A DNA stretch of 64,000 nucleotides. Origin: an uncultured Chloroflexia bacterium (GTDB taxonomy: Bacteria > Chloroflexota > Dehalococcoidia > UBA2979). The DNA lies in assembly GCA_963728205.1 (NCBI GenBank), contig CAVSIV010000001.1, forward strand, positions 288,001-352,000. Reading direction: 5' to 3'. Made by a program: the position numbers and the translations under genes. Each line of letters opens with the position of its first letter. Position 1 is the stretch's first letter. Positions 1 through 64,000 of the stretch are shown one piece after another. Below the pieces are notes generated by a model. It ran no database searches. It saw only the letters and a program-made list of their open reading frames with translations, and was not told the origin of the DNA.

Positions 1-300
1 GAGCTGACGCCCGGCCAGATGGGGCTCGACACGCACCCGTTCGAGGACATCGTGGGGGGCACGCCGCAGGAGAACGCGAAGCTGCTGCGCCAGATCTTCA
101 ACGCGGAGGGACCGCGCGCGGTGCGCGACCTCGTCGCCGCGAACGCCGGCGCGGCGCTGTACGTGACGGGGCTGGCGTCGTCGATCCGGCAGGGCGTCGA
201 GATGTCGCTCGAGGTGATCCGCAGTGGCGACGCCGCAGCGCGGCTGGGAGCGTTCGTCGAGGCGACGCGCCGCGTCGGCGCGGCGAAATCGGCGCGATGA
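1..300 (+). CDS. trpD: Anthranilate phosphoribosyltransferase, C-terminal part (truncated by window edge)
   Basis: Frame open from base 1; 'GGTPQENAKLLRQIF...DLVAANAGAALY...IRSGDA' is typical of the TrpD C-terminus; directly upstream of trpC. Confidence 0.9.
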   Translation, partial: ELTPGQMGLDTHPFEDIVGGTPQENAKLLRQIFNAEGPRAVRDLVAANAGAALYVTGLASSIRQGVEMSLEVIRSGDAAARLGAFVEATRRVGAAKSAR

Positions 301-328
301 TTCGCCGCGGGGTCCGGGGGGCGGCGCG

Positions 329-1254
<926 letters not shown>

Positions 1255-1258
<4 letters not shown>

Positions 1259-2024
1259 CCCTCATCAAGATCTGCGGCCACCGCACGCCGGACGACGTGC
1301 TCGCGGCGGCGAAGGCCGGCGCCGACTTCGTGGGCATCAACTTCGCGCGCTCGCCCCGCCGCGTCGACGCGCAGGAGGCGCAGGCGATGGTGCGTGCGCT
1401 CGGGCCGACGCTCGCCGATCACGAGATGACGCTCCCGCCGCCCGCGCAGCCTCGCGTGCGCGAGGAGGTCGGCCCGTGGTTCCGCCATGGCGCGGAGGTG
1501 ATCGAGGCCTACCTCGCCGTGAAGCGCCCGCTGACGGTGGGCATCTTCGCGGACCAGCCGATCGAGGAGGTCAACGAGCTCGCCGAGGAGGCGGGCGTCG
1601 ACCTCGTGCAGCTGTCGGGCGACGAGACGTGGGAGGACTGCCTGCTCGTCACGAAGCAGGTGATCCAGGTGGTGCACGTGTCCCCGATCGACTCGCCGCC
1701 GGACCCGATGGAGCAGGTGGAGCCGGGCTTCGCGCTCGCGCTCATGCTCGACGCCGCGCACGGCCCGTACCGCGGGGGCAACGGCCTGCCCTTCGACTGG
1801 GAGATCGCACGGCTGCTCTCGGAGCGCATCCCGATCGTGCTCGCCGGCGGGCTGACGCCGGAGAACGTCGGCGAGGCGATCGCCCGCGTCCGCCCGTGGA
1901 TGGTGGACGTGGCGAGCGGCACGGAGACCGACGGCCGCAAGGACTACGACAAGGTGCGCGCGTTCGTCGCCGCCGTCCGCGCCGCCGATGCCGCGGCGCG
2001 CGCGTCGGAGGGAGAGGCCTCGCG

Positions 2025-2028
<4 letters not shown>
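1255..2028 (+). CDS. trpF: Phosphoribosylanthranilate isomerase
   Basis: [39 protein letters not shown]; 4-nt overlap with trpC. Confidence 0.95.
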
Positions 2029-3227
<1,199 letters not shown>

Positions 3228-3430
3228 CGCGCCGACGGCGAGCAGCGGCGTGCAGCGGGCTCGACGGGCGCTGCCGGCGATCCGGCGACCGGGCCACGCG
3301 GGGACAGCGGCGCACGGCGGGCGTTCCGCCCGCCGCTCGCAATCCGACGACCGTCGCCACGGGGTCAGGCCGCAGGAGCGGGCCTGACGCCCGCTGTGCG
3401 CCTGCGGTGCGCCGAACGACCGGCAGCGCG

Positions 3431-4474
3431 CTACGCGGGCCGCTCGCTCCCACGGCGCAGTGGCGCCGACACCGCGTGCAGGTGGCCGAGGATCGCGCGC
3501 ATCGACCCCATCGCGCTCGTCTCCGCGTACGGCAGATCCGCCTCGGCGCAGAACGCCCGCACGATCGGCTGCGCGCGGTGCAGATTGTTGCGCGGCATCG
3601 TCGGGAAGAGGTGGTGCTCGACCTGGTAGTTGAGACCGCCGTAGAAGAGGTCCGTGAACCAGTGGCCGCGCACGTTGCGGCTCGTCAGCACCTGTCCGCG
3701 CAGGAAGTCGAGGTCGGCGTCGGCGGCGAACACCGGCATGCCCTTGTGGTTCGGCGCGAAGACCATGCCGTTGTAGACGCCCGAGATGCCCTGGCTGATC
3801 GCGAAGTAGCCGAGCGCCATCGGCCACCCGAGGTGCGTGAGCAGCAGCGCCCAGAACGCGACGTGCCCGGCGAGCGCCAGGCCTTCCCACACGCGGTGCC
3901 GCGGTGCGTCCGCGATCACGTGCTCGATCGCGCGCACGTGCATGTTCAGCGCCTGGAACGCGGCCAGCACGAAGAACAGCGGCGCCTGGTGCGCGATCAC
4001 CGGCCGCCAGAACGCGGACTTCTCCGCGATCTGCTGCTCGTCGAATGCCAGCATCGGGAACTCGATGTCCGGATCGCCGCCCAGCACGTTCGGCTTGCCG
4101 TGGTGCGCGTTGTGCTTGCGCGACCACCACGAGTAGCTGATGGCGACGAGGAAGTCGCCGACGATGATGCCGAGCACGGTCACCATGCGCCGGCTGCGCA
4201 CGATCTGGCGGTGCTGCAGGTCGTGACCGATCAGGCCGACCTGCGTCGTCATCACGCCCCCGGCCGCGGCCAGCAGCAGCACCAGCGGGCCGTGCACGAA
4301 GAAGGGCGCGGCGAGCACCGCGGCGTACACGGCGAGCGTGATCGCGATCTTGCGCGCGTAGTACGCCGGCTGCGTGTCGAGCAGTCCGGCGGCACGGATG
4401 CGTGCTTTCAGGGTGGAGTACTGGGCAGGGCGCGTGGACGTGCGAGCCGGCTCGAGCGCGGCGGCGAGGGTCAA
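3431..4474 (-). CDS. Membrane fatty acid (acyl-CoA/lipid) desaturase
   Basis: Three His boxes [18 protein letters not shown]; several hydrophobic segments. Confidence 0.9.
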
Positions 4475-4626
4475 AAGGCAATTCCCAACAAACGCGGAGG
4501 TGATGACCTGCGCGCCACGCCCGCAGGCGAGCGCTCGGTCGAGAGGTTTTCAGTGTAGCGGCCGCGAGCGTCGCGTGCCGATGTCGCCGGCGGCGCGATC
4601 CGGGGCCGGGCGCTACGCTCGTTCGC

Positions 4627-5370
4627 ATGTTCGCCGACTGGCCCGCCGAGGAGGACGACGTGTCGTTCCGCCGCCACGTGTGGCGCGGCAGCGACGTCGC
4701 GCTCGGGTTCATGGGGATCCTGCTCGGCTTCGCGGCCGTCATCGCGCTCGGCGTCGCGATCGCCGCCATCTCCGGCGTCACCTCCGACACCGGCGCGGAC
4801 GTCCCCGGGGCGCTCGTCACGATGGGCTTCGAGGCGCTGCTCGGCGCCATCGTGCTGCTGCTCGCGGCGCGGCGCCGGCTCTCGCTGCGCCAGCTCGGGT
4901 TGCACCGGCCGCCCGACGGCGGCCGCGTGGTGACGGCGCTCGTCGGCGCGTACGCCACCTTCATCGCCTACCAGTTCCTGCTCGACGCCATCCGCCGGCT
5001 CGGCGTCGACGTCTCGCGCTTCAACCAGGGCAACCCGATCCCGACCGGTCCGCATACCGGGGTCGCGACGTGGGTGCTGCTGGGCATCGCCGTCGTCGTC
5101 ATCGCGCCCGTCACCGAGGAGCTGTTCTTCCGGGCGTTCGTCTTTCGCGCGATCGCCGGCGCGATGCCGATGTGGCCGGCGTTCCTGCTCAGCGGCCTCG
5201 CCTTCGCGCTGTTCCATCTCAACGCGAGCGTGCTCGTGCCGTTCACGTTCGTCGGCGCGTTCTTCGCCTGGTCGTACTGGCGCTCGGGCTCGCTCTGGAC
5301 GTCAATCACCGCGCACGCCATCGTGAATGGTGCCAGCTTCGTGTTCACGGTCACGGGGATGATCAAGTGA
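4627..5370 (+). CDS. CPBP (CAAX/Abi) family intramembrane glutamic endopeptidase
   Basis: [24 protein letters not shown] motifs; multi-TM; TACGCT -10 box 7 nt before the ATG. Confidence 0.9.
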
Positions 5371-6170
5371 CGACGGATCGCATCGCCGAGATGTTCGCGC
5401 GGACGCGCGCGGAGGGCCGCCCGGCGATCATCGTCTTCGCGCCCGCCGGCTGGCCGGAGGCCGGCGCGACGGCCGACATCATCGCGACGGCCGTGGACGC
5501 CGGCGCCGACGCCTTCGAGGTGGGCCTGCCGTTCAGCGACCCGCTCGCCGACGGCGTGACCAACCAGGAGGCGTACCAGCAGGCGCTCGCGCTTGGCGCG
5601 AACACGGAGACCGTGCTGGCCTCCGTGCGCGAGGCGCGCGACCGCGGCGTCACCGCGCCGCTCCTGATCATGGGGTACTTCAACCCGCTGCTCGCCTATG
5701 GCCTGCGTCGCTTCACACAGGACGCCGCCGCCGCGGGGGTCGACGGGCTGATCATCGTCGACCTGCCGCCGAACGAGGCGGGCGAGCTCGAGGCGCCGGC
5801 GCGCGAAGCCGGCCTGCACCTCGTCTTCCTGCTCGCGCCCACGTCGACCGAGGACCGCATCCGCGCCGTCGCCGAGCACGCGGGCGGCTTTATCTACTGC
5901 GTGAGCGTCACCGGCGTGACCGGGGCGCGGGACGAGCTCCCCGAGGACCTCGGCGCGTTCCTCGGCCGCGTGCGCCGCGCGACCGACCTGCCGCTCGCCG
6001 TCGGGTTCGGCATCTCGGCGCGGCGGCACGTGGAGGCCGTGGGCCGCGTCGCCGACGGCGCCGTGATCGGAAGCGCGTTCGTCCGTACCATTGCAGATGG
6101 ACCCATCGCGGAGCGCGCGGAGCGCATCCGCCGATTCCTGGGGGGACTCACCGGTCGTGTGTCTGGATGA
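5367..6170 (+). CDS. trpA: Tryptophan synthase alpha chain
   Basis: [53 protein letters not shown]; GTG overlaps the CPBP stop. Confidence 0.96.
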
Positions 6171-6352
6171 CCTGCGGCAACCGCACGAGCACCCGTGGCT
6201 CGGGAGCTTCGCGTCGTATACGCGGAGCCACGCGGTGCCGGCCGTCCCGACCGCGGCCGGTCCGTTTGGCTCCTGACTCCCTGCGGGCGCGGCCGTGTGC
6301 CGCCGGCCCGAGGTCGCTGGCAGCGAGTGCGAACGAACGGAGCCCCCGCGGC

Positions 6353-6739
6353 ATGCTCGTCCGAGGCATCAGAGGCGCGACCACCGTCGCGGCCAACACG
6401 CGCAACGACATCCTGCGAGCGGCCGACGAGTTGCTCGGGGAGTTGGTGCGCGCGAACGCCATCGAGCGGGACCTGGTGGCTTCGATCCTGTTCACGACCA
6501 CGCCCGACCTCAACGCCGAGTTCCCGGCCGTCGCCGCCCGTGAGGCGGGGTGGACGGAGACGGCCCTCGAGTGCGTACATGAGATGAACGTCCCGGGCAG
6601 CCTCGCGCGGTGTCTGCGCATCCTGATGCACGTGAACACCGACCGGCCGCTGTCCGAGATCAAGCACGTCTCCCTCCACGGCGCGCGCGTCCTGCGGCGC
6701 GACCTGGCCGGTGACGAGATGGCGGAGGCCACCAGGTGA
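6353..6739 (+). CDS. aroH: Chorismate mutase, AroH type
   Basis: VRGIRGATT, FTTTPDLNAEFPAVAAR, EMNVPGSLARCLR, LRRDL. Confidence 0.94.
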   Translation: MLVRGIRGATTVAANTRNDILRAADELLGELVRANAIERDLVASILFTTTPDLNAEFPAVAAREAGWTETALECVHEMNVPGSLARCLRILMHVNTDRPLSEIKHVSLHGARVLRRDLAGDEMAEATR

Positions 6740-7785
6740 TTGTGATCATGAAACTCGGGCACGAGCCGGAGCAGCGCGACGCGGTGATCCACCGCATCAC
6801 GGAGCTCGGCCTCAGCGCGCAGCCCATCTACGGCGAGACGCGCACGGTGATCGCCGTGCTCGGGCAGGTCATGCCCGAGCTGAAGGACGAGCTGTCGACC
6901 ATCGACGGCGTCGACGAGGTGCTGCGCGTCTCGAAGCCCTACAAGCTGTCGAACCGCGAGGTGCACGTCGACGACACGGTCGTCGACGTCGGCCACGGCG
7001 TGAAGGTCGGCGGCGGGCGGCCGGTGTTCATGGCCGGGCCGTGCTCGATCGAGTCGCTCGATCAGCTGCACGCCGCAGGCGTGGGGGTGAAGGCGGCCGG
7101 GGCGCACGTGCTGCGCGGCGGCGCGTTCAAGCCGCGCACGTCGCCGTACTCGTTCCAGGGTCTCGGGCTCGCCGGCCTGAAGATGCTCAAGCAGGTCGGC
7201 GACGAGCTGGGCATGCCGACGATCACCGAGCTGCTCTCGGTGCGCGACGTCGAAGCCGTGGCGGAGCACGCCGACATCCTGCAGATCGGCGCGCGCAACA
7301 TGTCGAACTTCGTGCTGCTGGCGGAGGCCGGGAAGACCGGCAAGCCGGTGATGCTGAAGCGCGGCCCGGCGAGCACGATCGAAGAGTGGCTGCTGGCAGC
7401 GGACTACATCCTCAACCAGGACAACCCGAACGTGATGCTCTGCGAGCGTGGCATCCGCACCTTCGAGACCGCGACGCGCAACACCCTCGACCTCAATGCG
7501 GTCGCGCTGGCGAAGCGCCTGAGCCATCTGCCGGTGATCTCCGACCCGTCCCACGGGACGGGCAAGTGGTACCTGGTGCGGCCGATGTCGATGGGCTCGA
7601 TCGCCGTCGGCGCGGACGGCCTGATGATCGAGGTGCACCCGAACCCGGATCACGCCCTGTCGGATGGCGCGCAGTCGCTCACGCCGCGCAACTTCGCGGA
7701 GGTGGCGGCCGAGGCGCGCGCGCTGGCGGCGGCGATCGGGCGGCCGTTCGCGGACGCGCTGCCGACGGCCGTGGCCGCGGGCTAG
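6736..7785 (+). CDS. aroF: DAHP synthase (class I-beta, N-terminal regulatory domain)
   Basis: [62 protein letters not shown]. Confidence 0.96.
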
Positions 7786-7810
7786 CGCGGGCGTGACGGA
7801 GGAGCGCACG

Positions 7811-8731
7811 ATGGGCGACCGCGACCCGCGGACGACGCCGGGGGCCGCCGACGAGGCGGCCCAGGCGGCGGACGCGGCGGTCGCGGGCAGCGACGCCGCG
7901 GCGCCGCGCGCGGCAGACGCCGCGGTCGCGGGCGATGATGCCGGGGCGGCCGTCGACGGCGGTGAGCGCGGGATCCGCGTCGACCTGCCGGTCTTTCAGG
8001 GCCCACTCGACCTGCTGCTGCACCTGATCGAGCGCAACGAGCTCGACATCACCGCGGTCTCGCTGCTCGCGGTCACCGAGCAATACATGGCGCAGCTGCG
8101 CAACACCGACCGCATCAACGTCGCCGCGCTCGCTGACTTCATCGCCGTCGGCGCGCGCCTCCTCCTCCTGAAGTCGCGCGCCCTGCTGCAGCGCGACGAG
8201 GAGGCCGTCGCGGACGAGGCCGACTCCGACGCCACCGATCTCATCGACGCCCTCAAGGAGTACCGCCGCTTCAAGGAGGCCGCGGAGTTCCTGCGCGAGC
8301 GGGACGGCGGCCACGCGACGTACCGCCGGCAGGCGACGCCGCCGAAGGTTGCGCTGCCCACCGGCCTCGACAGCGTCACACTCGACTCCCTCACCGACCT
8401 GCTGCGCGAGATCCTCGCGCGCATGCCCGAAGAGGAGCCGCAGGGCGAGGTGCGGCGCGACCCCATCCGCCTGCGCGACCGCATGCGCCGCCTCGTCGAC
8501 ACGCTGGAGTCGACCGGCAGCACGTCGTTCCGCCGCCTGATCGAGTCGGCCGCTTCGCGCACCGAGGTGATCGTCGACTTCATGGCCGTCCTGGAGCTGA
8601 TCAAGTCGCGCTACCTGGCGGCGCGGCAGTCGGAGGCGTTCGGCGACATCGACCTCGTGAAGTACGAGGGCGCGCTCGCGCCGAACCTGGATCTGCTGGC
8701 GGAGCAGGCGGAGCTGGGCGGCGATGAGTAG
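7811..8731 (+). CDS. scpA: Segregation/condensation protein A (SMC kleisin)
   Basis: FQGPLDLLLHLI, LLLLKSRALL, FMAVLELIK, QSEAFGDI. Confidence 0.93.
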   Translation: MGDRDPRTTPGAADEAAQAADAAVAGSDAAAPRAADAAVAGDDAGAAVDGGERGIRVDLPVFQGPLDLLLHLIERNELDITAVSLLAVTEQYMAQLRNTDRINVAALADFIAVGARLLLLKSRALLQRDEEAVADEADSDATDLIDALKEYRRFKEAAEFLRERDGGHATYRRQATPPKVALPTGLDSVTLDSLTDLLREILARMPEEEPQGEVRRDPIRLRDRMRRLVDTLESTGSTSFRRLIESAASRTEVIVDFMAVLELIKSRYLAARQSEAFGDIDLVKYEGALAPNLDLLAEQAELGGDE

Positions 8732-8829
8732 GTGGCCCGGCGCTCCGGCTGGCGCCCCGGGCGCGGTGGTACGATGCCGCCGAGCCTCATTCGGACATCG
8801 AGCAGCTGGCGAGAAGGGACCCGTGGCCC

Positions 8830-9750
8830 GTGCTACTCGTCCGTGAGGAGCTGCGCCGCAGCGCGACGTCCGGCGCTCACGCGCTCTCCATCGGCGTCTT
8901 CGACGGCGTCCATCTCGGCCATCGCATGCTGATCGAGCGTCTCCGCGCCGAGGCGCGAACTCGCGGCCTCGGCACCGGCATCATCACCTTCCACCCCCAC
9001 CCCGTCACCGTCGTCCGCCCGGACATTCCGTTCTCCTACCTCGAGTCGCTCGAGCGCCGCGTCGAGCTGATCCGCGGCCTCGGCGTCGACTTCGTCTCCG
9101 TCCTCCAGTTCACCTCCGAGCTGCAGCAGGTTTCCGCGCTCGACTTCGTGCGCATCCTCGTCGAGGAGACGCAGATGCGCGTGCTCGTGGTCGGCGAGGA
9201 CTTCCACCTCGGCCGTGGCCGCGAGGGCGACACCGCGAAGCTCGCGGAGTACGGGCGCGACCTCGGCTTCGACGTCGTCGCACTCCCACTGCTGCAGAGC
9301 GACGCCGACCGCGTGTCGTCGACGCGCGTGCGCCAGGCGCTGGCCGCCGGCGACATGGAGCTCGTGGCGCAGCTGCTGGGCCGCCCGTACTCGCTGCGCG
9401 GCCCCGTGCTGCGTGGCGACCAGCGCGGGCAGAGCATCGGCTTCCCGACGATCAACATCGGCGTCAGCGCCGACCGCGCGCTGCCGCCCGACGGCGTCTA
9501 TGTGACGCGAGCCGAGGTCGGCGAATCGACGCACCACGCCGTCACGAACATCGGCACGCAGCCGACCTTCGAGGGCGCGACGCGTCGCGTGGAGACGCAT
9601 CTGCTCGACTTCGCGGGCGACCTCTACGGCCAGGTGGCGCGCATCGAGCTGCTGCACCGCCTGCGCGCGGAGCTGAAGTTCGACGGCGTGGAGTCGCTGG
9701 TCGCGCAGATCGGGCGCGACGTGGAGGCGACGCGGGAGTGGTTCGCATGA
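8830..9750 (+). CDS. ribF: Bifunctional riboflavin kinase/FAD synthetase
   Basis: IGVFDGVHLGH, VVGEDFHLG, VSSTRVR, GFPTIN, NIGTQPTF, ETHLLDF. Confidence 0.96.
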   Translation: MLLVREELRRSATSGAHALSIGVFDGVHLGHRMLIERLRAEARTRGLGTGIITFHPHPVTVVRPDIPFSYLESLERRVELIRGLGVDFVSVLQFTSELQQVSALDFVRILVEETQMRVLVVGEDFHLGRGREGDTAKLAEYGRDLGFDVVALPLLQSDADRVSSTRVRQALAAGDMELVAQLLGRPYSLRGPVLRGDQRGQSIGFPTINIGVSADRALPPDGVYVTRAEVGESTHHAVTNIGTQPTFEGATRRVETHLLDFAGDLYGQVARIELLHRLRAELKFDGVESLVAQIGRDVEATREWFA

Positions 9751-10994
9751 CGGCTTCGCAGGCGGCCGACTCGCCGCGGCGCATGGCGCCCGTCGACGAG
9801 CAGATGCGCGTGCTGCTCAACGGCACCGAGTACGGCGACGAGGAGACGCGTCGCACGATGGAGCGCGAGCTGCGCGCCCGCCTGGAGGAGGACCGCCCGC
9901 TCCGCGTGTACTGTGGCTACGACCCGACGAAAGCCGACCTCCACCTGGGCCACACGCTGACGATGCGCAAGCTGCGCCAGTTCCAGGACTTCGGCCACGA
10001 GGTGACGTTCCTGATCGGCGACTTCACGGGCCTCGTGGGCGACCCGTCCGAGAAGAACAAGGAACGCCCGATGATCTCCGCCGAGGAGCTCGCGGCGAAC
10101 GCGCGCACCTACGCGCAGCAGGCGTTCCGCATCCTCGACGGCGAGCGCACGGTCGTGCGCCACAACGCGGACTGGCTCGGCAGGCTCACCTTCGCCGACG
10201 TCGTCCGGCTCGCGGCGAAGTTCACCGTCGCGCAGTTCCTGCGCCGCGACAACTTCGCGAAGCGCTTCGAGCGCGGCGACGCCATCCACCTCAGCGAGTT
10301 CATGTACGCGATCATGCAGGCGTACGACGCGGTGCACATGCAGACCGACGTGCAGGTCGGCGGCACCGAGCAGCTCTTCAACCTCATGGCCGGCCGCACG
10401 CTCCAGGAGCAGGCGGGCCAGCGTCCGCAAATCGTCGTCACGCTGCCGATCCTCGTCGGCACCGACGGCCACGACCGCATGTCGAAGTCGACCGGCAACT
10501 ACATCGGCATCGACGAGCCGCCGAGCGACATCTACGGCAAGCTGATGTCGATCCCGGATTCCGCGATCCTCGACTACTTCACGCTGGCGTCGCCGGCGCC
10601 GCCCGACGAGGTCGACGCGATCCGCCGCGCGCTCGAGGACGGCGCGCTGAAGCCGATGGACGCGAAGAAGCGGCTGGCGTTCGCGATCACGGAGTCGCTC
10701 TACACGACCGCCGACGCCGAGGCCGCGCAGCGCTTCTTCGAGACGACGATCCAGCGCAAGGAGACGCCCGACGAGATGCCCGAGCACCGACTCGCCGAGT
10801 CGGCGCCGCTCCACCGCGTGCTGGTCGAGGCGGGGCTCGCTTCGAGCAACGCCGAGGCGCGCCGGCTGGTCGCGCAGGGCGCGGTGGCGCTCAACGGCGA
10901 GCCGGTGGCGGAGTTCACGACCGAGGTATCGCCGGGCGATGAGCTCAGGGTCGGGAAGCATCGCTTCCTGAGGCTCGTCGACGGCGCTCAGTAG
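9747..10994 (+). CDS. tyrS: Tyrosine--tRNA ligase
   Basis: GYDPTKADLHLGH (HIGH), GGTEQLFN, RMSKS (KMSKS), C-terminal S4 domain. Confidence 0.97.
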   Translation: MTASQAADSPRRMAPVDEQMRVLLNGTEYGDEETRRTMERELRARLEEDRPLRVYCGYDPTKADLHLGHTLTMRKLRQFQDFGHEVTFLIGDFTGLVGDPSEKNKERPMISAEELAANARTYAQQAFRILDGERTVVRHNADWLGRLTFADVVRLAAKFTVAQFLRRDNFAKRFERGDAIHLSEFMYAIMQAYDAVHMQTDVQVGGTEQLFNLMAGRTLQEQAGQRPQIVVTLPILVGTDGHDRMSKSTGNYIGIDEPPSDIYGKLMSIPDSAILDYFTLASPAPPDEVDAIRRALEDGALKPMDAKKRLAFAITESLYTTADAEAAQRFFETTIQRKETPDEMPEHRLAESAPLHRVLVEAGLASSNAEARRLVAQGAVALNGEPVAEFTTEVSPGDELRVGKHRFLRLVDGAQ

Positions 10995-11025
10995 ACACAG
11001 GGATGGCAGGCGGGGGGCTCAGCCG

Positions 11026-11475
11026 ATGATGGACAACGGGGTCGAAGTCGATATCGATGCGGTCACGCGCAACGTCGACGAGGCTGAGGTGGTGACGTTC
11101 TACTTCCCGATCCTCGGGAAGACGCTGCTGGTCGACACGCGGTCGAGCGAGCACGTCGGCCCGATGATCCGCATCGTACCGATCGCGGACAGCTCCGCGG
11201 AGCGACTGCGCTCGCTGCGCCGGCTCCGGCCGGAGTTGCCGCGCCCGAACTCGATCACGCTGATCCCGTGGAACCGCAGCATCGCGTCGCTGGTGAAGCT
11301 CGGCGTGTGGCAGCACCTGACGCGCCGGTTCGACGCCCGTCTGGATGCCGACACCTACCTCACCGCCGGCGAGCGCTGCCTGCGCCGCCTGCGCGAGCTG
11401 GAGCGCGACGAGCTGCGCTGCGCGATCACCGGGGCGCGCTACGAGGCGCTCTGGTCACGCGAGGAGAGCTCGTAG
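11026..11475 (+). CDS. Hypothetical protein (149 aa)
   Basis: Clean ORF with genome-typical codon usage between tyrS and the convergent EF-G paralog; no family recognised. Confidence 0.75.
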   Translation: MMDNGVEVDIDAVTRNVDEAEVVTFYFPILGKTLLVDTRSSEHVGPMIRIVPIADSSAERLRSLRRLRPELPRPNSITLIPWNRSIASLVKLGVWQHLTRRFDARLDADTYLTAGERCLRRLRELERDELRCAITGARYEALWSREESS

Positions 11476-11480
11476 CCCGT

Positions 11481-11544
11481 CATCCAAAGCGGCGGCAGAC
11501 ATGCCGCCGACCGATCGGCGGCATGTCTGCCGCCGCTTTGGATG
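11481..11544. repeat. Perfect 30-bp inverted repeat (REP doublet, family A); probable bidirectional terminator
   Basis: catccaaagcggcggcagacatgccgccga-ccga-tcggcggcatgtctgccgccgctttggatg; each arm holds the palindrome cggcggca-gaca-tgccgccg; lies between convergent genes. Confidence 0.93.
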
Positions 11545-11548
11545 TGGC

Positions 11549-13600
11549 TTACGCCGTCGCCTCTGCCGTCTCGAGGCCCTGCAGCACCTGCTGCTGCACG
11601 TGCGCCGGCACCTCGACGTAGCGATCGAATTCCATGCTGAAGCGGCCCCGGCCGCCGGTCAGGGCGCGCAGGTCGCTCGTGTAGCGCTGCACTTCGGCGA
11701 GAGGCACGTCGGCGGTGATCACGCTCGTGGCACCGTCCGGCTCCACGCCGTGCACGGCGCCGCGCCGGCCGCTGAGGTCGCTCATCACATCGCCCACGTA
11801 CTCGCTCGGGATGCGCACCGTCAGCTTCATCACCGGCTCGAGCAGGATGGGGTGTCCGTCGAGCACGCCCTGCTTGAGCGCCTGCGACGCCGCGAGCTTG
11901 AACGCCATCTCGGACGAGTCCACCGCGTGCGACGAGCCGTCGGTCAGCGTGACCTTGAGGTCGACGAGCGGCGAGTGCGCGAGCGGGCCCTGGGGCAGCG
12001 ACTCGGCGATGCCCTTCTCGACGGCCGGGATGAACTGGCGCGGCACCGATCCGCCCACCACGGAGTCGGCGAACTCGAAGCCGGCGCCGCGCTCGCGCGG
12101 CTCGACCGCGATCACCACGTGTCCGTACTGGCCGTGACCGCCGGTCTGCTTCTTGTGCCGGTACTCGGCCTTCGCCGGCGCCGTGATCGTCTCGCGGTAC
12201 GGCACGCGCGGCACCGTGCCCTCGACGTCGACGCCGTAGTTCCTGTGCAGGTGCGCGATGGCGATCGCGGCCTGCGCGTCGCCCAGCGTCGTCATCACCA
12301 TCTCGTGCGTGTCGGGGTCGCGCTCGACGCGGATCGTCGGGTCCTGCTCGGTGATGCGGTGCAGCGCCTGCGAGACCTTGTCAACGTCCTCCTTCGAGCG
12401 CGGATGCAGCGCCGTCCGGTACGTGCCCACCGGCAGCGGAAGCGGCGGGAGGGCGACGTTCGACTCCTCGGAGGCGACGAGCACGTCGCCGGTCGCGGTG
12501 CTCTGCAGCTTCGCGGCGACGCCGATGTCGCCGGCGTGCAGCACCGGCACTTCGAGCTGCTCCTTGCCGCGCTGCACGTAGAGGTGGCCGAGGCGCTCGG
12601 TCGCCTTGCTGCGCCGGTTGTACGGCTGCATCTGCGCGGTGAGGTTCCCGGACAGCACCTTGAGGAACGAGAGATGACCGACGAACGGGTCGGCGGTCGT
12701 CTTGAACACGTGAACGACGAGTGGCCCGTCGGAGTCGACCCGCAGCGTACCGCCCACGATCTCGCGCTCGCGGCCGAGGGGCGACGGGAAGACGCGCACG
12801 ATGTCGTCGAGCAGCGTGCGGACGCCGATCTCCTGCGTCGCGCAGGCGGGCAGCACCGGCCAGACGATGCCGGCGGCGAAGCCGTTGTGCAGCGCCGTGG
12901 TGAGCTCCTCGTCGCTGATCGTGCCGCCCTCGAGGTACCGCTCGAGCAGCGCGTCGTCGGTCTCCGCCACGGACTCCACGAGCATCTCGCGCGCGGCGGC
13001 GATCGCGTCCGCCATGTCGGCCGGCGCGTCGCCGATCTCGTCGCCGCGGCGCGCCTGGCCGGTGAGCAGGTCGACGGCGCCCTCGAGGCTGCCGTTCGAG
13101 CCGATCGGGATGGCGAGCGGCACGGCCTTGTTGCCGAAGCGCTCGCGGATCTGGCCGAGCACGCCGTCGAAGTTCGCGTGCTCGCGATCGAGGCGCGTGA
13201 TCAGCAGCATGCGCGGGAGCCGCCCGGCCGACTCCGCGTGCTCCCACGCGACCTCGGTGCCGGCCTCCACGCCGGCCGTGGCGTCGACGGTGATCACCGC
13301 GGACTCCGCGGCATGCGCCGCGGCGACGACCTCTCCCTCGAAGTCGGCGAAGCCCGGGGTGTCGATCACGTTGATGCGGCAGTCCTGCCACTCGATCGGG
13401 ATGAGGGAGGAGGAGATGGAGTAGCCGCGCGCGTGCTCTTCCTCGTCGAAGTCGGAGACCGTGTTGCGGTCCTCGACCCGCCCCATGCGCGAGATGGCGC
13501 CGGAGACGTGCAGCAAGGCCTCCGCCAGCGTCGTCTTGCCGGAACCGCTGTGGCCCATCAGGACCACGTTTCGAAGGGCTTCTGAGGCGTATTCCTTCAT
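11549..13600 (-). CDS. Elongation factor G-like protein (EF-G2 / FusA paralog)
   Basis: GHSGSGKTTL, DTPGFADF, PYRETI, KKQTGGHGQYG, HAVDSSEMAF, LLEPVM, LRALTGGRG; lies outside the str operon. Confidence 0.92.
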   Translation of the reverse strand: MKEYASEALRNVVLMGHSGSGKTTLAEALLHVSGAISRMGRVEDRNTVSDFDEEEHARGYSISSSLIPIEWQDCRINVIDTPGFADFEGEVVAAAHAAESAVITVDATAGVEAGTEVAWEHAESAGRLPRMLLITRLDREHANFDGVLGQIRERFGNKAVPLAIPIGSNGSLEGAVDLLTGQARRGDEIGDAPADMADAIAAAREMLVESVAETDDALLERYLEGGTISDEELTTALHNGFAAGIVWPVLPACATQEIGVRTLLDDIVRVFPSPLGREREIVGGTLRVDSDGPLVVHVFKTTADPFVGHLSFLKVLSGNLTAQMQPYNRRSKATERLGHLYVQRGKEQLEVPVLHAGDIGVAAKLQSTATGDVLVASEESNVALPPLPLPVGTYRTALHPRSKEDVDKVSQALHRITEQDPTIRVERDPDTHEMVMTTLGDAQAAIAIAHLHRNYGVDVEGTVPRVPYRETITAPAKAEYRHKKQTGGHGQYGHVVIAVEPRERGAGFEFADSVVGGSVPRQFIPAVEKGIAESLPQGPLAHSPLVDLKVTLTDGSSHAVDSSEMAFKLAASQALKQGVLDGHPILLEPVMKLTVRIPSEYVGDVMSDLSGRRGAVHGVEPDGATSVITADVPLAEVQRYTSDLRALTGGRGRFSMEFDRYVEVPAHVQQQVLQGLETAEATA

Positions 13601-13712
13601 GTGTTCCCCCCTCGCGCGGGGCGATGGTACTGCCGCGCGAAAGAGGCCGACAACGTGCGGACGGCGGAGTGCCGATCCGGCGGTCTGGCCACTGCGGGGG
13701 CATGATAGGAAC

Positions 13713-14969
13713 GTGAACACCGAGCAGGCCGATGCCGTCTCCCCGGCCGACGTCGATGCCGCGCGCGAGCGAATCGCGGGCGTCGTGCGCGAGACGCCGC
13801 TCCTGCGCTCGCCGATCCTGACGGAGGTCGCGGGCGCGCCGATCTCCCTGAAGGCCGAGAACCTGCAGCGCACGGGCTCGTTCAAGCTGCGCGGGGCCAC
13901 CAACATGCTCGCCGTGCAGTCGTCGCCGCCGGCGGGCGTGGTGGCGGCGAGCGCCGGCAACCACGCGCAGGGCGTGGCGCTTGCGGCGCGGGAGCACGGG
14001 CTGCGGGCGATCGTGGTCATGCCGCGCGGAGCGCCGCTCGCGAAGCAGAGCGCGACGCGCGGCTACGGTGCGACGGTGGAGCTCGTCGACGGCGGGCTGG
14101 GACCGGCCCAGGAGCGCGCCCGGGCGATCGCCGCGGAGCGCGGATACCTCTACATGCCGCCGTTCGACGCGGCGCCGGTGGTGGCCGGCCAGGGAACGGT
14201 GGGGCTCGAGATTCTCGACGAGCGCCCGGACGTCGACACGGTGCTGGTGCCGGCCGGCGGGGGCGGCCTGCTCGCGGGCGTTGCCGTCGCGGTGAAAGCG
14301 CGGCGGCTGCGAGCGCGCGTGGTGGGCGTGCAGGCGCAGGCGATGGCGGGCATCGTGGCGTCGCTGGCCGCGAGGCGGCCCATCGCGGTGCCGGTCGCGC
14401 ACACGATCGCCGACGGCGTCGCCGTGTCGGGGCCGTCGGCGCTGACGCTCGCGCTGATCGAGCGGCACGTTGACGACGTGATCGCCGTGAGCGAGGAGGA
14501 GATCGCGCGGGCGGTCGTGTTCCTCGTGGAGCGCGCGCGGCTCGTCGTCGAGGGCGCCGGCGCGCTCGCCGTGGCGGCGCTGCTCGCCGGCCGCGTGGCG
14601 CCGACCGGCGAGACGGTGGCGGTGCTCTCGGGCGGCAACATCGACGTCACGCAACTGGGCCGGCTCATGGAGCGCGGGCTGCTCGCCGACGGTCGGTTGC
14701 GCGAACTGACGATCGCGGCGGCGGACGTGCCGGGCGAGCTCGCGCGCGTCACGGCCGCGGTCGCGTCCGCCGGCGCGAACGTGATCCGCGTCGAGCACGA
14801 CCTGGTCGCCGCCGACCTCCCGGTGGGCGTCGCGCGGGTCACGCTGCGGGTCGAGGTGGCCGGCGGCGCCGGCTGGGCGGATCTGCTCGCGCGCATGGTG
14901 GACGCCGGCTTCGCGCGCGGCGCGGCGACGGATCTGGCGACGGCGGCGGCGGCCGCCTATCCGGCATAG
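13713..14969 (+). CDS. ilvA: Threonine/serine ammonia-lyase with C-terminal ACT domain
   Basis: LKAENLQRTGSFKLRGA, ASAGNHAQG, AGQGTVGLE, GGGGL, LSGGNID, DVPGEL (ACT). Confidence 0.9.
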   Translation: MNTEQADAVSPADVDAARERIAGVVRETPLLRSPILTEVAGAPISLKAENLQRTGSFKLRGATNMLAVQSSPPAGVVAASAGNHAQGVALAAREHGLRAIVVMPRGAPLAKQSATRGYGATVELVDGGLGPAQERARAIAAERGYLYMPPFDAAPVVAGQGTVGLEILDERPDVDTVLVPAGGGGLLAGVAVAVKARRLRARVVGVQAQAMAGIVASLAARRPIAVPVAHTIADGVAVSGPSALTLALIERHVDDVIAVSEEEIARAVVFLVERARLVVEGAGALAVAALLAGRVAPTGETVAVLSGGNIDVTQLGRLMERGLLADGRLRELTIAAADVPGELARVTAAVASAGANVIRVEHDLVAADLPVGVARVTLRVEVAGGAGWADLLARMVDAGFARGAATDLATAAAAAYPA

Positions 14970-15120
14970 CCGCTCCGGGCGCGCGGCAGGCTTCGGGCCT
15001 GCCGCGCAGGTGACCGGCTCCGCAGCCAGGAGGCGGCAACCTCCTGCCGTCGGGAGGAGCGCACGATCCACGGCAGTCGACATGCCCCGGTCGGGCGCCC
15101 GTGCGCGCATGAACGTCACC

Positions 15121-15213
15121 CAAAGCGGCGGCAGATATGCCGCCGACAGAAGCGCGGCGCCAGCCGCGGACTGCGTCCGCGTCTCTGTCGGCGGCATGTC
15201 TGCCGCCGCTTTG
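15121..15213. repeat. Second copy of REP doublet family A (30-bp arms, 33-nt spacer)
   Basis: caaagcggcggcagatatgccgccgacaga ... tctgtcggcggcatgtctgccgccgctttg; near-identical to the 11481 element; between convergent ilvA and recJ. Confidence 0.9.
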
Positions 15214-15275
15214 ACGTTCCGACGAGGCCGGAAGCCCTTCGACAGGCTCAGGACGGGCTCTGCCGCGCGCCCCGG

Positions 15276-17024
15276 CTACGAGGCCGACCGGAGGTCGAGT
15301 ACCTCGAGCTGCAGCCGGCTCTTTCCGCCGAAGTCGTCGCGTTTGAAGGTGTAGACGATGTCGGCAGGCGCGCCGTCGGGGACCGCGAACGCCGCGTTTC
15401 GGAACGAGATCGCGCGCCACGTCACGCTGCCCTCGCGCAGCACGAACTGCAGGTGCTCGCCGTCGGCACCGACCGTCCGGCTGTTGGTGATCCTGACGCC
15501 GCGGGCCAGGAACGTCGGCGTCGGGTTGCCGGTGCCGTGCGGGCCGAGCAGCGCCAGCCACTGCAACATGCGACCGTCGACCTGCGAGAGGTGCAGCTCG
15601 GCGTCGACGTCGATCGTCGGCGCGAGCGCGGTGACGTCGAGGCACATCGCTGCGTCGTCGACGAGCGTGGCGCGCACCTCCTCCAGCCGGTCGGCGGCGA
15701 TGCTGAAGCCGGCGGCGGCGCGGTGACCGCCGTAGCGCAGGAAGAGGTCGGAGTGGCGGCGGAGCAGCGCCGTGATGTCGAAGCCGTCCACGGAGCGGCA
15801 GGACGCGCGACCTTCGCCATCGACGAGCTGCATCACGATCGCGGGCCGGTGGTACTCCTCGACCAGCCGCGAGGCGACCGGCCCGACGATGCCCATCGAG
15901 ATGGTCGGCGAGGCGACGAGGAGCAGCGGGCCGGCCGCCTGCGCCTCGCTGATGGCGGCGCGGGCCTCGTCGATGGCCGCCTGCGTCTCCTCGCGGCGGC
16001 GCAGGTTGAGCGCCTCGAGCTCGCGCGCGAGGTCCGCGGCGCGCGCGGGCGACGGCGTGAGCAGGAGGTCGAGCGCCAGCCGGGCGTGCTCCATGCGGCC
16101 GGCGGCGTTCAGCCGCGGGCCCAGCACCCAGCCGCAGGTGTCCGGCGTCGCCTGCGCGAGGTCGGCGCCGGCGACGGCGGCCAGCGCGAGCAGGCCGGGA
16201 CGGCGCGTGCGCGCCATCGCCTGGAGGCCGATGCGCACGAGGTCGCGGTTCTCTGCGACCAGCGGCGCAAGGTCGCACACCGTCCCGAGCGCGACGAGCA
16301 CATGATGCTCCGATGGGTCGTACGGGCGCCCGAGGCGGTCGTGCAGGTCGTGGATCACCTTGTACGCGACGCCGCACGCAGCCGGCTCCGAGCCGTACTG
16401 CGAGCCCGCGAGCTTCGGGTTCACGAGCGCCAGCGCCTCGGGCAGCCGCTCGGGCACGGTGTGATGGTCGAGCACGAGGGCATCCATGCCGGCGCGGTTC
16501 GCCTCGGCGATCTCGTCGACGGACGACGTCCCGCAGTCGGCGGTGACGAGCACGGTGGCGCCACGGTCGGCGAGCTGGCGCACGGCGGCGATGTTCGGGC
16601 CGTAGCCCTCCGTGAACCGGTTCGGGATGTAGGGGAGCGGGTGCGCGCCGAGCGCGGTCAGGCCCTCGACGAGGATGGTCGTCGCGGTCACGCCGTCGAC
16701 GTCGAAGTCGCCGATGATCGCGACGGTCTCGCCGTCGCGGCAGGCGCGCGCGAGCCGGTCGACGGCGACGTCGAGGTTGGGCATGAGCGCGGCGTCGGTG
16801 AGATCGCCGGCGCGGCCGAGGTAGCGGCGAGCGTCGGCGGTATCGCGCACGGCACGGTGCGCGAGGAGGACGCGCATCAGCTCGGGCAGGCCCGGGCCGG
16901 CGTCGGCGAAGCGCGCGAGGTCCGGCGGCGGCAGCAGCCGCCAGCGGCGGCCGTTCGAGCCGTGCAGGATGGTCGCGCCGTCGGCGGCGACGGCTGCGCG
17001 GGTGTCCGTGGGTGTCTCGACCAT
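15276..17024 (-). CDS. recJ: Single-stranded-DNA-specific exonuclease RecJ
   Basis: GDFDVDG, PNRFTEGYG, TADCG, LDHH, GTVCD, PRLNAAGR, GGHRAAAG, PHGTGNP. Confidence 0.96.
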   Translation of the reverse strand: MVETPTDTRAAVAADGATILHGSNGRRWRLLPPPDLARFADAGPGLPELMRVLLAHRAVRDTADARRYLGRAGDLTDAALMPNLDVAVDRLARACRDGETVAIIGDFDVDGVTATTILVEGLTALGAHPLPYIPNRFTEGYGPNIAAVRQLADRGATVLVTADCGTSSVDEIAEANRAGMDALVLDHHTVPERLPEALALVNPKLAGSQYGSEPAACGVAYKVIHDLHDRLGRPYDPSEHHVLVALGTVCDLAPLVAENRDLVRIGLQAMARTRRPGLLALAAVAGADLAQATPDTCGWVLGPRLNAAGRMEHARLALDLLLTPSPARAADLARELEALNLRRREETQAAIDEARAAISEAQAAGPLLLVASPTISMGIVGPVASRLVEEYHRPAIVMQLVDGEGRASCRSVDGFDITALLRRHSDLFLRYGGHRAAAGFSIAADRLEEVRATLVDDAAMCLDVTALAPTIDVDAELHLSQVDGRMLQWLALLGPHGTGNPTPTFLARGVRITNSRTVGADGEHLQFVLREGSVTWRAISFRNAAFAVPDGAPADIVYTFKRDDFGGKSRLQLEVLDLRSAS

Positions 17025-17191
17025 CGGGCGAGCCTCTCGTCGCGTCGCCCGGGGGAGGCAGGCGGCGAAGGTGCCGATCGGTTCTTACCGCGTCCACGCC
17101 GCGGCGTCGATGCGGGCCGTCAGATTTTCGGGGGGCCGACGCGAGCACGGGGGCCGACGCGCCTCTGCGGGCCGGCACCGGGAGGCGCGGG

Positions 17192-18442
17192 CTACGCCCG
17201 CCTGAAGATCAGCGAGCTGTTGTGGCCGCCGAAGCCGAGCGAGTTCGTCATCGCGTAGGTCATCGACACGGCGCGCGAGCCTTCGGACACGTAGTCGAGG
17301 TCGCACTCCGGGTCGGGCTCCACCAGGTTGCGGGTCATGTGCACCCGCTGGTCGACCAGCGACATCACCGTCACCGCGGACTCGATGGCACCGGCCGCGC
17401 CCAGGGTGTGCCCGACCATCGACTTGGTGGACGACACCGGCACGCGCGCGGCGCCCTCGCCGAAGACGCGCTTGATCGAGAGCGTCTCGAACTTGTCGTT
17501 GAGCGGCGTGCTCGTGCCGTGCGCGTTCACGTAGCCGATGTCGCTCGCGGCGATGCCGGCCTTGCGCAGCGCCACCTGCATCGCGCGCGCCGCGCCCTCG
17601 CCGTTCTCCGACGGCTGCGTGACGTGGAAGGCGTCCGCGGACTGCCCGTAGGAGACGAGTTCCGCGAGGATCGTCGCGCCGCGCGCCTGCGCGTGATCCC
17701 ACTCCTCGAGCACGAGCGTCGCCGCGCCTTCCGCGAGCAGGAAGCCGTCGCGCTTCGCGTCGAACGGCCGCGAGGCGTGCTCCGGGTCGTCGTTCTGCCC
17801 CGTCGAGAGCGCGCGCGACGCCGCGAACGCCGCGATCGACATGCGCGTCACCGCCGCCTCTGCGCCGCCTGCGAGCATCGCGATCGCGTCGCCGCGGCGG
17901 ATCACTTCGGCCGCGGTGCCGACGGCATCGGCGCCCGACGCGCACGCGGAGACCGTGTTGTAGTTCGGGCCGCGCGCGCCGAAGCGGATCGACACCTGGC
18001 CCGCGGCCATGTCGGCGATGAACGACGGCACGAGGAACGGCGACACGCGTCCCGGCCCCCGGTGGAAGAAGACGTCGAACTGCTCCTCGAGCGTCCCCAG
18101 CCCGCCGATGCCGCTGCCGATCATGCAGCCGATCTCGTCGCGCTCGGGCTCGATCGCGAGCCCGGACTGCTCGATCGCCTCGGCCGACGCTGCAATCGCG
18201 AGGTGCGTGAAGCGGTCCATCCGCCGCACGTCCTTGCGGTCGAGCCACTGCAACGGGTCGAACCCCGCGACCTCGCCGGCGATCTTCGAGTCGAGGTCGT
18301 CGACCGCGCAGAGCGTCACCGGCCGGATGCCGTTCTCGCCGGCGAGCAGCGCGCGCCACGAGGCATCGCGCCCGATCCCGACCGGCGTCATCATCCCGAC
18401 CCCGGTGACGGCGACCCGCCGCGGTTCGTAGGCAGTGGTCAT
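17192..18442 (-). CDS. fabF: Beta-ketoacyl-ACP synthase II (copy 1)
   Basis: SACASG (Cys), NAHGTSTPLND (His), STKSMVGHTLGAAG (His), SLGFGGHN. Confidence 0.94.
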   Translation of the reverse strand: MTTAYEPRRVAVTGVGMMTPVGIGRDASWRALLAGENGIRPVTLCAVDDLDSKIAGEVAGFDPLQWLDRKDVRRMDRFTHLAIAASAEAIEQSGLAIEPERDEIGCMIGSGIGGLGTLEEQFDVFFHRGPGRVSPFLVPSFIADMAAGQVSIRFGARGPNYNTVSACASGADAVGTAAEVIRRGDAIAMLAGGAEAAVTRMSIAAFAASRALSTGQNDDPEHASRPFDAKRDGFLLAEGAATLVLEEWDHAQARGATILAELVSYGQSADAFHVTQPSENGEGAARAMQVALRKAGIAASDIGYVNAHGTSTPLNDKFETLSIKRVFGEGAARVPVSSTKSMVGHTLGAAGAIESAVTVMSLVDQRVHMTRNLVEPDPECDLDYVSEGSRAVSMTYAMTNSLGFGGHNSSLIFRRA

Positions 18443-19680
18443 GACTGGCCCTCCCAGCGGCCGAAGACAATCGCGGAGTTGTGCCCGCCGAGGCCGACGG
18501 AGGTGCTCATGGCGTACCGCACGGGCGCGCGACGCGCCTCGTTTGGGACGTAGTCGAGGTCGCAGTCCGGATCGGGCTCGGCGTAGTTGATGGTCGGCGG
18601 GACGATGCCGTGGTGGACGGCGAGCACGGCGACCGCTGCCTCCACCGCCCCCGCCGCGCCCATCATGTGGCCGAGCATCGACTTCGTGGACGAGACCATC
18701 AGCGTGTTCGCGTGCTCGCCGAAGACGTCGTGGATGGCACGCGTCTCGACGCGGTCGTTGAGCGGCGTGCCGGTGCCGTGCGCATTGATGTAGTCGATGT
18801 CCTCGAGCCGCAGGTCGGCGCGGCGCAGCACCTGCTCCATGGCCTCGGCGACGCCGTGGCCGTCCTCGGCGGCGGCGAACATGTCGTAGGCGTCGTTCGT
18901 GGTCGCCGCGCCCTTCCACTCGGCGTAGATGCGCGCGCCGCGTGCCTGCGCGCGCTCGAGCGACTCGAGCACGAGCACCGCGGCGCCCTCGGAGACGATG
19001 AAGCCGTTGCGGGTGAGGTCGAAGGGGCGCACGGCTTTTGCGGGGTCTTCGTGCGTGGCCAGCGCCTTCATGGCGTGGAAGCCGGCGTAGTAGATGGGGC
19101 GCAGCGGCGCTTCGTAGCCGCCGGTGATCATCGCGTCGGCGTCGCCGCGCGCGATCATCGCCGCGGCCTCGCCGGTCGCGGCACCGCCGGTGGCGCAGGC
19201 GGCGGTCACCGCGAAGTTCGGGCCGCGCGCGCCGAGGTCGATCGCGACGAGGCCGGTCGCGGTGTCGGGCAGCATGTGCGAGGTGAGGAACGGCGACACC
19301 CGGCGCGGGCCCTTCTCGTCGAGGATCTGCTGCTGCTCGATGATCAGGTGCGACGCGCCCATGCCCGTGCCGAGCAGCACGCCGACGTCGCGCGGCGTGG
19401 CCGCGACGTCGAGCCCGGCGTCGGCCACCGCCTCGCGCGCGGCGGTCAGCGCGAAGACCGAGGAACGGTCGATGCGCCGCAGCAGCTTCGCGTCGACGTG
19501 CGCCTCCGGCGCGAAGTCCTTGAGCTCGCCGCCGATCGGGCAGTCGTATGCCGAGGTGTCGAAGCCCCGGATCCAGTCGAGCCCCGAGCGGCCCGCGACG
19601 AGGCCCTCCCATGTCGACCCGGCGTCGTTGCCGAGCGGCGTGAGCATGCCGATCCCGGTCACGACCACACGGCGCATCAC
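18439..19680 (-). CDS. fabF: Beta-ketoacyl-ACP synthase II (copy 2)
   Basis: AACATG, NAHGTGTPLND, STKSMLGHMMGAAG, SVGLGGHN; 4-nt overlap with copy 1. Confidence 0.9.
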   Translation of the reverse strand: MMRRVVVTGIGMLTPLGNDAGSTWEGLVAGRSGLDWIRGFDTSAYDCPIGGELKDFAPEAHVDAKLLRRIDRSSVFALTAAREAVADAGLDVAATPRDVGVLLGTGMGASHLIIEQQQILDEKGPRRVSPFLTSHMLPDTATGLVAIDLGARGPNFAVTAACATGGAATGEAAAMIARGDADAMITGGYEAPLRPIYYAGFHAMKALATHEDPAKAVRPFDLTRNGFIVSEGAAVLVLESLERAQARGARIYAEWKGAATTNDAYDMFAAAEDGHGVAEAMEQVLRRADLRLEDIDYINAHGTGTPLNDRVETRAIHDVFGEHANTLMVSSTKSMLGHMMGAAGAVEAAVAVLAVHHGIVPPTINYAEPDPDCDLDYVPNEARRAPVRYAMSTSVGLGGHNSAIVFGRWEGQS

Positions 19681-19776
19681 GCGATCCTTCCCCGTCCCCC
19701 CGACCGCGCGAGGACGAGCAGAGTGTAGCCGTGCGGACCCTGAGACCCCAGACGGTCGACGATGGTGGCCGGGTGT

Positions 19777-20798
19777 CTAGCGGGCGTGCTTCGGGGGCAG
19801 CACCGAGATGGGAATCGGCTCCTCGCGCGCGTCGTCGAGCGACACGGCGACCAGGCCCTCCTGCACGCGCTTCACGAGCCGCGCGAGGACGTGGCCGGGG
19901 CCGACCTCGATGAAGGTGTCGACGCCCTCGCCGGCCATGCGCTTCACGTTGTCGCTCCAGCGTACGGGCGAGCGCAGCTGCGCCTCGAACTCGGCGCGGA
20001 TCTCGTCGGCGGTCTGGAGGAGGCGCGACGTGATGTTCGAGACGATCGGCGTGCTCGGGATCGACCAGCGGGACCTCGCGGATCACCTTCGCGAACTCCC
20101 CCGCCTGGGCGGCGTGCAGCGGCGTGTGGCTGGACACCTTCACCTTGAGGCGAATCACCTTCGCCTGCAGCTCGCGGGCGCGCGTCCATGGCGCGCTCCA
20201 GCGCGGTGACGTCGCCCGAGATCACGGTCTGCGTGTCGAGGTTGTAGTTCGCGACGTCGACCCGGTCGTCGACCGAGTGCGTGACGTCCTCGCAGATCTG
20301 GCGGATGGTCTCCTCGTCGAGGCCGATCACCGAGGCCATGCCGACGGGGCGATCGTCGTTGAACGAGCCCATGAGGCGGGCGCGCTCGAGGATCAGGAAG
20401 ACGGCGTCGCGGAACGAGAGCGCCTCGGAGGCGACCGCGGCGGAGAACAGGCCGAGCGAGTGCCCCCCGAGCAGCCGCGGCCGCACCGACTCGCCGACGG
20501 TGGTGAGCTTCTCGCGCATGGCGCGGAGGAAGGCGACCGAGGTCGTGAGGACGGCCGGCTGGGTGTTCACCGTGTCCGCGAGGTCGTCGGCGTCGGCCTC
20601 GAAGCAGACCTTCGTGAGGTTGATGCCGCTGTAGTCGCTGGCCTCTTCGTACGTCTCGCGAGCGGCCTGCGAGTGCTCCCACAGCAGGTGGCCCATGCCG
20701 GGGGCCTGGGAGCCCTGGCCGGGGAAGAGGAGCGCGACGGGATCGCGGTCATCCTCGGCGGGCGCGCTGGGCGTGGCGGGTGTGGTGTTTGAGGTCAT
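19777..20798 (-). CDS. fabD: Malonyl-CoA:ACP transacylase, broken by two +1 insertions (about 20183 and 20058)
   Basis: FPGQGSQ, TQPAV, GHSLG, ANYN..QTVISG in frame 1; LKVKVSSHTPL in frame 2; PIVSNIT...QLRSPVRW...FIEVGPGHVL* in frame 3. Confidence 0.88.
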
Positions 20799-21242
20799 GG
20801 GTGAGAGCCCATCGCGGGCGCGGCGGCCCGCCAGCGTTCGCTGAGATTACATCTGAGTCTACACGAATGCACGGTCGTGAACATCGCATCGCGACCGGCC
20901 GCGAAGCCAGAGTCCACCACCCCACCTGCCCCGTGCCCCGACCGCTAGCACTCTCTTGCCGAGACTGCCAACAACTGTGGGATCGCGGTCGATCGGTTGC
21001 CGCGACCGGGCGGCGGCCGCGTGACGAGAGACTGACGCCACCCGCGACGCGACGACGAGGTGGCCCGGAGTCCCGGGCCGCCCGTCTCCACGAATTTCGA
21101 CATCATCACAACGTCGTATGACGAATGCGTCACGACATGAGTTCGCCGCGCGTTTCATCTTCATAACGAGTGATCCGCCGGGCGTCCGGCGGTTGCGGCC
21201 TTACCCGGACGTCGGGACGGCCCCACGTTCGAGGAGGACGTC

Positions 21243-22443
21243 ATCCACATCTCCAGCCGGCTCTCCAGAGCCCTCGGCGCCGCCTTCGCGGCGCTCATCA
21301 TGTTCACCGCTACCGCGCTCGTCGCGGGGACCGGTCCGGCCGCGGCCGTCCCGGCGTCGGCTGCCGGCCTCGCCTTCCGCTTCCCGGCGCCGGCCGGCAC
21401 GCAGTGGCAGGTCGCGGGCGGCTACAACACCGCGACGCACTCGATGGCCGACGGCGGCGACCCGTACGCCCTCGACATCGTGCGCACCGACGCGCCGACG
21501 GCCGACACGCCGGTACTCGCACCTGTCGACGGCACGATCGGGTTCGTCGAGTCGAGCAACGCGCGCTGCATCGGCATCCGCACGTCGGATCGCTTCACGG
21601 TCATGATGTGCCACCTGAACCCGCTCGCGAGCGTGCAGCGCGGCATGACGGTGACCCGCGGGATGCAGCTCGCCACGGTCGCGAAGGCCGGCGACGCCGC
21701 GAACAACGGGCTCTCGCACATCCACTTTGCCGTGAGCCAGCCGTCGGGCACCCACGACTGGGGCATGGGCACCACCGTGCCGTTCTCGGGCCGCTGGGCA
21801 CTCGAGGGCCAGGACATGCCCGCGACGACCGCGCCCGACGCCTACGCGGGCGTGGCGTTCACATCGACGAACTCGGTCAACCACGCGCCCACGGTGGCCG
21901 CGGGCGCGGATATCCAGGTGCAGCCCGGCGAGCCGGTGACGCTCACGGCGCACGGCGCCGATCGCGACGGGGATCCGCTGACCTACGTGTGGTCGCAGTC
22001 GAGCGGACCGACCGTTCAGCTCAGCCCGAGCGGCGCGTCGGTCTCGTTCGCCGCGCCCGACGCCGACGGCGCGCAGCTCACGTTCACAGCCGCGGCGGTC
22101 GACCCGGGGGCGCTGTTCGGGTACGACTCCGTGACGGTGACCGTGAACGCGAGCGCCCCGACCACCGGCGGCGCGTCGAGCGCTTCGACGGGCGGCGTGA
22201 TCCTCGAGCGGATCGCTGCCCGCCAACGGCGGGTTCGGGACGCTGCTGTACAGCGGCGGCACGACGGACGAGCTGGTGGCGGCGGCCGGCTGCACGGCCG
22301 GCGCGGGCCGGTTCTGGGTCGTCGACGGCGGCGCGTTCGTCGGCTACTTCCCCGGCGCGGCGACGTTCGTGAACGCCGGCTGGACGGCGCTCTTCGCGAA
22401 CGGTCTGCCCGCGCGGACAATCGTGATCGGGACCTGCGGGTAG
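21243..22443 (+). CDS. Secreted M23-family peptidase-like protein with PKD/Ig-like domain and a two-Cys C-terminal domain (+1 insertion at about 22206; start uncertain)
   Basis: Signal-peptide-like N-terminus; H..(YALD), PVLAPVDGTI, MCHL, SHIHF (M23); NHAPTVAAGAD...DRDGDPLTYVWSQ (PKD); the shifted frame continues SGSLPANGGFG...GTCG*. Confidence 0.75.
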
Positions 22444-22517
22444 CGGGGAGGACGCGCGGGTAGCGGGTGGGGCGCCGGGAGCACGGGGCGACAGGCTCCG
22501 CGCTCCCCGCGCCTCCG

Positions 22518-24125
22518 TTAGATCGGGGACGGGCCCGCTGCGCGGTCGGGCTCCTCGAGCAGCTTGCGGGCGTCGGGCAGCGCGCGCAGCAAGTCCTGCG
22601 CGATGCCGGCGGCCGTGCCGTACGCCTCCGAGATGAGGCGGCCGGCCTCCGCGTGGACCCACACAGCGGCCGACGCCGCGTCGAACGGCGACATCCTCTG
22701 CCCGAGCATGCCGACGATCAGCCCGGCAAGCACGTCGCCCGTGCCGCCGTGCGCGAGCATCGCGTTCGCGGCCGAGGAGACGCGCGCACGGCCGTCGGGC
22801 GCGGCGACGATGGTGTTCGCGCCTTTGAGCACCACCACGCTGCCGCTCTCGCGCGCGAAGTCGGTGGCGACCGCGAGACGGTGCGACTGCACGTCCGCGA
22901 CGTCGCGGCCGGTCAGGCGCGACATCTCGCCGGGGTGCGGGGTGAGCACGCGCGGGACGGACACGCGCTCCCACCAGCGGGGTTGCTGCGCGAGCAGGTT
23001 GAGCGCGTCGGCGTCGAGCACGAGCGCCTCGAGCGCGTGCTCCGCGCCGTCGAGCCCTGCGAGCAGCGCCTGCACGAACGCGCGCGTCGGCTCGGCCGTA
23101 CCGAGCCCGGGGCCAACGAGCATCGCCCGCGCGCGCGACGCGCCCAGCGCGCGCAGCAGCGCATTCGCCGCGTCGGCGCTCAGCGCGCCGTCGACGTGCG
23201 GCAGCGGCTCATGGATCACGTCCGGCAGGCCCGCGGCGATCAGCGACTGGATGGCCGCGGGCGCGGCCATCGCCACGAGGCCGGCGCCCGACCGCGCCGC
23301 GGCCTCCCCGGAGAGCCGCGCGGCGCCGGGGAAGCGCTGTGAGCCGGCGACGACGAACACCGTCCCGTACGTCCCCTTGTGCGAGTCCGGCGCGCGCGAT
23401 GGCATGAGCGGGCGCAGGTCGCGCAGGCGCAGCTCCTCGAACGGCAGATCGGCGGCGGCGTCCGCCGGCAGGCCAATCTCCACCGGGACGACGCGCCCGG
23501 CAAAGCCGGCGCCCGGGGAGGCGAACAGCCCCACCTTCGCGAAGCCGAACGTCACCGTGATGTCGGCCGCGATCGCGAGCGGGTCGGCGAAGCCGGTGTC
23601 GGCGTCGACGCCGGTCGGCAGGTCGAGCGCGAGGACCTGCGGGCGGTACGACGACTCGCGGAGCGCGGCGAGCCGGCGCGCGATCGCCGCGAGGTCGCCG
23701 TCGAGCGGGCGCTCGCGCGGCGACTGGCCGGTGCCGAGCAGCCCGTCGATCACGAGCGACGCCTGTTCGAGCATCGAATCGAGCCCGGCGAAGCCGGGGT
23801 CCTCGTCGATGGTCGTGGTCGGCACGCCGGATTCGACGACGGCGCGCCACTCGGCGTCGTCGTCGGCGCGCGGGCGCAGCAGGTAGGCGTGCACCGCCGC
23901 GCCCCACTCGAGGAGCTGGCGCGCGGCGACGAGCGCGTCGCCGCCGTTGTTGCCGGGGCCGACGAGCACGAGGATCGGTCGGCTCTCGATCGCGCCGACC
24001 GCCATCCAGGCCTCCTGCGCGGCCGCGGTACCGGCCTCGTGCATCAGCTGGCGCTCGGAGACGCCGGCCGCGACGGCCGCCTGCTCCAGCTCGCGCATCT
24101 GGTCGGCGGTCACGAGCTTCGTCAC
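22518..24125 (-). CDS. nnr: Bifunctional NAD(P)H-hydrate epimerase/dehydratase
   Basis: GPGNNGGD, IDGLLGTG, DLPTG, SHKGTYG, VGPGLG, LDADALN, LTPHPGEM, GGTGDVLAG. Confidence 0.95.
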   Translation of the reverse strand: MTKLVTADQMRELEQAAVAAGVSERQLMHEAGTAAAQEAWMAVGAIESRPILVLVGPGNNGGDALVAARQLLEWGAAVHAYLLRPRADDDAEWRAVVESGVPTTTIDEDPGFAGLDSMLEQASLVIDGLLGTGQSPRERPLDGDLAAIARRLAALRESSYRPQVLALDLPTGVDADTGFADPLAIAADITVTFGFAKVGLFASPGAGFAGRVVPVEIGLPADAAADLPFEELRLRDLRPLMPSRAPDSHKGTYGTVFVVAGSQRFPGAARLSGEAAARSGAGLVAMAAPAAIQSLIAAGLPDVIHEPLPHVDGALSADAANALLRALGASRARAMLVGPGLGTAEPTRAFVQALLAGLDGAEHALEALVLDADALNLLAQQPRWWERVSVPRVLTPHPGEMSRLTGRDVADVQSHRLAVATDFARESGSVVVLKGANTIVAAPDGRARVSSAANAMLAHGGTGDVLAGLIVGMLGQRMSPFDAASAAVWVHAEAGRLISEAYGTAAGIAQDLLRALPDARKLLEEPDRAAGPSPI

Positions 24126-24604
24126 GCGGGCTCCTCGTTCTCGTCTGCGGCCGTGTCCTCGTCGCGCAGCAGCCCGCGCTCGCGCAGGCGGCGCAGCAGG
24201 CGCTCGCGGGCCTCGGCCGGCTCCTGCTCGCGCACGGCCTGCGAGCAGACCACCGACGCGATCGCGAACGACTCCAGGTGGCTGAGCGAGATGTCGATGG
24301 CGTCGAGGCCGATGCGCTCGGCGCGCTTCGCGGCGTTGCCGTGCAGGTAGACGAGCGGCTTGCCGCGGCGGTCGGGCAGCACCTCGATGTCGCGCCAGGC
24401 CACGGAGCGCGCGCCGGTGCCGAGCGCCTTCATCAGCGCCTCCTTCGCGGCGAAGCGCGCCGCGAGCTCGGGCACGCGACCGCGGCAGAACGCGACCTCC
24501 GCCGGCGTGAAGACGCGGCGGAGGAAGCGCTCGGGGTGCCGCGCGAGCACCGCGCGCACGCGATCGATCTCGATCATGTCGATGCCGACGGCATGGGTGG
24601 TCAC
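24122..24604 (-). CDS. acpS: Holo-ACP synthase
   Basis: VGIDMIEI, LAARFAAKEALMKALGTG, GKP, ISLSH. Confidence 0.93.
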   Translation of the reverse strand: MTTHAVGIDMIEIDRVRAVLARHPERFLRRVFTPAEVAFCRGRVPELAARFAAKEALMKALGTGARSVAWRDIEVLPDRRGKPLVYLHGNAAKRAERIGLDAIDISLSHLESFAIASVVCSQAVREQEPAEARERLLRRLRERGLLRDEDTAADENEEPA

Positions 24605-24718
24605 GCGGGGAAGGTACATGGGGACCGCGTCCGACGGCGAGCACGGCGTGTGTGCCCCGCGCTCGCCCCGGCGGAGGGGCGCTGAGATACTGGCGGCTCG
24701 ACGGCTCGAAGCAGGGAG

Positions 24719-25600
24719 GTGCCGGTGGGCGCGCGCATCATCGAGGGCAGGACGATCGCCGCGGAGGTGCGCGCCGAGGTGGCGCGCGAGATCGAGCGCA
24801 TCGTCGCGGCCGGCCGCCCGCGGCCGCACCTTACCGCCGTCCTCGTCGGCGACGACCCCGCCTCGGCCACCTATGTGCGTGGCAAGGACCGCGACTGCCG
24901 CGAGGTCGGCCTCTCGTCGCAGGTGATCCACCTCCCGGCCGAGACTTCGCAGGAGGAGCTCCTCCAGATCGTCGAGCGCCTGAACGCCGACCCCGCGGTG
25001 AGCGGCTTCATCTGCCAGATGCCGTTCCCGCAGCAGATCGACGAGCACGCGATCATGCAGGCGATCAGCCCGGACAAGGACGTCGACGGCCTCAGCCCGG
25101 TCAGCCAGGGCCTGCTCATGCAGGGCCGGCCGCGCTTCATCTCGGCCACGCCGGCCGGCGTGCAGCAGATGCTCGCGCGTTCGGGCATCGACCCCGCCGG
25201 GCAGCGCGTCGTGATCGTCGGGCGGTCGTCGCTCGTCGGCCGGCCGCTGGCGATGCTGCTCGTGAACAAGGCCCCGGGCGCGAACGCGACCGTGACGCTC
25301 GCGCACACCGGCACGCGCGATCTCGCCGCGGTGACGCGCGAGGCCGACATCCTCGTCGCCGCGGCGGGCAGCCCGCGGATGATCACCGCGGACATGGTGC
25401 GGCCGGGCGCGGTCGTCATCGACGTCGGCGTGAACCGCATCGAGGACGCGTCGCGCAAGTCGGGCTTCCGGCTCGTCGGCGACGTCGACTTCGACGCCGT
25501 GGTGGAGGTTGCTTCGGCGATCACGCCGGTGCCCGGCGGGGTGGGGCTGATGACGCGGGCGATGCTGCTGGTGAACACGCTGGCGGCGGCGCGGGGCTGA
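24719..25600 (+). CDS. folD: Methylenetetrahydrofolate dehydrogenase/cyclohydrolase
   Basis: VGDDPASATYV, KDVDG, VGRSSLVGRP, IDVGVNR, VGDVDF, TPVPGGVG. Confidence 0.97.
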   Translation: MPVGARIIEGRTIAAEVRAEVAREIERIVAAGRPRPHLTAVLVGDDPASATYVRGKDRDCREVGLSSQVIHLPAETSQEELLQIVERLNADPAVSGFICQMPFPQQIDEHAIMQAISPDKDVDGLSPVSQGLLMQGRPRFISATPAGVQQMLARSGIDPAGQRVVIVGRSSLVGRPLAMLLVNKAPGANATVTLAHTGTRDLAAVTREADILVAAAGSPRMITADMVRPGAVVIDVGVNRIEDASRKSGFRLVGDVDFDAVVEVASAITPVPGGVGLMTRAMLLVNTLAAARG

Positions 25601-25641
25601 CCGCCATTGCGTTGTGCTGCTGGTCGCAGCAAAATGCATGC

Positions 25642-25878
25642 ATGCCCGTTTCCATCACCATCCGCGACGTGCCGGATGCCACGCGCCACGAGCTGGCCGC
25701 GCGCGCTGCGCGCTCGGGTCGCTCGCTGCAGGAGTACCTCCGCGCCGAGCTGATCGAGATCGCGCGGCGCCCGGACCCGGCCGCGCTGCTGGCCGACGTG
25801 CGCGAGCGCAAGCGCCGCACCGCCACCCGCCTGGACGCGGAGACGATTGTGCGCCTGCGGGACGCCGACCGGGAGTGA
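25642..25878 (+). CDS. Ribbon-helix-helix antitoxin (FitA/VapB-like)
   Basis: MPVSITIRDVPDATRHELAARAARSGRSLQEYLR; 78 aa; overlaps the downstream PIN toxin by 4 nt. Confidence 0.88.
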   Translation: MPVSITIRDVPDATRHELAARAARSGRSLQEYLRAELIEIARRPDPAALLADVRERKRRTATRLDAETIVRLRDADRE

Positions 25879-26270
25879 CGCTGGTCGTCGACGCGTCGTT
25901 CGTGGTCGCGGCGCTGATCGACGCCGGTCCCGACGGCGCCTGGGCCGACTCGCTGCTCGGCGTGGAGCCGCTCGCCGCGCCGCACCTGATGCCCGTGGAG
26001 GCCGCGAACATCCTGCGCCGGGCGGCGCTCCACGGCGCGATCTCCGCGGACGCGGCGTCGCTCGCGCACGCGGACCTGCTGCGGCTCCGCGCGACGCTCT
26101 TCCCGTACGAGCCGTTCGCCGAGCGCGCCTGGGAGCTGCGCGACGCCGTCACCGCCTACGACGGCTGGTACGTCGCGCTCGCCGAGGTGCTGGACGCGCC
26201 GCTGGCCACGCTCGACGCGCGCCTCGCGCGCGCCCCGGGTCCGCGCTGCACCTTCGCGACGCGACCATGA
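25875..26270 (+). CDS. vapC: PIN-domain toxin (VapC family)
   Basis: LVVDAS, APHLMPVEAANIL, TAYDGWYVALAE, LATLDARL. Confidence 0.92.
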   Translation: MTLVVDASFVVAALIDAGPDGAWADSLLGVEPLAAPHLMPVEAANILRRAALHGAISADAASLAHADLLRLRATLFPYEPFAERAWELRDAVTAYDGWYVALAEVLDAPLATLDARLARAPGPRCTFATRP

Positions 26271-26335
26271 CGCGGCGAGCACGGGGCCGATCCCCCGCGC
26301 TCGCCGCCTCCGGTTGGCCGTGCGAACATGGATGC

Positions 26336-27470
26336 ATGGACGAACTTCGACAGCGAATCGCCGAATTGCTCGAGCGCGTGCGGGACGTGCAGGTGCGTCT
26401 TTGACCTGCCCGGCAAAGCGCGCCAGCTAGAGCAGCTCCGCGAGGCGTCCCAGGCCCCGGACCTCTGGAACGACCAGGCGCACGCCCAGTCCGTGATGAA
26501 GGACGTCTCGACCCTCGAGCACCTCGTCACCACGTGGTCCGAGCTCGAGCAGCACCTCGCCGACCTGCAGGACATCGTCGAGCTCGCCGAGGACACGGAC
26601 GAGGCGGAGCGCGACGCCCTCGCGGCCGACGTCGACCGCGAGCTCACCGCGCTCGAGCGCCAGTTCGGGGACCTCGAGTTCGAGCTCACCCTGAGCGGAC
26701 CGTACGACGCGCGCAACGCCGTGCTCTCCGTGCACGCCGGCGCCGGCGGCACCGAGGCGCAGGACTGGGCGGAGATGCTGCTGCGGATGTACATCCGCTG
26801 GTCGGACCAGCACGGCTTCAAGTCCGAGCTGCTCTCGGTCTCCGCGGGTGAGGAGGCCGGCATCAAGTCGGCCGAGCTGCGCATCGCCGGGCGCAACTGC
26901 TACGGGCTGCTGCGCTCGGAGCGCGGCGTGCACCGGCTCGTCCGCATCTCGCCGTTCGACGCCTCCGGCTCGCGTCACACGAGCTTCGCGCTCGTCGAGG
27001 TGATGCCGGAGGCCGCGAAGGGCGAGCTCAGCGTCGAGATCAAGCCGGATGACATCCGCGTGGATACCTACCGCGCGAGCGGCCACGGCGGCCAGAACGT
27101 GCAGAAGAACGACACGGCGGTGCGCATCACGCACCTGCCCACCGGCATCGTGGTGACGTGCCAGAATGAGCGGTCCCAGAACCGCAACCGCGAAAGCGCG
27201 ATGCTGGTGCTCGAGTCCCGCCTCCTGGAGCTCGAGATCGAGCGTGTCGAGCGCGAACGCGCGGCGCTGAAGGGCGCGCACGTGGAGGCCGGCTGGGGCA
27301 ACCAGATCCGCTCCTACGTGCTGCAGCCGTACAAGATGGTGAAGGACCTGCGCACGGGCGCGGAGACGAGCGACTCGGACGCCGTCATCGACGGCGATAT
27401 CGATCAGTTCATCCAGGCCTACCTGCGGAGCCAGGTTGGCGTGGAAGACGAAGGGGTGGCGGCCAGTTGA
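26336..27470 (+). CDS. prfB: Peptide chain release factor 2, with programmed +1 frameshift at CTT-TGA-C (26399-26405)
   Basis: MDELRQRI...VRL*, then +1 frame DLPGK...; internal SD-like AGGTG 3 nt before CTTTGAC; SPF and GGQ motifs. Confidence 0.97.
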
Positions 27471-28892
27471 GTCTCGCGCGGTGGGGTTCCCGGTCCGCGT
27501 CCCTTCGCTCGTCTGCCGTCATCGCCGCCCTCGTCGCCCTGATCGTGGTCGGCGCGAGCGTGCTCGGGCCGCCGCGCGCCGCGCTCGCCGGAACGATCCA
27601 GGTCGCGCCAGCGCAGGTCACCGCGCCCGACCCCAGCTCGATCACGTTCACCGCGCGCGTGCAGGCGTCGGCCGGGCTGAAGTCCGCGCGACTCGAGTAC
27701 AAGGTACTCGAACCCCGACGGCAACGTCGGCGGCGGCGGCGACGCGAAGTTCAGCCCCGGCACCGAGACCGACGTCAGCTTCACGCTCACGACGAAGGAT
27801 GCGACCCGCTACATCCCCGTCGGGTCGGAGTTCAGCTTCCACTGGGTGCTCACCGACAACGACGGCCAGGTGAAGCAGACCGACGACGAGACGCAGGTCT
27901 TCCTCGACGGCCGCTACCAGTGGAACCAGAAGACGGAGGGCCAGGCGACCGTCTACTGGTACGGCAACAACGACCACAACGCGACGATCGCGCTCGACGC
28001 CGCGAAGGCGTCGCTGACCGACAGCCAGAAGCTGCTCGGCGTGACCGTGCCGTACCCGATTCGCCTGGTCGTGTACGCCTCGGAATCGGATGGCCAGCTC
28101 GCGCTGCAGTCACGCGGCTCGACCTTCGACTCGCAGGTGATCACCGGCGGCGAACGCGTGGCGCCGGATCTGATACTCGTCTTCACGCCCGACACCGCGG
28201 TGATCCGGCACGAGACGGCGCACATCGTGACGCACGTCGCGGGGGACGGACCGTTCGTCTCGCTGCCGTCATGGATCGACGAGGGCACGGCGGTCTACGA
28301 GCAGCCGGACCCGGGCAACGCGTACACGTCGGGCCTGCAGCAGGAGATCGCGACGAACCACACGCTGCGCCTGAAGTCGCTGCAGGCCCCCGTGAACCAG
28401 CCCGACCTCGTGAACCAGTTCTACGGGCAGTCGTGGTCGACGGTGAAGTACATCATCGACACCTTCGGCCGGGAGAAGTTCGCGAAGATCTTCTCGCTCG
28501 TGAAGGCGGGGTCGCCGATCGACCAGGCACTGCAGCAGGCGATCGGCGTCGACCAGGACGGCCTGTACAACGCGTGGCGTCAGGCGCATGACCTGCAGCC
28601 CGAGGCGTTTGCGACGACCGCCGCCGGCACGGCGGTCGCCGCCCCGCAGTCGACCGTCGCGCCGCTGAGCATCCCCACGAGCAGCAGCGGCGCGAGCGCG
28701 CAGGCGACGCCGGGCGGGCAGGCGTCGACGTCGAACGGTGCGACGAGCGGCACTCCGGCAGGCGCCAACGGCGCCGACGCGAGCGCGAGCACGTCGAACC
28801 GGACGGTCGCGATCGTGGTGGGGCTGCTGACCGTGGTGCTGGCCGCGGGGCTCGGCGGCGCGGGGTTCGTGATGTTGCGCCGGCGCGGGTAG
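27467..28892 (+). CDS. Secreted, C-terminally membrane-anchored zinc metallopeptidase (peptidase MA-like); +1 insertion at about 27710
   Basis: Signal peptide; RHETAH (HExxH) plus WIDEGTA; Ser/Thr/Ala linker; C-terminal TM followed by RRRG. Confidence 0.82.
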
Positions 28893-29010
28893 CTCGGAGC
28901 CCACGGCAAGCGGCGGCTCCGGGCCGCCGATTCCGCCGAGGCCGCCGATTACGCGGGCGTCAGACGCCGCGGGTTCCTTCGGCGGCAGGCCTGCCGCCGC
29001 TTCGTCCCGG

Positions 29011-29895
29011 CTAGTCCCGCCCCGGCACGTACAGCCCGCTGCCGCCCGACGGCTCGGCGCCGCCGCCCGCTGGGGGCTGGCCCTTGGCGAAGCCCGACGA
29101 CAGTCGCTGCGCCTCGGCTTCCGCTTCCATCTGCTGGCGCGCCAGCTCGCGTGCCTCGTCTTCGGTGACATAACGCGTCGTGAAGACGTGGTCGCGGATC
29201 ACGGGGTCCGGGTCGCCGGCGACGACGCGGCGGATCTGCTCGAGCAGCTCGTCCTCGTCCCACGCGCCGTCGAAGCGGCGGCCGTTGATCACGAGCGCCG
29301 GCACCTCGGTGAGCGCACGCTGGCCCGCGAGCACCGGGAACTCGGCCATCTCGATGATGCGCACGCGCAGCTGCCGCGACTCCACGCCGAAGGCGCCGGC
29401 GACGCGCGCCACGTGGGCCGAGTACGCGTCGAACGGCGAGACCATCGCCTCGAGCGTGACCGGCTCGGGCAGCGCCTGCAGCGCCGTGCGCGTCGCGTCC
29501 GTTACGGGCGTGCGTCCCTGCGAGACGAACCCGACGAGGTCGAGCAGCACGGGGAAGAGCAGCCCGGAGAACAGGCCGACGAGTTGGAGCGACCGCCCGG
29601 CGCCGCGCACAACGACCGTCGGCGCGAGGTCGACGCCCGCCTCGGCGGCCCGGCTCGCGTGACGCTCGAGGTCGTACGCGGTGACCGAGAGCGCCGGGTG
29701 CAGCGTCGCGATCTGGCGGATCACGGCGGCGACGTCGTCGCAGTGGGTGCAGGTGTCGCGGTCGGTGCGCACCAGGCCGGACTCGGGGCGCGTCCACAGG
29801 TCGAAGCCGACGGAGCGGTCCAGGCGCTCACCGAGGTAGGCGGCGATCTGCTGTCGGTCGTCGCGGTCGAGCGGGCCGGCAGGCACGGCGGGCAT
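29011..29895 (-). CDS. Two-domain thioredoxin-fold protein (protein-disulfide oxidoreductase / AhpF-NTD-like)
   Basis: CTHC in the N-domain, GVDLAPT; C-domain 'EMAEFPVLA...VPALVING'. Confidence 0.75.
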   Translation of the reverse strand: MPAVPAGPLDRDDRQQIAAYLGERLDRSVGFDLWTRPESGLVRTDRDTCTHCDDVAAVIRQIATLHPALSVTAYDLERHASRAAEAGVDLAPTVVVRGAGRSLQLVGLFSGLLFPVLLDLVGFVSQGRTPVTDATRTALQALPEPVTLEAMVSPFDAYSAHVARVAGAFGVESRQLRVRIIEMAEFPVLAGQRALTEVPALVINGRRFDGAWDEDELLEQIRRVVAGDPDPVIRDHVFTTRYVTEDEARELARQQMEAEAEAQRLSSGFAKGQPPAGGGAEPSGGSGLYVPGRD

Positions 29896-30542
29896 CAGCG
29901 GTCGCGCCGTTCGGCGGGCCCCGGCGCCGGCGGCCCCGCGGGCGCGTCCGCCGCGTCCGCCGCGAGCAGCGCGCGCGACGCGAGCCAGAGGCGCTGCACC
30001 GCCGTGAGCAGGCTGAGCACCGCGAGAATCCAGAGCGCCGCGCGCAGCAGCCCGAGAATCAGCCCGGCCGCCGTCAGCACGACGCGCTCCTGGCGGCGGA
30101 ACAGGCCGTCGGTCAGCGCGACGTCGAGCCCCTCGGCGCGCGCGCGCACGTACGAGACGAGCAGCGAGCCCACCACTGCGGCGAACGCGAGCAACGTCTC
30201 CTCGCGGCTCCCTCGGTTGAACGCGTAGACCGCGATCCCGAAGAGGACGACCGCCTCCGAGAAGCGATCGAGCACCGAGTCGTAGAGCGCGCCGAACCGC
30301 GACGCGCGGCCGGTCTGCCGCGCCAGCGCGCCGTCGAGCATGTCGAGCCCGCTCGCGAGCAGCACGACGATGCCGCCGGCGAGCAGCGCGCCGCGCGCGA
30401 TCAGGACCGCGGCGATCGCGTTGCCGGCGAGTCCGGCGGTGGTGACCATCGTCGGCGTCACGCCGGCGGCGGCGAGCACCCCGACGATGGGCGCGAGCAC
30501 GTTGGCCGGCAGTCGCTTCGGGAGCAGCGAGGGCATGCTCAC
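29895..30542 (-). CDS. CDP-alcohol phosphatidyltransferase (phosphatidylinositol-phosphate synthase-like)
   Basis: DMLDGALAR...FGALYDSVLDRFSE signature; SYVRARAE; QER. Confidence 0.92.
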   Translation of the reverse strand: MSMPSLLPKRLPANVLAPIVGVLAAAGVTPTMVTTAGLAGNAIAAVLIARGALLAGGIVVLLASGLDMLDGALARQTGRASRFGALYDSVLDRFSEAVVLFGIAVYAFNRGSREETLLAFAAVVGSLLVSYVRARAEGLDVALTDGLFRRQERVVLTAAGLILGLLRAALWILAVLSLLTAVQRLWLASRALLAADAADAPAGPPAPGPAERRDR

Positions 30543-31744
30543 GAACGCGCGACCGTCCGCGCGGCGGCGTCGAAGCGCCCACCCTCGGCGGGACGGCGCA
30601 CGCCGCGGTAGCTGTGGCGCAGATCGATCAGCCGCTCGTAGTACGAGAGCACCTGCTGCGCGACGTGCGGCCAGCTGTACTCCTCGACGCGACGGCGGCC
30701 GGCACCGGCGAGCGTCGAGCGCAGCGCGGCGTTGCGCAACAGCGTCGTGAGGCCGTTCGCGAGGTCCAGCGTGTCCTTCGGCCGCACGAGCAGCCCGTCG
30801 ACGTTGTGGGTGATCACGGAGGCGTAGCCCTCGATGTTCGTCGCGACGACGGGCACGCTGGCCGCCATCGCCTCGAGCAGCACGTAGCCCTGCGACTCGT
30901 GGCCGGTCGCCGGCGAGCAGAAGATGTCGGCGGAGCGGTGGTAGCGCGGCAGCTCGTCGTAGGAGAGGCCCTCGACAAACACGACGTTGCGCTGGCCGCT
31001 GCGCTCGACGGAGGCGCGGTAGCGGCGCTTCGCCCGCGACTCCGGGCCGACCACGATCAGGCGAGTTGCGGGCATGCGGGCGTTCACGACCCCGAACGCG
31101 CGGAGCAGGTAGCCGAGGCCCTTTCGCTTCTCCGCGCGGCCCACGTAGAGGATGTTCACGAGGCCGTCGTCGAGCTCCGGGATCGGCTCCAGGCGCGGGT
31201 TCGCCCAGTGCGCGATGTCGATGCCGTTCGGGATGATGTTGTAGTAGCCGGGGAAGTAGTGGCCGACGTACTGCGCGGCCGGCGGCGAGACGGCGATCTT
31301 GCCGTCGAGCTCGCGGAACCAGCGCTTGAGCAGCCGGCGCCCGTAGGAATACAGGCGGTTCCCGCCGTCCTTGCGGGCGTGGAACGTGCCGATGTTGACC
31401 GCGTCCGGGTTCGCCGCGTGCGAGTGGCGCAACACCTGGATCGGCAGCACGGGCATCAGCGGCTCGTGGACGTGCACGACGTCGAATTGCTCGCGTTCGA
31501 GGACGGTGCCCACCTGGCGCCCGAGCCGCGGGTTGAGCGAGATGCGCACGACCGAGCCGGACGCGTGCACCGGCAGCGGGCGGCCGATCGGGATGACGTA
31601 CGGGTCGGCGACCGGACGGCTGGCCGGCGCGAGGATGCGCACGTAGTGGCCCCGCTCGCGGAGCTGCTCGGCCAGCGGGCCGACGTGCGCATTCACGCCG
31701 CCCGGCGTGTGCCAGTCGTAGGGCGAGACGAGCGCGATCTTCAT
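30539..31744 (-). CDS. GT4 glycosyltransferase, PimA-like (phosphatidylinositol mannosyltransferase)
   Basis: MKIALVSPYDW..PGGVNAHV, HVHEP, GTFH, IPNGID, RKG, ESQGYVLLEAMA. Confidence 0.88.
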   Translation of the reverse strand: MKIALVSPYDWHTPGGVNAHVGPLAEQLRERGHYVRILAPASRPVADPYVIPIGRPLPVHASGSVVRISLNPRLGRQVGTVLEREQFDVVHVHEPLMPVLPIQVLRHSHAANPDAVNIGTFHARKDGGNRLYSYGRRLLKRWFRELDGKIAVSPPAAQYVGHYFPGYYNIIPNGIDIAHWANPRLEPIPELDDGLVNILYVGRAEKRKGLGYLLRAFGVVNARMPATRLIVVGPESRAKRRYRASVERSGQRNVVFVEGLSYDELPRYHRSADIFCSPATGHESQGYVLLEAMAASVPVVATNIEGYASVITHNVDGLLVRPKDTLDLANGLTTLLRNAALRSTLAGAGRRRVEEYSWPHVAQQVLSYYERLIDLRHSYRGVRRPAEGGRFDAAARTVARS

Positions 31745-31772
31745 CGCCGGGCGCGCCCGCCCCGCGCGCCGC

Positions 31773-32606
31773 TCACGTCGCGCTCCGGCCGGGCAGCAGC
31801 CGCGCGCCGAGCCGCCGCAGCACGGGGCCGGCGACGCGCTTCGGCGTCTCCGACAGGCCGATGACCTGCTGCATCACCAGGCGCCGAGCGCCGATCTGCC
31901 GCCACGACACGGCGGCGCCCTCGACGCCGTGCGTCTGGCGCGACTCGATGGCGCGTCGCAGATCCCCGGCGGTATGGCCCGGGAAGAGGGTGTAGGCGGA
32001 CTGCAGCGCCTCGATGAAGTGCGTGTCGCTGCCGCCGGTCTCGGCGAGCCCGTAGCGCTCGCGGTTCATGCGGTGCGCGCGGGCGCGCGTCACGCGGCCG
32101 GCCGGCGAGAGGTTCGCGATCTCGATGCCGTCGGGGCGCGTCTCGGCGTCGTTCTGCGCCAGCACGCCCTCGAGCGTGCGCTGGCCGATCGAGCGCGTGA
32201 GGTACGAGAACGGGTGCGGGACGACGGCCAGCCCGCCGGCGTTGTGGATCGCGGCGACGGTCTCGTCGAAGCGGCGCAGCGGCTTGATCGGCGCCTCGAC
32301 CCAGAGCGCGAGGAGGTGGCCCGAGCGCGTCGTGACCTCGATCCCGGGCACCAGGTCGAAGTGGTAGCGGCCCCGCGCGTGCGCCTCGCGCGCCGCGAGG
32401 GCGCCGCGAATGTCGTCGTGATCGACGATCGCGATCACGTCGAGGCGGCCCTGCTGCTCGGCGCGGTCGAAGAGCTCGGTCGCCGTCGCGGTGCCGTCGC
32501 CGTAGGCGGTGTGCACGTGCAGGTCGGCTCGCCCGAAGAGGGGCGCTTCGTCGCGAGCGAGCCCGCGGGGCGAATCGACCGGCCGGGTGCCGGCGTCCAT
32601 GGCCAT
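31773..32606 (-). CDS. PHP-family metal-dependent phosphoesterase
   Basis: ADLHVHT..GDG, IVDHD, GIEVTT..GHLL, VPHP, GGSDTH. Confidence 0.88.
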   Translation of the reverse strand: MAMDAGTRPVDSPRGLARDEAPLFGRADLHVHTAYGDGTATATELFDRAEQQGRLDVIAIVDHDDIRGALAAREAHARGRYHFDLVPGIEVTTRSGHLLALWVEAPIKPLRRFDETVAAIHNAGGLAVVPHPFSYLTRSIGQRTLEGVLAQNDAETRPDGIEIANLSPAGRVTRARAHRMNRERYGLAETGGSDTHFIEALQSAYTLFPGHTAGDLRRAIESRQTHGVEGAAVSWRQIGARRLVMQQVIGLSETPKRVAGPVLRRLGARLLPGRSAT

Positions 32607-32822
32607 CGCAGCCATTGTACGGAGAAAACGGGGTTGTGCCGCCGCCTTGCGCGGGGGCGAGCGGGGTCTCGAGGCCGGTGTTTCCGGGCTCATCCGCGCC
32701 GGGGGCGGCGGGGTGCGATGGAGGGGCGGAAGCGGCGGGCGGGGGCGGAACACAGTCGCTGCGTCACCGATGTGCGTGCCGCGCCCGCGGTGGCGGCGCG
32801 GTTGCTGCCGGAAACAGCCGGC

Positions 32823-33699
32823 TCACGCCCCCTGCTCGCCCCAGATTGGCTCCAGGGGGAACCACTGGTCGGGCGCCTCCCGGATGCCCGCCTCCAGGCG
32901 CGCCACCAGCGTGCGCATGCCGGACTCGAGGTCGGCGTCGCGGTCGCCGGTCTTCGGCGGGAGCGGGACCTGCTCCAGGTAGATGCGATAGCGCCCCGCG
33001 CCGGACCGCAGCACCCAGCCGTTCACGATCGTGGCGTTCGTGCGGCGCGCCAGCTCGACGGCGCCGGACGGCATCGGCGCCGGCTCGCCGAAGAACGGGA
33101 ACGGGCGCGCGGTGCCGAGCACGTCGCGATCCGAGACGGCGGCCACCGCGCCGCCCTCGCGCAGCACCGCGAGCGCGGCGCGCACGCCGCCCAGGTCGGC
33201 GGGCACGAACTCCACGCCGCCGCGCCCGCGCACGTGGTTCACGAACTCGAGCACGCGCGGCGGCTCCAGCGGCTCGGTGAACACGAGCGTGCGGAACGCC
33301 ATGAAGCCGATTGCCTGCAGCACGAACTCCGGATTGCCGAGGTGCGACGACGTGAAGATCACGCCGCAGCCGCGGTCGAGCGCATCGAAGAAGCGGTCGA
33401 GGCCGTCGATTCTCGTCGACGCACGCGAAGACGTCCTCGGGCGCGAGGTGGTAGTAGCGCGCGAAGTCCGTGTAGTAGCGCGCGGCGCTGCGCACGGCCC
33501 CGCGCGCGGCGCGGTCGACGGCGCGCCGCGGTGCGCTGCGGCCGAGCACGCGGCGCATGTGGCCGCGCGTCGTCGCGCGCAGCCGGGGCGACGCGTACCA
33601 GGCGAGCGTGCCGCCGGCGCCGGCCGCCGCGTCGAGCAGACGCGCCGGCAGCCGCCCGACCACGTGGACGAGGAGCCACAGCATCCAGTATCGCGCCAC
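32823..33699 (-). CDS. Lysophospholipid/lipid A (PatA/LpxL-like) acyltransferase; +1 insertion at about 33410
   Basis: N-half '...YYTDF' joins C-half 'GVIFTSSHLGNPE...SDRD..FFG...PDQWF' after removing one base. Confidence 0.8.
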
Positions 33700-33702
33700 G
33701 CC

Positions 33703-34593
33703 TCAGGCCGTCCGCGCCGCCGCTCGGCTCGCCGCCGCGTCCGCGAGCCAGAGGTGCCGGAAGATGTACCACTGGTCCGGGTACCGCCGGACGATCTCCT
33801 CGAGCTGCGCGAAGATCGCCTGTGTCAGGTCGTGCACGTCGCGCTCCGTCTCGCCGCTGGGCGTGAACGCCACCGGCGCGACGATGCCGGAGACGCGGTC
33901 GTTCCACGGGGCGATCCGTGGCAGTGCGCCCACGACGACGGATGCGCCGGTGCGCAGCGCGATGCGCGCCGGTCCGTCCGACACCGCGACGGCCCCGTCG
34001 AAGAACTCGACCTCGACGCCGCGGTCGAGCGCCGGGATGTCCGCCAGCACAGCGACGACGTCGTTGCGCCGCAAGGCGCGCAGGATGCCGGGACCCATGC
34101 GATCGGCGGGGATGATCGTCATGCCGAGATGCTCGCGCGAGCCGAGCACGAGCCGGTTGAGCCGGTCGTTCGCGAAGCGGTCGGCGATCACCGCGATGGG
34201 GAAGTCGCGCAGCGCGAGGATGGCTGCGCCGAGATCCCAGTTCCCGAAATGGATCGTGACGAAGACGATGCCGTTGCCGGTGCGGTGCGCGCGCACGCGG
34301 TCCCAGTCGTCGAAGACGACGCGTTCCTCGATCTCGCGCGGCGTCGTGCTCGTGAAGCGCAGGAAGTCGACGATGTAGGCGGCGTAGTTCGCGAACGAGC
34401 GACGCGCGTAGCGTCGGGCGAGCCGCTCGTCGCCCCCGGCGACGTGCCGCATGTTGTCGACGCAGCGCCGCCGGCCCCCGGGCCACGCGGCATATGCGGC
34501 CAGTCCGCCGGCGCGGGCGCAGGCATAGCCGACGCGAAGCGGCAGGACGCGCAGGAACGCGGAGCCGGCACGGAACAGGAGGTAGAGCAGCAT
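33703..34593 (-). CDS. Lysophospholipid/lipid A (PatA/LpxL-like) acyltransferase
   Basis: HFGNWD catalytic motif, LAD, VEFFD, GPARIALRTGA, PDQWYIF. Confidence 0.9.
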   Translation of the reverse strand: MLLYLLFRAGSAFLRVLPLRVGYACARAGGLAAYAAWPGGRRRCVDNMRHVAGGDERLARRYARRSFANYAAYIVDFLRFTSTTPREIEERVVFDDWDRVRAHRTGNGIVFVTIHFGNWDLGAAILALRDFPIAVIADRFANDRLNRLVLGSREHLGMTIIPADRMGPGILRALRRNDVVAVLADIPALDRGVEVEFFDGAVAVSDGPARIALRTGASVVVGALPRIAPWNDRVSGIVAPVAFTPSGETERDVHDLTQAIFAQLEEIVRRYPDQWYIFRHLWLADAAASRAAARTA

Positions 34594-34697
34594 TCGCGCG
34601 AGGCTACTATGCGTCGCGCGTCCGGGGGAGAGCGAAACGACGGAGCGACGCGTTCGCGCGCGAGCGAGGGACGTCGTGCCGCGCAACACGACGACCC

Positions 34698-34794
34698 GCG
34701 GCGAGCGGAGGGCGTGCCGCCCTCCGACTCACCCCGACGTGATCTCGTGGCTTGCGGGACGAAGTCGGAGGGCGGCACGCCCTCCGCTCGCCGC
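34698..34794. repeat. Perfect 32-bp inverted repeat (REP doublet, family B)
   Basis: gcggcgagcggagggcgtgccgccctccgact (34698-34729) and its exact reverse complement at 34763-34794; each arm contains cggagggcg-tgc-cgccctccg. Confidence 0.9.
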
Positions 34795-34805
34795 CGGGAA
34801 CGCCG

Positions 34806-36158
34806 CTACTCCTTGACGTACTCGTCCTGGTAGTACTCCTGGCCGAGGTGAGTGATCTGCTCCTCGCCCATGAGCCAGCGCAGCGTGTTCTTGAGCTTCG
34901 TCTGCTGAATGAACAGGTCGTTCTCCGGGTAGAGGTTGGGCGCGTGCTGGGGGCTCTTGAAGTAGAACGAGAGCCACTCCTGGATCCCCTTGAGCCCGGA
35001 TCGATGCGCCAGGTCCATGAACAGGGCGAGGTCCAGCACGATCGGGGCCGCCAGGATCGAGTCTCGGCAGAGGAAGTCGACTTTGATCTGCATCGGGTAG
35101 CCGAGCCACCCGAAGATGTCGATGTTGTCCCAGCCCTCTTTGTTGTCACCCCGAGGCGGGTAGTAGTTGATGCGCACCTTGTGGTACAGGTCGCCGTACA
35201 GGTCCGGGTAGAGTTCGGGCTGCAGGATGTGCTCCAGCACGCCCAGCTTGGACTCTTCCTTCGTCTTGAAGTTCTCCGGGTCGTCCAGCACCTCCCCGTC
35301 CCGGTTGCCGAGGATGTTGGTGGAGAACCAGCCGTTGAGGCCGAGCATGCGCGCCTTGAACATCGGCGCCAGCGCGGTCTTGAGCAGCGTTTGCCCCGTC
35401 TTGAAGTCCTTGCCGCAGATCGGCAGCCCCCGGTCGTTCGCCAGCTTGACGAGGGCCGGGATGTCGACCGTGAGATTCGGCGCGCCGTTCGCGAGCGGCA
35501 CGCCTTCCATGAGCGCCGCGTAGGCGTAGAGCATCGACGGCGCAATCCACTCGGAGCCGGCCTCGATCGCCGCCTCGAAGTCCTCGAGGTTGCGGTGCTC
35601 CGGGTGCTCCTCGATGAAGATCTCCGTCGACGCCGCCCACACCATCACGAGGCGGCTGCAGTTGTGCTTCGCCTTGAAGTCGCGAATGTCCTGGCGGATG
35701 CCCTCCACCAGGTCCATCTTCGAGGTCGACTGCTTCACGTTGGTGCCGTGGATCGCCTTGGCCCAGCGATTGTCGAACGCCGCGGTCATCGGCTCGATCG
35801 ACTTCAGAAAGTCGGCGATGGGCTCGATGTGCTCGTAGCGGTCGAGAACGCCGCAACGCAGCGCGGCCTCGTAGGCGTTGTCGGCGATGGGGTCCCAGGC
35901 GCCGAACACGAGGTCGTTCAGGTCGGCCAGCGGCACGAAGTCCTTGATCAACGGCATGTTCTCGTCGGTGCGCTTGCCGATGCGGATCGTGGCGCCCTGC
36001 GTCAGCGTGCCGAAGGGCTTGGCGCCGCGTCGCAGGTGCTCGACGCCGGCGAGGAACGTCGAGGCGACGGCGCCGAGACCGACGAGGAGGACGCCGAGCT
36101 TGCCCTCCGCCGGAGCGATGCTGTGAGCCGCGCCGCGAACCGAGTCGTTGGCTTCCAA
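34806..36158 (-). CDS. ino1: myo-Inositol-1-phosphate synthase
   Basis: GLGAVAST, WAASTE, NGAP, GKDFKTGQT, NILGNRDG, GDNKEGWD, CRDSILAAP, FYFKSP; TTG start after AGAGGA. Confidence 0.95.
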   Translation of the reverse strand: MEANDSVRGAAHSIAPAEGKLGVLLVGLGAVASTFLAGVEHLRRGAKPFGTLTQGATIRIGKRTDENMPLIKDFVPLADLNDLVFGAWDPIADNAYEAALRCGVLDRYEHIEPIADFLKSIEPMTAAFDNRWAKAIHGTNVKQSTSKMDLVEGIRQDIRDFKAKHNCSRLVMVWAASTEIFIEEHPEHRNLEDFEAAIEAGSEWIAPSMLYAYAALMEGVPLANGAPNLTVDIPALVKLANDRGLPICGKDFKTGQTLLKTALAPMFKARMLGLNGWFSTNILGNRDGEVLDDPENFKTKEESKLGVLEHILQPELYPDLYGDLYHKVRINYYPPRGDNKEGWDNIDIFGWLGYPMQIKVDFLCRDSILAAPIVLDLALFMDLAHRSGLKGIQEWLSFYFKSPQHAPNLYPENDLFIQQTKLKNTLRWLMGEEQITHLGQEYYQDEYVKE

Positions 36159-36378
36159 GGTGATTCCTCTCCGTCGTGCCAGCGCGATGAGCGCCTCACG
36201 CCACTGCGCTGGGAACGATCCGTACTGGCCCGGTGCTGCAGGGCGCTTCGCTTCCGTCGCAGCAGGATGGCCAGAGCGCGTTGCCCTCATGTCGACGTGC
36301 GAGCGGGTCACGCGCCGACTGAAGGCAGGATAGGGAGGCGTCGTACCTTCAATCCAATGGAACTATTGTCTACAATCG

Positions 36379-36393
36379 ATAATGATGACTTAT
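36379..36393. promoter_or_regulatory. Candidate LysR box (T-N11-A dyad) in the divergent ino1/LysR promoter region
   Basis: ATAA-tgatgac-TTAT inside an AT-rich patch between the divergent genes. Confidence 0.55.
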
Positions 36394-36405
36394 GAGACTC
36401 TGGGC

Positions 36406-37269
36406 GTGTCGCCGGTCCCGAACGTGCACTTCCAGCAGCTCGTCTACGTGCGCGAGCTGGCGCGTGCCGGCACGCTGACGGAGGCCGCCGAGCGGCTCCA
36501 CGTGAGCCAGCCCGCGTTGTCGCAGGCGCTCGGCCAGCTCGAGCGCCGGCTGGGCGTGACGCTCTTCGAGCGCGCGGGGCGGCGTCGCGTCTTCACCGAG
36601 GCGGGACGCGAGGTGGTGCGCTTCGCGGAGACGGTGCTCGGCGAGGCGTCGGAGCTGCAGGAGCGGCTGGCGGCGCGCGGGCGGGGCGACGGCGGGACGC
36701 TGCGCGTCGGCATGATCGACGCCGCGAACCTGTACGTGCTCCCGGACACGATTCGTCGCTTCCGCGCGGAGCACCCGGGGGTCGACCTGCGGCTGCTCGT
36801 GCATACCAGCGCCGCGCTGCTGGAGCGGCTCGAGGCGTTCGAGCTCGACCTTGCGTTCGTGGTGGGGCCGCTCGAGGGCGACTACCAGGTGGTGGAGGTG
36901 CTGGACGAGCCGCTCTACCTCTACGCGCCGCGCGGGGTGCGCGAGCGGCCCGAGGACGGCAACTGGGTGCTCTACCCGGCGGGGTCGCAGACGCGGGCCG
37001 CCATCGACCGGGGGCTGGCGCGGCTGGGTCTGCGGCCCGAGGTCACGCTGGAGAGCAGCAACCCGGAGATCCTGCGCCAGATGGTCGTGCTGGGCCTGGG
37101 CTGGAGCGTGCTTCCCGAGGCGGTCGCGACGTCGAACCGCCCCGTGCTCGAGCGGCACCGTGACGACCCGGTGGCGACGCGCACGCTGCTCGGCGTGCGC
37201 CGCCGCCAGGCGCCGCCCGACGCGCGCGCCGCGGCGTTCCTCGCACTGGCCGGCGCGCCCGCGCGCTGA
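36406..37269 (+). CDS. LysR-family transcriptional regulator
   Basis: TLTEAAERLHVSQPALSQALGQLERRLGVTLFER; substrate-binding domain; start codon uncertain. Confidence 0.94.
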   Translation: MSPVPNVHFQQLVYVRELARAGTLTEAAERLHVSQPALSQALGQLERRLGVTLFERAGRRRVFTEAGREVVRFAETVLGEASELQERLAARGRGDGGTLRVGMIDAANLYVLPDTIRRFRAEHPGVDLRLLVHTSAALLERLEAFELDLAFVVGPLEGDYQVVEVLDEPLYLYAPRGVRERPEDGNWVLYPAGSQTRAAIDRGLARLGLRPEVTLESSNPEILRQMVVLGLGWSVLPEAVATSNRPVLERHRDDPVATRTLLGVRRRQAPPDARAAAFLALAGAPAR

Positions 37270-37410
37270 CGCGCCGCCCGCCTCCCCTCGCGGCCGCTCA
37301 CCGCGTCGACCGCCGCCGATTCAGCATCGCCGCGGCAGCGCCGACCCGCGCGACACAACAACGCCGCCCGGGGGCGGCGTCGCTGCTGTCTGCTCGGTTG
37401 GTCGGGAGTC

Positions 37411-37563
37411 TTAGGTGTGAGCCGCGGTCTTGCCGATCTTGAACATCTTCGTGCCACAGACCGGGCACTTCCCCTGCGTCGCGGGCTTGCCGTTCTTCAT
37501 CGTGATGGCCTCGGCGTCGGCCATCTCCCGCTTCTCGCGGCACTTCAGGCAGTAAGCCTCCAT
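37411..37563 (-). CDS. Small zinc-ribbon protein (DUF5679-like, 50 aa), absent from the ORF track
   Basis: MEAYCLKCREKREMADAEAITMKNGKPATQGKCPVCGTKMFKIGKTAAHT*; strong SD GAGGAGG; two CxxC pairs. Confidence 0.88.
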   Translation of the reverse strand: MEAYCLKCREKREMADAEAITMKNGKPATQGKCPVCGTKMFKIGKTAAHT

Positions 37564-37702
37564 GCATCCTCCTCGAGTGGCCCCGGCGCCGTCGGGCGCA
37601 TGCGGGTGCGTGGTGGCGCGTCCGGTCCCTCGTCGAGGCTGGGGCCTCGACCCGGGCGGCCAACTGGTGGGTCACACTCGTACCGCTCGTCCGGTTGGCC
37701 TG

Positions 37703-38677
37703 TCAACGCGTTTCAGGTTGCGAGTGAGACGCCGTCTCAGTTGACGCCGGGTGCGGATCGTGCGGGATCACCCGGTACGGATGCCACGATCCGACCGGCC
37801 CGGCCGGCCGCACGACCGCCACGAGCTCCCCGTCCGGGCCGTACGCGCGCACCCGCGACGGCGCGCTCGACAGCCGCACACCGCGACCGGGCATCGCGAC
37901 GACGTCGCGCCCCATGCGCAGGTCGGCGACCTGGCGCCGGCCCAGCAGCAGCGCCGGCCACCCCGTCATCACCGCGTCCGGCGCGTGCACGATCGTCTCG
38001 CCCTCGCCGCGTTCGAGCAGCGCGACCGCGAGGTCGAGCGGCACGGCGTCGCTGATCAGGAACGGGCCGACGGCTGTGCGGGTGAGCTCGGCCAGGTGCC
38101 CGCCGACGCCGAGCACCGCGCCGAGGTCGTGCGCCAGCGAGCGCACGTAGAATCCCTTGCTGCACTCGATCTCGACCGTGAGCCGCGGGCGCGCGGTCCC
38201 GATCCCGGCGAGCTCGACGCACTCGAGCGCGAACACGGTCACCGGCCGGGCCTCGAGCACGTGGGGGTTGCCGCGGCGCGCGGCGGCGTAGGCGGGGACG
38301 CCGGCGCGCTTCACCGCGCTGTAGGCCGGTGGCACCTGCCACTGCGGACCGCGGAACGGCGCGAGCGCCGCCGCGATCGCCTCCGCCGTGACGTGCGACG
38401 CGTCGTTCTCGGCGGTCACCGCTCCCTCGCCGTCGTAGGTCTCCGTCGCCACGCCCAGCGCGATCACGCCGCGGTACCGCTTGCGCGCGTCCACCAGCTC
38501 GTCGACGAACCGGGTGGCGTCGCCGATGGCGACGGGGAGGACTCCGGTGGCGTTCGGGTCGAGCGTACCGGCGTGGCCGACGCGACGCGTGCGCGCGGCG
38601 CGTCGAACGGCGCGCACGACGTCGAACGACGTCGGCCCGCGCGGCTTGTCGACGTTGAGGAAGCCCCGCAGCGTCAC
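37703..38677 (-). CDS. truB: tRNA pseudouridine(55) synthase
   Basis: NVDKPRGPTSFDVV, VGHAGTLDPNATGVL, PPAYSAVK, CSKGFYVRSLAHDLG. Confidence 0.96.
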   Translation of the reverse strand: MTLRGFLNVDKPRGPTSFDVVRAVRRAARTRRVGHAGTLDPNATGVLPVAIGDATRFVDELVDARKRYRGVIALGVATETYDGEGAVTAENDASHVTAEAIAAALAPFRGPQWQVPPAYSAVKRAGVPAYAAARRGNPHVLEARPVTVFALECVELAGIGTARPRLTVEIECSKGFYVRSLAHDLGAVLGVGGHLAELTRTAVGPFLISDAVPLDLAVALLERGEGETIVHAPDAVMTGWPALLLGRRQVADLRMGRDVVAMPGRGVRLSSAPSRVRAYGPDGELVAVVRPAGPVGSWHPYRVIPHDPHPASTETASHSQPETR

Positions 38678-38682
38678 CGGTG

Positions 38683-39048
38683 CTAGAGCTCGCGACCCTC
38701 GGAGCGCGCGACCTCGCGCATCATCGCGGTGAGGCGATCGCCCTCTTCGATCGAGCGGTCGCGCAGGAAGTGCAGGCGCGGCACGCGGCGCATGCGGAGC
38801 TGGCGCATCATCTCGTGGTGGAGGAACGGCTCGACGCGCGCGAGCGCCGCGAGCACCTCCTCGGCCCGGTCGTCGTCCACGCCGAGCAGGCTGACGTGGA
38901 TGCGCGCAGTGGCCATGTCGGGCGCGACCACGACGCGCGTGATCGAGATCATCACGTCCTCGAGCACCGGGTCCTTCACCCGCCGCTCGAGCAGATCCGC
39001 GACGATGCCCTGGATGGTGTCGGCGACCTTCTCCGTGCGTCGCGTCAT
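38683..39048 (-). CDS. rbfA: Ribosome-binding factor A
   Basis: RTEKVA...VKDP...ITRVVVAPD...MRRVPRLHFLRDRSIEEG; between infB and truB. Confidence 0.95.
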   Translation of the reverse strand: MTRRTEKVADTIQGIVADLLERRVKDPVLEDVMISITRVVVAPDMATARIHVSLLGVDDDRAEEVLAALARVEPFLHHEMMRQLRMRRVPRLHFLRDRSIEEGDRLTAMMREVARSEGREL

Positions 39049-39219
39049 GGTGGTGATCCTGTCCCGGTCCGCCCCCGGCGAATGCCCCCGGCGAACGGCC
39101 CCGCGTCAGCGGGCTGAGCGGCCACGCCCCGCGAGGCTTCTCAGCCCCAGGACGCGAGCCCTTCGCCCGCGGGCCGTTCGCCCGCTGGACGCTCGCTCGC
39201 CGGGGCGCCGTCGATGGTC

Positions 39220-41016
39220 CTACCGCGTCTGCTCCATGTGGAAGGTCCGGATCTCGTCGCCTTCCTGGAAGTCCTCGAAGCCGACGACCTGGATGCCGCA
39301 CTCGAAGCCGGACGCGACCTCGCGGACGTCGTCGTTAAAGCGCTTCAAGCTCGCGAGGTCGGCCTCGTGCAGCTGCTCGCCGCCGCGGAAGACGCGCGCG
39401 CGCTGGCCGCGCCGCACCGTCCCGTCGCGCACGTAGCAGCCGGCGATGGCGTTGCGGCGGCCGAGCCGGAACACCTGTCGCACCTCGACGGTGGCGTCGG
39501 CGCGCTCCTCGTAGATCGGCTCGAGCATGCCCTTCACCGCGTTCTCGACGTCCTCCACGATGTCGTAGATGACGTTGTAGAGGCGGATCTGCACGCCTTC
39601 CTGGTCGGCGAGCCGCTTCGCGCCGGGCTCCGGCTGCGTGTTGAAGCCGATGATCACGCCCTTCGACGCGACCGCGAGCTGGACGTCCGACTCGGTGATC
39701 GAGCCGACGGACGCGTGGATCACCTTCACGTTGACCTCGTCGAGGCTGAGGTCTTCGAGCGTCTCCACGAGCGGCTCGACTGAGCCCTGCACGTCGGCCT
39801 TCAACACAAGGTTGAAGTCCTGCACGTTGCCCTTGTGGATCTCGCCGAACAGCGACTCCAGCGTGACGGCGGAGGCCTGCGTGCCGCCGGCCTCGGACGC
39901 GCGCCGGAGCCGGTCTGCCTCCGCGCGCGCCTCCTTGTCGCTCTTCCGCACGACGAAGCGCTCGCCCGCGGGGGGCACCTCGCTCAGTCCAAGGATCTCG
40001 ACCGGGGTCGACGGCCCGGCCTCCTTGATGCGGTTGCCCTCCGCGTCGGTCATCGCCTTGATGCGACCGTAGGCCAGGCCGGCGAGCACCGCGTCGCCCT
40101 GGTGCAGCGTGCCCGTCTGCACGAGCACGGTCGCGACCACACCGCGGTTGCGGTCGGTCGCCGCTTCGAGCACGACGCCGACGGCGTCTCGCTTCGGGTT
40201 CGCCTTGAGATCCTGCAGGTCGGCGACCGCGAGCACGTTCTCCAGCAGCGCGTCGATGCCCTCGCCCTTGAGCGCGGAGACCGGCACGACGATCTGGTCG
40301 CCGCCGAACTCCTCGGGGACGAGGCCGACCTCGGTCAGCTGGGTCCGGACGCGGTCGGGGTTCGCGTTGTTCGCGTCGATCTTGTTCAGCGCGACGACCA
40401 TCGGCACGCCGGCGGCCTTGGCGTGGTCGATCGCCTCGCGGGTCTGCGGCATCACGCCGTCGTCGGCCGCGACCACGATGATGGCGACGTCGGTGACGCG
40501 GGCGCCGCGGGCGCGCATCTGCGTGAAGGCCTCGTGGCCCGGGGTGTCGATGAACGTGACCAGGCGGCCGTCGGGGGCCTTCGCCTGGTAGGCGCCGATG
40601 TGCTGGGTAATGCCGCCGGCCTCGCCCTCGGTGACCTTGGTGCGGCGGATGGTGTCGAGCAACGTGGTCTTGCCGTGGTCGACGTGGCCGAGCACGGTGA
40701 CGACGGGCGCGCGCGTCACGAGGTCCGCGGAATCCTCCTCGACGACGCGCATCGAGGTCGACTCGGCCTCCGTCTCGCCGTCGGCGGACGGCGCCTCCGC
40801 CGACTCCTCCTCCTCGGGGGTGAAGCCGAGGTCGGTCGCGACCACGGCCGCGGTGTCGAAGTCCACGACCTGGTTGATCGTGGCCATGACGCCGTTCTTC
40901 ATCAGCTCCTTGATCACGTCCACTGCGGTGACGCCGAGGAGCTCTGCGAGGTCGCCGACGGCGAGCGCCTCGGGAATGCGAACCGGCCGGATCCTGGTCT
41001 GTGGTTCTGAAGTCAT
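39220..41016 (-). CDS. infB: Translation initiation factor IF-2 (short N-terminus)
   Basis: [45 protein letters not shown]. Confidence 0.97.
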
Positions 41017-41408
41017 GCCGCTCCGCTCTCCCCTTCGTCTCGTTCGTGTTGTGACGCCGTTCCCGCGGCCGGGGCCGCGGTCGCGACGGCGTGGTCGTGC
41101 GTCGCTGCGGCGGCGCTGGTGGCGAGTTGCTGCTCGTACGCCGCAAGCGTGCTGCGGTCGCGGTCGTCGAGCGTCGCGCGCAGCGCGTGGCCCAGGGCGC
41201 CCCCGCCGCGGGCGAGCGACGTCTCTCGCGCGCGCTGCCAGCACGCGGGCCGCCGGCAGAGGTACGCGCCCCGGCCCGGCGCGCGACGCGCCTCGTCGAC
41301 GACGAGGCCGGCGTCGCCCAGCGCGACGCGGATCAGCTCGCGCTGATCCATTGTCTCGCGGCAGGCGACACAGGTGCGCTGTGGGCGGTGGCGCGCCTTC
41401 ACGGGCAC
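41013..41408 (-). CDS. ylxR: YlxR-family RNA-binding protein
   Basis: PQRTCVACR...ELIRV...GRGAYLC; between nusA and infB. Confidence 0.9.
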
Positions 41409-41508
41409 TCCCTGCCTTCCGGCCCGCTCGCCGCGGATCGCCGGGAGACGAGGGCGCGACGCTCGGGCGCTCAGCCTTCCGCCCGCCGGGCGGAAGGCGT
41501 GCGACGAG

Positions 41509-43152
41509 CTACTCGTCGTCCCCGGATTCGTCCTCGTCCTCGATGAAGTCCTCGCCGTGGAGGGCCGCCTCGATCTCCTCTTCGTCGAGATCGAGCTCGA
41601 AGCGGCGACCGCCGCGCGCGGGGCGCACGGGCCGCACCGGCGTGGCCTCGCGGCGCACCGGGCCGCCGCGACGCCGGCTGCGCGGGCCGCCGCCGCGGGC
41701 GCGGCCGGCCTCTTCTTCCTCGTCCTCGGGGCGCAGCTCGCGGATCTCCTCCGCGAAGCGCAGGCCGCCGGGCTGCGGGGCCGTGCGCGGGCGCTCCTCG
41801 CGCGTGGGCGCCGGCGCGACTTCGGCCGCGGGGGCTTCCTCCTCGGCCTCGACGAGCTCCGCGAGCACCTCCATCTCGGGGGTGAGGCGGGTGGCCTCCT
41901 CCTCGCGCTGCAGGCGTTCGCGGCGTGCCGCCGCGGCGGCCTGCTCGCTCGGCAGGCCGGGGCGCGCGTAGGCGGCCTGCGACGGGGCAACCTCCTCGGG
42001 TGGCTCGAGCGTCTGCTGCACGGTGGGCACGCCCGGCTGCACGCGCAGCGGGATCGCCTCGAGGTTCGGCTCGGGCGGCGGGTACATGTCCTCGCCGGCC
42101 TTGATCAGCGCGCTCTCCGGGCGAATGTCGATCCGCCAGCCGGTCAGCTTCGCCGCGAGGCGGGCGTTCTGGCCCTCCTTGCCGATCGCGAGGCTGAACT
42201 GCTTGTCCGGCACCGCCAGGAACGCCGTGTGGTTCTCGTCGTCGAGCCGCACCGAGACGACCTCGGCCGGGCTCAACGCGTTGGCGACGAAGGCCCCCTC
42301 GTTGGGGTCCCAGCGAATGAGGTCGATGCGCTCGCCGCCGAGCTCGTTGACGATGTTCTGGATGCGCGACCCGCGCACGCCCACCGACGCGCCGATTGGG
42401 TCGATGCCGTCCTGCCGCGAGATCACGGCGACCTTCGAGCGGTAGCCGGGCTCGCGGGCGATGCCCATGACCTCGACGGCACCGCGCGAGATCTCGGGGA
42501 CCTCGAGCTCGAAGAGTCGCTTGATCAGCTGCGGGTTGGCGCGCGAGACGACGACCTGCGGGCCCTTGGACGCCTTGTAGACCTCCTTCACGTACACGCG
42601 CAGCCGCTGGCCGACGCGGTAGTGCTCGGGCCGGACCTGCTCGGACGCGGGAAGGACGGCCTCCGTGCGGCCGAGGTCCAGGATCACCTGGCGGCGGCCG
42701 CCCTCGACGCGGAGGACGGTGCCGGAGACCAGCTCGCCCTCCTTGCCGGTGAAGTCCTCGAAGACCGACTCGCGCTCGGCCTCGCGCAGGCGCTGCAGAA
42801 CGACCTGCTTCGCTGTCTGCGCGGCGATGCGCCCGGCGTTCGGGTTCTCGGCGAGCGCCTCGCGGACGACGTCGCCGATCTTCGCGTCGGGCTGCCCCAT
42901 CGCGCGGGCGCGCTCCGGCGAGACCTGGATCTCGTCGTCCTCGATGTCGTCGTCGCTCATGACCTCGTAGAGGCGCCAGGCGTGGATGTCGCCGGTCTCG
43001 CGGTCGATCTTGACGGCGATGTCCGCGTACTGGAGGTCGTCCTTCTTGAAGGCCGACGCCATCGCGGCCTCGACGGCCTCGAACACGGTATCGGCGTTGA
43101 GGTTCTTCTCGGCCGACAGCTGCGCGATCGCGGTGACGAACTCGTTCTTCAT
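41509..43152 (-). CDS. nusA: Transcription termination/antitermination factor NusA with long C-terminal extension
   Basis: [60 protein letters not shown]. Confidence 0.97.
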
Positions 43153-43249
43153 CAGTTCCTGCCAGGCATTCCTCGGGGTCGTCACCACGTCGCCGCGACC
43201 GGATCGCGAGCGTCCGACTGCCGCCCCTGGGTGCGTGGTTGCGTCCAAC

Positions 43250-43276
43250 AAAAAACGTGGGCTGCACGCCCACGTC
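43250..43276 (-). terminator. Leader terminator/attenuator of the nusA operon (rimP-leader-like)
   Basis: Minus strand acgtgggc-gtgca-gcccacgt-tttttg, downstream of an extended -10 TGcTACGAT (43307-43315) and about 100 nt before the nusA ATG. Confidence 0.8.
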
Positions 43277-43485
43277 TCTGGTGAAGGAGGCGGGTGACTG
43301 GTTGCAATCGTAGCACCGCGCATGGAGGACCGACAAGGAGGAGAGGGCGCCGGGCGCGACCCCGCCGCGTGCTGCGACCCGGAAAGGTGACGGTCCGAGG
43401 CCGATCGATCGTCGGCGGTAAGAGCGCGGCAAGAGCCGCTCCGTAGGGTGCGCGCGCAGGGCCGGTGCAGCGGGGGGCGAGCCTG

Positions 43486-43746
43486 ATGCCGTACGAAAGT
43501 CACGTCGAAGTGTGGGAGTTCACCCCGCGGCAGCGGGACATCGTCGGCCGGATGTTGCGCGGCACCGCGCCCAAGCAGATCGCCCAGCGGCTGGGGCTGG
43601 ACGTGCGGACGATCTACTGGCACGTCGAGAACATCTACCGCATGGCGGACGTGCACAGCCTCGGGGAGTTCTTCGCGTGGGCGAACGACCACCGCGAATG
43701 TTGCAGCCTCCAGCTCGTCTGGAGCACCCCCCGCAGGAGTGCCTGA
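43486..43746 (+). CDS. Stand-alone LuxR-type helix-turn-helix protein
   Basis: FTPRQRDIVGRMLRGTAPKQIAQRLGLDVRTIYWHVENIYRMADV fits the LuxR/GerE HTH; no receiver domain. Confidence 0.82.
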   Translation: MPYESHVEVWEFTPRQRDIVGRMLRGTAPKQIAQRLGLDVRTIYWHVENIYRMADVHSLGEFFAWANDHRECCSLQLVWSTPRRSA

Positions 43747-43860
43747 CTGCGTTGCCGGAATTGCGGGCCGCGCCCCGGTGGCGCCCGGGCTCGTGCGCCT
43801 GGCGCTCTCCCTAGCATCACGGCATCCAGTCGAGGGCCGGTGATGCGAGAGGAGAGCGGA

Positions 43861-44124
43861 ATGCTTGCCACGATGTCGCCGACGCTGGAGCTGCCGTTCG
43901 ACGCCGTCGAGCTGCCCCGGAACGCCTCGCTGGTTCCGTGGGAGGCGCCCTGGATCGACCTCAGCGGCCGCGAGGTCGAGGGGGACGAGTTCGCGTTCCT
44001 GGCCGCCTGCGTCGTGTGCGTGGCGATCATCAGCGTGGTCGCGGTGGCGGCCATGGTGACCGGCAGCTCGATGGACGCCGGGGTCAACCTCGGCCCGTTC
44101 GGGCTCGAGATCTCGGTCAACTAG
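43861..44124 (+). CDS. Putative RiPP/bacteriocin-like precursor peptide (87 aa)
   Basis: SD GAGGAG; acidic Pro-rich leader with WEAPWIDLSG; hydrophobic core FAFLAACVVCVAIISVVAVAAMVTG...; directly upstream of the ABC exporter and RRE-protease. Confidence 0.7.
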   Translation: MLATMSPTLELPFDAVELPRNASLVPWEAPWIDLSGREVEGDEFAFLAACVVCVAIISVVAVAAMVTGSSMDAGVNLGPFGLEISVN

Positions 44125-44138
44125 GGCCGAGCGCACCA

Positions 44139-44173
44139 CGTCGTCTCGGCGGTCGTCGACCGTCGAGGCGACG
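44139..44173 (+). promoter_or_regulatory. Stem-loop between the precursor gene and the ABC transporter gene
   Basis: cgtcgtctcggcggtcg-t-cgaccgtcgaggcgacg; about 15-16 bp stem with two G-U pairs, no U tract. Confidence 0.65.
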
Positions 44174-44191
44174 AACGGAACGAGGACGGGC

Positions 44192-44983
44192 ATGACGGGA
44201 GACAGCGAGCACGTGCCGGTGTGCGCGATGGGCGGCGTCTGGTTTGGCTACGGGCGCGTGCCGGTGCTTCGCGGACTCAATCTAACCGTTGCCCCTGGCA
44301 CGGCGGTGGCGCTGATCGGCCCGAACGGGTGTGGGAAGACGACGACCCTCCATGTGCTGTCGGGCCTCCTGAGGGCGTCGCGCGGCACGGTCGCGATCGC
44401 GGGCCGCGGGGTGCCGGGTCGCCCGGAGGAGGTCAACGCACTCCTGGCATACGTCCCGGATACGCCGACGGGGTTCGAGCACCTCGCCGTCTCGGAGTAC
44501 GCACGGCTCGTCGGCGCGGTGCACCGGGCGGACACGGACTACGCCCGGCGCGTTCGCGACCTGGTGCGCATTCTCGCGCTCGAGCCGTACATCTCGCAGC
44601 CACTCGGCACGCTCTCGTACGGCACGCGTCGCAAGGTCGCGCTCGTCGCGGCAGCGGCCCTCGATCGCCCCCTCCTGATGCTGGACGAGGCGACCAACGG
44701 CCTGGACCCGGAATCGGTGAACGTCGTCGAGAAGCTGGTTCGCTCGATCGTCGCACGCGGGCGAGGGGTGCTGGTCGCGACGCAGGACGTCTATTTCGCC
44801 GAGCGGACCTGCGACGAGGTGGCGCTGCTTCGCGACGGTCGAGTGGTGATCAGTGGTCTGGTGTCCGACGTGAAGCGCGAACGGGGCGCGGCAACCCTCC
44901 GCGACGTGTTCCTTGCTGCGACCGGCCTGGATGTCGAGGATGGAGCGCTCGATGCCGCCCTGGCTCGCGCTGACGCGCGCTGA
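44192..44983 (+). CDS. ABC transporter ATP-binding protein (exporter type)
   Basis: Walker A GPNGCGKTT, signature LSYGTRRK, Walker B LMLDEATNGLD; H-loop variant ATQD. Confidence 0.93.
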   Translation: MTGDSEHVPVCAMGGVWFGYGRVPVLRGLNLTVAPGTAVALIGPNGCGKTTTLHVLSGLLRASRGTVAIAGRGVPGRPEEVNALLAYVPDTPTGFEHLAVSEYARLVGAVHRADTDYARRVRDLVRILALEPYISQPLGTLSYGTRRKVALVAAAALDRPLLMLDEATNGLDPESVNVVEKLVRSIVARGRGVLVATQDVYFAERTCDEVALLRDGRVVISGLVSDVKRERGAATLRDVFLAATGLDVEDGALDAALARADAR

Positions 44984-46373
44984 GTTCCTGAGACTGCGAA
45001 CCCTGTCGGCGCTCGCGCGGCGAAATCCGCTCCTCCCGCTTGCCGCCGCCGCGGCGCTGGTCCTGGGAGCGTGGCTCTCGGTTCGAGCCGGGATCGCGAC
45101 GGGCGGCCTCGTCGCGGGGGCGCCTCCGGCGCTGCTCCCGCTCCACACCCTCTTCCTCCTCTCCGCCGGCATGCTCGGTGGTGGGTCCGCCCTCCTGGCC
45201 CCCCGCGCATCTCGACACGATGAGCAGTTGCGGCTGCTGCCCTTGCCGCCGTCGCGCGTCTTCCTCGGCACCACGGCCGTTCCGCTGACGGCTCTCTGGG
45301 TCGGATCGCTCCTGCCCTTCGCGTGCTTCGTCGGGCCGTTCTACTGGCAGATCCCGGTGCCGCATCGGGGCGGCTGGTTTGCAGTGCTCTGCGCCGCGTA
45401 CCTCGCTGCGTGTGTGGTGGGAGCGTCGGTCGCGGAGGCCATCCGCCTGCTCTGGCACGCCCGGGCAAACCCCCGCCAGGCGGCCTTCGCGTGGGTGGCG
45501 TTGCCGATGCCGGCGGCGCTGCTCCTCGTTGCGGTGGTGGGCCGGCGCCCGTGGTGGTCGGGCACGGCCGCGTGGCTCCCCGGCGCGGTCGGGCGACCCT
45601 TCCACGCCGAGAGCGGACTGCTCGCGATCACGGCGATCCTCGCGTCCGGCCTGGTCGCCGGGGTCGTATGGGTCCTGCTCGGCGGGCGGGTGGTGCCAGC
45701 GGCTCGCGCGGAGCGGATCTGGATCACCCTGTCCCCCCGGCATTCCGGGCGATACGTGCTCCTGGGGTGGTGGCTCGTCACGGCGTTCCTGCGCGACACC
45801 CCGCTTTTCCTGAGTGCCATCCTCGCGACATGTGGGGCTGCGGTCCTGGCGTTCGCCAACGTCTTCATGGGGCGCGAAGGTGGACTGCTGGCGCCCCTCG
45901 CCCTGCTGCTCGCGCTTGCCGGCGGCGGGCAGGTTGCCATGACGCTCTCCGAGCGGCTGCAGGCCTCCGGGTGGTTCTGGCGCCTGGCGCCGAGTCCGCG
46001 CGAGGTTCCCGGCCTCTGGTGGTGGGTCGGCGCCTCCGCGCTGGCGATCGCCGTCTCGACTGTGGCTGTTGTGCCGGCGGTCCTGCGCTCGACCGTGCAA
46101 CCCGCGGACGCGGCCGTTCTCCTCGCCGCAAGCAGTTTCGGCGTGTCGGCGCTCGGGCGAGCCACTCCATGGAATAGCCGGTCCCAGTTGCAGCAGGCCG
46201 GGTCGACCGTCCTCTACTTCGGCGGCCTGCTCGGGGTCGGCGGGCTGTTCGACTGGGTCGGCGGGCGCGTGCCGGCACTCATGGCCGCATCTCTCGTCGT
46301 GCTCCTCGTCGCAGCGCTGTCCGCCGGGTTGTGTGCGTATCTGCCGTGGAGGAACTCATGGCGGCAGGCGTAG
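44952..46373 (+). CDS. Polytopic membrane protein, probable ABC exporter permease
   Basis: About 12 hydrophobic segments in two halves; 'LRLLPLPPSRV' and 'WRLAPSP' loops typical of ABC-2-like permeases; overlaps the ATPase gene. Confidence 0.75.
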   Translation: MPPWLALTRAEFLRLRTLSALARRNPLLPLAAAAALVLGAWLSVRAGIATGGLVAGAPPALLPLHTLFLLSAGMLGGGSALLAPRASRHDEQLRLLPLPPSRVFLGTTAVPLTALWVGSLLPFACFVGPFYWQIPVPHRGGWFAVLCAAYLAACVVGASVAEAIRLLWHARANPRQAAFAWVALPMPAALLLVAVVGRRPWWSGTAAWLPGAVGRPFHAESGLLAITAILASGLVAGVVWVLLGGRVVPAARAERIWITLSPRHSGRYVLLGWWLVTAFLRDTPLFLSAILATCGAAVLAFANVFMGREGGLLAPLALLLALAGGGQVAMTLSERLQASGWFWRLAPSPREVPGLWWWVGASALAIAVSTVAVVPAVLRSTVQPADAAVLLAASSFGVSALGRATPWNSRSQLQQAGSTVLYFGGLLGVGGLFDWVGGRVPALMAASLVVLLVAALSAGLCAYLPWRNSWRQA

Positions 46374-47188
46374 AACGAGCCCGGCTCCCGAGCGACGTCA
46401 CAGTCGCGCCGACGGCGATTGTCGATACCGCGCTCGAGCAGATCTATCCGATCTCGCCGTCGGGCCGGGAGGTGCTGACGCTGCTCCTCGAAGGCAGAAC
46501 GTTCTCGGAGGTCGCCGATCGAATCGCCGCGGACCACCGCCTCGCGCCCGAGCGGGCGGAGCGCCACGTTCGCGAGTTCGCGTACCAGCTGAACCACACG
46601 GATCTGCTCAACGTCGACCCTGGAGGCCTGCGTCGGGAGACGTTGCAGGTCGCGCACACGCTAGCGCTGGCCGCACTTGCACGGCGGCTTCCGAGGTTGC
46701 GGCGGCACCGGTATCCGCTCCGCAATCGGTCGTTTCTGCCGCTGCAGGTCGATGTCGCGCGGGGGATCTTGGTTGGTCTCTGGCCCTGCTGGGCGCTGCT
46801 GGCGGCGATCTACTGCGTCGGTCTCCTTGCCTCGCCCGGGCGAATCGCGGCGCTGTCGTTTGTCCCCGCCCTGCTCGTCGCAACCGTCATTCACGAGTCC
46901 GGTCACGCATTTGCCGTGGGACGGCGCGGTGGGGGCGCGTTCTTGAGCATCGTCGGGATGTCGGTGCGCGTGATGCACTCGCCGCGCTACTCGGGCTTCT
47001 TTGTACACGCGGCCGGCAGCGGGTTCGCCGTCGGATGTGGATTGCTCTGCCTGGCGGTTGCGTACTTGTCGGGCGCTGGGGCCTTCGCGATTGCAAGCGG
47101 TCCATTCCTGGTGAATGCCCTGGCACTGACCGTCCTATCGGCCGATGGACGGCAACTCGTTGTGGGCCCGTGGGAGAGGGAGTCCTGA
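46358..47188 (+). CDS. PqqD-like RiPP recognition element fused to an M50/site-2-type intramembrane metalloprotease
   Basis: N-term YPISPSGREVLTLLLEGRTFSEVADRIAADHRLAPERAERHVREFAYQL (PqqD pattern); TM-embedded VIHESGH; AAG; NALALTVLSADG (N..DG third ligand); SD GGAGGA. Confidence 0.75.
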   Translation: MAAGVERARLPSDVTVAPTAIVDTALEQIYPISPSGREVLTLLLEGRTFSEVADRIAADHRLAPERAERHVREFAYQLNHTDLLNVDPGGLRRETLQVAHTLALAALARRLPRLRRHRYPLRNRSFLPLQVDVARGILVGLWPCWALLAAIYCVGLLASPGRIAALSFVPALLVATVIHESGHAFAVGRRGGGAFLSIVGMSVRVMHSPRYSGFFVHAAGSGFAVGCGLLCLAVAYLSGAGAFAIASGPFLVNALALTVLSADGRQLVVGPWERES

Positions 47189-47189
47189 G

Positions 47190-47453
47190 ATGCTCGCGCT
47201 TCGAGCCGGTGCGATTGGCTTCGTCGTGGTTCTGCTCATCGAGGTTGCCTTCAGCGTGGGGCTGATGGTGGTTGCCCAGGCATCGGGGTGGGGTCACATC
47301 CACCTCGCGCTGGGGTCTCTCGACTTCCTGGAGATCACCACGAACACGCCTCGAACGCGCATCGTGATCGGCACCGGCGTCAGCCTGCTCGCCATGGCGG
47401 CGGGCCTGCTGAATGCGGCGGGCGCATACTGGCTGCGCCGTGCCGAGAGGTAA
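47190..47453 (+). CDS. Small two-TM membrane protein (possible immunity/accessory)
   Basis: 87 aa, two hydrophobic helices around a polar loop; ATG 1 nt after the previous stop, GGAG upstream. Confidence 0.65.
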   Translation: MLALRAGAIGFVVVLLIEVAFSVGLMVVAQASGWGHIHLALGSLDFLEITTNTPRTRIVIGTGVSLLAMAAGLLNAAGAYWLRRAER

Positions 47454-47772
47454 GAACAGCCGCCGCAGCGCCCGCGAGCGCTCCAAGGATCCGCCGCCGC
47501 GCCGGCGGCCCGGGCTCGCGACGCGTGTCGTCGTGCAACTCGGACCCGCGATCGTCGGCGTCTACGGCCTCGGCCAGATCCTGGGTAGTGGGTGGCCGGC
47601 CCCGTGGCGTCCACTCGCGGCGACCGCCTGGATCCTCGTTGTCCTGCTCGTGGCGTGGGCGGCACTGTACCGGTGGGGCGGCGAGAAGGAGCGACGCGAC
47701 GTCGCGAGCGCTGCCCAATCCGCGCGCCGCTTCGCCGCGCGGACAGCGGGCCGAAACTCCGGCCGTCGCTAG
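47440..47772 (+). CDS. Small basic two-TM membrane protein (possible immunity/accessory)
   Basis: GTG overlaps the previous gene; two hydrophobic segments with Arg-rich ends; stop overlaps the proS stop (CTAG). Confidence 0.55.
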   Translation: MPRGKNSRRSARERSKDPPPRRRPGLATRVVVQLGPAIVGVYGLGQILGSGWPAPWRPLAATAWILVVLLVAWAALYRWGGEKERRDVASAAQSARRFAARTAGRNSGRR

Positions 47773-49517
47773 TCCGCGCGCCACTCCGCGAGGAGCGCGT
47801 CGCGCAGCGAGCGCACATGGGCGACGACGTCCGCCCGCTGCACCGGCTCCGCCAGCCCGTCCGCGCGGCGCTGCAGCTCGACCACCCCTGCCTTGTGGTT
47901 GCGGGTCGACACCGTCAGTCGCACGGGGACGCCCAGGAGGTCGGCGTCGTTGAACTTCACGCCGGGCGACTCGTCGCGGTCGTCGAAGAGGACGTCGACT
48001 CCCGCCGCGTGCAGCTCGGTGTAGAGCTGCTCGGCGTCCTCCCGGACGGCGGCATCGCGGTCGAGGCCGAGCCCCACGAGGTGCACCTCGTACGGCGCGA
48101 TCGCCGCCGGCCACGCGATCCCCTTGTCGTCGTGGTGCGCCTCCACGGCGGCGGCGACGATGCGGCCGAGCCCGATGCCGTAGCAGCCCATGACCGGCGT
48201 GACCGGCTTGCCGTCAACCCCGTCGACGGTCACCTCCATCGCCGTGGTGTAGGTCGTGCCGAGGCGGAAGACGTGCCCCATCTCGATGCCGCGTTCGACG
48301 CGCAGCGTCCCGCCATCGCAGCGGGGGCAGCCGAAGCCCGGGCGCGCGAGGGCGATGTCGGCGACGGTCGCGGCCGTCCAGTCGCGGCCGTAGTTCACGT
48401 TGCGCAGGTGCTCTCCGATGCGGTTCGCGCCGGCGACGAGGTTCGGCGACTCGGGGAGCGAGATGTCCGCGACGACCTGTACGCCGCTCGGCGCATCGAT
48501 GGGCGAGGCGTAGCCGGCGACGAGGCCGTGCTCGGCCACCTCCGGATCGAGCATGGGCCGCAGCTCGCGTCCCCCGAGGGCATTCATGAGCTTCACCTCG
48601 TTGACGTCGAGGTCGCCCCGCACCACCGCGAACACCGGCAAGTCGGACTCGCCGTGCTTGCCCTTCGCCATGAAGAAGACGGCCTTCGCGGTACGCCGCG
48701 GCTCAACCTCGAGGAAGCGCGCCAGGTCCTCGATGGTCGTCATGCCGGGGGTCTCGACCGGCTCCAGGGGCAGCGGCGCCTCGCGCTCGGCGGGCGGTCG
48801 GACGAACTCCGCCTTCTCGGTGTTGGCCGCGTAGTCGCAGGCGTCGCAGACGACGATCGTGTCCTCGCCGGTGTCCGACACGAAGATGAACTCCTGTGAC
48901 CCCTTCCCGCCGATCGCGCCCGAGTCGGCCTCCACGGGGACGACCGGCACGCCGCAGCGCGCGAAGACGCGCTTGTAGGCGTCGAACATGAGGCGGTACG
49001 AGTCGTCGAGGCCGGCGTCGTCGAGGTCGAAGGAGTACGCGTCCTTCATCGTGAACTCACGCACGCGGATGAGGCCGCCTCGTGGACGCGCCTCGTCGCG
49101 GAACTTCGACTGCACCTGGTAGAGGATGACGGGGACATCGCGGTACGAGGACGTGTGCCGGTCGAAGAGCTGGGTGACGACCTCCTCGTGCGTCGGCCCG
49201 AGTGCGAGCCCGCGCTCGCGCCGGTCGACGAGCTGGAAGAGGACGTCGCCCATCGCCTCCTTGCGGCCGGTCTTCTCCCAGAGCTCGATGGGCTGGATCA
49301 CCGGCATGCGCACCTCGAGGGCGCCGGCGGCGTCCATCTCCTCTCGGATGATGCGCTCGACCTTGCGTTCGACGCGCCAGCCGAGCGGAAGATACGAGTA
49401 CACGCCCGCCATCAGCTGATCGATGAAGCCGCCGCGCAGCAGCAGCGAGTGGCTGGCGGTCTCGGCCTCCCCGGGTGCTTCGCGGAGCGTGCGGCCGAAC
49501 AGGCGCGTCATTCTCAT
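47769..49517 (-). CDS. proS: Proline--tRNA ligase (with INS editing domain)
   Basis: GPTHEE, KFRDEARPRGGLIRVREFTMKDAYSF, GIEMGHVF, MGCYGIG, DDRDESPGVKF. Confidence 0.97.
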   Translation of the reverse strand: MRMTRLFGRTLREAPGEAETASHSLLLRGGFIDQLMAGVYSYLPLGWRVERKVERIIREEMDAAGALEVRMPVIQPIELWEKTGRKEAMGDVLFQLVDRRERGLALGPTHEEVVTQLFDRHTSSYRDVPVILYQVQSKFRDEARPRGGLIRVREFTMKDAYSFDLDDAGLDDSYRLMFDAYKRVFARCGVPVVPVEADSGAIGGKGSQEFIFVSDTGEDTIVVCDACDYAANTEKAEFVRPPAEREAPLPLEPVETPGMTTIEDLARFLEVEPRRTAKAVFFMAKGKHGESDLPVFAVVRGDLDVNEVKLMNALGGRELRPMLDPEVAEHGLVAGYASPIDAPSGVQVVADISLPESPNLVAGANRIGEHLRNVNYGRDWTAATVADIALARPGFGCPRCDGGTLRVERGIEMGHVFRLGTTYTTAMEVTVDGVDGKPVTPVMGCYGIGLGRIVAAAVEAHHDDKGIAWPAAIAPYEVHLVGLGLDRDAAVREDAEQLYTELHAAGVDVLFDDRDESPGVKFNDADLLGVPVRLTVSTRNHKAGVVELQRRADGLAEPVQRADVVAHVRSLRDALLAEWRAD

Positions 49518-49635
49518 GCGCGCGAGTCTAGGGTCGGGGGTATGGGCGGGCAACGCGCGCGGCGCGCGCTGCACCCCGAAGCGCCGCCGCGCTACCCTCG
49601 CGGCCATCCTACCGGGGCACGAGAGGAGAGACGAA

Positions 49636-50559
49636 ATGGCGGGACGGCTCGAAGGCAAGGTCGCGATCGTGACGGGCGCCGGGCGCGGCATCGGCCGCGG
49701 GGAGGCGCTGGCCCTGGCGTCGGAGGGCGCGGCCGTGGTCGTGAACGACCTCGGCGGATCGACTTCGGGCGAGGGCTCGGACCAGGGCCCGGCACAGGAC
49801 GTCGTCTCCGAGATCGAGAAGGCGGGCGGCCGAGCCGTCGCGAACACGATGGACATCACCGACCACGAGGCGAGCGCGGAGATCATCCGCCAGGCGCTCG
49901 ACACGTTCGGGCGGCTCGACATCGTCGTGAACAACGCCGGCATCCTGCGCGACCGCATGATCTTCAACATGAGCGAGGACGAGTGGGACGACGTGATCCG
50001 CGTCCACCTCAAGGGCACGTTCAACATCTGCAAGCACGCGTCGGTGGTCTTCCGCCAGCAGCGCGGCGGTCGCTTCATCAACACCGGATCCGAGTCCGGC
50101 CTCGGCAGCCCCGGCCAGCCGAACTACGCCGCGGCGAAGGAGGGCATCGTCGGCCTGACGCGCTCGCTCGCGTCCGCGATGTCGCGCTACAACTGCACGG
50201 CAAACGCCGTGCGACCGCGCGCGGCGACGCGCATGACGCTGTCGCCGGAGATGGAGGCCGCGGCGCGCGCCCGCGAGGCCCGCGGCGAGGTGCGGGAGGG
50301 CGGCATGAACATCGCCGCGCTCGACCCGAACGTCGTGGGCGCGCTCGTCGCGTTCCTGGCGTCGGACGCCGCGCAGGACATCAACGGGCGCGACTTCCTG
50401 GTGGGCGGCGGCGAGATCGGCGTGTTCACGATCCCGACGGTGGAGGCGCGCATCTTCTCGGCGACGGGCCAGTGGACGGTCGACGAGGTGTTCGAGCGGT
50501 TCCCGTCGACCATCGGCGCGGTGGTGAAGGCGGGCCGGGGGCCGGGCATCGGCGGATAG
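49636..50559 (+). CDS. Short-chain dehydrogenase/reductase
   Basis: TGAGRGIG, VVVNDLG, NNAGILRD, YAAAK. Confidence 0.94.
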   Translation: MAGRLEGKVAIVTGAGRGIGRGEALALASEGAAVVVNDLGGSTSGEGSDQGPAQDVVSEIEKAGGRAVANTMDITDHEASAEIIRQALDTFGRLDIVVNNAGILRDRMIFNMSEDEWDDVIRVHLKGTFNICKHASVVFRQQRGGRFINTGSESGLGSPGQPNYAAAKEGIVGLTRSLASAMSRYNCTANAVRPRAATRMTLSPEMEAAARAREARGEVREGGMNIAALDPNVVGALVAFLASDAAQDINGRDFLVGGGEIGVFTIPTVEARIFSATGQWTVDEVFERFPSTIGAVVKAGRGPGIGG

Positions 50560-50604
50560 GGCGGCGGCCGGCTCGACGCGAGGATGGGACGAGCGGCGGC
50601 GGTG

Positions 50605-50916
50605 TCAGCCGCCGCTCGCAGCGTCCAGGGGCACCGACGCGAAGTGCTGCACGAGGGGGAACGGGTCGTAGAAGTGGTGCAGGAGGGCGCGCCAGCGCTC
50701 GTACTGCGGTGAGCCGCGAAAGCCCTCGGTGTGATCCTCGAGCCGCCGCCAGCGCACGAGCAGCAGGTAGGTCGATGGCGCCTCGACGCAGCGCTGGAGC
50801 TCGTGTCCTCGATAGCCATCGATCGATGCGATGAGCGGCGAAGCCTCGCGGAAGGCTGCCTCGAACTCGGCCTCTCGGCCGGGCAGCACGTGGAGCATCG
50901 CGGCTTCGAGAATCAT
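50605..50916 (-). CDS. Antibiotic biosynthesis monooxygenase (ABM) family protein
   Basis: MILEAAML.V.PG.EAEFE...YLLLVRW..LEDHTEGFRGS..Y..W..LLHHFY. Confidence 0.88.
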   Translation of the reverse strand: MILEAAMLHVLPGREAEFEAAFREASPLIASIDGYRGHELQRCVEAPSTYLLLVRWRRLEDHTEGFRGSPQYERWRALLHHFYDPFPLVQHFASVPLDAASGG

Positions 50917-51047
50917 CAGCGGACCTCCGGCCATCCCTGGCTGGCGGGCGAACGGCCCCGCATCGGCGGGCTGAGCAGGCAGTCGTGGCCGGCGGGGTCC
51001 TCAGCGCGCTGACGCGGGCCGTTCGCCGCGGTGGGTACGATAGGCGC

Positions 51048-51545
51048 ATGGCCGACCAGCCCGCCCCCACGCCCGCCCCGCGGCCCAAGCCGTCCCGCCC
51101 GCGCGACGAGCTCGGACGCCCGCTGCCGGCCGGCTCCGCGAACCGCATGGAGCTGCCCGACTTCGACGCGAACACGCTCGAGGAGAACCACGCGCTCGCC
51201 ATCGACTACTTCGACGCCGGCAGCTTCTTCGCCGCGCACGAGGCGTGGGAGACGTGCTGGGGCCAGGCGAAGGGCACCGACGAGGAGGAGTTCTTCAAGG
51301 GGCTCGCCCAACTCGGCGCCGGCTACACGCACTACCGACGCGGCAACGCGCACGGCGCGCGTGCCCTGATGCAGCGCGCGCTCGACCGCATCGGCTCGCG
51401 CGGCTCGCCGCACCGCGGGATCGACGTCCGCAACTTCCTCCACGAGATCCGCGTCACGCAGCAGGTCGTGGCGATCGTCGAGCAGCGCGGGGGTGAGCTT
51501 CCGCCGCTGCGGCACGACCGCGTGCCGCGCGCCGAGAGTCGTTAG
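51048..51545 (+). CDS. DUF309 family protein
   Basis: RDELGRPLP; FFAAHEAWETCW; FKGLAQLGAGYTH..RGN..GA. Confidence 0.85.
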   Translation: MADQPAPTPAPRPKPSRPRDELGRPLPAGSANRMELPDFDANTLEENHALAIDYFDAGSFFAAHEAWETCWGQAKGTDEEEFFKGLAQLGAGYTHYRRGNAHGARALMQRALDRIGSRGSPHRGIDVRNFLHEIRVTQQVVAIVEQRGGELPPLRHDRVPRAESR

Positions 51546-52120
51546 ATCTCCAGCAGCGCGCGAAAGGCCTCGTGGTCGCCATCGGCGCAGGCGGCGCAGG
51601 CGCGCGCGTACTCCTCGCGGGCGGCACGGCCTCGCTCACGTGCGGCAGCGCGCTCCCCCTCGTCGCCCGGCCACGGCGCCGGGTACACGGTGACGGCGTA
51701 GCCGGGACCGCAGACACGCCCGAACAGCCAGGCGCCGAGCTCGGCGTGCCCCTCGGTCGAAACCACCGCCACGCGACGCCAGCCGCGCGGGAGCAGCGTC
51801 TCGACCTTCGCCCAGTACGCGTTGCCGATCGTGTTCACGGAGTGCGTCTCGACGAGCACGGCCCCGGCGGGGACACCCATCGCTATGGCCAGGTCTCGCA
51901 TCACCTCGGCCTCGGTCTTCGGCGGCGGGTCGGCGAGGTGGCGGACCGAGCAGCGGCCGGTCATCAGCAAATTGGGCGCCACGCCGTGGCGCCACAACTC
52001 GACGGCGCGCGTCACACGGGCGCGCGTGACCGGGTGGTCCGGGTCGGTGTTGAAGCCGAGGACGACGATGATGTCGGCCGGTGCGTCCGGCACGGGGGCG
52101 TCAATCGGCGGTTCGGGCAC
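51542..52120 (-). CDS. YdcF/DUF218 (ElyC/SanA-like) family protein
   Basis: IIVVLG, LLMTG, TEAEVM, VETHSVNTIGNA, VVSTEGH. Confidence 0.85.
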   Translation of the reverse strand: MPEPPIDAPVPDAPADIIVVLGFNTDPDHPVTRARVTRAVELWRHGVAPNLLMTGRCSVRHLADPPPKTEAEVMRDLAIAMGVPAGAVLVETHSVNTIGNAYWAKVETLLPRGWRRVAVVSTEGHAELGAWLFGRVCGPGYAVTVYPAPWPGDEGERAAARERGRAAREEYARACAACADGDHEAFRALLEI

Positions 52121-52142
52121 TTCCGCTCCTCAGCGCGCCTGC

Positions 52143-53132
52143 CTACGACACGACCCCCGCCGCGCGCAGCACCTCGAGGCCCCGCGCAACGTCCTCGTCT
52201 GACTCGTGCTGGTCAATCTCGAAGGTGCGCCCCGCGGCGGCCGGGATCCGCGCGGCGAGCCACGCGTAGTCGACGTCGCCGTTGCCGGGTGCGCGGTGGT
52301 CGGTGAGGCGGCGTACGTCGTGCAGGTGCAGCGCCACGAGCCGCTCGCCGAGCAGGTCGAACCAGGTGCCGCGGTCGACGAGCCCGAGGCGGTGCAGTAC
52401 CTCGGCGTGGCCGACGTCGTGCAGGTAGCCGGCGATCTCCGGCGGATAGGGCGCCAGCAGCGACGCCGCCTCCTGCGGCAGCGGAATCTCGTGGTAGTGC
52501 AGCCGGCATTCGAGGCCGATCGTGACGCCGCGCGTGAGCGCGCGCTCGGCGAGCGTCGCGAGGCTGCGCTGCGCGGCCTCGAGGTGCGGCGCCGCGAGCG
52601 CCGCGCGTTCGCGCAGCGTGTCGTCGACCGCGCGGTCCCACTCCTCGCGCAGCGCGTCGGCGGATCGGCCGGTCGCGCCGTCGGCCGCGACGGCGGTTGC
52701 CGCGGGCATGCGCTCGAAGAGCGAGCGCAGCCGCCGCTCGCCGGCCAGCGCGCGCTTCCCCACGCCGCCGAGGTGCACGACGACGTGCCTCGCGCCGGCC
52801 TCGGCCGCGAGGTCGACCGACCGCAGGTGCGCCGCCACCGAGGCCGCGCGCTCGCCCTCGTCCGTCGACGCCAGGTTCAGCTCGCGGTTCCACCCGAAGT
52901 TGGCGTCGCGCTCGAGCGGCGCCGGCCCGTGCACGCCGGTCACCGGCAGCCGCCCGAAGCCGAGGATCGCGCCGATCTGCTCGCGGTCCATCGAGTGGTT
53001 GATCTCGATGCCGCGGTAGCCGAGCTCCGCCGCGCGCTCCATGAACGCGTGCATGTCGCGCTCGAAGCGCTGCTGCACGGCCCACATCGTCGAAAGCGAG
53101 GGGACCGGGCCGGCGGGCACGGCGTCGCTCAC
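52143..53132 (-). CDS. Sugar phosphate isomerase/epimerase-like TIM-barrel protein
   Basis: SLSTMW, GIE, VVVHLG, IGLECR..YHEIP, HDVGHA, LHLHDV, DHRAPGNGDVD. Confidence 0.82.
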   Translation of the reverse strand: MSDAVPAGPVPSLSTMWAVQQRFERDMHAFMERAAELGYRGIEINHSMDREQIGAILGFGRLPVTGVHGPAPLERDANFGWNRELNLASTDEGERAASVAAHLRSVDLAAEAGARHVVVHLGGVGKRALAGERRLRSLFERMPAATAVAADGATGRSADALREEWDRAVDDTLRERAALAAPHLEAAQRSLATLAERALTRGVTIGLECRLHYHEIPLPQEAASLLAPYPPEIAGYLHDVGHAEVLHRLGLVDRGTWFDLLGERLVALHLHDVRRLTDHRAPGNGDVDYAWLAARIPAAAGRTFEIDQHESDEDVARGLEVLRAAGVVS

Positions 53133-53193
53133 CGAGACACCACCCTGCAACACGTCGCCACGCGTCGACCGGCGAGGCCGGGAGGAACGGGGG

Positions 53194-54357
53194 TCACGAG
53201 GTGGCGGCCGCCGTCGAGCGGCCGCCGGCCGCGATCACCTCGTCGAGCAGCAGGCGGGTGCGCTCGAGCACGGTGTCGTACGGGAAGTGGCCCACGAGAT
53301 CCGAACCGTGCTTGAGGTTCACCCCGGTGGGGCCGCACCACAGGCCGATGTCCGCGCCGTCGGTCTCGCCCGGACCGTTCACGCGACACCCCATCACGGC
53401 GATCGTGACGTCGTGCGACTTCGCGTACTCCGACATGCGCTTCACGTCCTGCGCGAGCTCGATGAACGCCTCGTTCTCGACGCGCGAGCAGGAGGGGCAC
53501 GAGATGATGTTCAGCCCCTCGCCGAAGTGCGCCGGCACCGAGCGGAAGCGCCCGGCATAGATGTCGTCGACGATCTCGCGGCCGGCGCGGATCTCCTCGC
53601 CCTTGTCGTCGAACGGGAGGGTGAGCGACACGCGGATGGTGTCGCCGATGCCCTCGGCGATCAGCTGCTCGAAGGCGATGCGCGTCTTGATGATGCCGTC
53701 GGGCGGCATGCCGGCCTCGGTGACGCCGAGGTGCAGCGGGACGTCGGGGCGCTGCGTCGAGAAGCGGCGGTTGCCCTCGACGACCTTGCGCCAGTCGGAG
53801 TCCTTGAGCGATACGACATAACGGGTGAAGCCGAGGTCGTCGAGCATCTGCGCGTGCTCGAGCGCGCTCTCGACCATGGCGCCGACGTCGTCCGCGCCGA
53901 ACTTCGCGATCTTCTGGGGGTCGACCGAGCCGCAGTTGACGCCGACGCGGAGGGCGACATCGTGCTTCACGGCCTGCTCGGCGATGAAGGCGACCTTGTC
54001 GCGCACCGACTTCTCGCGCTCGTGATGGTGCAGGTGGCCCGGGTTGTAGCGGACCTTGTCGACGTGCGGGGCGACCTGCCCGATCAGGCGGTAGTTCTCC
54101 TGCAGGTCGACGGAGAGGGTGGCGTCGGTGCGGCCGCGGATCTCGGCGAGGGCCTCCACGTCCTTCTTCGAGTCGACGGCGATGCGGACGACGTCGGCGC
54201 CGGCGGCGGCGATCAGGGTGACCTGGCGAACGGTTGCTTCGACGTCCTGGGTGCGGGTCGCCGCCATGGACTGCACGGCGATGGGCGCGCCGCCGCCGAT
54301 CTGGATCGGTCCGACGCGCACGGCACGGGTCGGCTTTCGGCGGATCTTCTGGGGCAT
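53194..54357 (-). CDS. ispG: HMBPP synthase (GcpE)
   Basis: [55 protein letters not shown]. Confidence 0.96.
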
Positions 54358-54738
54358 GCGTTCTCCGGCCTGAGCGGTGTCGGCTACCAGCGTACGGCGT
54401 GGGGACGAGGGTCGCCAGACGCTCCGGCGCGTGCAGGGCGCGCTCCGGTGCGCGGCAGGCGTGATGCCTGCCGTGTGATCGACCGCGCCGGAGGCTGCGC
54501 GAGTCGCGCACTGCACACGGCGGGCCTGAAGCCCGCCGCGGGCCGACGCGGGGCGGCCTCGGAGCGGCGGGTGCGCGGGGCGGGGTTCAGAACGGGGCGG
54601 GCTGCCGAACGGGGCGGCGCCGAACGGGCGGCGCGGCCCCACCCGTTCGGGCGATCCGGCGCGCCGCGCTGCGCGGCACGCTGAGTGCACGCATCAACCG
54701 GGCGCATCGCCCGTGCGCAACGACGAAGGAGCAGGCAG

Positions 54739-55683
54739 ATGACCTCGAGCGACGCGATCGTGCTGCAGCAGGTGTCGAACGGGCTCGCGGAGGCCGTCGG
54801 ACGCGCGAGCGGCTACACGGTGCTCGTGAACGCACGCCGACGCATCCCCGCCAGCGGCGTGTCGTGGGGCGGCGGGCTGGTCGTCACGACCGACCACGCG
54901 CTCGAACGCGAGGAGGAGATCACGGTCGGCCTGCCGGACGACCGCGAGGTGCCCGCCACACTGGTGGGGCGCGACCCACGGTCGGATCTCGCGGTGTTGC
55001 GGGTCGAGGGCGCGACGGACGTACTCGTCGCGGCGGACCGGGCGCCGGACGGCGCGGTTCGCGTGGGGGCGCTCGTGCTCGCGATCGGGCGGCCGACGGC
55101 GGGCGGCGTCCAGGCGTCGCTCGGTGCCGTGAGCGCGATCGGTTCGCTGGCCGGGCCCTGGCTCGGGCGGCGCGGCCGCGAGGGAGCGGGCGGCGGTCCG
55201 TCCGACGACTACGTGCGCGCGGAGACGACCCTGTTCCCCGGTTTCTCGGGCGGGCCGCTCGTCGACGTGCAGGGTCGCATGGTCGGCCTCAACACGTCGC
55301 GCGGCCGGGCCGGGGTCGGCGTCACCATCCCGGCAGGCGTCGTCGCGCGGCTCGTGGAGTCGCTGGCCGCGCACGGGCGGATCCGCCGCGCCTACCTCGG
55401 CATCGGCAGCCAGGCGACGCGGCTCCCGGCCGCGCTGGCCGCCCACGCGGGCGGGCGCGAGGCCGGCCTGCTGATCGTCGGCGTCGAGGACGACAGCCCG
55501 GCCGCTCGTTCCGGCCTGATCGTCGGCGACATCATCATCGCGATCGACGACGCGGCGGTGGGCGGTACGAACGACCTGCAGTCGGCGCTGGCCGTGACCG
55601 AGGCCGGCGCGACCGTGTCCGTGCACGTGCTGCGCGGCGGCGAGCCGCGTGAGGTGAGCGTGACGCTCGGCGAGCGCCCCTAG
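54739..55683 (+). CDS. Trypsin-like (S1C/HtrA-like) serine protease with PDZ domain, no signal peptide
   Basis: TTDH (His), DLAVL (Asp), PGFSGGPL (Ser); AYLGI...SPAARSGL..GDII (PDZ). Confidence 0.9.
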   Translation: MTSSDAIVLQQVSNGLAEAVGRASGYTVLVNARRRIPASGVSWGGGLVVTTDHALEREEEITVGLPDDREVPATLVGRDPRSDLAVLRVEGATDVLVAADRAPDGAVRVGALVLAIGRPTAGGVQASLGAVSAIGSLAGPWLGRRGREGAGGGPSDDYVRAETTLFPGFSGGPLVDVQGRMVGLNTSRGRAGVGVTIPAGVVARLVESLAAHGRIRRAYLGIGSQATRLPAALAAHAGGREAGLLIVGVEDDSPAARSGLIVGDIIIAIDDAAVGGTNDLQSALAVTEAGATVSVHVLRGGEPREVSVTLGERP

Positions 55684-55785
55684 GCGCGCCCGCGACCCGC
55701 GTACGCCCGACCGCCACCCCCGGCGGCCGGGCGTACGCTCGATCCCACTCAGAGCCGCCCGGGGGTTGCAGCGGAGGGCACTCGG

Positions 55786-56406
55786 TTGGCGTCGAACGTG
55801 CTCCGCGTCCTCGTCTTCGCGCGCTACCCCGCGGTGCGCGCCGGCCTGCGTGAGCTCCTCGCGGCCGCGGGCTTCGAGGTGGTCGCGGAGATCGGCGCGA
55901 ACGAAGCGGCGGAGCCGCCGCCCGACGCCGACGTGCTCGTCGCGGATCTGGCCGGCCTCGCCGCCGACGTCGGGCTCGCGCCGGAGCTCGCCGCGCTGCC
56001 CGCCGTCTATCTCGCCGACGACGCTTCCGCCGCGGACCTGGGCGACGGCGACGACGCGCTGCCCACCGGCTGGCTGCCGCGCGACGTGGATGGCGCGGCG
56101 CTCGGCGCCGCGGTGCGGGCCGTCGCCGCCGGGATGGTGGTGCTCGACCCGGCGTTTGCGCGCGCGCTCGCAGCGGGCCCGCGCCCGCCGTCGTCCGACG
56201 GCGACGACGCCGGCCTCACTCAGCGCGAGGTCGACGTGCTCCGCCTCGTCGCCGACGGCCTGCCGAACAAGGGCGTCGCGCTCGCGCTCGGCATCAGCGA
56301 GCACACCGTGAAGTTCCACCTCGGATCGGTGCTGTCCAAGCTCGACGCGCACTCGCGCACCGAGGCGGTCACGATCGCCGCGCGGCGCGGGTTGCTCGCG
56401 CTCTAG
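55786..56406 (+). CDS. NarL/LuxR-family response regulator with atypical receiver domain
   Basis: LTQREVDVLRLVADGLPNKGVALALGISEHTVKFH; degenerate receiver. Confidence 0.88.
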   Translation: MASNVLRVLVFARYPAVRAGLRELLAAAGFEVVAEIGANEAAEPPPDADVLVADLAGLAADVGLAPELAALPAVYLADDASAADLGDGDDALPTGWLPRDVDGAALGAAVRAVAAGMVVLDPAFARALAAGPRPPSSDGDDAGLTQREVDVLRLVADGLPNKGVALALGISEHTVKFHLGSVLSKLDAHSRTEAVTIAARRGLLAL

Positions 56407-56469
56407 CGCGAGTTCGAAGTCGGCATGCCGCCGGCGAGCAGCGGGCTCACGCCTCCGCCGCGAACCGGC

Positions 56470-57690
56470 CTACCGGAAGATCGACTGGCCGCTCGCGATG
56501 CGGCTGATGTCGAAGAAGGTGACGACGACCGCGAACGCGATGAAGACGGCGAAGCCCACGAGGTGGACCAGCGCCTCCTTCTCCGGCGCGATGCGCTTGC
56601 CGCCGCGCACGATTCCGATCAGGACGAACAGCACGCGACCGCCGTCGAGCATCGGCAGCGGCAGCAGGTTGAGGATGCCGAGGTTGATCGAGAGGAGCGC
56701 GGCGAGCTCGAGCAGCGGCGACACCGCGCCGGCGGCGCTCCCGCCCTCGCGCGCGACCTCGCCCGTGGTCTGCGCGATGCCCACCGGGCCCGCGAGCTGC
56801 GGCCCGCCCGCCCCCTTGAACCACGTCAGCACCTGGTTGCGGGCGAGGATGAACGTGTCCCACGTCTGGCGGAACCCGTTCGGGATCGACCGCCAGGGCG
56901 GCTCCGCCACCGTCTCGGTGAACGGGTACTGCGACGCGATCGAGATCCCGGTCGGCCCCTGCCCCGACGGCGGCGCCCAGCGCGCGTACACGTGCAGGTC
57001 CAGGAACTCCCCGCCGCGCTTCACCTTCACCTCGACGGTCTGGCCGAGCGCGAGGTTGATGTAGCGGCTCGCCTCCGCGACGTTCTTCGTGGTGCGCCCG
57101 TTCACCGCGTAGATGACGTCGCCGTACTTCATGCCGGCCTCGGCGGCCGGGGCGTTCGGCACCACCGCCGTCACCATCGCATGGCCAATCGACTCCTGGT
57201 GCGGGAACGACAGCGCGAGCGCGAACAGGAAGATCGGGAGGATCAGGTTCGACACGGCCCCCGACGCGAGCACGATGATGCGCTGCCAGCGCGGCTTCAC
57301 CGAGAGGGAGCGTGGGTGGTCCGACGTCTCCTCGCCCTCGAGCCGCACGAACCCACCGATCGGCAGCCAGTTGAGCGAGTACTCGGTCTCGCCGATGCGC
57401 TTCGCCCAGATGCGCGGGGGGAAGCCGAGGCCGAACTCGTGGACGTAGATCCCGAACAGCTTCGCGGTCGCGAAGTGCGCGAACTCGTGAATCCAGACCA
57501 GCCCGATGAGGATGACGAGGAAGAGCGTCGCGGACAGCAGAGCCGAGCGCGCGAAGACGAAGCCGCCGATGATCACGAGCGCGAACAGCGCCGCCCCGAT
57601 CAGCGGCGAACCGCCGCCCCCGTCGCGCTCGCCGTCGGACGGGGCGCCGCCGGGGCGGGTCGCCGTGTCGTCGCGCCAGTTGTCGTTCAT
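56470..57690 (-). CDS. rseP: RIP metalloprotease RseP (M50 + PDZ)
   Basis: HEFAHF, FGLGFPP, LPIGGFV, GPVGI, NLLPLPMLDGG; follows dxr. Confidence 0.94.
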   Translation of the reverse strand: MNDNWRDDTATRPGGAPSDGERDGGGGSPLIGAALFALVIIGGFVFARSALLSATLFLVILIGLVWIHEFAHFATAKLFGIYVHEFGLGFPPRIWAKRIGETEYSLNWLPIGGFVRLEGEETSDHPRSLSVKPRWQRIIVLASGAVSNLILPIFLFALALSFPHQESIGHAMVTAVVPNAPAAEAGMKYGDVIYAVNGRTTKNVAEASRYINLALGQTVEVKVKRGGEFLDLHVYARWAPPSGQGPTGISIASQYPFTETVAEPPWRSIPNGFRQTWDTFILARNQVLTWFKGAGGPQLAGPVGIAQTTGEVAREGGSAAGAVSPLLELAALLSINLGILNLLPLPMLDGGRVLFVLIGIVRGGKRIAPEKEALVHLVGFAVFIAFAVVVTFFDISRIASGQSIFR

Positions 57691-58862
57691 GCGGTCCCCG
57701 CGGTTCCGGCCATCACGGCCTCGTCAACGAAGTGGCGGCCCCAGCGTTCCGCCGCGAGCAGGTCGTCGAGCGACGGCTCCGCGACGGCCGCGTGCGCGTC
57801 GAGCGCGCGCGCGAGCAGCCGGGCGATGTCGGTGAAGCGGCAGCGGCCGGCGAGGAAATGCGCGACCGCGGACTCGTCGGCGCCGGCCACGGCCGCCGCC
57901 GACGTGTCGTTGCGGCGGCCGGCCTCGAGCACCACGCCGAGCGCGGGGAAGCGCACGCCGTCGACGTCGCCGAAGTGCAGCGCCCCCCGTCGGGCGAGGC
58001 TCATCGCCGGCGCCGGCCGCGCCGGCAGCCGGCCCGGGTAGCCGATGGCGACCTGGATCGGCAGGCGCATGTCCGGCTCCCCGAGCTGCGCCTTCACCGA
58101 GCCGTCCACGAACTCCACCATGCTGTGCACCACCGACTCACGATGCTGGAGCACGTCGATGCGGTCGAGCGGAACGTCGAACAGCCAGCGCGCCTCGATG
58201 GCCTCGAGGCCCTTGTTGAAGAGCGTGGCGCTGTCGACCGTGATCTTCGGCCCCATGCGCCAGGTGGGGTGCTCGAGCGCCTGCGCCGGCGTGACGGCGT
58301 CGAGCGCCTCCAGATCGTAGTCGCGAAACGCGCCGCCGGACGCGGTGAGCACGAGCCGTGCGACGTCCTGCGGCGCCTCGCCCCAGAGGCACTGCCAGAT
58401 CGCGGAGTGCTCGGAGTCGACCGGGCGCAGCTCCGCGCCGCGGGCGCGACCGGCGTCGAGCGCGGCGCGCACGGCGTGCCCCCCGACGACGAGCACCTCC
58501 TTGTTCGCGATCGCGACCGGCTTGCCGGCCTCGAGCGCCGCGAGCGTGGGCGCCATGCCGGCGAGGCCGCTGGTCGCGACGACGACGAGGTCGACGTCGT
58601 CGCGCGTGGCCATCACGTCAATCGGCTGCCATGCCGCGCTTCCGACCTCGGTGGCGAGCGCGTCGGCGTCGCGGCCGGGGCGCGCCCAGGCCGCGGCCGG
58701 GCGGAACTCGCGCACCTGGTCGCGCAGCGCGCCGACGTTCGAGCCGGCGCCGAGGGCGGTGACACGAAAACGGTCCGGGAGCGCCCGGACCACGTCGAGG
58801 ACCTGCTGCCCCACGGACCCCGTCGATCCGAGGACGGCGAGGCGGGTCAGGTCTGGAACCAT
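57687..58862 (-). CDS. dxr: 1-deoxy-D-xylulose-5-phosphate reductoisomerase
   Basis: LGSTGSVG, ANKE, PVDSEHSAI, LTASGG, HPTWRMGPKITVDSAT..NKGLE, PDMRLPI. Confidence 0.97.
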   Translation of the reverse strand: MVPDLTRLAVLGSTGSVGQQVLDVVRALPDRFRVTALGAGSNVGALRDQVREFRPAAAWARPGRDADALATEVGSAAWQPIDVMATRDDVDLVVVATSGLAGMAPTLAALEAGKPVAIANKEVLVVGGHAVRAALDAGRARGAELRPVDSEHSAIWQCLWGEAPQDVARLVLTASGGAFRDYDLEALDAVTPAQALEHPTWRMGPKITVDSATLFNKGLEAIEARWLFDVPLDRIDVLQHRESVVHSMVEFVDGSVKAQLGEPDMRLPIQVAIGYPGRLPARPAPAMSLARRGALHFGDVDGVRFPALGVVLEAGRRNDTSAAAVAGADESAVAHFLAGRCRFTDIARLLARALDAHAAVAEPSLDDLLAAERWGRHFVDEAVMAGTAGTA

Positions 58863-59650
58863 CGTAGAAGCCAGTATAGCAACGGCCCGGTGAGCAGCAG
58901 GGAGTCCAGGCGGTCGAGTAGCCCGCCGTGCCCCGGCAGCAGGTGCGACATGTCCTTCACGCCGAGCTGCCGCTTGATCGCGGACTCCAGCAGATCGCCG
59001 ACGAGCGCCGCGACCGGCAGCCCAGCCGCGACGAGCGCGCGCCCCGCGGGCTGCAGGTGCAGGCCGAGGACGAGCGGTAGCAGCGCGCCGGCGAGCGCGC
59101 CGAAGGCGATCCCGCCGGCCGCGCCCTCCCACGTCTTCTTCGGCGAGATCGCCGGGGCCATGAGGTGGCGCCCGAGCAGGCGCCCGACCGCGTAGGCGCC
59201 CGTGTCGGTCGCGAAGTTCGCGGCGAGCAACACGAGCAGCCACTGCTGCCCCTGCGGGAACGCGCGCGTGAGCACGAAGCTCGCGCCGAGCACGCCGGGG
59301 TAGAGCGCGCCGACGAGCCACCACGCCGGCAGCGAGCCGGCGAGCGTCCCGCGGAGATCGCGCGGGCGCAGCGCCATCGTCAGGAGCAGCGCGAGCACGA
59401 CGAGCATCCACGGCAGCGACGACTGCGCGTGCCGCTCCACGCGCACGACCGAGACGAAGAGCGCCGCGGTGGCGGCGGCCCCCAGCGCGTAGGCGCGGTC
59501 GGTGTCCGGCGCGGCGGCGCGGAAGAGCTCGAACGCCGCGGCGGCGAGGATGAGCTCGACGGCGGCTGAGAAGACGCCCTCGGGCGCGAGGAGGAGCAGG
59601 CCGAGGAGGGGGAGTCCGACCGCGGCGACCGCGAGGCGCTGGCGCAGCAT
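58847..59650 (-). CDS. cdsA: Phosphatidate cytidylyltransferase
   Basis: DTGAY, ISPKKTWEG, GDLLESAIKR..GVKD...PGHGGLLDRLDS. Confidence 0.96.
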   Translation of the reverse strand: MLRQRLAVAAVGLPLLGLLLLAPEGVFSAAVELILAAAAFELFRAAAPDTDRAYALGAAATAALFVSVVRVERHAQSSLPWMLVVLALLLTMALRPRDLRGTLAGSLPAWWLVGALYPGVLGASFVLTRAFPQGQQWLLVLLAANFATDTGAYAVGRLLGRHLMAPAISPKKTWEGAAGGIAFGALAGALLPLVLGLHLQPAGRALVAAGLPVAALVGDLLESAIKRQLGVKDMSHLLPGHGGLLDRLDSLLLTGPLLYWLLRWFQT

Positions 59651-59662
59651 GCAGGCTCCGAC

Positions 59663-60490
59663 CTAGGTGCGTGCGTCCCCGGCGCCTGGCGCGGCGCCGT
59701 GCTTGCCGGGCGCGTGTCGGGGGGGCGCCTCACCGGGGACATCGTCCGCCGGTCCATCGTCCGGCACCAGCCCGAACCGCCGCTGGCGGCCGCTGAAGTC
59801 GGCGAGCGCGGCGTCGACCTGCGGCGGGCCGAAGTCCGGCCACAGCGTGTCGGTGAAGTAGTACTCGGTGTAGGCGGACTGCCAGACGAGGAAGTTCGAC
59901 AGCCGGTGCTCGCCGCCCGTGCGGATCAGCAGGTCGGGCTCGGGCAGCTCACCGGTCGCGAGCCGCGCGGCGATGGCCTCCTCCGTGATCGCGTCGTCCG
60001 CGACGCCGTCGGCGACCAGCCGTCGCACCGCCTGCACGATGTCGGCACGGCCGCCGTAGTTGAACGCGACGTTCACGACCATGCGGCTGTTCGGCTGCGT
60101 GCGCTCAATCGCGCGCCGCATCCGTGAGCGCAGCGCGCTCGGCAGGCGGTCGACGTCGCCCAGATGTCGCAACTGGACGCCGCTGGTGTCGAGGTCGCCG
60201 AGGTAGCGGTCGATGAACTCGCTGCCGAGCCGCAGGATGGCCTCGACCTCGTGGCGCGGCCGGCCCCAGTTCTCGGTGGAGAACCCGAACAGCGTCAGCA
60301 CCTCCACCTCGTAGTCGGCCATGCGCTCGACGACGGGCAGGATGGCCTCGGCGCCGGCGCGGTGGCCGTCCGTGCGCTTGAGGTCGCGCGCGGCGGCCCA
60401 GCGGCCGTTGCCGTCCATGATGATCGCGACGTGCCGGGGGATCGCGCGCAGGCGCAGCAGCGGTGACGTCGACGCCGGTTGGGTGACCAC
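59663..60490 (-). CDS. uppS: Polyprenyl (undecaprenyl) diphosphate synthase
   Basis: HVAIIMDGNGRWA, FSTENW.R, NYGGR, PDLLIRTGGEHRLSNFLVWQ, LWPDF. Confidence 0.96.
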   Translation of the reverse strand: MVTQPASTSPLLRLRAIPRHVAIIMDGNGRWAAARDLKRTDGHRAGAEAILPVVERMADYEVEVLTLFGFSTENWGRPRHEVEAILRLGSEFIDRYLGDLDTSGVQLRHLGDVDRLPSALRSRMRRAIERTQPNSRMVVNVAFNYGGRADIVQAVRRLVADGVADDAITEEAIAARLATGELPEPDLLIRTGGEHRLSNFLVWQSAYTEYYFTDTLWPDFGPPQVDAALADFSGRQRRFGLVPDDGPADDVPGEAPPRHAPGKHGAAPGAGDART

Positions 60491-60569
60491 TGTGATCCCG
60501 CCTGCCGCGAGGCGCTGCGTGCCTGCCGTGCGAGCGATGGTACGGGGTGCCGCGCTCGCGCGCGCCGGC

Positions 60570-61127
60570 TCAGACCTCGAGGAGCTCGCGCTCCTTGTCC
60601 TTCGCCAGCGACTCGATCTGCTCGATGTGCTGGTGCGTGAGGTTCTCGACCTCGGCGGTGGCGCGGTGCTCGTCGTCCTCCGAGACCTCGCCGTCGCGCA
60701 GCTGCTTCTTCAGCTCGTCCATCGCGTGGCGGCGGATGTTGCGCACCGAGACGCGCGCCTCCTCGGTCTTCGTGTGGACCTGCTTCACGAGGTCCTTGCG
60801 GCGGTCCTCGGTGAGCGGCGGGATGGGGAGGCGGATCAGGTTGCCGTCGCTCTGGGGCGTGATGCCCAGGTCGCTGGCCTGGATCGCCTTCATGATCCCG
60901 TTGATCGTGCTCTTGTCCCAGGGCTGGACGGTGAGCAGCGTCGCGTCGGGCGCGTTCAGCGTGGCGAGCTGGTTGAGCGCCATCGACTGCCCGTACTGCT
61001 CGACGTGGAGGTGCTCGATCAGGCGCGTGTTGGCGCGGCCGGTGCGGATCGAGCTCAACACCTGCTCGTAGGCCGTGACGGCCTTGTCCATGCGATCTTC
61101 GGCGTCCAGGAGGATCTCGTCGGTCAT
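60570..61127 (-). CDS. frr: Ribosome recycling factor
   Basis: IRTGRAN, QPWDK, P.SDG, PPLTEDRRK, VRNIRR. Confidence 0.97.
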   Translation of the reverse strand: MTDEILLDAEDRMDKAVTAYEQVLSSIRTGRANTRLIEHLHVEQYGQSMALNQLATLNAPDATLLTVQPWDKSTINGIMKAIQASDLGITPQSDGNLIRLPIPPLTEDRRKDLVKQVHTKTEEARVSVRNIRRHAMDELKKQLRDGEVSEDDEHRATAEVENLTHQHIEQIESLAKDKERELLEV

Positions 61128-61226
61128 GTCGTCCTCCGTTCGAGCGGGAGCGGATGGGGCGTGCGCGCGTGCGCGACCGTCCGCTCCCGCCGTCGACTCG
61201 CCCGCGGCGGATGGCGCCGCGGCGGC

Positions 61227-61733
61227 CTAGCCCCCGAGCTCGAAGCGGGCGAAGCGCGCGATGCGCACGTTCTCGCCCGTCGTCGCGATCGTCTCCTGCA
61301 CGAGATCCTGGATCGACTTGCCGGCGTCCTTGATGAACGCCTGCGTCATGAGGGCGTGCTCCTCGGGCTTGCCGGGGGCGTCCGCCGGTACGTCCTCGGG
61401 GTTGAGGGCGAGCGGGTTCATCGCCGCGACCTGCATCGCGACGTCGCGCGCGAGCTGACGGAAGCCGTCGGTGCGGGCGACGAAGTCGGTCTCGCACTGG
61501 ACCTCGACGAGCGCGCCGATCCGGCCGCCGCCGTGGATGTAGGACTCCACCATGCCCTGGCTCGTCTCGCGCTCGGAGCGCTTGGCGGCGGCGGCGACGC
61601 CCTGCTCGCGGAGGATCTTCTTGGCCTCCTCGAAGTTGCCGCCGGCCTGCTCGAGGGCGCGCTTGCTGTCCATGACGCCGGCGCCGGTCTCTTCCCGGAG
61701 GCGCTTCACGTCGTCGGTTGTGACCACCGTCAT
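61227..61733 (-). CDS. tsf: Elongation factor Ts (short form)
   Basis: VKRLREETGAGVMD, CETDFVART, MQVAAMNP, GENV.I.RFARFELG. Confidence 0.96.
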   Translation of the reverse strand: MTVVTTDDVKRLREETGAGVMDSKRALEQAGGNFEEAKKILREQGVAAAAKRSERETSQGMVESYIHGGGRIGALVEVQCETDFVARTDGFRQLARDVAMQVAAMNPLALNPEDVPADAPGKPEEHALMTQAFIKDAGKSIQDLVQETIATTGENVRIARFARFELGG

Positions 61734-61865
61734 GCTCCTTGTGCCGTCGACGCGCCCCGGGCGCTTCTCGCCCCGGACGCGCCGCGCTGTCGATGCCGCT
61801 GTGACCGCGAGGGAGCGGCCGGCGCACCGGGCCCGTCCCCTCGATGTGTGGCTGGAGAGCCGGGG

Positions 61866-62675
61866 TTAGTTGCCGTCGCCCGCGGGCGCCGCCGCTGCGG
61901 CCGCCTCGGGCTCGTCCGACGCGGCGACCGCGTGGAACTCCTGCTCCACCTCGCCGACCGCGATGCCCTCGAGGACGGCGTCGGCGATCCGGCCCGTGAT
62001 CAGCTGGATGGCGCGGATCGCGTCGTCGTTCGACGGGATCGGGAAGCTGATCTCGTCCGGGTTCGCGTTCGTGTCGCACATCGCCACGATCGGCAGGTGC
62101 ATGCGGTTCGCCTCGTGGATGGCGATCTCCTCCATCGTCGGGTCGACGACGAAGAGCAGGCCGGGCAGGCGGCCCAGCGTGCGCATCCCGTGGAAGGAGC
62201 GCGCCAGGCGCTCGAACTCCTTCTGCAGCACCATGCGCTCGCGCTTGGTGAGGCTGGTGTCGGCCGCGATCACCTCGGCGGCTTCCTCGGTCGCGCCGGC
62301 GGCCACGCCGAAGCGGCGCTCGAGGCTCTTGTAGTACTCGATGCGCTTGGCGATGGTCGCGAAGTTCGTGAGCGTGCCGCCGAGCCAGCGCGTGTTGATG
62401 TACGGCATGCCGCAGCGCTCGGCCTCTTTCTGGACGATCGCCTGCGCCTGCTTCTTCGTGCCGACGAAGAGCACCTGCTCTCCGCTGGAGACCACCTCGC
62501 GCACGGTGTCGACGGCGTAGTCGAGCCGATGCACGGTCTGGGCGAGGTCGAGGATGTGGATCCCGTTGCGCTCGGTGAAGATGAACTGGCGCATCCGGGG
62601 GTTCCAGCGGCGAGTCTGGTGGCCGAAGTGGACTCCGGCTTCCAGCATCTGCCGCATGGTGACGCCTGCGGCCAT
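61866..62675 (-). CDS. rpsB: 30S ribosomal protein S2
   Basis: LEAGVHFGH..RRWNP, FVGTKKQA, RWLGGTLTNF, DTN..P, PSNDDAIRAI. Confidence 0.98.
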   Translation of the reverse strand: MAAGVTMRQMLEAGVHFGHQTRRWNPRMRQFIFTERNGIHILDLAQTVHRLDYAVDTVREVVSSGEQVLFVGTKKQAQAIVQKEAERCGMPYINTRWLGGTLTNFATIAKRIEYYKSLERRFGVAAGATEEAAEVIAADTSLTKRERMVLQKEFERLARSFHGMRTLGRLPGLLFVVDPTMEEIAIHEANRMHLPIVAMCDTNANPDEISFPIPSNDDAIRAIQLITGRIADAVLEGIAVGEVEQEFHAVAASDEPEAAAAAAPAGDGN

Positions 62676-62776
62676 CTGTGCTGCCTCCTGTGTTCACACT
62701 GCCGTCGCATAGATTTGGCCCCGCTGGCGGCGGGGACAGGCGTCGGCCTCTCGGTTCTCGTAACCGAACGAGTATA
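62676..62776 (-). promoter_or_regulatory. rpsB promoter (-10 TATACT) and structured 5' leader
   Basis: Minus strand TATACT at 62776-62771, then about 95 nt with hairpins (ttcggtt/aaccgag, ccccgc/gcgggg) and SD AGGAGG. Confidence 0.6.
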
Positions 62777-62932
62777 GGCGGGCGCGCCGGACACGAGGAA
62801 GGGTGGGGGAAGCGGTGCGCCGCGCTCCGATCCGCCCTCCCGCGCGCGGCGGCTGACGCCGTTATGGGCTCCGGGCGGCGCGCGGTCGGGCAGGGGCGCC
62901 GGGAGGGCCCGGGGCCGGCAGGGCGACCGTAC

Positions 62933-63859
62933 CTAGGGCAGCTTCCCGCGCTCGTGCGCTTCCTCGATCTCGTACCGGACCTCGAGCTCGCGCTCGTGCT
63001 CGGCCGCGGCCTCGCCGCTGAGCACCTCCTCGGCGGCCTCATCGGCCGGCGCGCCGTGGACGGCGTGCCCGTACTTCAGGAGCGCGACGAAGCACGCGCC
63101 GCCGAGCGCGTTGCCGATCGTCGTCCACAGCAGGAAGCCGCCGAGCGTGAGCGGGTCGAACTGCTTGAGCGCGAACATCGCCGCGCCGACCTCGACCGCG
63201 CCGGCGATCGAGTGACCGAGGCGGGCGATGCCGATGGACGCGGTGACGAGCCAGACGAAGACGATCTGGCTGAGCGTATCGCGCGTCGCGGAGACAAGCC
63301 ATGCCAGCAGCCCCATGAGCCAGCCGGCAACGACGCCGCTCAGCAGCAGCAGCCACCAGGCATGCGCCGTGAGCGGCGTCGCGATGCGCTTGAAGGCGTC
63401 GGGCGTCGCGAACCCGAGTCGCGGCCCGATGAACGCGAGCATGGCGGCGAACAGGAGCGCCCCCGCGATGTTCGCCACGTAGAGGAGCGACCACAGCCGC
63501 GCGAGCGCCGCCACCGTGGCGCGCCCGGCGAGCACCGGGAAGACGGCGAGCGACGTGTGCTCCGTGAAGAGCTCCGACCGCCCGAGTACGACGAAGATGA
63601 AGCCGACCGCGTAGAGGTTGGCGAGGATGAGGCGCTCGAGCGCCGGGTCGACGCGCTCGCCGAACTCCGTCGCGATCGCGGACATCAGCAGGACGCCGAA
63701 CCCGATGTCGAGCCCTGCCGAGAGCCCCGAGATGAGGAGCCCGATCGCCGGCCGGCGCAGCTCGCCGAGCCCGGAGATGATCTCCTCCACGAGCATGTCG
63801 TGGTACGGCCGCAGGGAGTGCGCATACGAAGGTGGCTCTTCGACGGCGGGGCGGGCCAT
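62933..63859 (-). CDS. Formate/nitrite transporter (FNT, YfdC-like) family protein
   Basis: SGLSAGL, GFIFVVLGRSELFTEHT, GWLMG, HSIAG, GNALGG...LLKYGH. Confidence 0.88.
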   Translation of the reverse strand: MARPAVEEPPSYAHSLRPYHDMLVEEIISGLGELRRPAIGLLISGLSAGLDIGFGVLLMSAIATEFGERVDPALERLILANLYAVGFIFVVLGRSELFTEHTSLAVFPVLAGRATVAALARLWSLLYVANIAGALLFAAMLAFIGPRLGFATPDAFKRIATPLTAHAWWLLLLSGVVAGWLMGLLAWLVSATRDTLSQIVFVWLVTASIGIARLGHSIAGAVEVGAAMFALKQFDPLTLGGFLLWTTIGNALGGACFVALLKYGHAVHGAPADEAAEEVLSGEAAAEHERELEVRYEIEEAHERGKLP

Positions 63860-64000
63860 GAATCGAATCGTACGAGTGTGATGCATCCGGTCGGAGTCGG
63901 GCGGCGGCGGAGGCTCGGGATCCGAGCCTGGCGTGGTTGAAGGGGATGGCCGGCCAGATCGGCCGCAAACACCGTCCGACCGCGGCCGACGGAGTCCGCG

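Follow-up and report, generated by a model that had tools for sequence, protein, structure and literature searches.

RRE domains serve as class-independent beacons in mining for modified peptides, and the closest known system to the locus analyzed here is the daptide peptidase MpaP. MpaP is an RRE-fused site-2 protease that removes the leader from hydrophobic helical peptides near ABC transporters (Ren et al. 2023, PMC10036551). Epipeptides (YydF/EpeX) have a radical SAM epimerase, the M50 protease YydH/EpeP and the ABC transporter YydIJ (reviewed in PMC10885120). For lasso peptides, two reports give a YxxPxL leader motif at positions -17 to -12 (PMC10368454) and name YxxP as the sequence filling the RRE cleft (PMC12710340). 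In its logic the locus also resembles the Eep/PptAB and RasP/EcsAB pairs, where cleavage of a hydrophobic helix falls to an intramembrane metalloprotease and release of an unmodified peptide to an ABC-2-type pump. The site-2 protease Eep matures enterococcal and streptococcal pheromones that PptAB exports, and RasP acts with EcsAB in Bacillus. Both are housekeeping proteases of the RseP type that have PDZ domains and no known RRE; they act on lipoprotein signal peptides or SHP precursors, and the peptide genes lie outside the protease operon.

We analyzed a stretch of 64,000 nucleotides (the window), in which nusA and proS on the - strand bracket seven co-oriented ORFs on the + strand (43465-47772). 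The ORFs probably include a five-gene module for the processing and export of a ribosomal peptide that receives no other modification. The core consists of genes for the peptide, an ABC ATPase, a permease, an RRE-protease fusion and a 2-TM partner, plus a hairpin. The features of the window are as follows:

43465..43746, + strand: GerE/LuxR-type HTH protein, 93 aa (Pfam GerE PF00196, 3.6e-8)
43861..44124, + strand: precursor-like peptide gene, 87 aa (GC3 0.98; family HMM E 0.023)
43939..43968, + strand: predicted leader recognition motif, WEAPWIDLSG, residues 27-36
43990..44121, + strand: core or mature peptide as predicted from motif-helix spacing, 44 aa, residues 44-87
44139..44173, + strand: 16-bp hairpin, 3' of the peptide stop codon and 5' of the ABC gene (folding, shuffle z -3.56)
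44192..44983, + strand: ABC ATPase, 263 aa, DrrA/ABC-2-like (PF00005, 3.3e-24)
44940..46373, longest ORF from 44913, + strand: large polytopic permease, 477-486 aa (hydropathy, synteny)
46358..47188, + strand: RRE-site-2 protease fusion (PF05402 at 3e-5, fold matches, HESGH)
47190..47453, longest ORF from 47145, + strand: conserved 2-TM partner, 87 aa (HMM of six homologues)
47413..47772, + strand: Arg-rich ORF, 119 aa (GC3 0.83, GC2 0.66)

All seven ORFs were found where the initial annotation had placed them, and its overlapping or abutting genes were confirmed, with junctions of -71, -16, -44 and -41 nt between the longest ORFs from the ABC gene onward. In the peptide ORF, GC at codon positions 1, 2 and 3 is 0.66, 0.46 and 0.98, and the remaining genes of the set have a GC3 of 0.79-0.93; third-position GC of this kind marks genuine coding. 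Shine-Dalgarno-like sequences (GGAG, GAGGA or GGAGG) precede the starts of the peptide, ABC and protease genes. For the peptide gene, GGAG lies 8 nt upstream, and an alternative GTG start at 43840 gives a peptide of 94 aa.

The fusion protein combines an RRE at about residues 3-96 with a site-2-type protease at residues 115-276, the latter carrying HESGH at 179-183 and DG at 263-264. Pfam PF05402 (PqqD) covers residues 34-92 and exceeds its gathering score, while Peptidase_M50 was not among the Pfam matches at E<=1. In the AF2 model (pLDDT 92.4), the N-terminal domain matched TfuB1 (Z 12.2, rmsd 1.2 Å over 81 residues) and TbiB1 (Z 10.9), both PDB entries with bound leader peptides, and the C-terminal domain matched MJ0392 (Z 9.5 over 143 residues) and SpoIVFB (Z 8.8). 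Profile matches of the fusion family were to TfuB1 (1.1e-8), PqqD (3.3e-7) and the MJ0392 site-2 protease (3.4e-7). At E<=1e-3 the fusion matched 90 library representatives, of which nearly all measure about 250-310 aa and cover almost the full query. Across 42 sequences H179, E180, H183, G264 and R265 are invariant and D263 is conserved in at least 90%; judged from these motifs, the protease is apparently active. Both parts of the earlier description, a PqqD-like domain and an HExxH membrane protease, were thus borne out. The NCBIfam model lasso_PqqD (NF033530) matched at 2.6e-6, below its cut-off. The match to daptide_HExxH (NF041824; E 2.9e-5) reached 23.4 bits against a cut-off of 300, and the window protease is therefore not an equivalog of that family.

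The 87-aa peptide has an acidic leader, a single TM helix (residues 44-62) and a 25-aa tail. Among the 54,026 ORFs of the genome it ranked first against an HMM of nine foreign peptides, whose genes precede the ABC gene at other loci (E 0.023; the runner-up had E 0.65). This is a weak match, with 21-29% identity to the family peptides; the invariant Pro is aligned. The family comprises at least 250 clusters (90% identity) at E<=0.01, every one labeled hypothetical, and no curated family matches the peptide, the permease or the small partner. In the 118 best family matches, the helix and tail are better conserved than the leader. The motif [YWF]xxP is present in all 118, and 111 have L, V or I two residues past the motif Pro. 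The HMM aligns W-E-A-P-W-I-D-L-S-G of the window to the register Y-x-x-P-x-L-x-x-x-G. The uncharged helix has its first residue at a distance of 17 from the aromatic residue in 111/118 members and in nine of 10 lineage representatives, the window included. At the sequence level, this spacing equals the lasso register, and cleavage after Glu43 would yield a product of 44 aa.

Two features recall lasso peptides. The N-terminal domain is nearest to the B1 proteins TfuB1 and TbiB1 in profile and fold, and Y/W-x-x-P-x-L/I is found in the leader, its aromatic residue 17 positions before the presumed core (lasso leaders: PMC10368454, PMC12710340). The window genes and the flanks of 10 loci, however, contain neither the B2 cysteine/transglutaminase-like protease nor the Asn-synthetase-like cyclase. 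The peptide has no macrolactam-forming core, and the protease here, an intramembrane metalloprotease, shares one chain with the RRE.

With daptides the locus shares an RRE fused N-terminally to a site-2 protease, a precursor whose leader precedes a hydrophobic helical stretch, adjacent ABC genes and a leader motif ending in x-E-A-P (ELExMEAP in daptides, L-V-P-W-E-A-P in the window), in addition to the weak daptide_HExxH match. It differs in lacking an oxidative decarboxylase pair, a PLP aminotransferase and a SAM methyltransferase (among the seven window genes and 52 flanking ORFs of 10 loci), as well as the second RRE protein. The Thr that daptides invariably have at the C terminus is also absent, the window peptide ending in Asn and none of nine homologues in Thr. 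The motif stands about 13 residues farther from the hydrophobic segment, the peptide gene is single at most loci, a universal 2-TM protein is added, and the tail is bracketed by Cys in most family members. Given the bit score, the peptide C terminus and the missing tailoring, B2 and cyclase genes, we rejected identity with either daptides or lasso peptides. The likeness to epipeptides lies in a small peptide served by an ABC transporter and a membrane protease of the M50 type (PMC10885120), but the peptides are unrelated and radical SAM genes are absent from the window genes and the flanks of 10 loci. Eep and RasP, in turn, have a PDZ domain and no known RRE and do not share an operon with the peptide.

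More generally, the seven window genes matched no tailoring-enzyme family of Pfam or NCBIfam at E<=1, and none was found among the 52 flanking ORFs of 10 loci, in agreement with the initial annotation. PADLOC anti-phage models gave generic ATPase and HTH matches only, leaving the peptide, permease, protease and small TM proteins unmatched. We found no published description or curated family for the module. With the folds as expected, the peptide ORF conserved and no described class matching, the earlier idea of an RRE-dependent pathway that only cleaves and exports its peptide is therefore not refuted by these checks.

The module is present at 15 other loci in Chloroflexota, Dormibacterota and Actinomycetota, and of the 14 other loci that include the DNA upstream of the ABC gene, 13 have there, immediately next to it, a homologous precursor-like ORF, whose conservation had been anticipated. 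Peptide genes occur in three tandem copies at G309 and two at G285; most loci have one. The hairpin following the window peptide has a folding energy of -38.4 kcal/mol (z -3.56), and none of 200 shuffles was equally stable. A hairpin was found at the same place in all nine loci folded, the sequence not being shared, and it is attenuator- or stabilizer-like. In Thermoleophilia the module has fixed synteny, with a GH5-like gene on one side and sucA on the other; together with the conserved helix and tail, this is unlike typical fast-evolving bacteriocin loci.

Within the order, the module was found in only two of 99 genomes, the second, G001, being the sole same-genus carrier besides the window genome (G000). 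As G001 lacks the peptide gene and has the Walker B of its ATPase deleted, the genus may hold decaying copies. The module proteins of the two genomes are 33-45% identical, against ~80% for the flanking genes. The window peptide also lacks a Cys pair of which each residue is at least 90% conserved in the family. These observations would suit a locus that was acquired horizontally in the genus and whose product in the window no longer functions, but every window ORF is intact and has a strongly coding GC3, no catalytic or Walker motif is broken, and the leader motif, spacing and hairpin are retained; we consider such a remnant quite improbable. The G000 and G001 proteases form one well-supported clade with three more divergent proteins, so this type of protease has persisted.

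The gene for the LuxR HTH protein, counted as part of the system in the initial annotation, may not belong to it. A LuxR gene of 68-73% identity lies between nusA and proS in G001, G002 and G003, and as G002 and G003, of the same genus, lack the module, we regard it as a resident neighbor. This bears on an alternative in which the peptide is a membrane-anchored regulator or sensor. Regulated intramembrane proteolysis would free its N-terminal fragment or destroy its anchor, altering expression, and the ABC transporter would clear the remnant, a task also proposed for EcsAB with RasP. Known site-2 protease substrates have type II orientation, and the peptide, its leader held by a cytoplasmic RRE, is predicted to have the same. 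GerE regulators do adjoin the module in both G000 and G001, three such genes do so in L070 and L071, and the peptide is strongly conserved and syntenic in Thermoleophilia. The resident LuxR gene, however, occurs without the module, no regulator lies beside the module at the seven Actinomycetota loci, and signatures of DNA- or sigma-binding families are absent from the leader. The tandem peptide paralogues and the hairpin after the peptide gene better fit a product made in excess, and we find the signaling role unlikely.

The two small 2-TM proteins reported earlier fared differently. The first, detected with an HMM of six homologues, lies directly 3' of the protease gene in 15/15 loci (E 2e-38 to 9e-8), and in G130 it forms with the protease a single fused ORF of 417 aa. 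For these reasons it looks more like a subunit than the free immunity factor that had been proposed. The second, at 47413-47772, has two weak hydrophobic segments, no tblastn match at any other locus and no Pfam or NCBIfam family; it lies outside the conserved module and, on present sequence evidence, may or may not be a genuine gene.

The ATPase has Walker A and B, and its nearest NCBIfam model is drrA (TIGR01188; 3.6e-42, below its cut-off). At the H-loop position it has Gln, as do seven of the eight other loci where the motif scan located the H-loop. The permease, earlier given about 12 TM helices, shows nine strong hydrophobic segments by hydropathy. Homologues 18-32% identical occupy the same position at 11 other loci, the AF2 model is poor (pLDDT 60.8), and the ESM look-alikes, ABC-2 permease and 12TM_1, are leads only. 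A further possibility is an ABC transporter for another substrate (a lipid, envelope precursor or drug) of which the peptide and the 2-TM protein would form structural or regulatory subunits, with the RRE-protease tethering the peptide or controlling its turnover. The strict co-occurrence of all five genes, the protease/2-TM fusion in one lineage, the strong conservation of the peptide helix and tail, the place of the module in the Thermoleophilia core genome and the DrrA-like ATPase would all agree with this. A leader motif at fixed spacing and an apparently active protease nevertheless fit a stable subunit poorly, as do the unequal expression implied by the hairpin and a peptide copy number ranging from 0 to 3, and we give this possibility little credence.

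Under the favored reading, processing and export of an otherwise unmodified peptide, the 87-aa product would have an acidic leader in the cytoplasm, followed by a single membrane helix and a short tail. The protease, through its lasso-B1-like RRE head on the cytoplasmic side, would bind the leader at W/Y-x-x-P-x-(L/I). As the motif stands a fixed 17 residues before the helix, this binding would position the leader-helix junction at the zinc site. The site-2 protease would then cut after Glu43 at its cytoplasm-facing zinc site, and the ABC-2-type pump formed by the ATPase and permease would extract or export the 44-aa hydrophobic product, possibly a membrane-active antagonist or a signal. The universal 2-TM protein may aid the protease or pump, or protect the producer, and the hairpin may hold the peptide mRNA in excess over that of the machinery. 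More tentatively, and with confidence a little short of even, we propose a phylum-spanning, undescribed peptide class in which leader removal is the sole maturation (with at most a disulfide) and the RRE acts as a 17-residue ruler for its fused protease, coupled to the ABC pump and 2-TM partner. In Thermoleophilia such a peptide would not be an accessory antibiotic but would fill a role of the core genome, for instance that of a conserved membrane-active signal.

If correct, RiPP leader-recognition hardware operates without tailoring chemistry and an RRE can be devoted solely to proteolysis and export, blurring the boundary between RiPPs and unmodified bacteriocins or pheromones. With a defined motif set a constant 17 residues from the membrane helix, the family offers a compact and testable model for substrate selection by intramembrane proteases, and the reading proposes a role for conserved hypothetical genes of Thermoleophilia, SAR202 and Dormibacterota, soil and aquatic lineages that are poorly known. 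Among the carriers of the peptide family is Gaiella occulta, a cultured organism, which makes the prediction directly testable.

All seven ORFs of the region 43465–47772 lie on the + strand, and nusA and proS flank them on the − strand:

43465–43746, + strand: GerE/LuxR helix-turn-helix protein (Pfam, 3.6e-8)
43861–44124, + strand: 87-aa peptide ORF, no family match in Pfam or NCBIfam
44192–44983, + strand: ABC ATPase (PF00005, 3.3e-24; closest NCBIfam model drrA, under its cut-off)
44913/44940–46373, + strand: permease, no family match in Pfam or NCBIfam
46358–47188, + strand: 276-aa protein with a PqqD domain (3e-5) and an HExxH motif
47145/47190–47453, + strand: first small transmembrane ORF, the 2-TM partner, no family match
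47413–47772, + strand: second small transmembrane ORF, Arg-rich, 119 aa, no family match

The DNA of the window has a GC content of about 70%, and third-position GC marks the frames as coding; the values for the 87-aa ORF are GC3 0.98 and GC2 0.46. A Shine–Dalgarno-like sequence stands ahead of each of three gene starts, those of the peptide, ABC ATPase and protease. The initial annotation of seven co-oriented ORFs opposite nusA and proS is borne out. A scan of 43100–48000 found no sigma-70-like promoter and a single terminator-like site (43253–43271, − strand), compared with 1.6 such sites expected by chance. The site is located in the spacer between nusA and the LuxR gene, where it precedes the start of nusA by about 60 bp, and is thus not a nusA terminator. 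The public sequencing runs listed for the locus were two soil DNA runs, where it had small shares, and included no RNA run.

The PqqD and HExxH protein matched NCBIfam models weakly (lasso PqqD, 2.6e-6; daptide_HExxH, 2.9e-5 and 23 bits, where the cut-off is 300), and a word-based sequence search returned nothing but the protein itself. When 1.84 billion representatives were searched exhaustively with HMMER, 90 relatives were found at E ≤ 1e-3, 32 of them with E ≤ 1e-10. With few exceptions, they are about 250–310 aa long and the match spans almost the whole query; the family thus has a fixed two-domain build. No fused form of at least 518 aa turned up when such forms were sought, which is weak evidence, and a metagenome scan with one of the nearest relatives (P0002) found no relative. 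Among 42 aligned members, five residues (H179, E180, H183, G264 and R265) never vary, and two more (D263 and H207) are kept in at least 90%. Compared with PDB sequences, the family profile matched the lasso B1 proteins TfuB1 (1.1e-8) and TbiB1 (2e-5) and PqqD (3.3e-7) as well as the site-2 proteases MJ0392 (3.4e-7), RseP (0.015) and SpoIVFB (0.068). The AF2 model of the protein (pLDDT 92.4, pTM 0.88) was aligned by VIA-align to TfuB1 with Z 12.2 (rmsd 1.2 Å over 81 residues), TbiB1 with Z 10.9, MJ0392 with Z 9.5 (143 residues) and SpoIVFB with Z 8.8, and in Foldseek the TM scores, normalised to the target, were 0.86 (TfuB1) and 0.43 (MJ0392). From these profile and fold matches, we predict that the protein joins a leader-binding PqqD-like domain (RRE) to a site-2-type protease that is apparently active; the fusion had been proposed from the sequence.

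To place the gene set among other genomes, we combined genome tallies with a DNA-level search. Within the window's order, the protease was found solely in the genome of the window and in its congener G001 (2 of 99 genomes; 2 of 41 relatives), the two proteins forming a clade with three other representatives (support 100/96). When 401 genomes of the phylum were sampled, matches over the full length (E ≤ 5e-29) were confined to the window's genome and to one other genus, in which four genomes had them; all others cover a single domain and therefore resemble generic M50 proteases or PqqD proteins standing alone. Six genomes in this tally are flagged as unpublished, and no specific claim is based on them. 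A degenerate DNA pattern for both catalytic motifs (HExGHA...LT....DGR), searched in a collection of species-representative genomes, yielded 26 stretches, consisting of 16 family members, two other M50 proteases and eight unrelated sequences. Fourteen of the 16 are full length within a single ORF; of the other two, one is split and one gives a strong match that is poorly tabulated. Carriers of the family include Gaiellales, Thermoleophilia, other Actinomycetota MAGs, Chloroflexi MAGs, one SAR202 MAG and one Dormibacterota MAG.

The order of ABC ATPase, large permease and RRE-protease recurs across the 15 other loci that we examined in wider DNA, and an HMM of the small 2-TM protein detected a homologue directly 3' of the protease gene in 15 of 15; in one genome (G130), partner and protease are fused into one 417-aa ORF. 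Of the two small membrane proteins in the initial annotation, the first thus belongs to the conserved set, whereas the second (47413–47772) lacks a homologue in any other locus examined; this candidate gene, which runs from an overlap with the end of the 2-TM gene up to the proS stop codon, has GC3 0.83 but GC2 0.66. The genes flanking the module are housekeeping genes that differ between lineages. In seven Actinomycetota MAGs (loci L072, L075, L076, L077, L079, L080 and L081), the module lies between a divergent GH5-like gene and the gene for 2-oxoglutarate dehydrogenase E1, with two further small transmembrane ORFs ahead of sucA. This shared placement suggests vertical inheritance as part of the core genome.

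Directly upstream of the ABC gene, an ORF of 70–82 aa is present in 13 of the 14 other loci holding that DNA, a count that leaves out G246, where the contig ends too early; the one locus without the peptide is that of G001. The gene is in tandem in two genomes, with two copies in G285 and three in G309 (L034, G309:C2, 12675–13508, − strand). In two of the three G309 paralogues, the leader aromatic is replaced (L-x-x-P and A-x-x-P types) and P-x-hydrophobic-x-L is kept. The peptides are built alike: the leader is short and acidic, a single hydrophobic helix follows, and the tail comprises about 22 residues, in most cases with a Cys on either side. We searched an HMM of nine foreign peptides against the 54,026 ORFs (stop to stop, 30 aa or longer) of the window's genome, and the window ORF ranked first (E 0.023; runner-up 0.65), with an alignment that takes in leader motif, acidic stretch and helix. 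Given this rank at 21–29% identity, we consider the window peptide, in which both Cys are absent, a divergent family member. Coding GC3, the HMM rank and the 13 syntenic ORFs support its earlier description as a precursor-like ORF with a leader and a hydrophobic helix. A profile search of the peptide found at least 250 clusters at E ≤ 0.01. Among the 120 clusters listed, most members are 70–74 aa long and one comes from Gaiella occulta, a carrier in culture in which the peptide bears the annotation Gocc_1461; those with names are hypothetical proteins, apart from one "uncharacterized membrane protein", and the listed members have no Pfam domain and no NCBIfam model. An apparent likeness of the window peptide's tail to a loop of the 2-TM protein was rejected as chance, since 1,230 of 2,000 shuffles reach its score.

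Within the family, the helix and tail are better conserved than the leader, which we count as evidence against the export pathway favored below. That the peptide and the 2-TM protein are instead subunits of a transporter for another substrate we regard as improbable. The leader retains [YWF]-x-x-P in all 118 of the best family peptides (Tyr in 117), L, V or I two residues past the Pro in 111 and Gly nine residues past the Tyr in 71, and the window peptide reads W-E-A-P-W-I-D-L-S-G. This motif is the lasso leader motif YxxPxL, placed at positions −17 to −12 in a passage of PMC10368454; an excerpt of PMC12710340 locates YxxP in the RRE cleft. The uncharged helix begins 17 positions after the aromatic residue in 111 of the 118 members, which are mostly close kin, and in nine of ten lineage representatives, a more independent count that includes the window (W27 to E43, then F44). 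From this spacing, we infer that RRE binding would set leader removal at the leader–helix junction, giving a 44-aa product in the window's genome. The window's L-V-P-W-E-A-P also resembles the daptide leader motif ELExMEAP, in which, according to part of PMC10036551, the Pro is residue −1 and RRE-dependent processing requires Leu(−7) as well as Met(−4). A cut directly after the Pro of W-E-A-P is a possible alternative for the window peptide.

Past the stop codon of the peptide gene lies a 16-bp hairpin (44139–44173; −38.4 kcal/mol, z −3.56), and a stem of 11–17 bp was found at the same site in all nine loci folded (z −1.1 to −5.6), one of them AT-rich. The nine hairpins have no sequence in common. 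Lantibiotic and lasso operons are known to carry such hairpins behind the precursor gene, and those found here would suit a product that is made in larger amounts than its machinery.

Pfam and NCBIfam searches found no radical SAM, YcaO, lanthipeptide, cyclase, methyltransferase or aminotransferase match in the seven window genes, nor were these families matched among 52 flanking ORFs from 10 loci, and the initial claim that tailoring enzymes are lacking holds over this range. PADLOC returned generic ATPase and helix-turn-helix matches and nothing specific to a defense system. Weighing the genes together, we favor, with some reserve, a pathway in which the leader of an otherwise unmodified hydrophobic peptide is removed within the membrane under RRE guidance and the product is exported by the ABC transporter, the 2-TM protein acting as a subunit or protector. 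Maturation of pheromones by Eep with PptAB is alike in logic, but the protease of the module is dedicated, RRE-bearing and encoded in the same operon as its putative substrate. Among known systems, the daptide pathway comes closest; as outlined in part of PMC10036551, it has ABC transporters, peptides that are helical and hydrophobic, and MpaP, a site-2 peptidase fused to an RRE. The module, however, falls short of the equivalog score and lacks the C-terminal Thr and the three modifying enzymes. With lasso systems it shares the RRE type and leader motif, but not the B2 protease and cyclase. We found no description of the module in four curated libraries (including Pfam, NCBIfam and PADLOC) or in the literature searched on RRE/PqqD, site-2/M50 proteases and daptides, which yielded the daptide paper, a review of leader proteases and unrelated papers; the RRE-peptidase families listed in the supplements of the daptide paper may bear on this.

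The transporter is less clear-cut. The permease has about nine strong helices, fewer than the 12 or so initially annotated, and its AF2 model (pLDDT 60.8) was too poor for structure search. No solved relative was found, the profile giving just a match at E 0.2 against the PDB; look-alikes in the ESM Atlas (ABC-2 permease, 12TM_1, DUF5687 and ABC_export) are leads only. The H-loop His of the ATPase is Gln (A/S-T/x-Q-D) in the window and in seven of the eight other loci where the motif scan found it (L070–L072, L076, L077, L079 and L080); His is kept in L075 and, by eye, in the g118 copies. The Gln may make ATP hydrolysis slow or regulated.

The copy in G001 differs further. Its ABC ATPase is without about 42 residues including Walker B, and a second LuxR/GerE paralogue, 53% identical to the window LuxR, occupies the place of the peptide gene (L003, G001:C93, 6277–7587, − strand). 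The module proteins of the two genomes are 33–45% identical, compared with about 80% for proS and nusA. The G001 module looks like a disabled or rewired copy; that the locus is an acquired one decaying in the window's genus is, in our judgment, a poor bet.

The LuxR gene, initially counted with the module, is not supported as a member: at 68–71% identity it is also present in the roughly 1.1-kb nusA–proS gap of G002 and G003, genomes of the same genus without the module, and the module is therefore an insertion beside a resident regulator. Three GerE regulators follow the module in L070 (9340–11423, Dormibacterota) and L071 (4161–6268, Chloroflexi CF_106), making a link between LuxR and the module possible; by eye, two of the three have hydrophobic, membrane-like N-terminal halves. 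We consider signaling by regulated intramembrane proteolysis unlikely, if somewhat less so than the other alternatives to leader removal and export. In a genus of the same family, the nusA–proS gap holds a 257-aa ORF that is not LuxR (L084, G004:C80, 196–969, − strand), and this intergenic site thus varies among relatives.

Follow-up and report, generated by a model that had tools for sequence, protein, structure and literature searches.

RREs are the main class-independent handle on new ribosomal peptide pathways, and a motif known for each RRE type lets substrates be assigned. The closest known systems to the locus described here are the daptide leader peptidase MpaP and, for leader recognition, the lasso peptides and the linear polyphosphorylated peptides (LPPs). 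Daptide clusters strip the leaders from hydrophobic helical peptides by means of an intramembrane site-2 protease that carries an RRE at its N-terminus, together with ABC transporters (Ren et al., bioRxiv 10.1101/2023.03.08.531785). The published lasso leader consensus is YxxPxLxxxGxxxxxTx, and the motif is also given as [Y/W]xxPx[L/V/I/F/A] (PMC13381572). The same article describes LppA/LppB (Nat Commun 2026) as non-lasso peptides with a lasso-type YxxPxV leader and a lasso-like RRE, and reports that one Asp and one Asn of the RRE distinguish Tyr from Trp in the leader. Finally, the M50/site-2 proteases (MJ0392, 3b4r; RseP; SpoIVFB; EpeP; TglG/TmoG), as reviewed in PMC10885120, have a transmembrane HExxH and a later Asp-Gly motif in common. 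A sequence-only reading of the present locus had proposed that a lasso-style motif is reused to deliver a membrane-embedded substrate to a site-2 protease. This is less new than that reading implied, since RRE–site-2-protease fusions are known from daptides (10.1101/2023.03.08.531785) and a non-lasso peptide with a lasso-type YxxP leader was already published in 2026 (PMC13381572).

We analyzed a window of 64,000 nt (the whole stretch of DNA under study), in which an 87-aa ORF with its stop codon (43861..44124; this and all further features lie on the forward strand) is located directly upstream of an ABC ATPase gene, a syntenic position shared by all homologous loci. We propose, with a probability of roughly 0.6, that this ORF encodes a precursor in an uncurated family of small hydrophobic peptides that are docked by an RRE, matured by a protease and handled by an ABC transporter. 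A lasso-type motif next to a membrane protease with a matching docking domain points to a probably unstudied family of protease-matured hydrophobic peptides; neither Pfam nor NCBIfam holds a curated model of the family, and no paper on it was found in the literature searched. The ORF looks like a genuine gene: its GC content at the three codon positions is 0.66/0.46/0.98 (GC3 0.977; neighboring genes 0.79–0.93), and a ribosome-binding site, GAGGAGAG, is found just 5' of the ATG. High-GC genomes hold many spurious ORFs, and the precursor searched alone had no detectable homologue, as would be expected of an unexpressed chance frame in this 72% G+C genome. However, the GC3 of 0.98 is restricted to the ORF's own frame, and this together with the ribosome-binding site and the syntenic homologues with their strong GGAGG sites makes a chance frame hardly credible. 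Used as single-sequence queries, the precursor and the protease each returned only self-matches in a word-indexed collection of 5.8 billion proteins; such queries were insufficient, and relatives were retrieved by profile and exhaustive searches. When an HMM built from 11 foreign precursors was run against the 810 six-frame segments of the window, the window precursor ranked at the top, weakly (E 0.11, 8 bits), and by sequence the peptide is thus a weak family member.

Each member of the proposed family combines a leader and an acidic patch with a helix of some 25 residues and a beta-hairpin. For alignment A6 we used 12 precursors, namely the window peptide and 11 homologues, and left out a third copy at locus L036 (11676-12008; no start codon found, leader reading LLPPAI), a frameshifted copy and a contig-truncated copy at L039, and apparently degenerate extra copies at L037. 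The leader of the window peptide (residues 1–43, 43861..43989) is predicted to be disordered. Its first ~25 residues form an extension, which in A6 is an insertion without counterpart in the homologues, and it ends in the acidic patch REVEGDE, which aligns with GEVAETDE-type patches of the relatives. The LELP/VELP repeat noted earlier in this leader can be followed by eye as three heptads (LELPFDA, VELPRNA and SLVPWEA), but Tandem Repeats Finder detected nothing at the DNA level. The hydrophobic helix (residues 44–68, 43990..44064) is followed by the C-terminal hairpin (residues 73–86, AGVNLGPFGLEISV, 44077..44118), which aligns with the FGWSGFKVVC hairpin of the homologues. Translation of the ORF returned WEAPWIDLSG at residues 27–36, Asp42, Phe44 and the tail FAFLAACVVCVAIISVVAVAAMVTGSSMDAGVNLGPFGLEISVN, all as previously described, and the helix-plus-hairpin shape expected for the core was reproduced by AlphaFold2 with the 12 aligned precursors as input: residues 1–42 were disordered, a helix was predicted at 43–68 (pLDDT about 80–89; mean of the model 63.9) and a hairpin at 73–78/81–86.

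The recognition motif W27-E-A-P30-W-I32-D-L-S-G36 (43939..43968) matches [YW]xxPx[LIV]xxxG and thus the lasso leader motif. Taken by itself, the motif in the window sequence is weak evidence, and its weight comes from the homologues. When the window's own 43-residue leader was shuffled 20,000 times, [YW]xxPx[LIVM] appeared anywhere in 5.6% of the shuffles, so that a motif in a single sequence of this composition is unconvincing, and 16–18 residues before the helix in 0.43%. Conservation of the motif in homologous precursors was a check named by the sequence-only reading, and the motif proved to be conserved: 11 of the 12 aligned precursors contain [YW]xxPx[LIVM], and Pro30 is the sole invariant column besides Met1. 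Among the database matches listed, 118 of 120 precursors carry the motif, the remaining two having Phe at +5. Within these 118, again among the matches listed, position +5 is always Leu, Val, Ile or Met, Gly occupies +9 in 66, and the distance from the motif to the helix is 17 residues in 109, which is the lasso register.

The gene 46358..47188 encodes a 276-aa protein which profile, fold and motif evidence indicates to be an RRE (PqqD)–site-2-protease fusion, in agreement with the earlier description of an N-terminal PqqD/RRE head joined to an HExxH...DGR intramembrane metalloprotease. The head (residues 1–88, 46358..46621) scores 24.7 bits against the PqqD-like Pfam family PF05402 (gathering cutoff 23.4). 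It is predicted to consist of three or four strands followed by three helices (34–44, 49–60 and 64–80), with pLDDT 94–98 over most of residues 11–90, and so has, in the predicted model, the three strands and three helices of the winged-helix RRE fold. That the head is nearest to lasso B1 RREs was confirmed both by sequence and by predicted fold. TfuB1 is the best PDB sequence match (5e-8 with the whole-family profile, 4.9e-9 with an RRE-only profile), the best structural matches are TfuB1 and TbiB1 complexed with their own leaders (TM-score 0.77–0.86; for TfuB1, 6jx3_B, Foldseek gave 0.86 with an rmsd of 1.2 A), and among NCBIfam domains the lasso PqqD chaperone ranks first, with a score below its cutoff. 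In the protease part, a zinc-binding HESGH motif (H179, E180, H183; 46892..46906) lies in a transmembrane helix, is invariant in 34 of 34 family representatives and aligns with HELGH of the M. jannaschii site-2 protease MJ0392 (3b4r, E 3.9e-7). Downstream follows a DGR motif (D263 G264 R265; 47144..47152), in which G and R are invariant and D is nearly invariant among the 34 representatives. D263 is a candidate third zinc ligand, in a model that is of low confidence from residue 263 on, and the pair of a transmembrane HExxH and a later candidate Asp ligand is that of a site-2 protease. Pfam Peptidase_M50 (PF02163) gave no match on the window protease at E <= 0.01, and the homologue from the genus g123 scored 12.5 bits, below the cutoff of 27.2. 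The protease model also shares with M50/site-2 proteases a beta-hairpin after the HExxH helix; in contrast to them it has no PDZ or CBS domains, substrate capture apparently being handed to the RRE head.

The proposal that a lasso-style motif is reused with a site-2 protease therefore stands as far as the RRE–protease neighbor, the conservation of the motif and the shape of the core are concerned, while several of its details fell away. The position of the lasso Thr at −2 is Asp42 in the window and mostly Asp or Glu in the homologues. The CxxC in the helix (C50, C53), for which a disulfide or metal binding had been considered, is found in none of the 11 aligned homologues; these instead have one Cys directly behind the helix and a second close to the C-terminus. 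This pair, which may form a disulfide closing the hairpin, is retained by all 118 motif-bearing relatives among the matches listed, and the window peptide has neither Cys. An alternative double-Gly-like cut after VEG41 does not hold either: the Gly41 column is not conserved, and the ABC ATPase, a soluble subunit of 263 aa, lacks the C39 peptidase domain of double-glycine exporters.

Among all loci, the window alone has Trp instead of Tyr in the motif, and its RRE differs at two positions where the relatives have Asn and Asp, namely Ser33 (46454-46456) and His70 (46565-46567). In alignment A7, nine of nine Tyr-leader systems with an RRE carry Asn33 and Asp70, and the single Trp system, the window, carries Ser and His; across the 34 family representatives position 70 is Asp in 30 and His in 2. 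Representative P0004 has His at this position and P0030 has Gln. According to the LPP article, the corresponding Asp forms a hydrogen bond with the leader Tyr, the Asn holds the Pro kink in place, both residues have been lost from Trp-type lasso RREs, and the N33A exchange in LppB almost abolishes binding (PMC13381572). His70 and Ser33 probably correspond to D70 and N33 of LppB, the published Tyr-binding Asp included, a mapping made through alignments with TfuB1, TbiB1 and PqqD and the conservation statement of that article rather than by a direct alignment with LppB. The covariation is based on one Trp-type system, and given the effect of N33A on LppB, Ser33 might weaken docking rather than retune it. 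The combination of a Trp leader and a His RRE in the window versus Tyr leaders and Asp RREs elsewhere constitutes a testable natural specificity swap.

In the mechanism we favor, the leader motif (W27, P30 and I32; YxxPx[LVI] in relatives) would dock as an added strand in the PqqD/RRE cleft, as lasso leaders do on B1. The site-2-type zinc protease would have HExxH and DGR at those ends of its transmembrane helices that face the cytoplasm, where the RRE lies too, and would cut near the leader/helix junction around residues 42–44, 17 residues past the aromatic anchor, a spacing as in lasso precursors. The ABC ATPase (263 aa, 44192..44983; Pfam ABC_tran 3.3e-24, best NCBIfam match DrrA-type, below cutoff) and a 12-helix-type permease could export the product, pull it out of the membrane or confer protection against it. 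We infer binding, cut site, topology and export from the sequences, as well as a possible biological role as a bacteriocin-like or membrane-acting peptide. The presumed permease is a large polytopic membrane protein of up to 486 aa (44913..46373, start uncertain) that has no Pfam or NCBIfam match and is conserved in the equivalent position in all homologous loci. Look-alikes of this protein in the Atlas are named ABC-2 permease, 12TM_1 and ABC_export, names we regard as leads only. As the operons inspected in two phyla contain no tailoring enzyme, the product probably carries no modification beyond the loss of its leader.

On its N-side the helix is flanked by acidic residues, at odds with the positive-inside rule if the peptide were inserted with its N-terminus inside; hence it may be exported without ever having been inserted in the membrane. 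The classical substrates of site-2 proteases are N-in membrane proteins whose N-terminal cytoplasmic domain is set free, RseP/RseA and SpoIVFB/pro-sigma-K are among the PDB matches, and an HTH-only LuxR-type regulator (93 aa, 43465..43746, Pfam GerE 3.6e-8), present in two copies in the same-genus genome G001, is encoded directly upstream of the peptide. This background and the neighboring regulator would suit regulated intramembrane proteolysis, in which a released cytoplasmic N-terminal piece acts on the adjacent regulator or another target and the ABC system is the regulated output. We consider this unlikely, because a LuxR gene was not seen beside the Actinomycetota or g123 operons and the leader of the relatives comprises only 22–36 residues, mostly docking motif and acidic patch. 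Conservation is highest in the helix and hairpin, which points to the C-terminal piece as the product.

The operon of small peptide, ABC ATPase, large permease and PqqD/RRE–site-2-protease fusion also occurs in a second lineage of the window's phylum, in four genomes of one genus (g123), and in Actinomycetota, where we found it at three loci in a search of all GTDB species and in 7 of 401 genomes of one class. In all eight Actinomycetota loci with DNA extending beyond the 5' end of the ABC gene, a precursor with a GGAGG-type site lies directly 5' of that gene. A search of 401 genomes from the class to which the window belongs gave a single match at E <= 1e-20, the window's own genome, and a metagenome scan in which 586 patterns matched revealed no relative. 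Two soil metagenome DNA runs of one study gave small shares (0.10 and 0.05), with no RNA run listed. A possible second precursor on contig 6 of the window genome (E 8e-4) was rejected, as it lies within a 224-aa protein with an N-terminal transmembrane helix, presumably LemA-like, and the match is driven by the helix. A small two-helix membrane protein (102 aa, 47145..47453) is encoded downstream of the protease, also in the G001 and g123 loci, and was not seen in Actinomycetota loci. To the eye it resembles the precursor core, but BLASTP found nothing and hhalign gave a probability of 0.4%.

G001 itself seems to be a natural loss: it has no detectable precursor, and its ABC ATPase shows a 37-residue in-frame deletion covering LLMLDEA (Walker B region). 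Its protease is apparently intact, and could therefore have another substrate. This observation fits a reading in which the ORF encodes a real small membrane protein, such as an ABC accessory or immunity subunit, that is not cleaved, with the motif conserved for another reason or the RRE binding something else. Such a role would also agree with the 5.6% chance occurrence of the motif in the window leader and with the fact that docking and cleavage are deduced from sequence and models. On the other hand, the motif is identical to the ligand that experiments defined for the RREs most similar to this one, and it occurs in nearly all relatives listed at a fixed distance from the helix, and the pairing of Trp with His and Tyr with Asp fits a direct contact. 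We thus regard a non-substrate role as improbable compared with a protease-matured precursor.

With the lasso B1 systems (TfuB1/FusB1, 6jx3; TbiB1, 5v1u/5v1v) the locus shares the [Y/W]xxPx[L/V/I] motif, often with Gly at +9, the 17-residue spacing to the core start and the nearest RRE by sequence and predicted fold. However, lasso B1 RREs are discrete whereas the window RRE is fused to a zinc membrane protease, and the window operon is devoid of the B2 cysteine protease and C cyclase, neither of which matched among the seven proteins scanned (six operon proteins and the flanking tRNA synthetase). A lasso core has a small residue at position 1 and Asp or Glu at positions 7–9 for the macrolactam. 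The core of the window peptide would begin with FAFLAACVV, in which Phe takes position 1 and positions 7–9 hold no acidic residue, and cannot form this ring. With the daptides the locus has in common the RRE–site-2-protease fusion (MpaP, NCBIfam NF041824), short precursors with hydrophobic helical cores adjoining the protease and accompanying ABC transporter genes. In daptide leaders ELExMEAP immediately precedes the core, whereas YxxPx[LVI] here stands 17 residues upstream of it; only 'WEAP' in the window peptide resembles the daptide motif. The last residue of daptide precursors is an invariant Thr, turned into an amine by three enzymes, but the window peptide, ending ...EISVN, lacks such a Thr, and the daptide oxidoreductase, aminotransferase and methyltransferase are absent from the window operon and were not seen in the ORFs listed at related loci. 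The window protease (276 aa versus 379 in NF041824) scores 23.4 bits and the g123 protease 29.6 bits against an equivalog cutoff of 300. The LPP system differs in a discrete RRE, a signal-peptidase-I-like protease, a modifying system and the longer motif YxxPxVLxHQxIxFETxxS, and is a Bacillota family with cores unrelated to that of the window (PMC13381572). A cryptic lasso peptide or daptide with tailoring genes elsewhere in the genome would explain the lasso-type leader and the weak NCBIfam similarity to the daptide metalloprotease, but given the missing lasso Thr and core residues, the missing C-terminal Thr, the distance from the daptide cutoff and operons free of tailoring enzymes in both phyla inspected, we consider it very improbable.

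The preferred reading, a protease-matured precursor, would place the lasso docking code on a wholly different product, wired to a membrane protease rather than to the lasso enzymes, and would extend the recent finding that this code is portable. A bolder version, which we regard as possible but doubtful, holds that the family is a distinct leader-guided peptide class without tailoring, in which a lasso-type code, read by Asp/Asn or His/Ser, directs the fused zinc protease to the cytoplasmic boundary of a truly membrane-inserted helix and the ABC system extracts the product. If true, this would be the first RRE-directed intramembrane proteolysis of a transmembrane substrate, and the Tyr/Trp specificity switch of Bacillota lasso peptides would have arisen independently in another phylum. 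The product may represent a novel type of hydrophobic peptide with antimicrobial or membrane activity. With 221 precursor clusters at 90% identity and 90 protease representatives, the family is uncharted but not tiny. NCBI records an identical copy of one Actinomycetota precursor from Gaiella occulta, annotated as a hypothetical protein; this offers a cultured entry point and makes experiments feasible if the strain can be handled.

The 87-residue open reading frame at 43861-44124 (+) reads as the sequence-only reading had given it: W27-E-A-P30-W-I32-D-L-S-G36, followed by Asp42 and Phe44, a hydrophobic stretch that contains CxxC, and a tail rich in Gly. By itself this motif hardly exceeds chance: when the 43-residue leader was shuffled, [YW]xxPx[LIVM] was observed anywhere in 5.6% of the shuffles, and 0.43% had it 16-18 residues ahead of the helix. 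As a lone query the peptide retrieved only itself and no relative. Since the motif of the lone peptide is near chance and no relatives were found this way, we settled the question via the relatives of the neighbouring protease.

The ORF belongs to a compact operon on the + strand, flanked by nusA and proS, both on the - strand. The operon comprises a LuxR-type HTH-only regulator (43465-43746, +; GerE 3.6e-8), the ORF, an ABC ATPase (44192-44983, +), a polytopic membrane protein of up to 486 aa without any family match (44913-46373, +; here called the permease), a 276-aa protein with an N-terminal PqqD domain (24.7 bits, cutoff 23.4) and HESGH in its membrane part (46358-47188, +; the protease), and a two-helix membrane protein of 102 aa (47145-47453, +). 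By codon position the ORF has a GC content of 0.66/0.46/0.98, a profile typical of translated genes within this 72% G+C DNA, and upstream of its ATG we found GAGGAGAG. The third-position G+C of 0.98 is higher than in the four downstream genes (0.79-0.87; 44192-47453). Neither the precursors nor the permease are covered by a Pfam or NCBIfam model; look-alikes of the permease in the atlas bear the names ABC-2 permease, 12TM_1 and ABC_export and serve only as leads.

An exhaustive HMMER search with the protease over 1.84 billion representatives (E <= 0.001) yielded 90 proteins, 32 of them at <= 1e-10 with the query counted, and nearly all are alike in length and architecture. H179, E180, H183, G264 and R265 do not vary among 34 aligned members, and D263 is nearly invariant. 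Compared with solved structures, the family profile matched the lasso RRE TfuB1 at 5e-8 and, across the HExxH helix, the M. jannaschii site-2 protease at 3.9e-7; PqqD and TbiB1 were matched likewise. The AlphaFold2 model of the protease is confident (pLDDT 90.3, pTM 0.86) and consists of strands and three helices in residues 1-80, then a membrane domain of helices in which a hairpin comes after the HExxH helix. Foldseek ranked TfuB1 and TbiB1, both solved with leaders bound, first (TM-score 0.77-0.86, rmsd 1.2-2.1 A), while Site-2 protease and SpoIVFB appeared lower in the ranking at E of about 1-2. Two NCBIfam models scored below threshold, the lasso PqqD chaperone (27.5 vs 70) and the daptide intramembrane metalloprotease (23.4 vs 300). 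From the sequence and the helices of the model we infer that the signal-less RRE head shares one side of the membrane, which would be the cytoplasmic face, with the loops rich in Arg, the HExxH helix end and the DGR end of the last helix.

Conservation in homologous precursors, which the sequence-only reading had proposed to check, was observed: the motif is kept in register in an alignment of 12 precursors as well as in database relatives. Pro30 and Met1 are the only invariant columns of the alignment. Ten precursors have Tyr at the aromatic position, the window has Trp there, and one second-copy peptide has Ser. The 11 that bear the motif all have Leu, Val or Ile at +5 (counted from the aromatic residue), and Gly occupies +9 in 6 of 12. 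SGREVEGDE/F and LGPFGLEISV of the window align with RGEVAETDE/V and FGWSGFKVVC of the Actinomycetota peptides. A profile search with this alignment gave 221 clusters at E <= 0.001, and 118 of the 120 listed carry [YW]xxPx[LIVM], with Tyr in all 118; the remaining two have Phe at +5, a residue that the lasso motif as described in PMC13381572 permits. Within the 118 motif-bearing clusters, Gly is present at +9 in 66, both core Cys are kept in every one, and in 109 the spacing from the motif start to the first residue past the last charge is exactly 17 (15, 16 or 18 in the others). The Tyr-to-core distance in the lasso consensus YxxPxLxxxGxxxxxTx, as given in PMC6856326, is also 17 residues. An HMM of the 11 foreign precursors ranked the window ORF first of 810 frames, yet with an E of 0.11. 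The window peptide is a divergent family member, and its placement owes more to position, architecture and motif than to overall similarity.

The leader extension of the window consists of three heptads (LELPFDA, VELPRNA and SLVPWEA, 43885-43947), each with Pro at position 4 and the last running into WEAP. The LELP/VELP repeat pointed out earlier is thus present as heptads, but it has no counterpart in other precursors and no DNA repeat was detected. The heptads may represent a degenerate duplication of the docking motif. An Actinomycetota precursor (L056, 2563-2802) has two complete motif copies, YGAPSL and YEAPAV.

According to crystal structures described in PMC13381572, a conserved RRE Asp (LppB D70) hydrogen-bonds the leader Tyr, also in actinobacterial lasso RREs, and the kink that the leader makes at its Pro is held by a conserved Asn (N33). 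In Trp-type lasso RREs these two places are taken by Gly and Gln, and such RREs accept Tyr leaders once Asn and Asp are restored. In our family profile the Asp ('RDV..F...LN') aligns with 'ERDI' of TfuB1, 'ERDL' of TbiB1 and 'ETDV' of PqqD, and the Asn ('PLN') with 'QLND' of TfuB1. All nine aligned systems with a Tyr leader and an RRE have Asn and Asp at the mapped positions, the mapping onto LppB being indirect. The window is the sole Trp system in the alignment, and its RRE has Ser33 and His70. Of 34 representatives, 30 have Asp at the mapped Asp position and two have His, while Glu and Gln occur once each. Trp/His versus Tyr/Asp pairing is what a direct lasso-like contact would predict from these sequences, in a single case and through the indirect LppB mapping.

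The observation of the motif on the ORF is confirmed, and its interpretation as a lasso-style recognition sequence reused for a membrane-embedded substrate of a site-2 protease is partly supported. The CxxC, for which a disulfide or metal binding had been suggested, is confined to the window (0 of 11 homologues), and the alternative double-Gly-type cut falls away, as the Gly41 column is not conserved and no C39 peptidase was found. Identity as a lasso precursor (acidic residues stand in place of the lasso Thr at -2, and the window core is unfit for a lasso ring) or as a daptide (no C-terminal Thr on the peptide, no daptide enzymes in the operon) is very unlikely.

Judging from the family and fold of the protease, the in-register motif and the Trp/His pairing, the leader would dock on the fused RRE. 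Topology and spacing suggest that cleavage near the leader/helix junction would fall to the site-2-type active site, on the cytoplasmic face of the membrane, and the constant gene linkage points to the ABC pair as handling the hydrophobic product. A weak point of this mechanism is the acidic N-flank of the helix, which disfavours N-in membrane insertion. The conserved helix-hairpin and Cys pair of the relatives suggest an exported or membrane-acting peptide.

We conclude that the window peptide belongs, as a divergent member of Trp type, to an unstudied family in which a lasso docking code is probably coupled to a daptide-like membrane leader peptidase. Every single element has precedent. Daptide clusters are described as containing RRE-site-2-protease fusions and ABC transporters (bioRxiv 10.1101/2023.03.08.531785), but differ in leader motif, C-terminal Thr and tailoring enzymes; LPPs, published in 2026, are described as a non-lasso family with a reused lasso-type YxxP leader (PMC13381572); M50 proteases are reported to act in epipeptide and pearlin pathways (PMC10885120), and PMC12710340 lists YxxP among 13 RRE recognition motifs that have been mapped. 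For the combination of YxxP leader, fused RRE-S2P, helix-hairpin core and no tailoring genes we found no published report in the literature searched, and the supplements of the daptide preprint and of PMC12710340 might list such groups. This combination, the family size, the putative built-in specificity swap and a precursor on record in one cultured Gaiella species make the system a good experimental target.

Of 61 relatives, only one genome of the window's genus (G001) has the protease, with 38% identity and in a locus syntenic with the window (nusA ... proS). A second LuxR-type gene stands there at the precursor's place, no small ORF of at least 20 aa lies between it and the ABC ATPase, and no precursor was detectable anywhere in this 95%-complete assembly. 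Its ABC ATPase (L005, 6274-6876, -) has a 37-residue in-frame deletion relative to window 44192-44983, which removes LLMLDEA, the Walker B region. This locus looks like a decaying copy of the system, and the missing precursor together with the damaged ABC ATPase fits a functional link of peptide and ABC pair; the protease is apparently intact yet orphaned, a weak point for the protease-peptide link.

Among 401 sampled genomes of the window's own class no match at E <= 1e-20 was found outside the window's genome, so the system is rare and patchy. In a phylum sample of 401 genomes, 161 had matches at E <= 1e-5, nearly all of those listed being to the generic PqqD or M50 part; among the matches listed, at least 200 of 273 model positions at E <= 3e-26 were covered only in the window's genome and four genomes of another genus (g123). 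The g123 loci contain 1-3 tandem small ORFs, then ABC ATPase, permease, protease and two-helix protein, and some precursor copies and some genes are frameshifted. At L036 (8006-10940) ABC ATPase, permease and protease are each split by frame changes, reflecting either decay or assembly indel errors, and three precursor copies are kept. At L037 (5753-6532) a CRISPR-like array of eleven repeats of about 37-45 nt with 71-77-nt spacing lies immediately before the precursor genes.

By scanning all GTDB species with an alignment of four sequences we detected three Actinomycetota MAG loci, one from Gaiellales and two from uncultured Actinomycetes; in the sampled class of one of these MAGs, 7 of 401 genomes matched at E <= 1e-20. 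One ORF of 70-80 aa with a GGAGG-type site directly precedes the ABC gene in all eight Actinomycetota loci with upstream DNA. Six of the Actinomycetota loci (L040, L042, L052, L053, L054 and L057) have, downstream of the operon, a conserved one-helix protein (MVWE..F.LL.LKIPI.YL) and a second small membrane protein, and in most of these six a gene that by eye is 2-oxoglutarate-dehydrogenase-like comes next.
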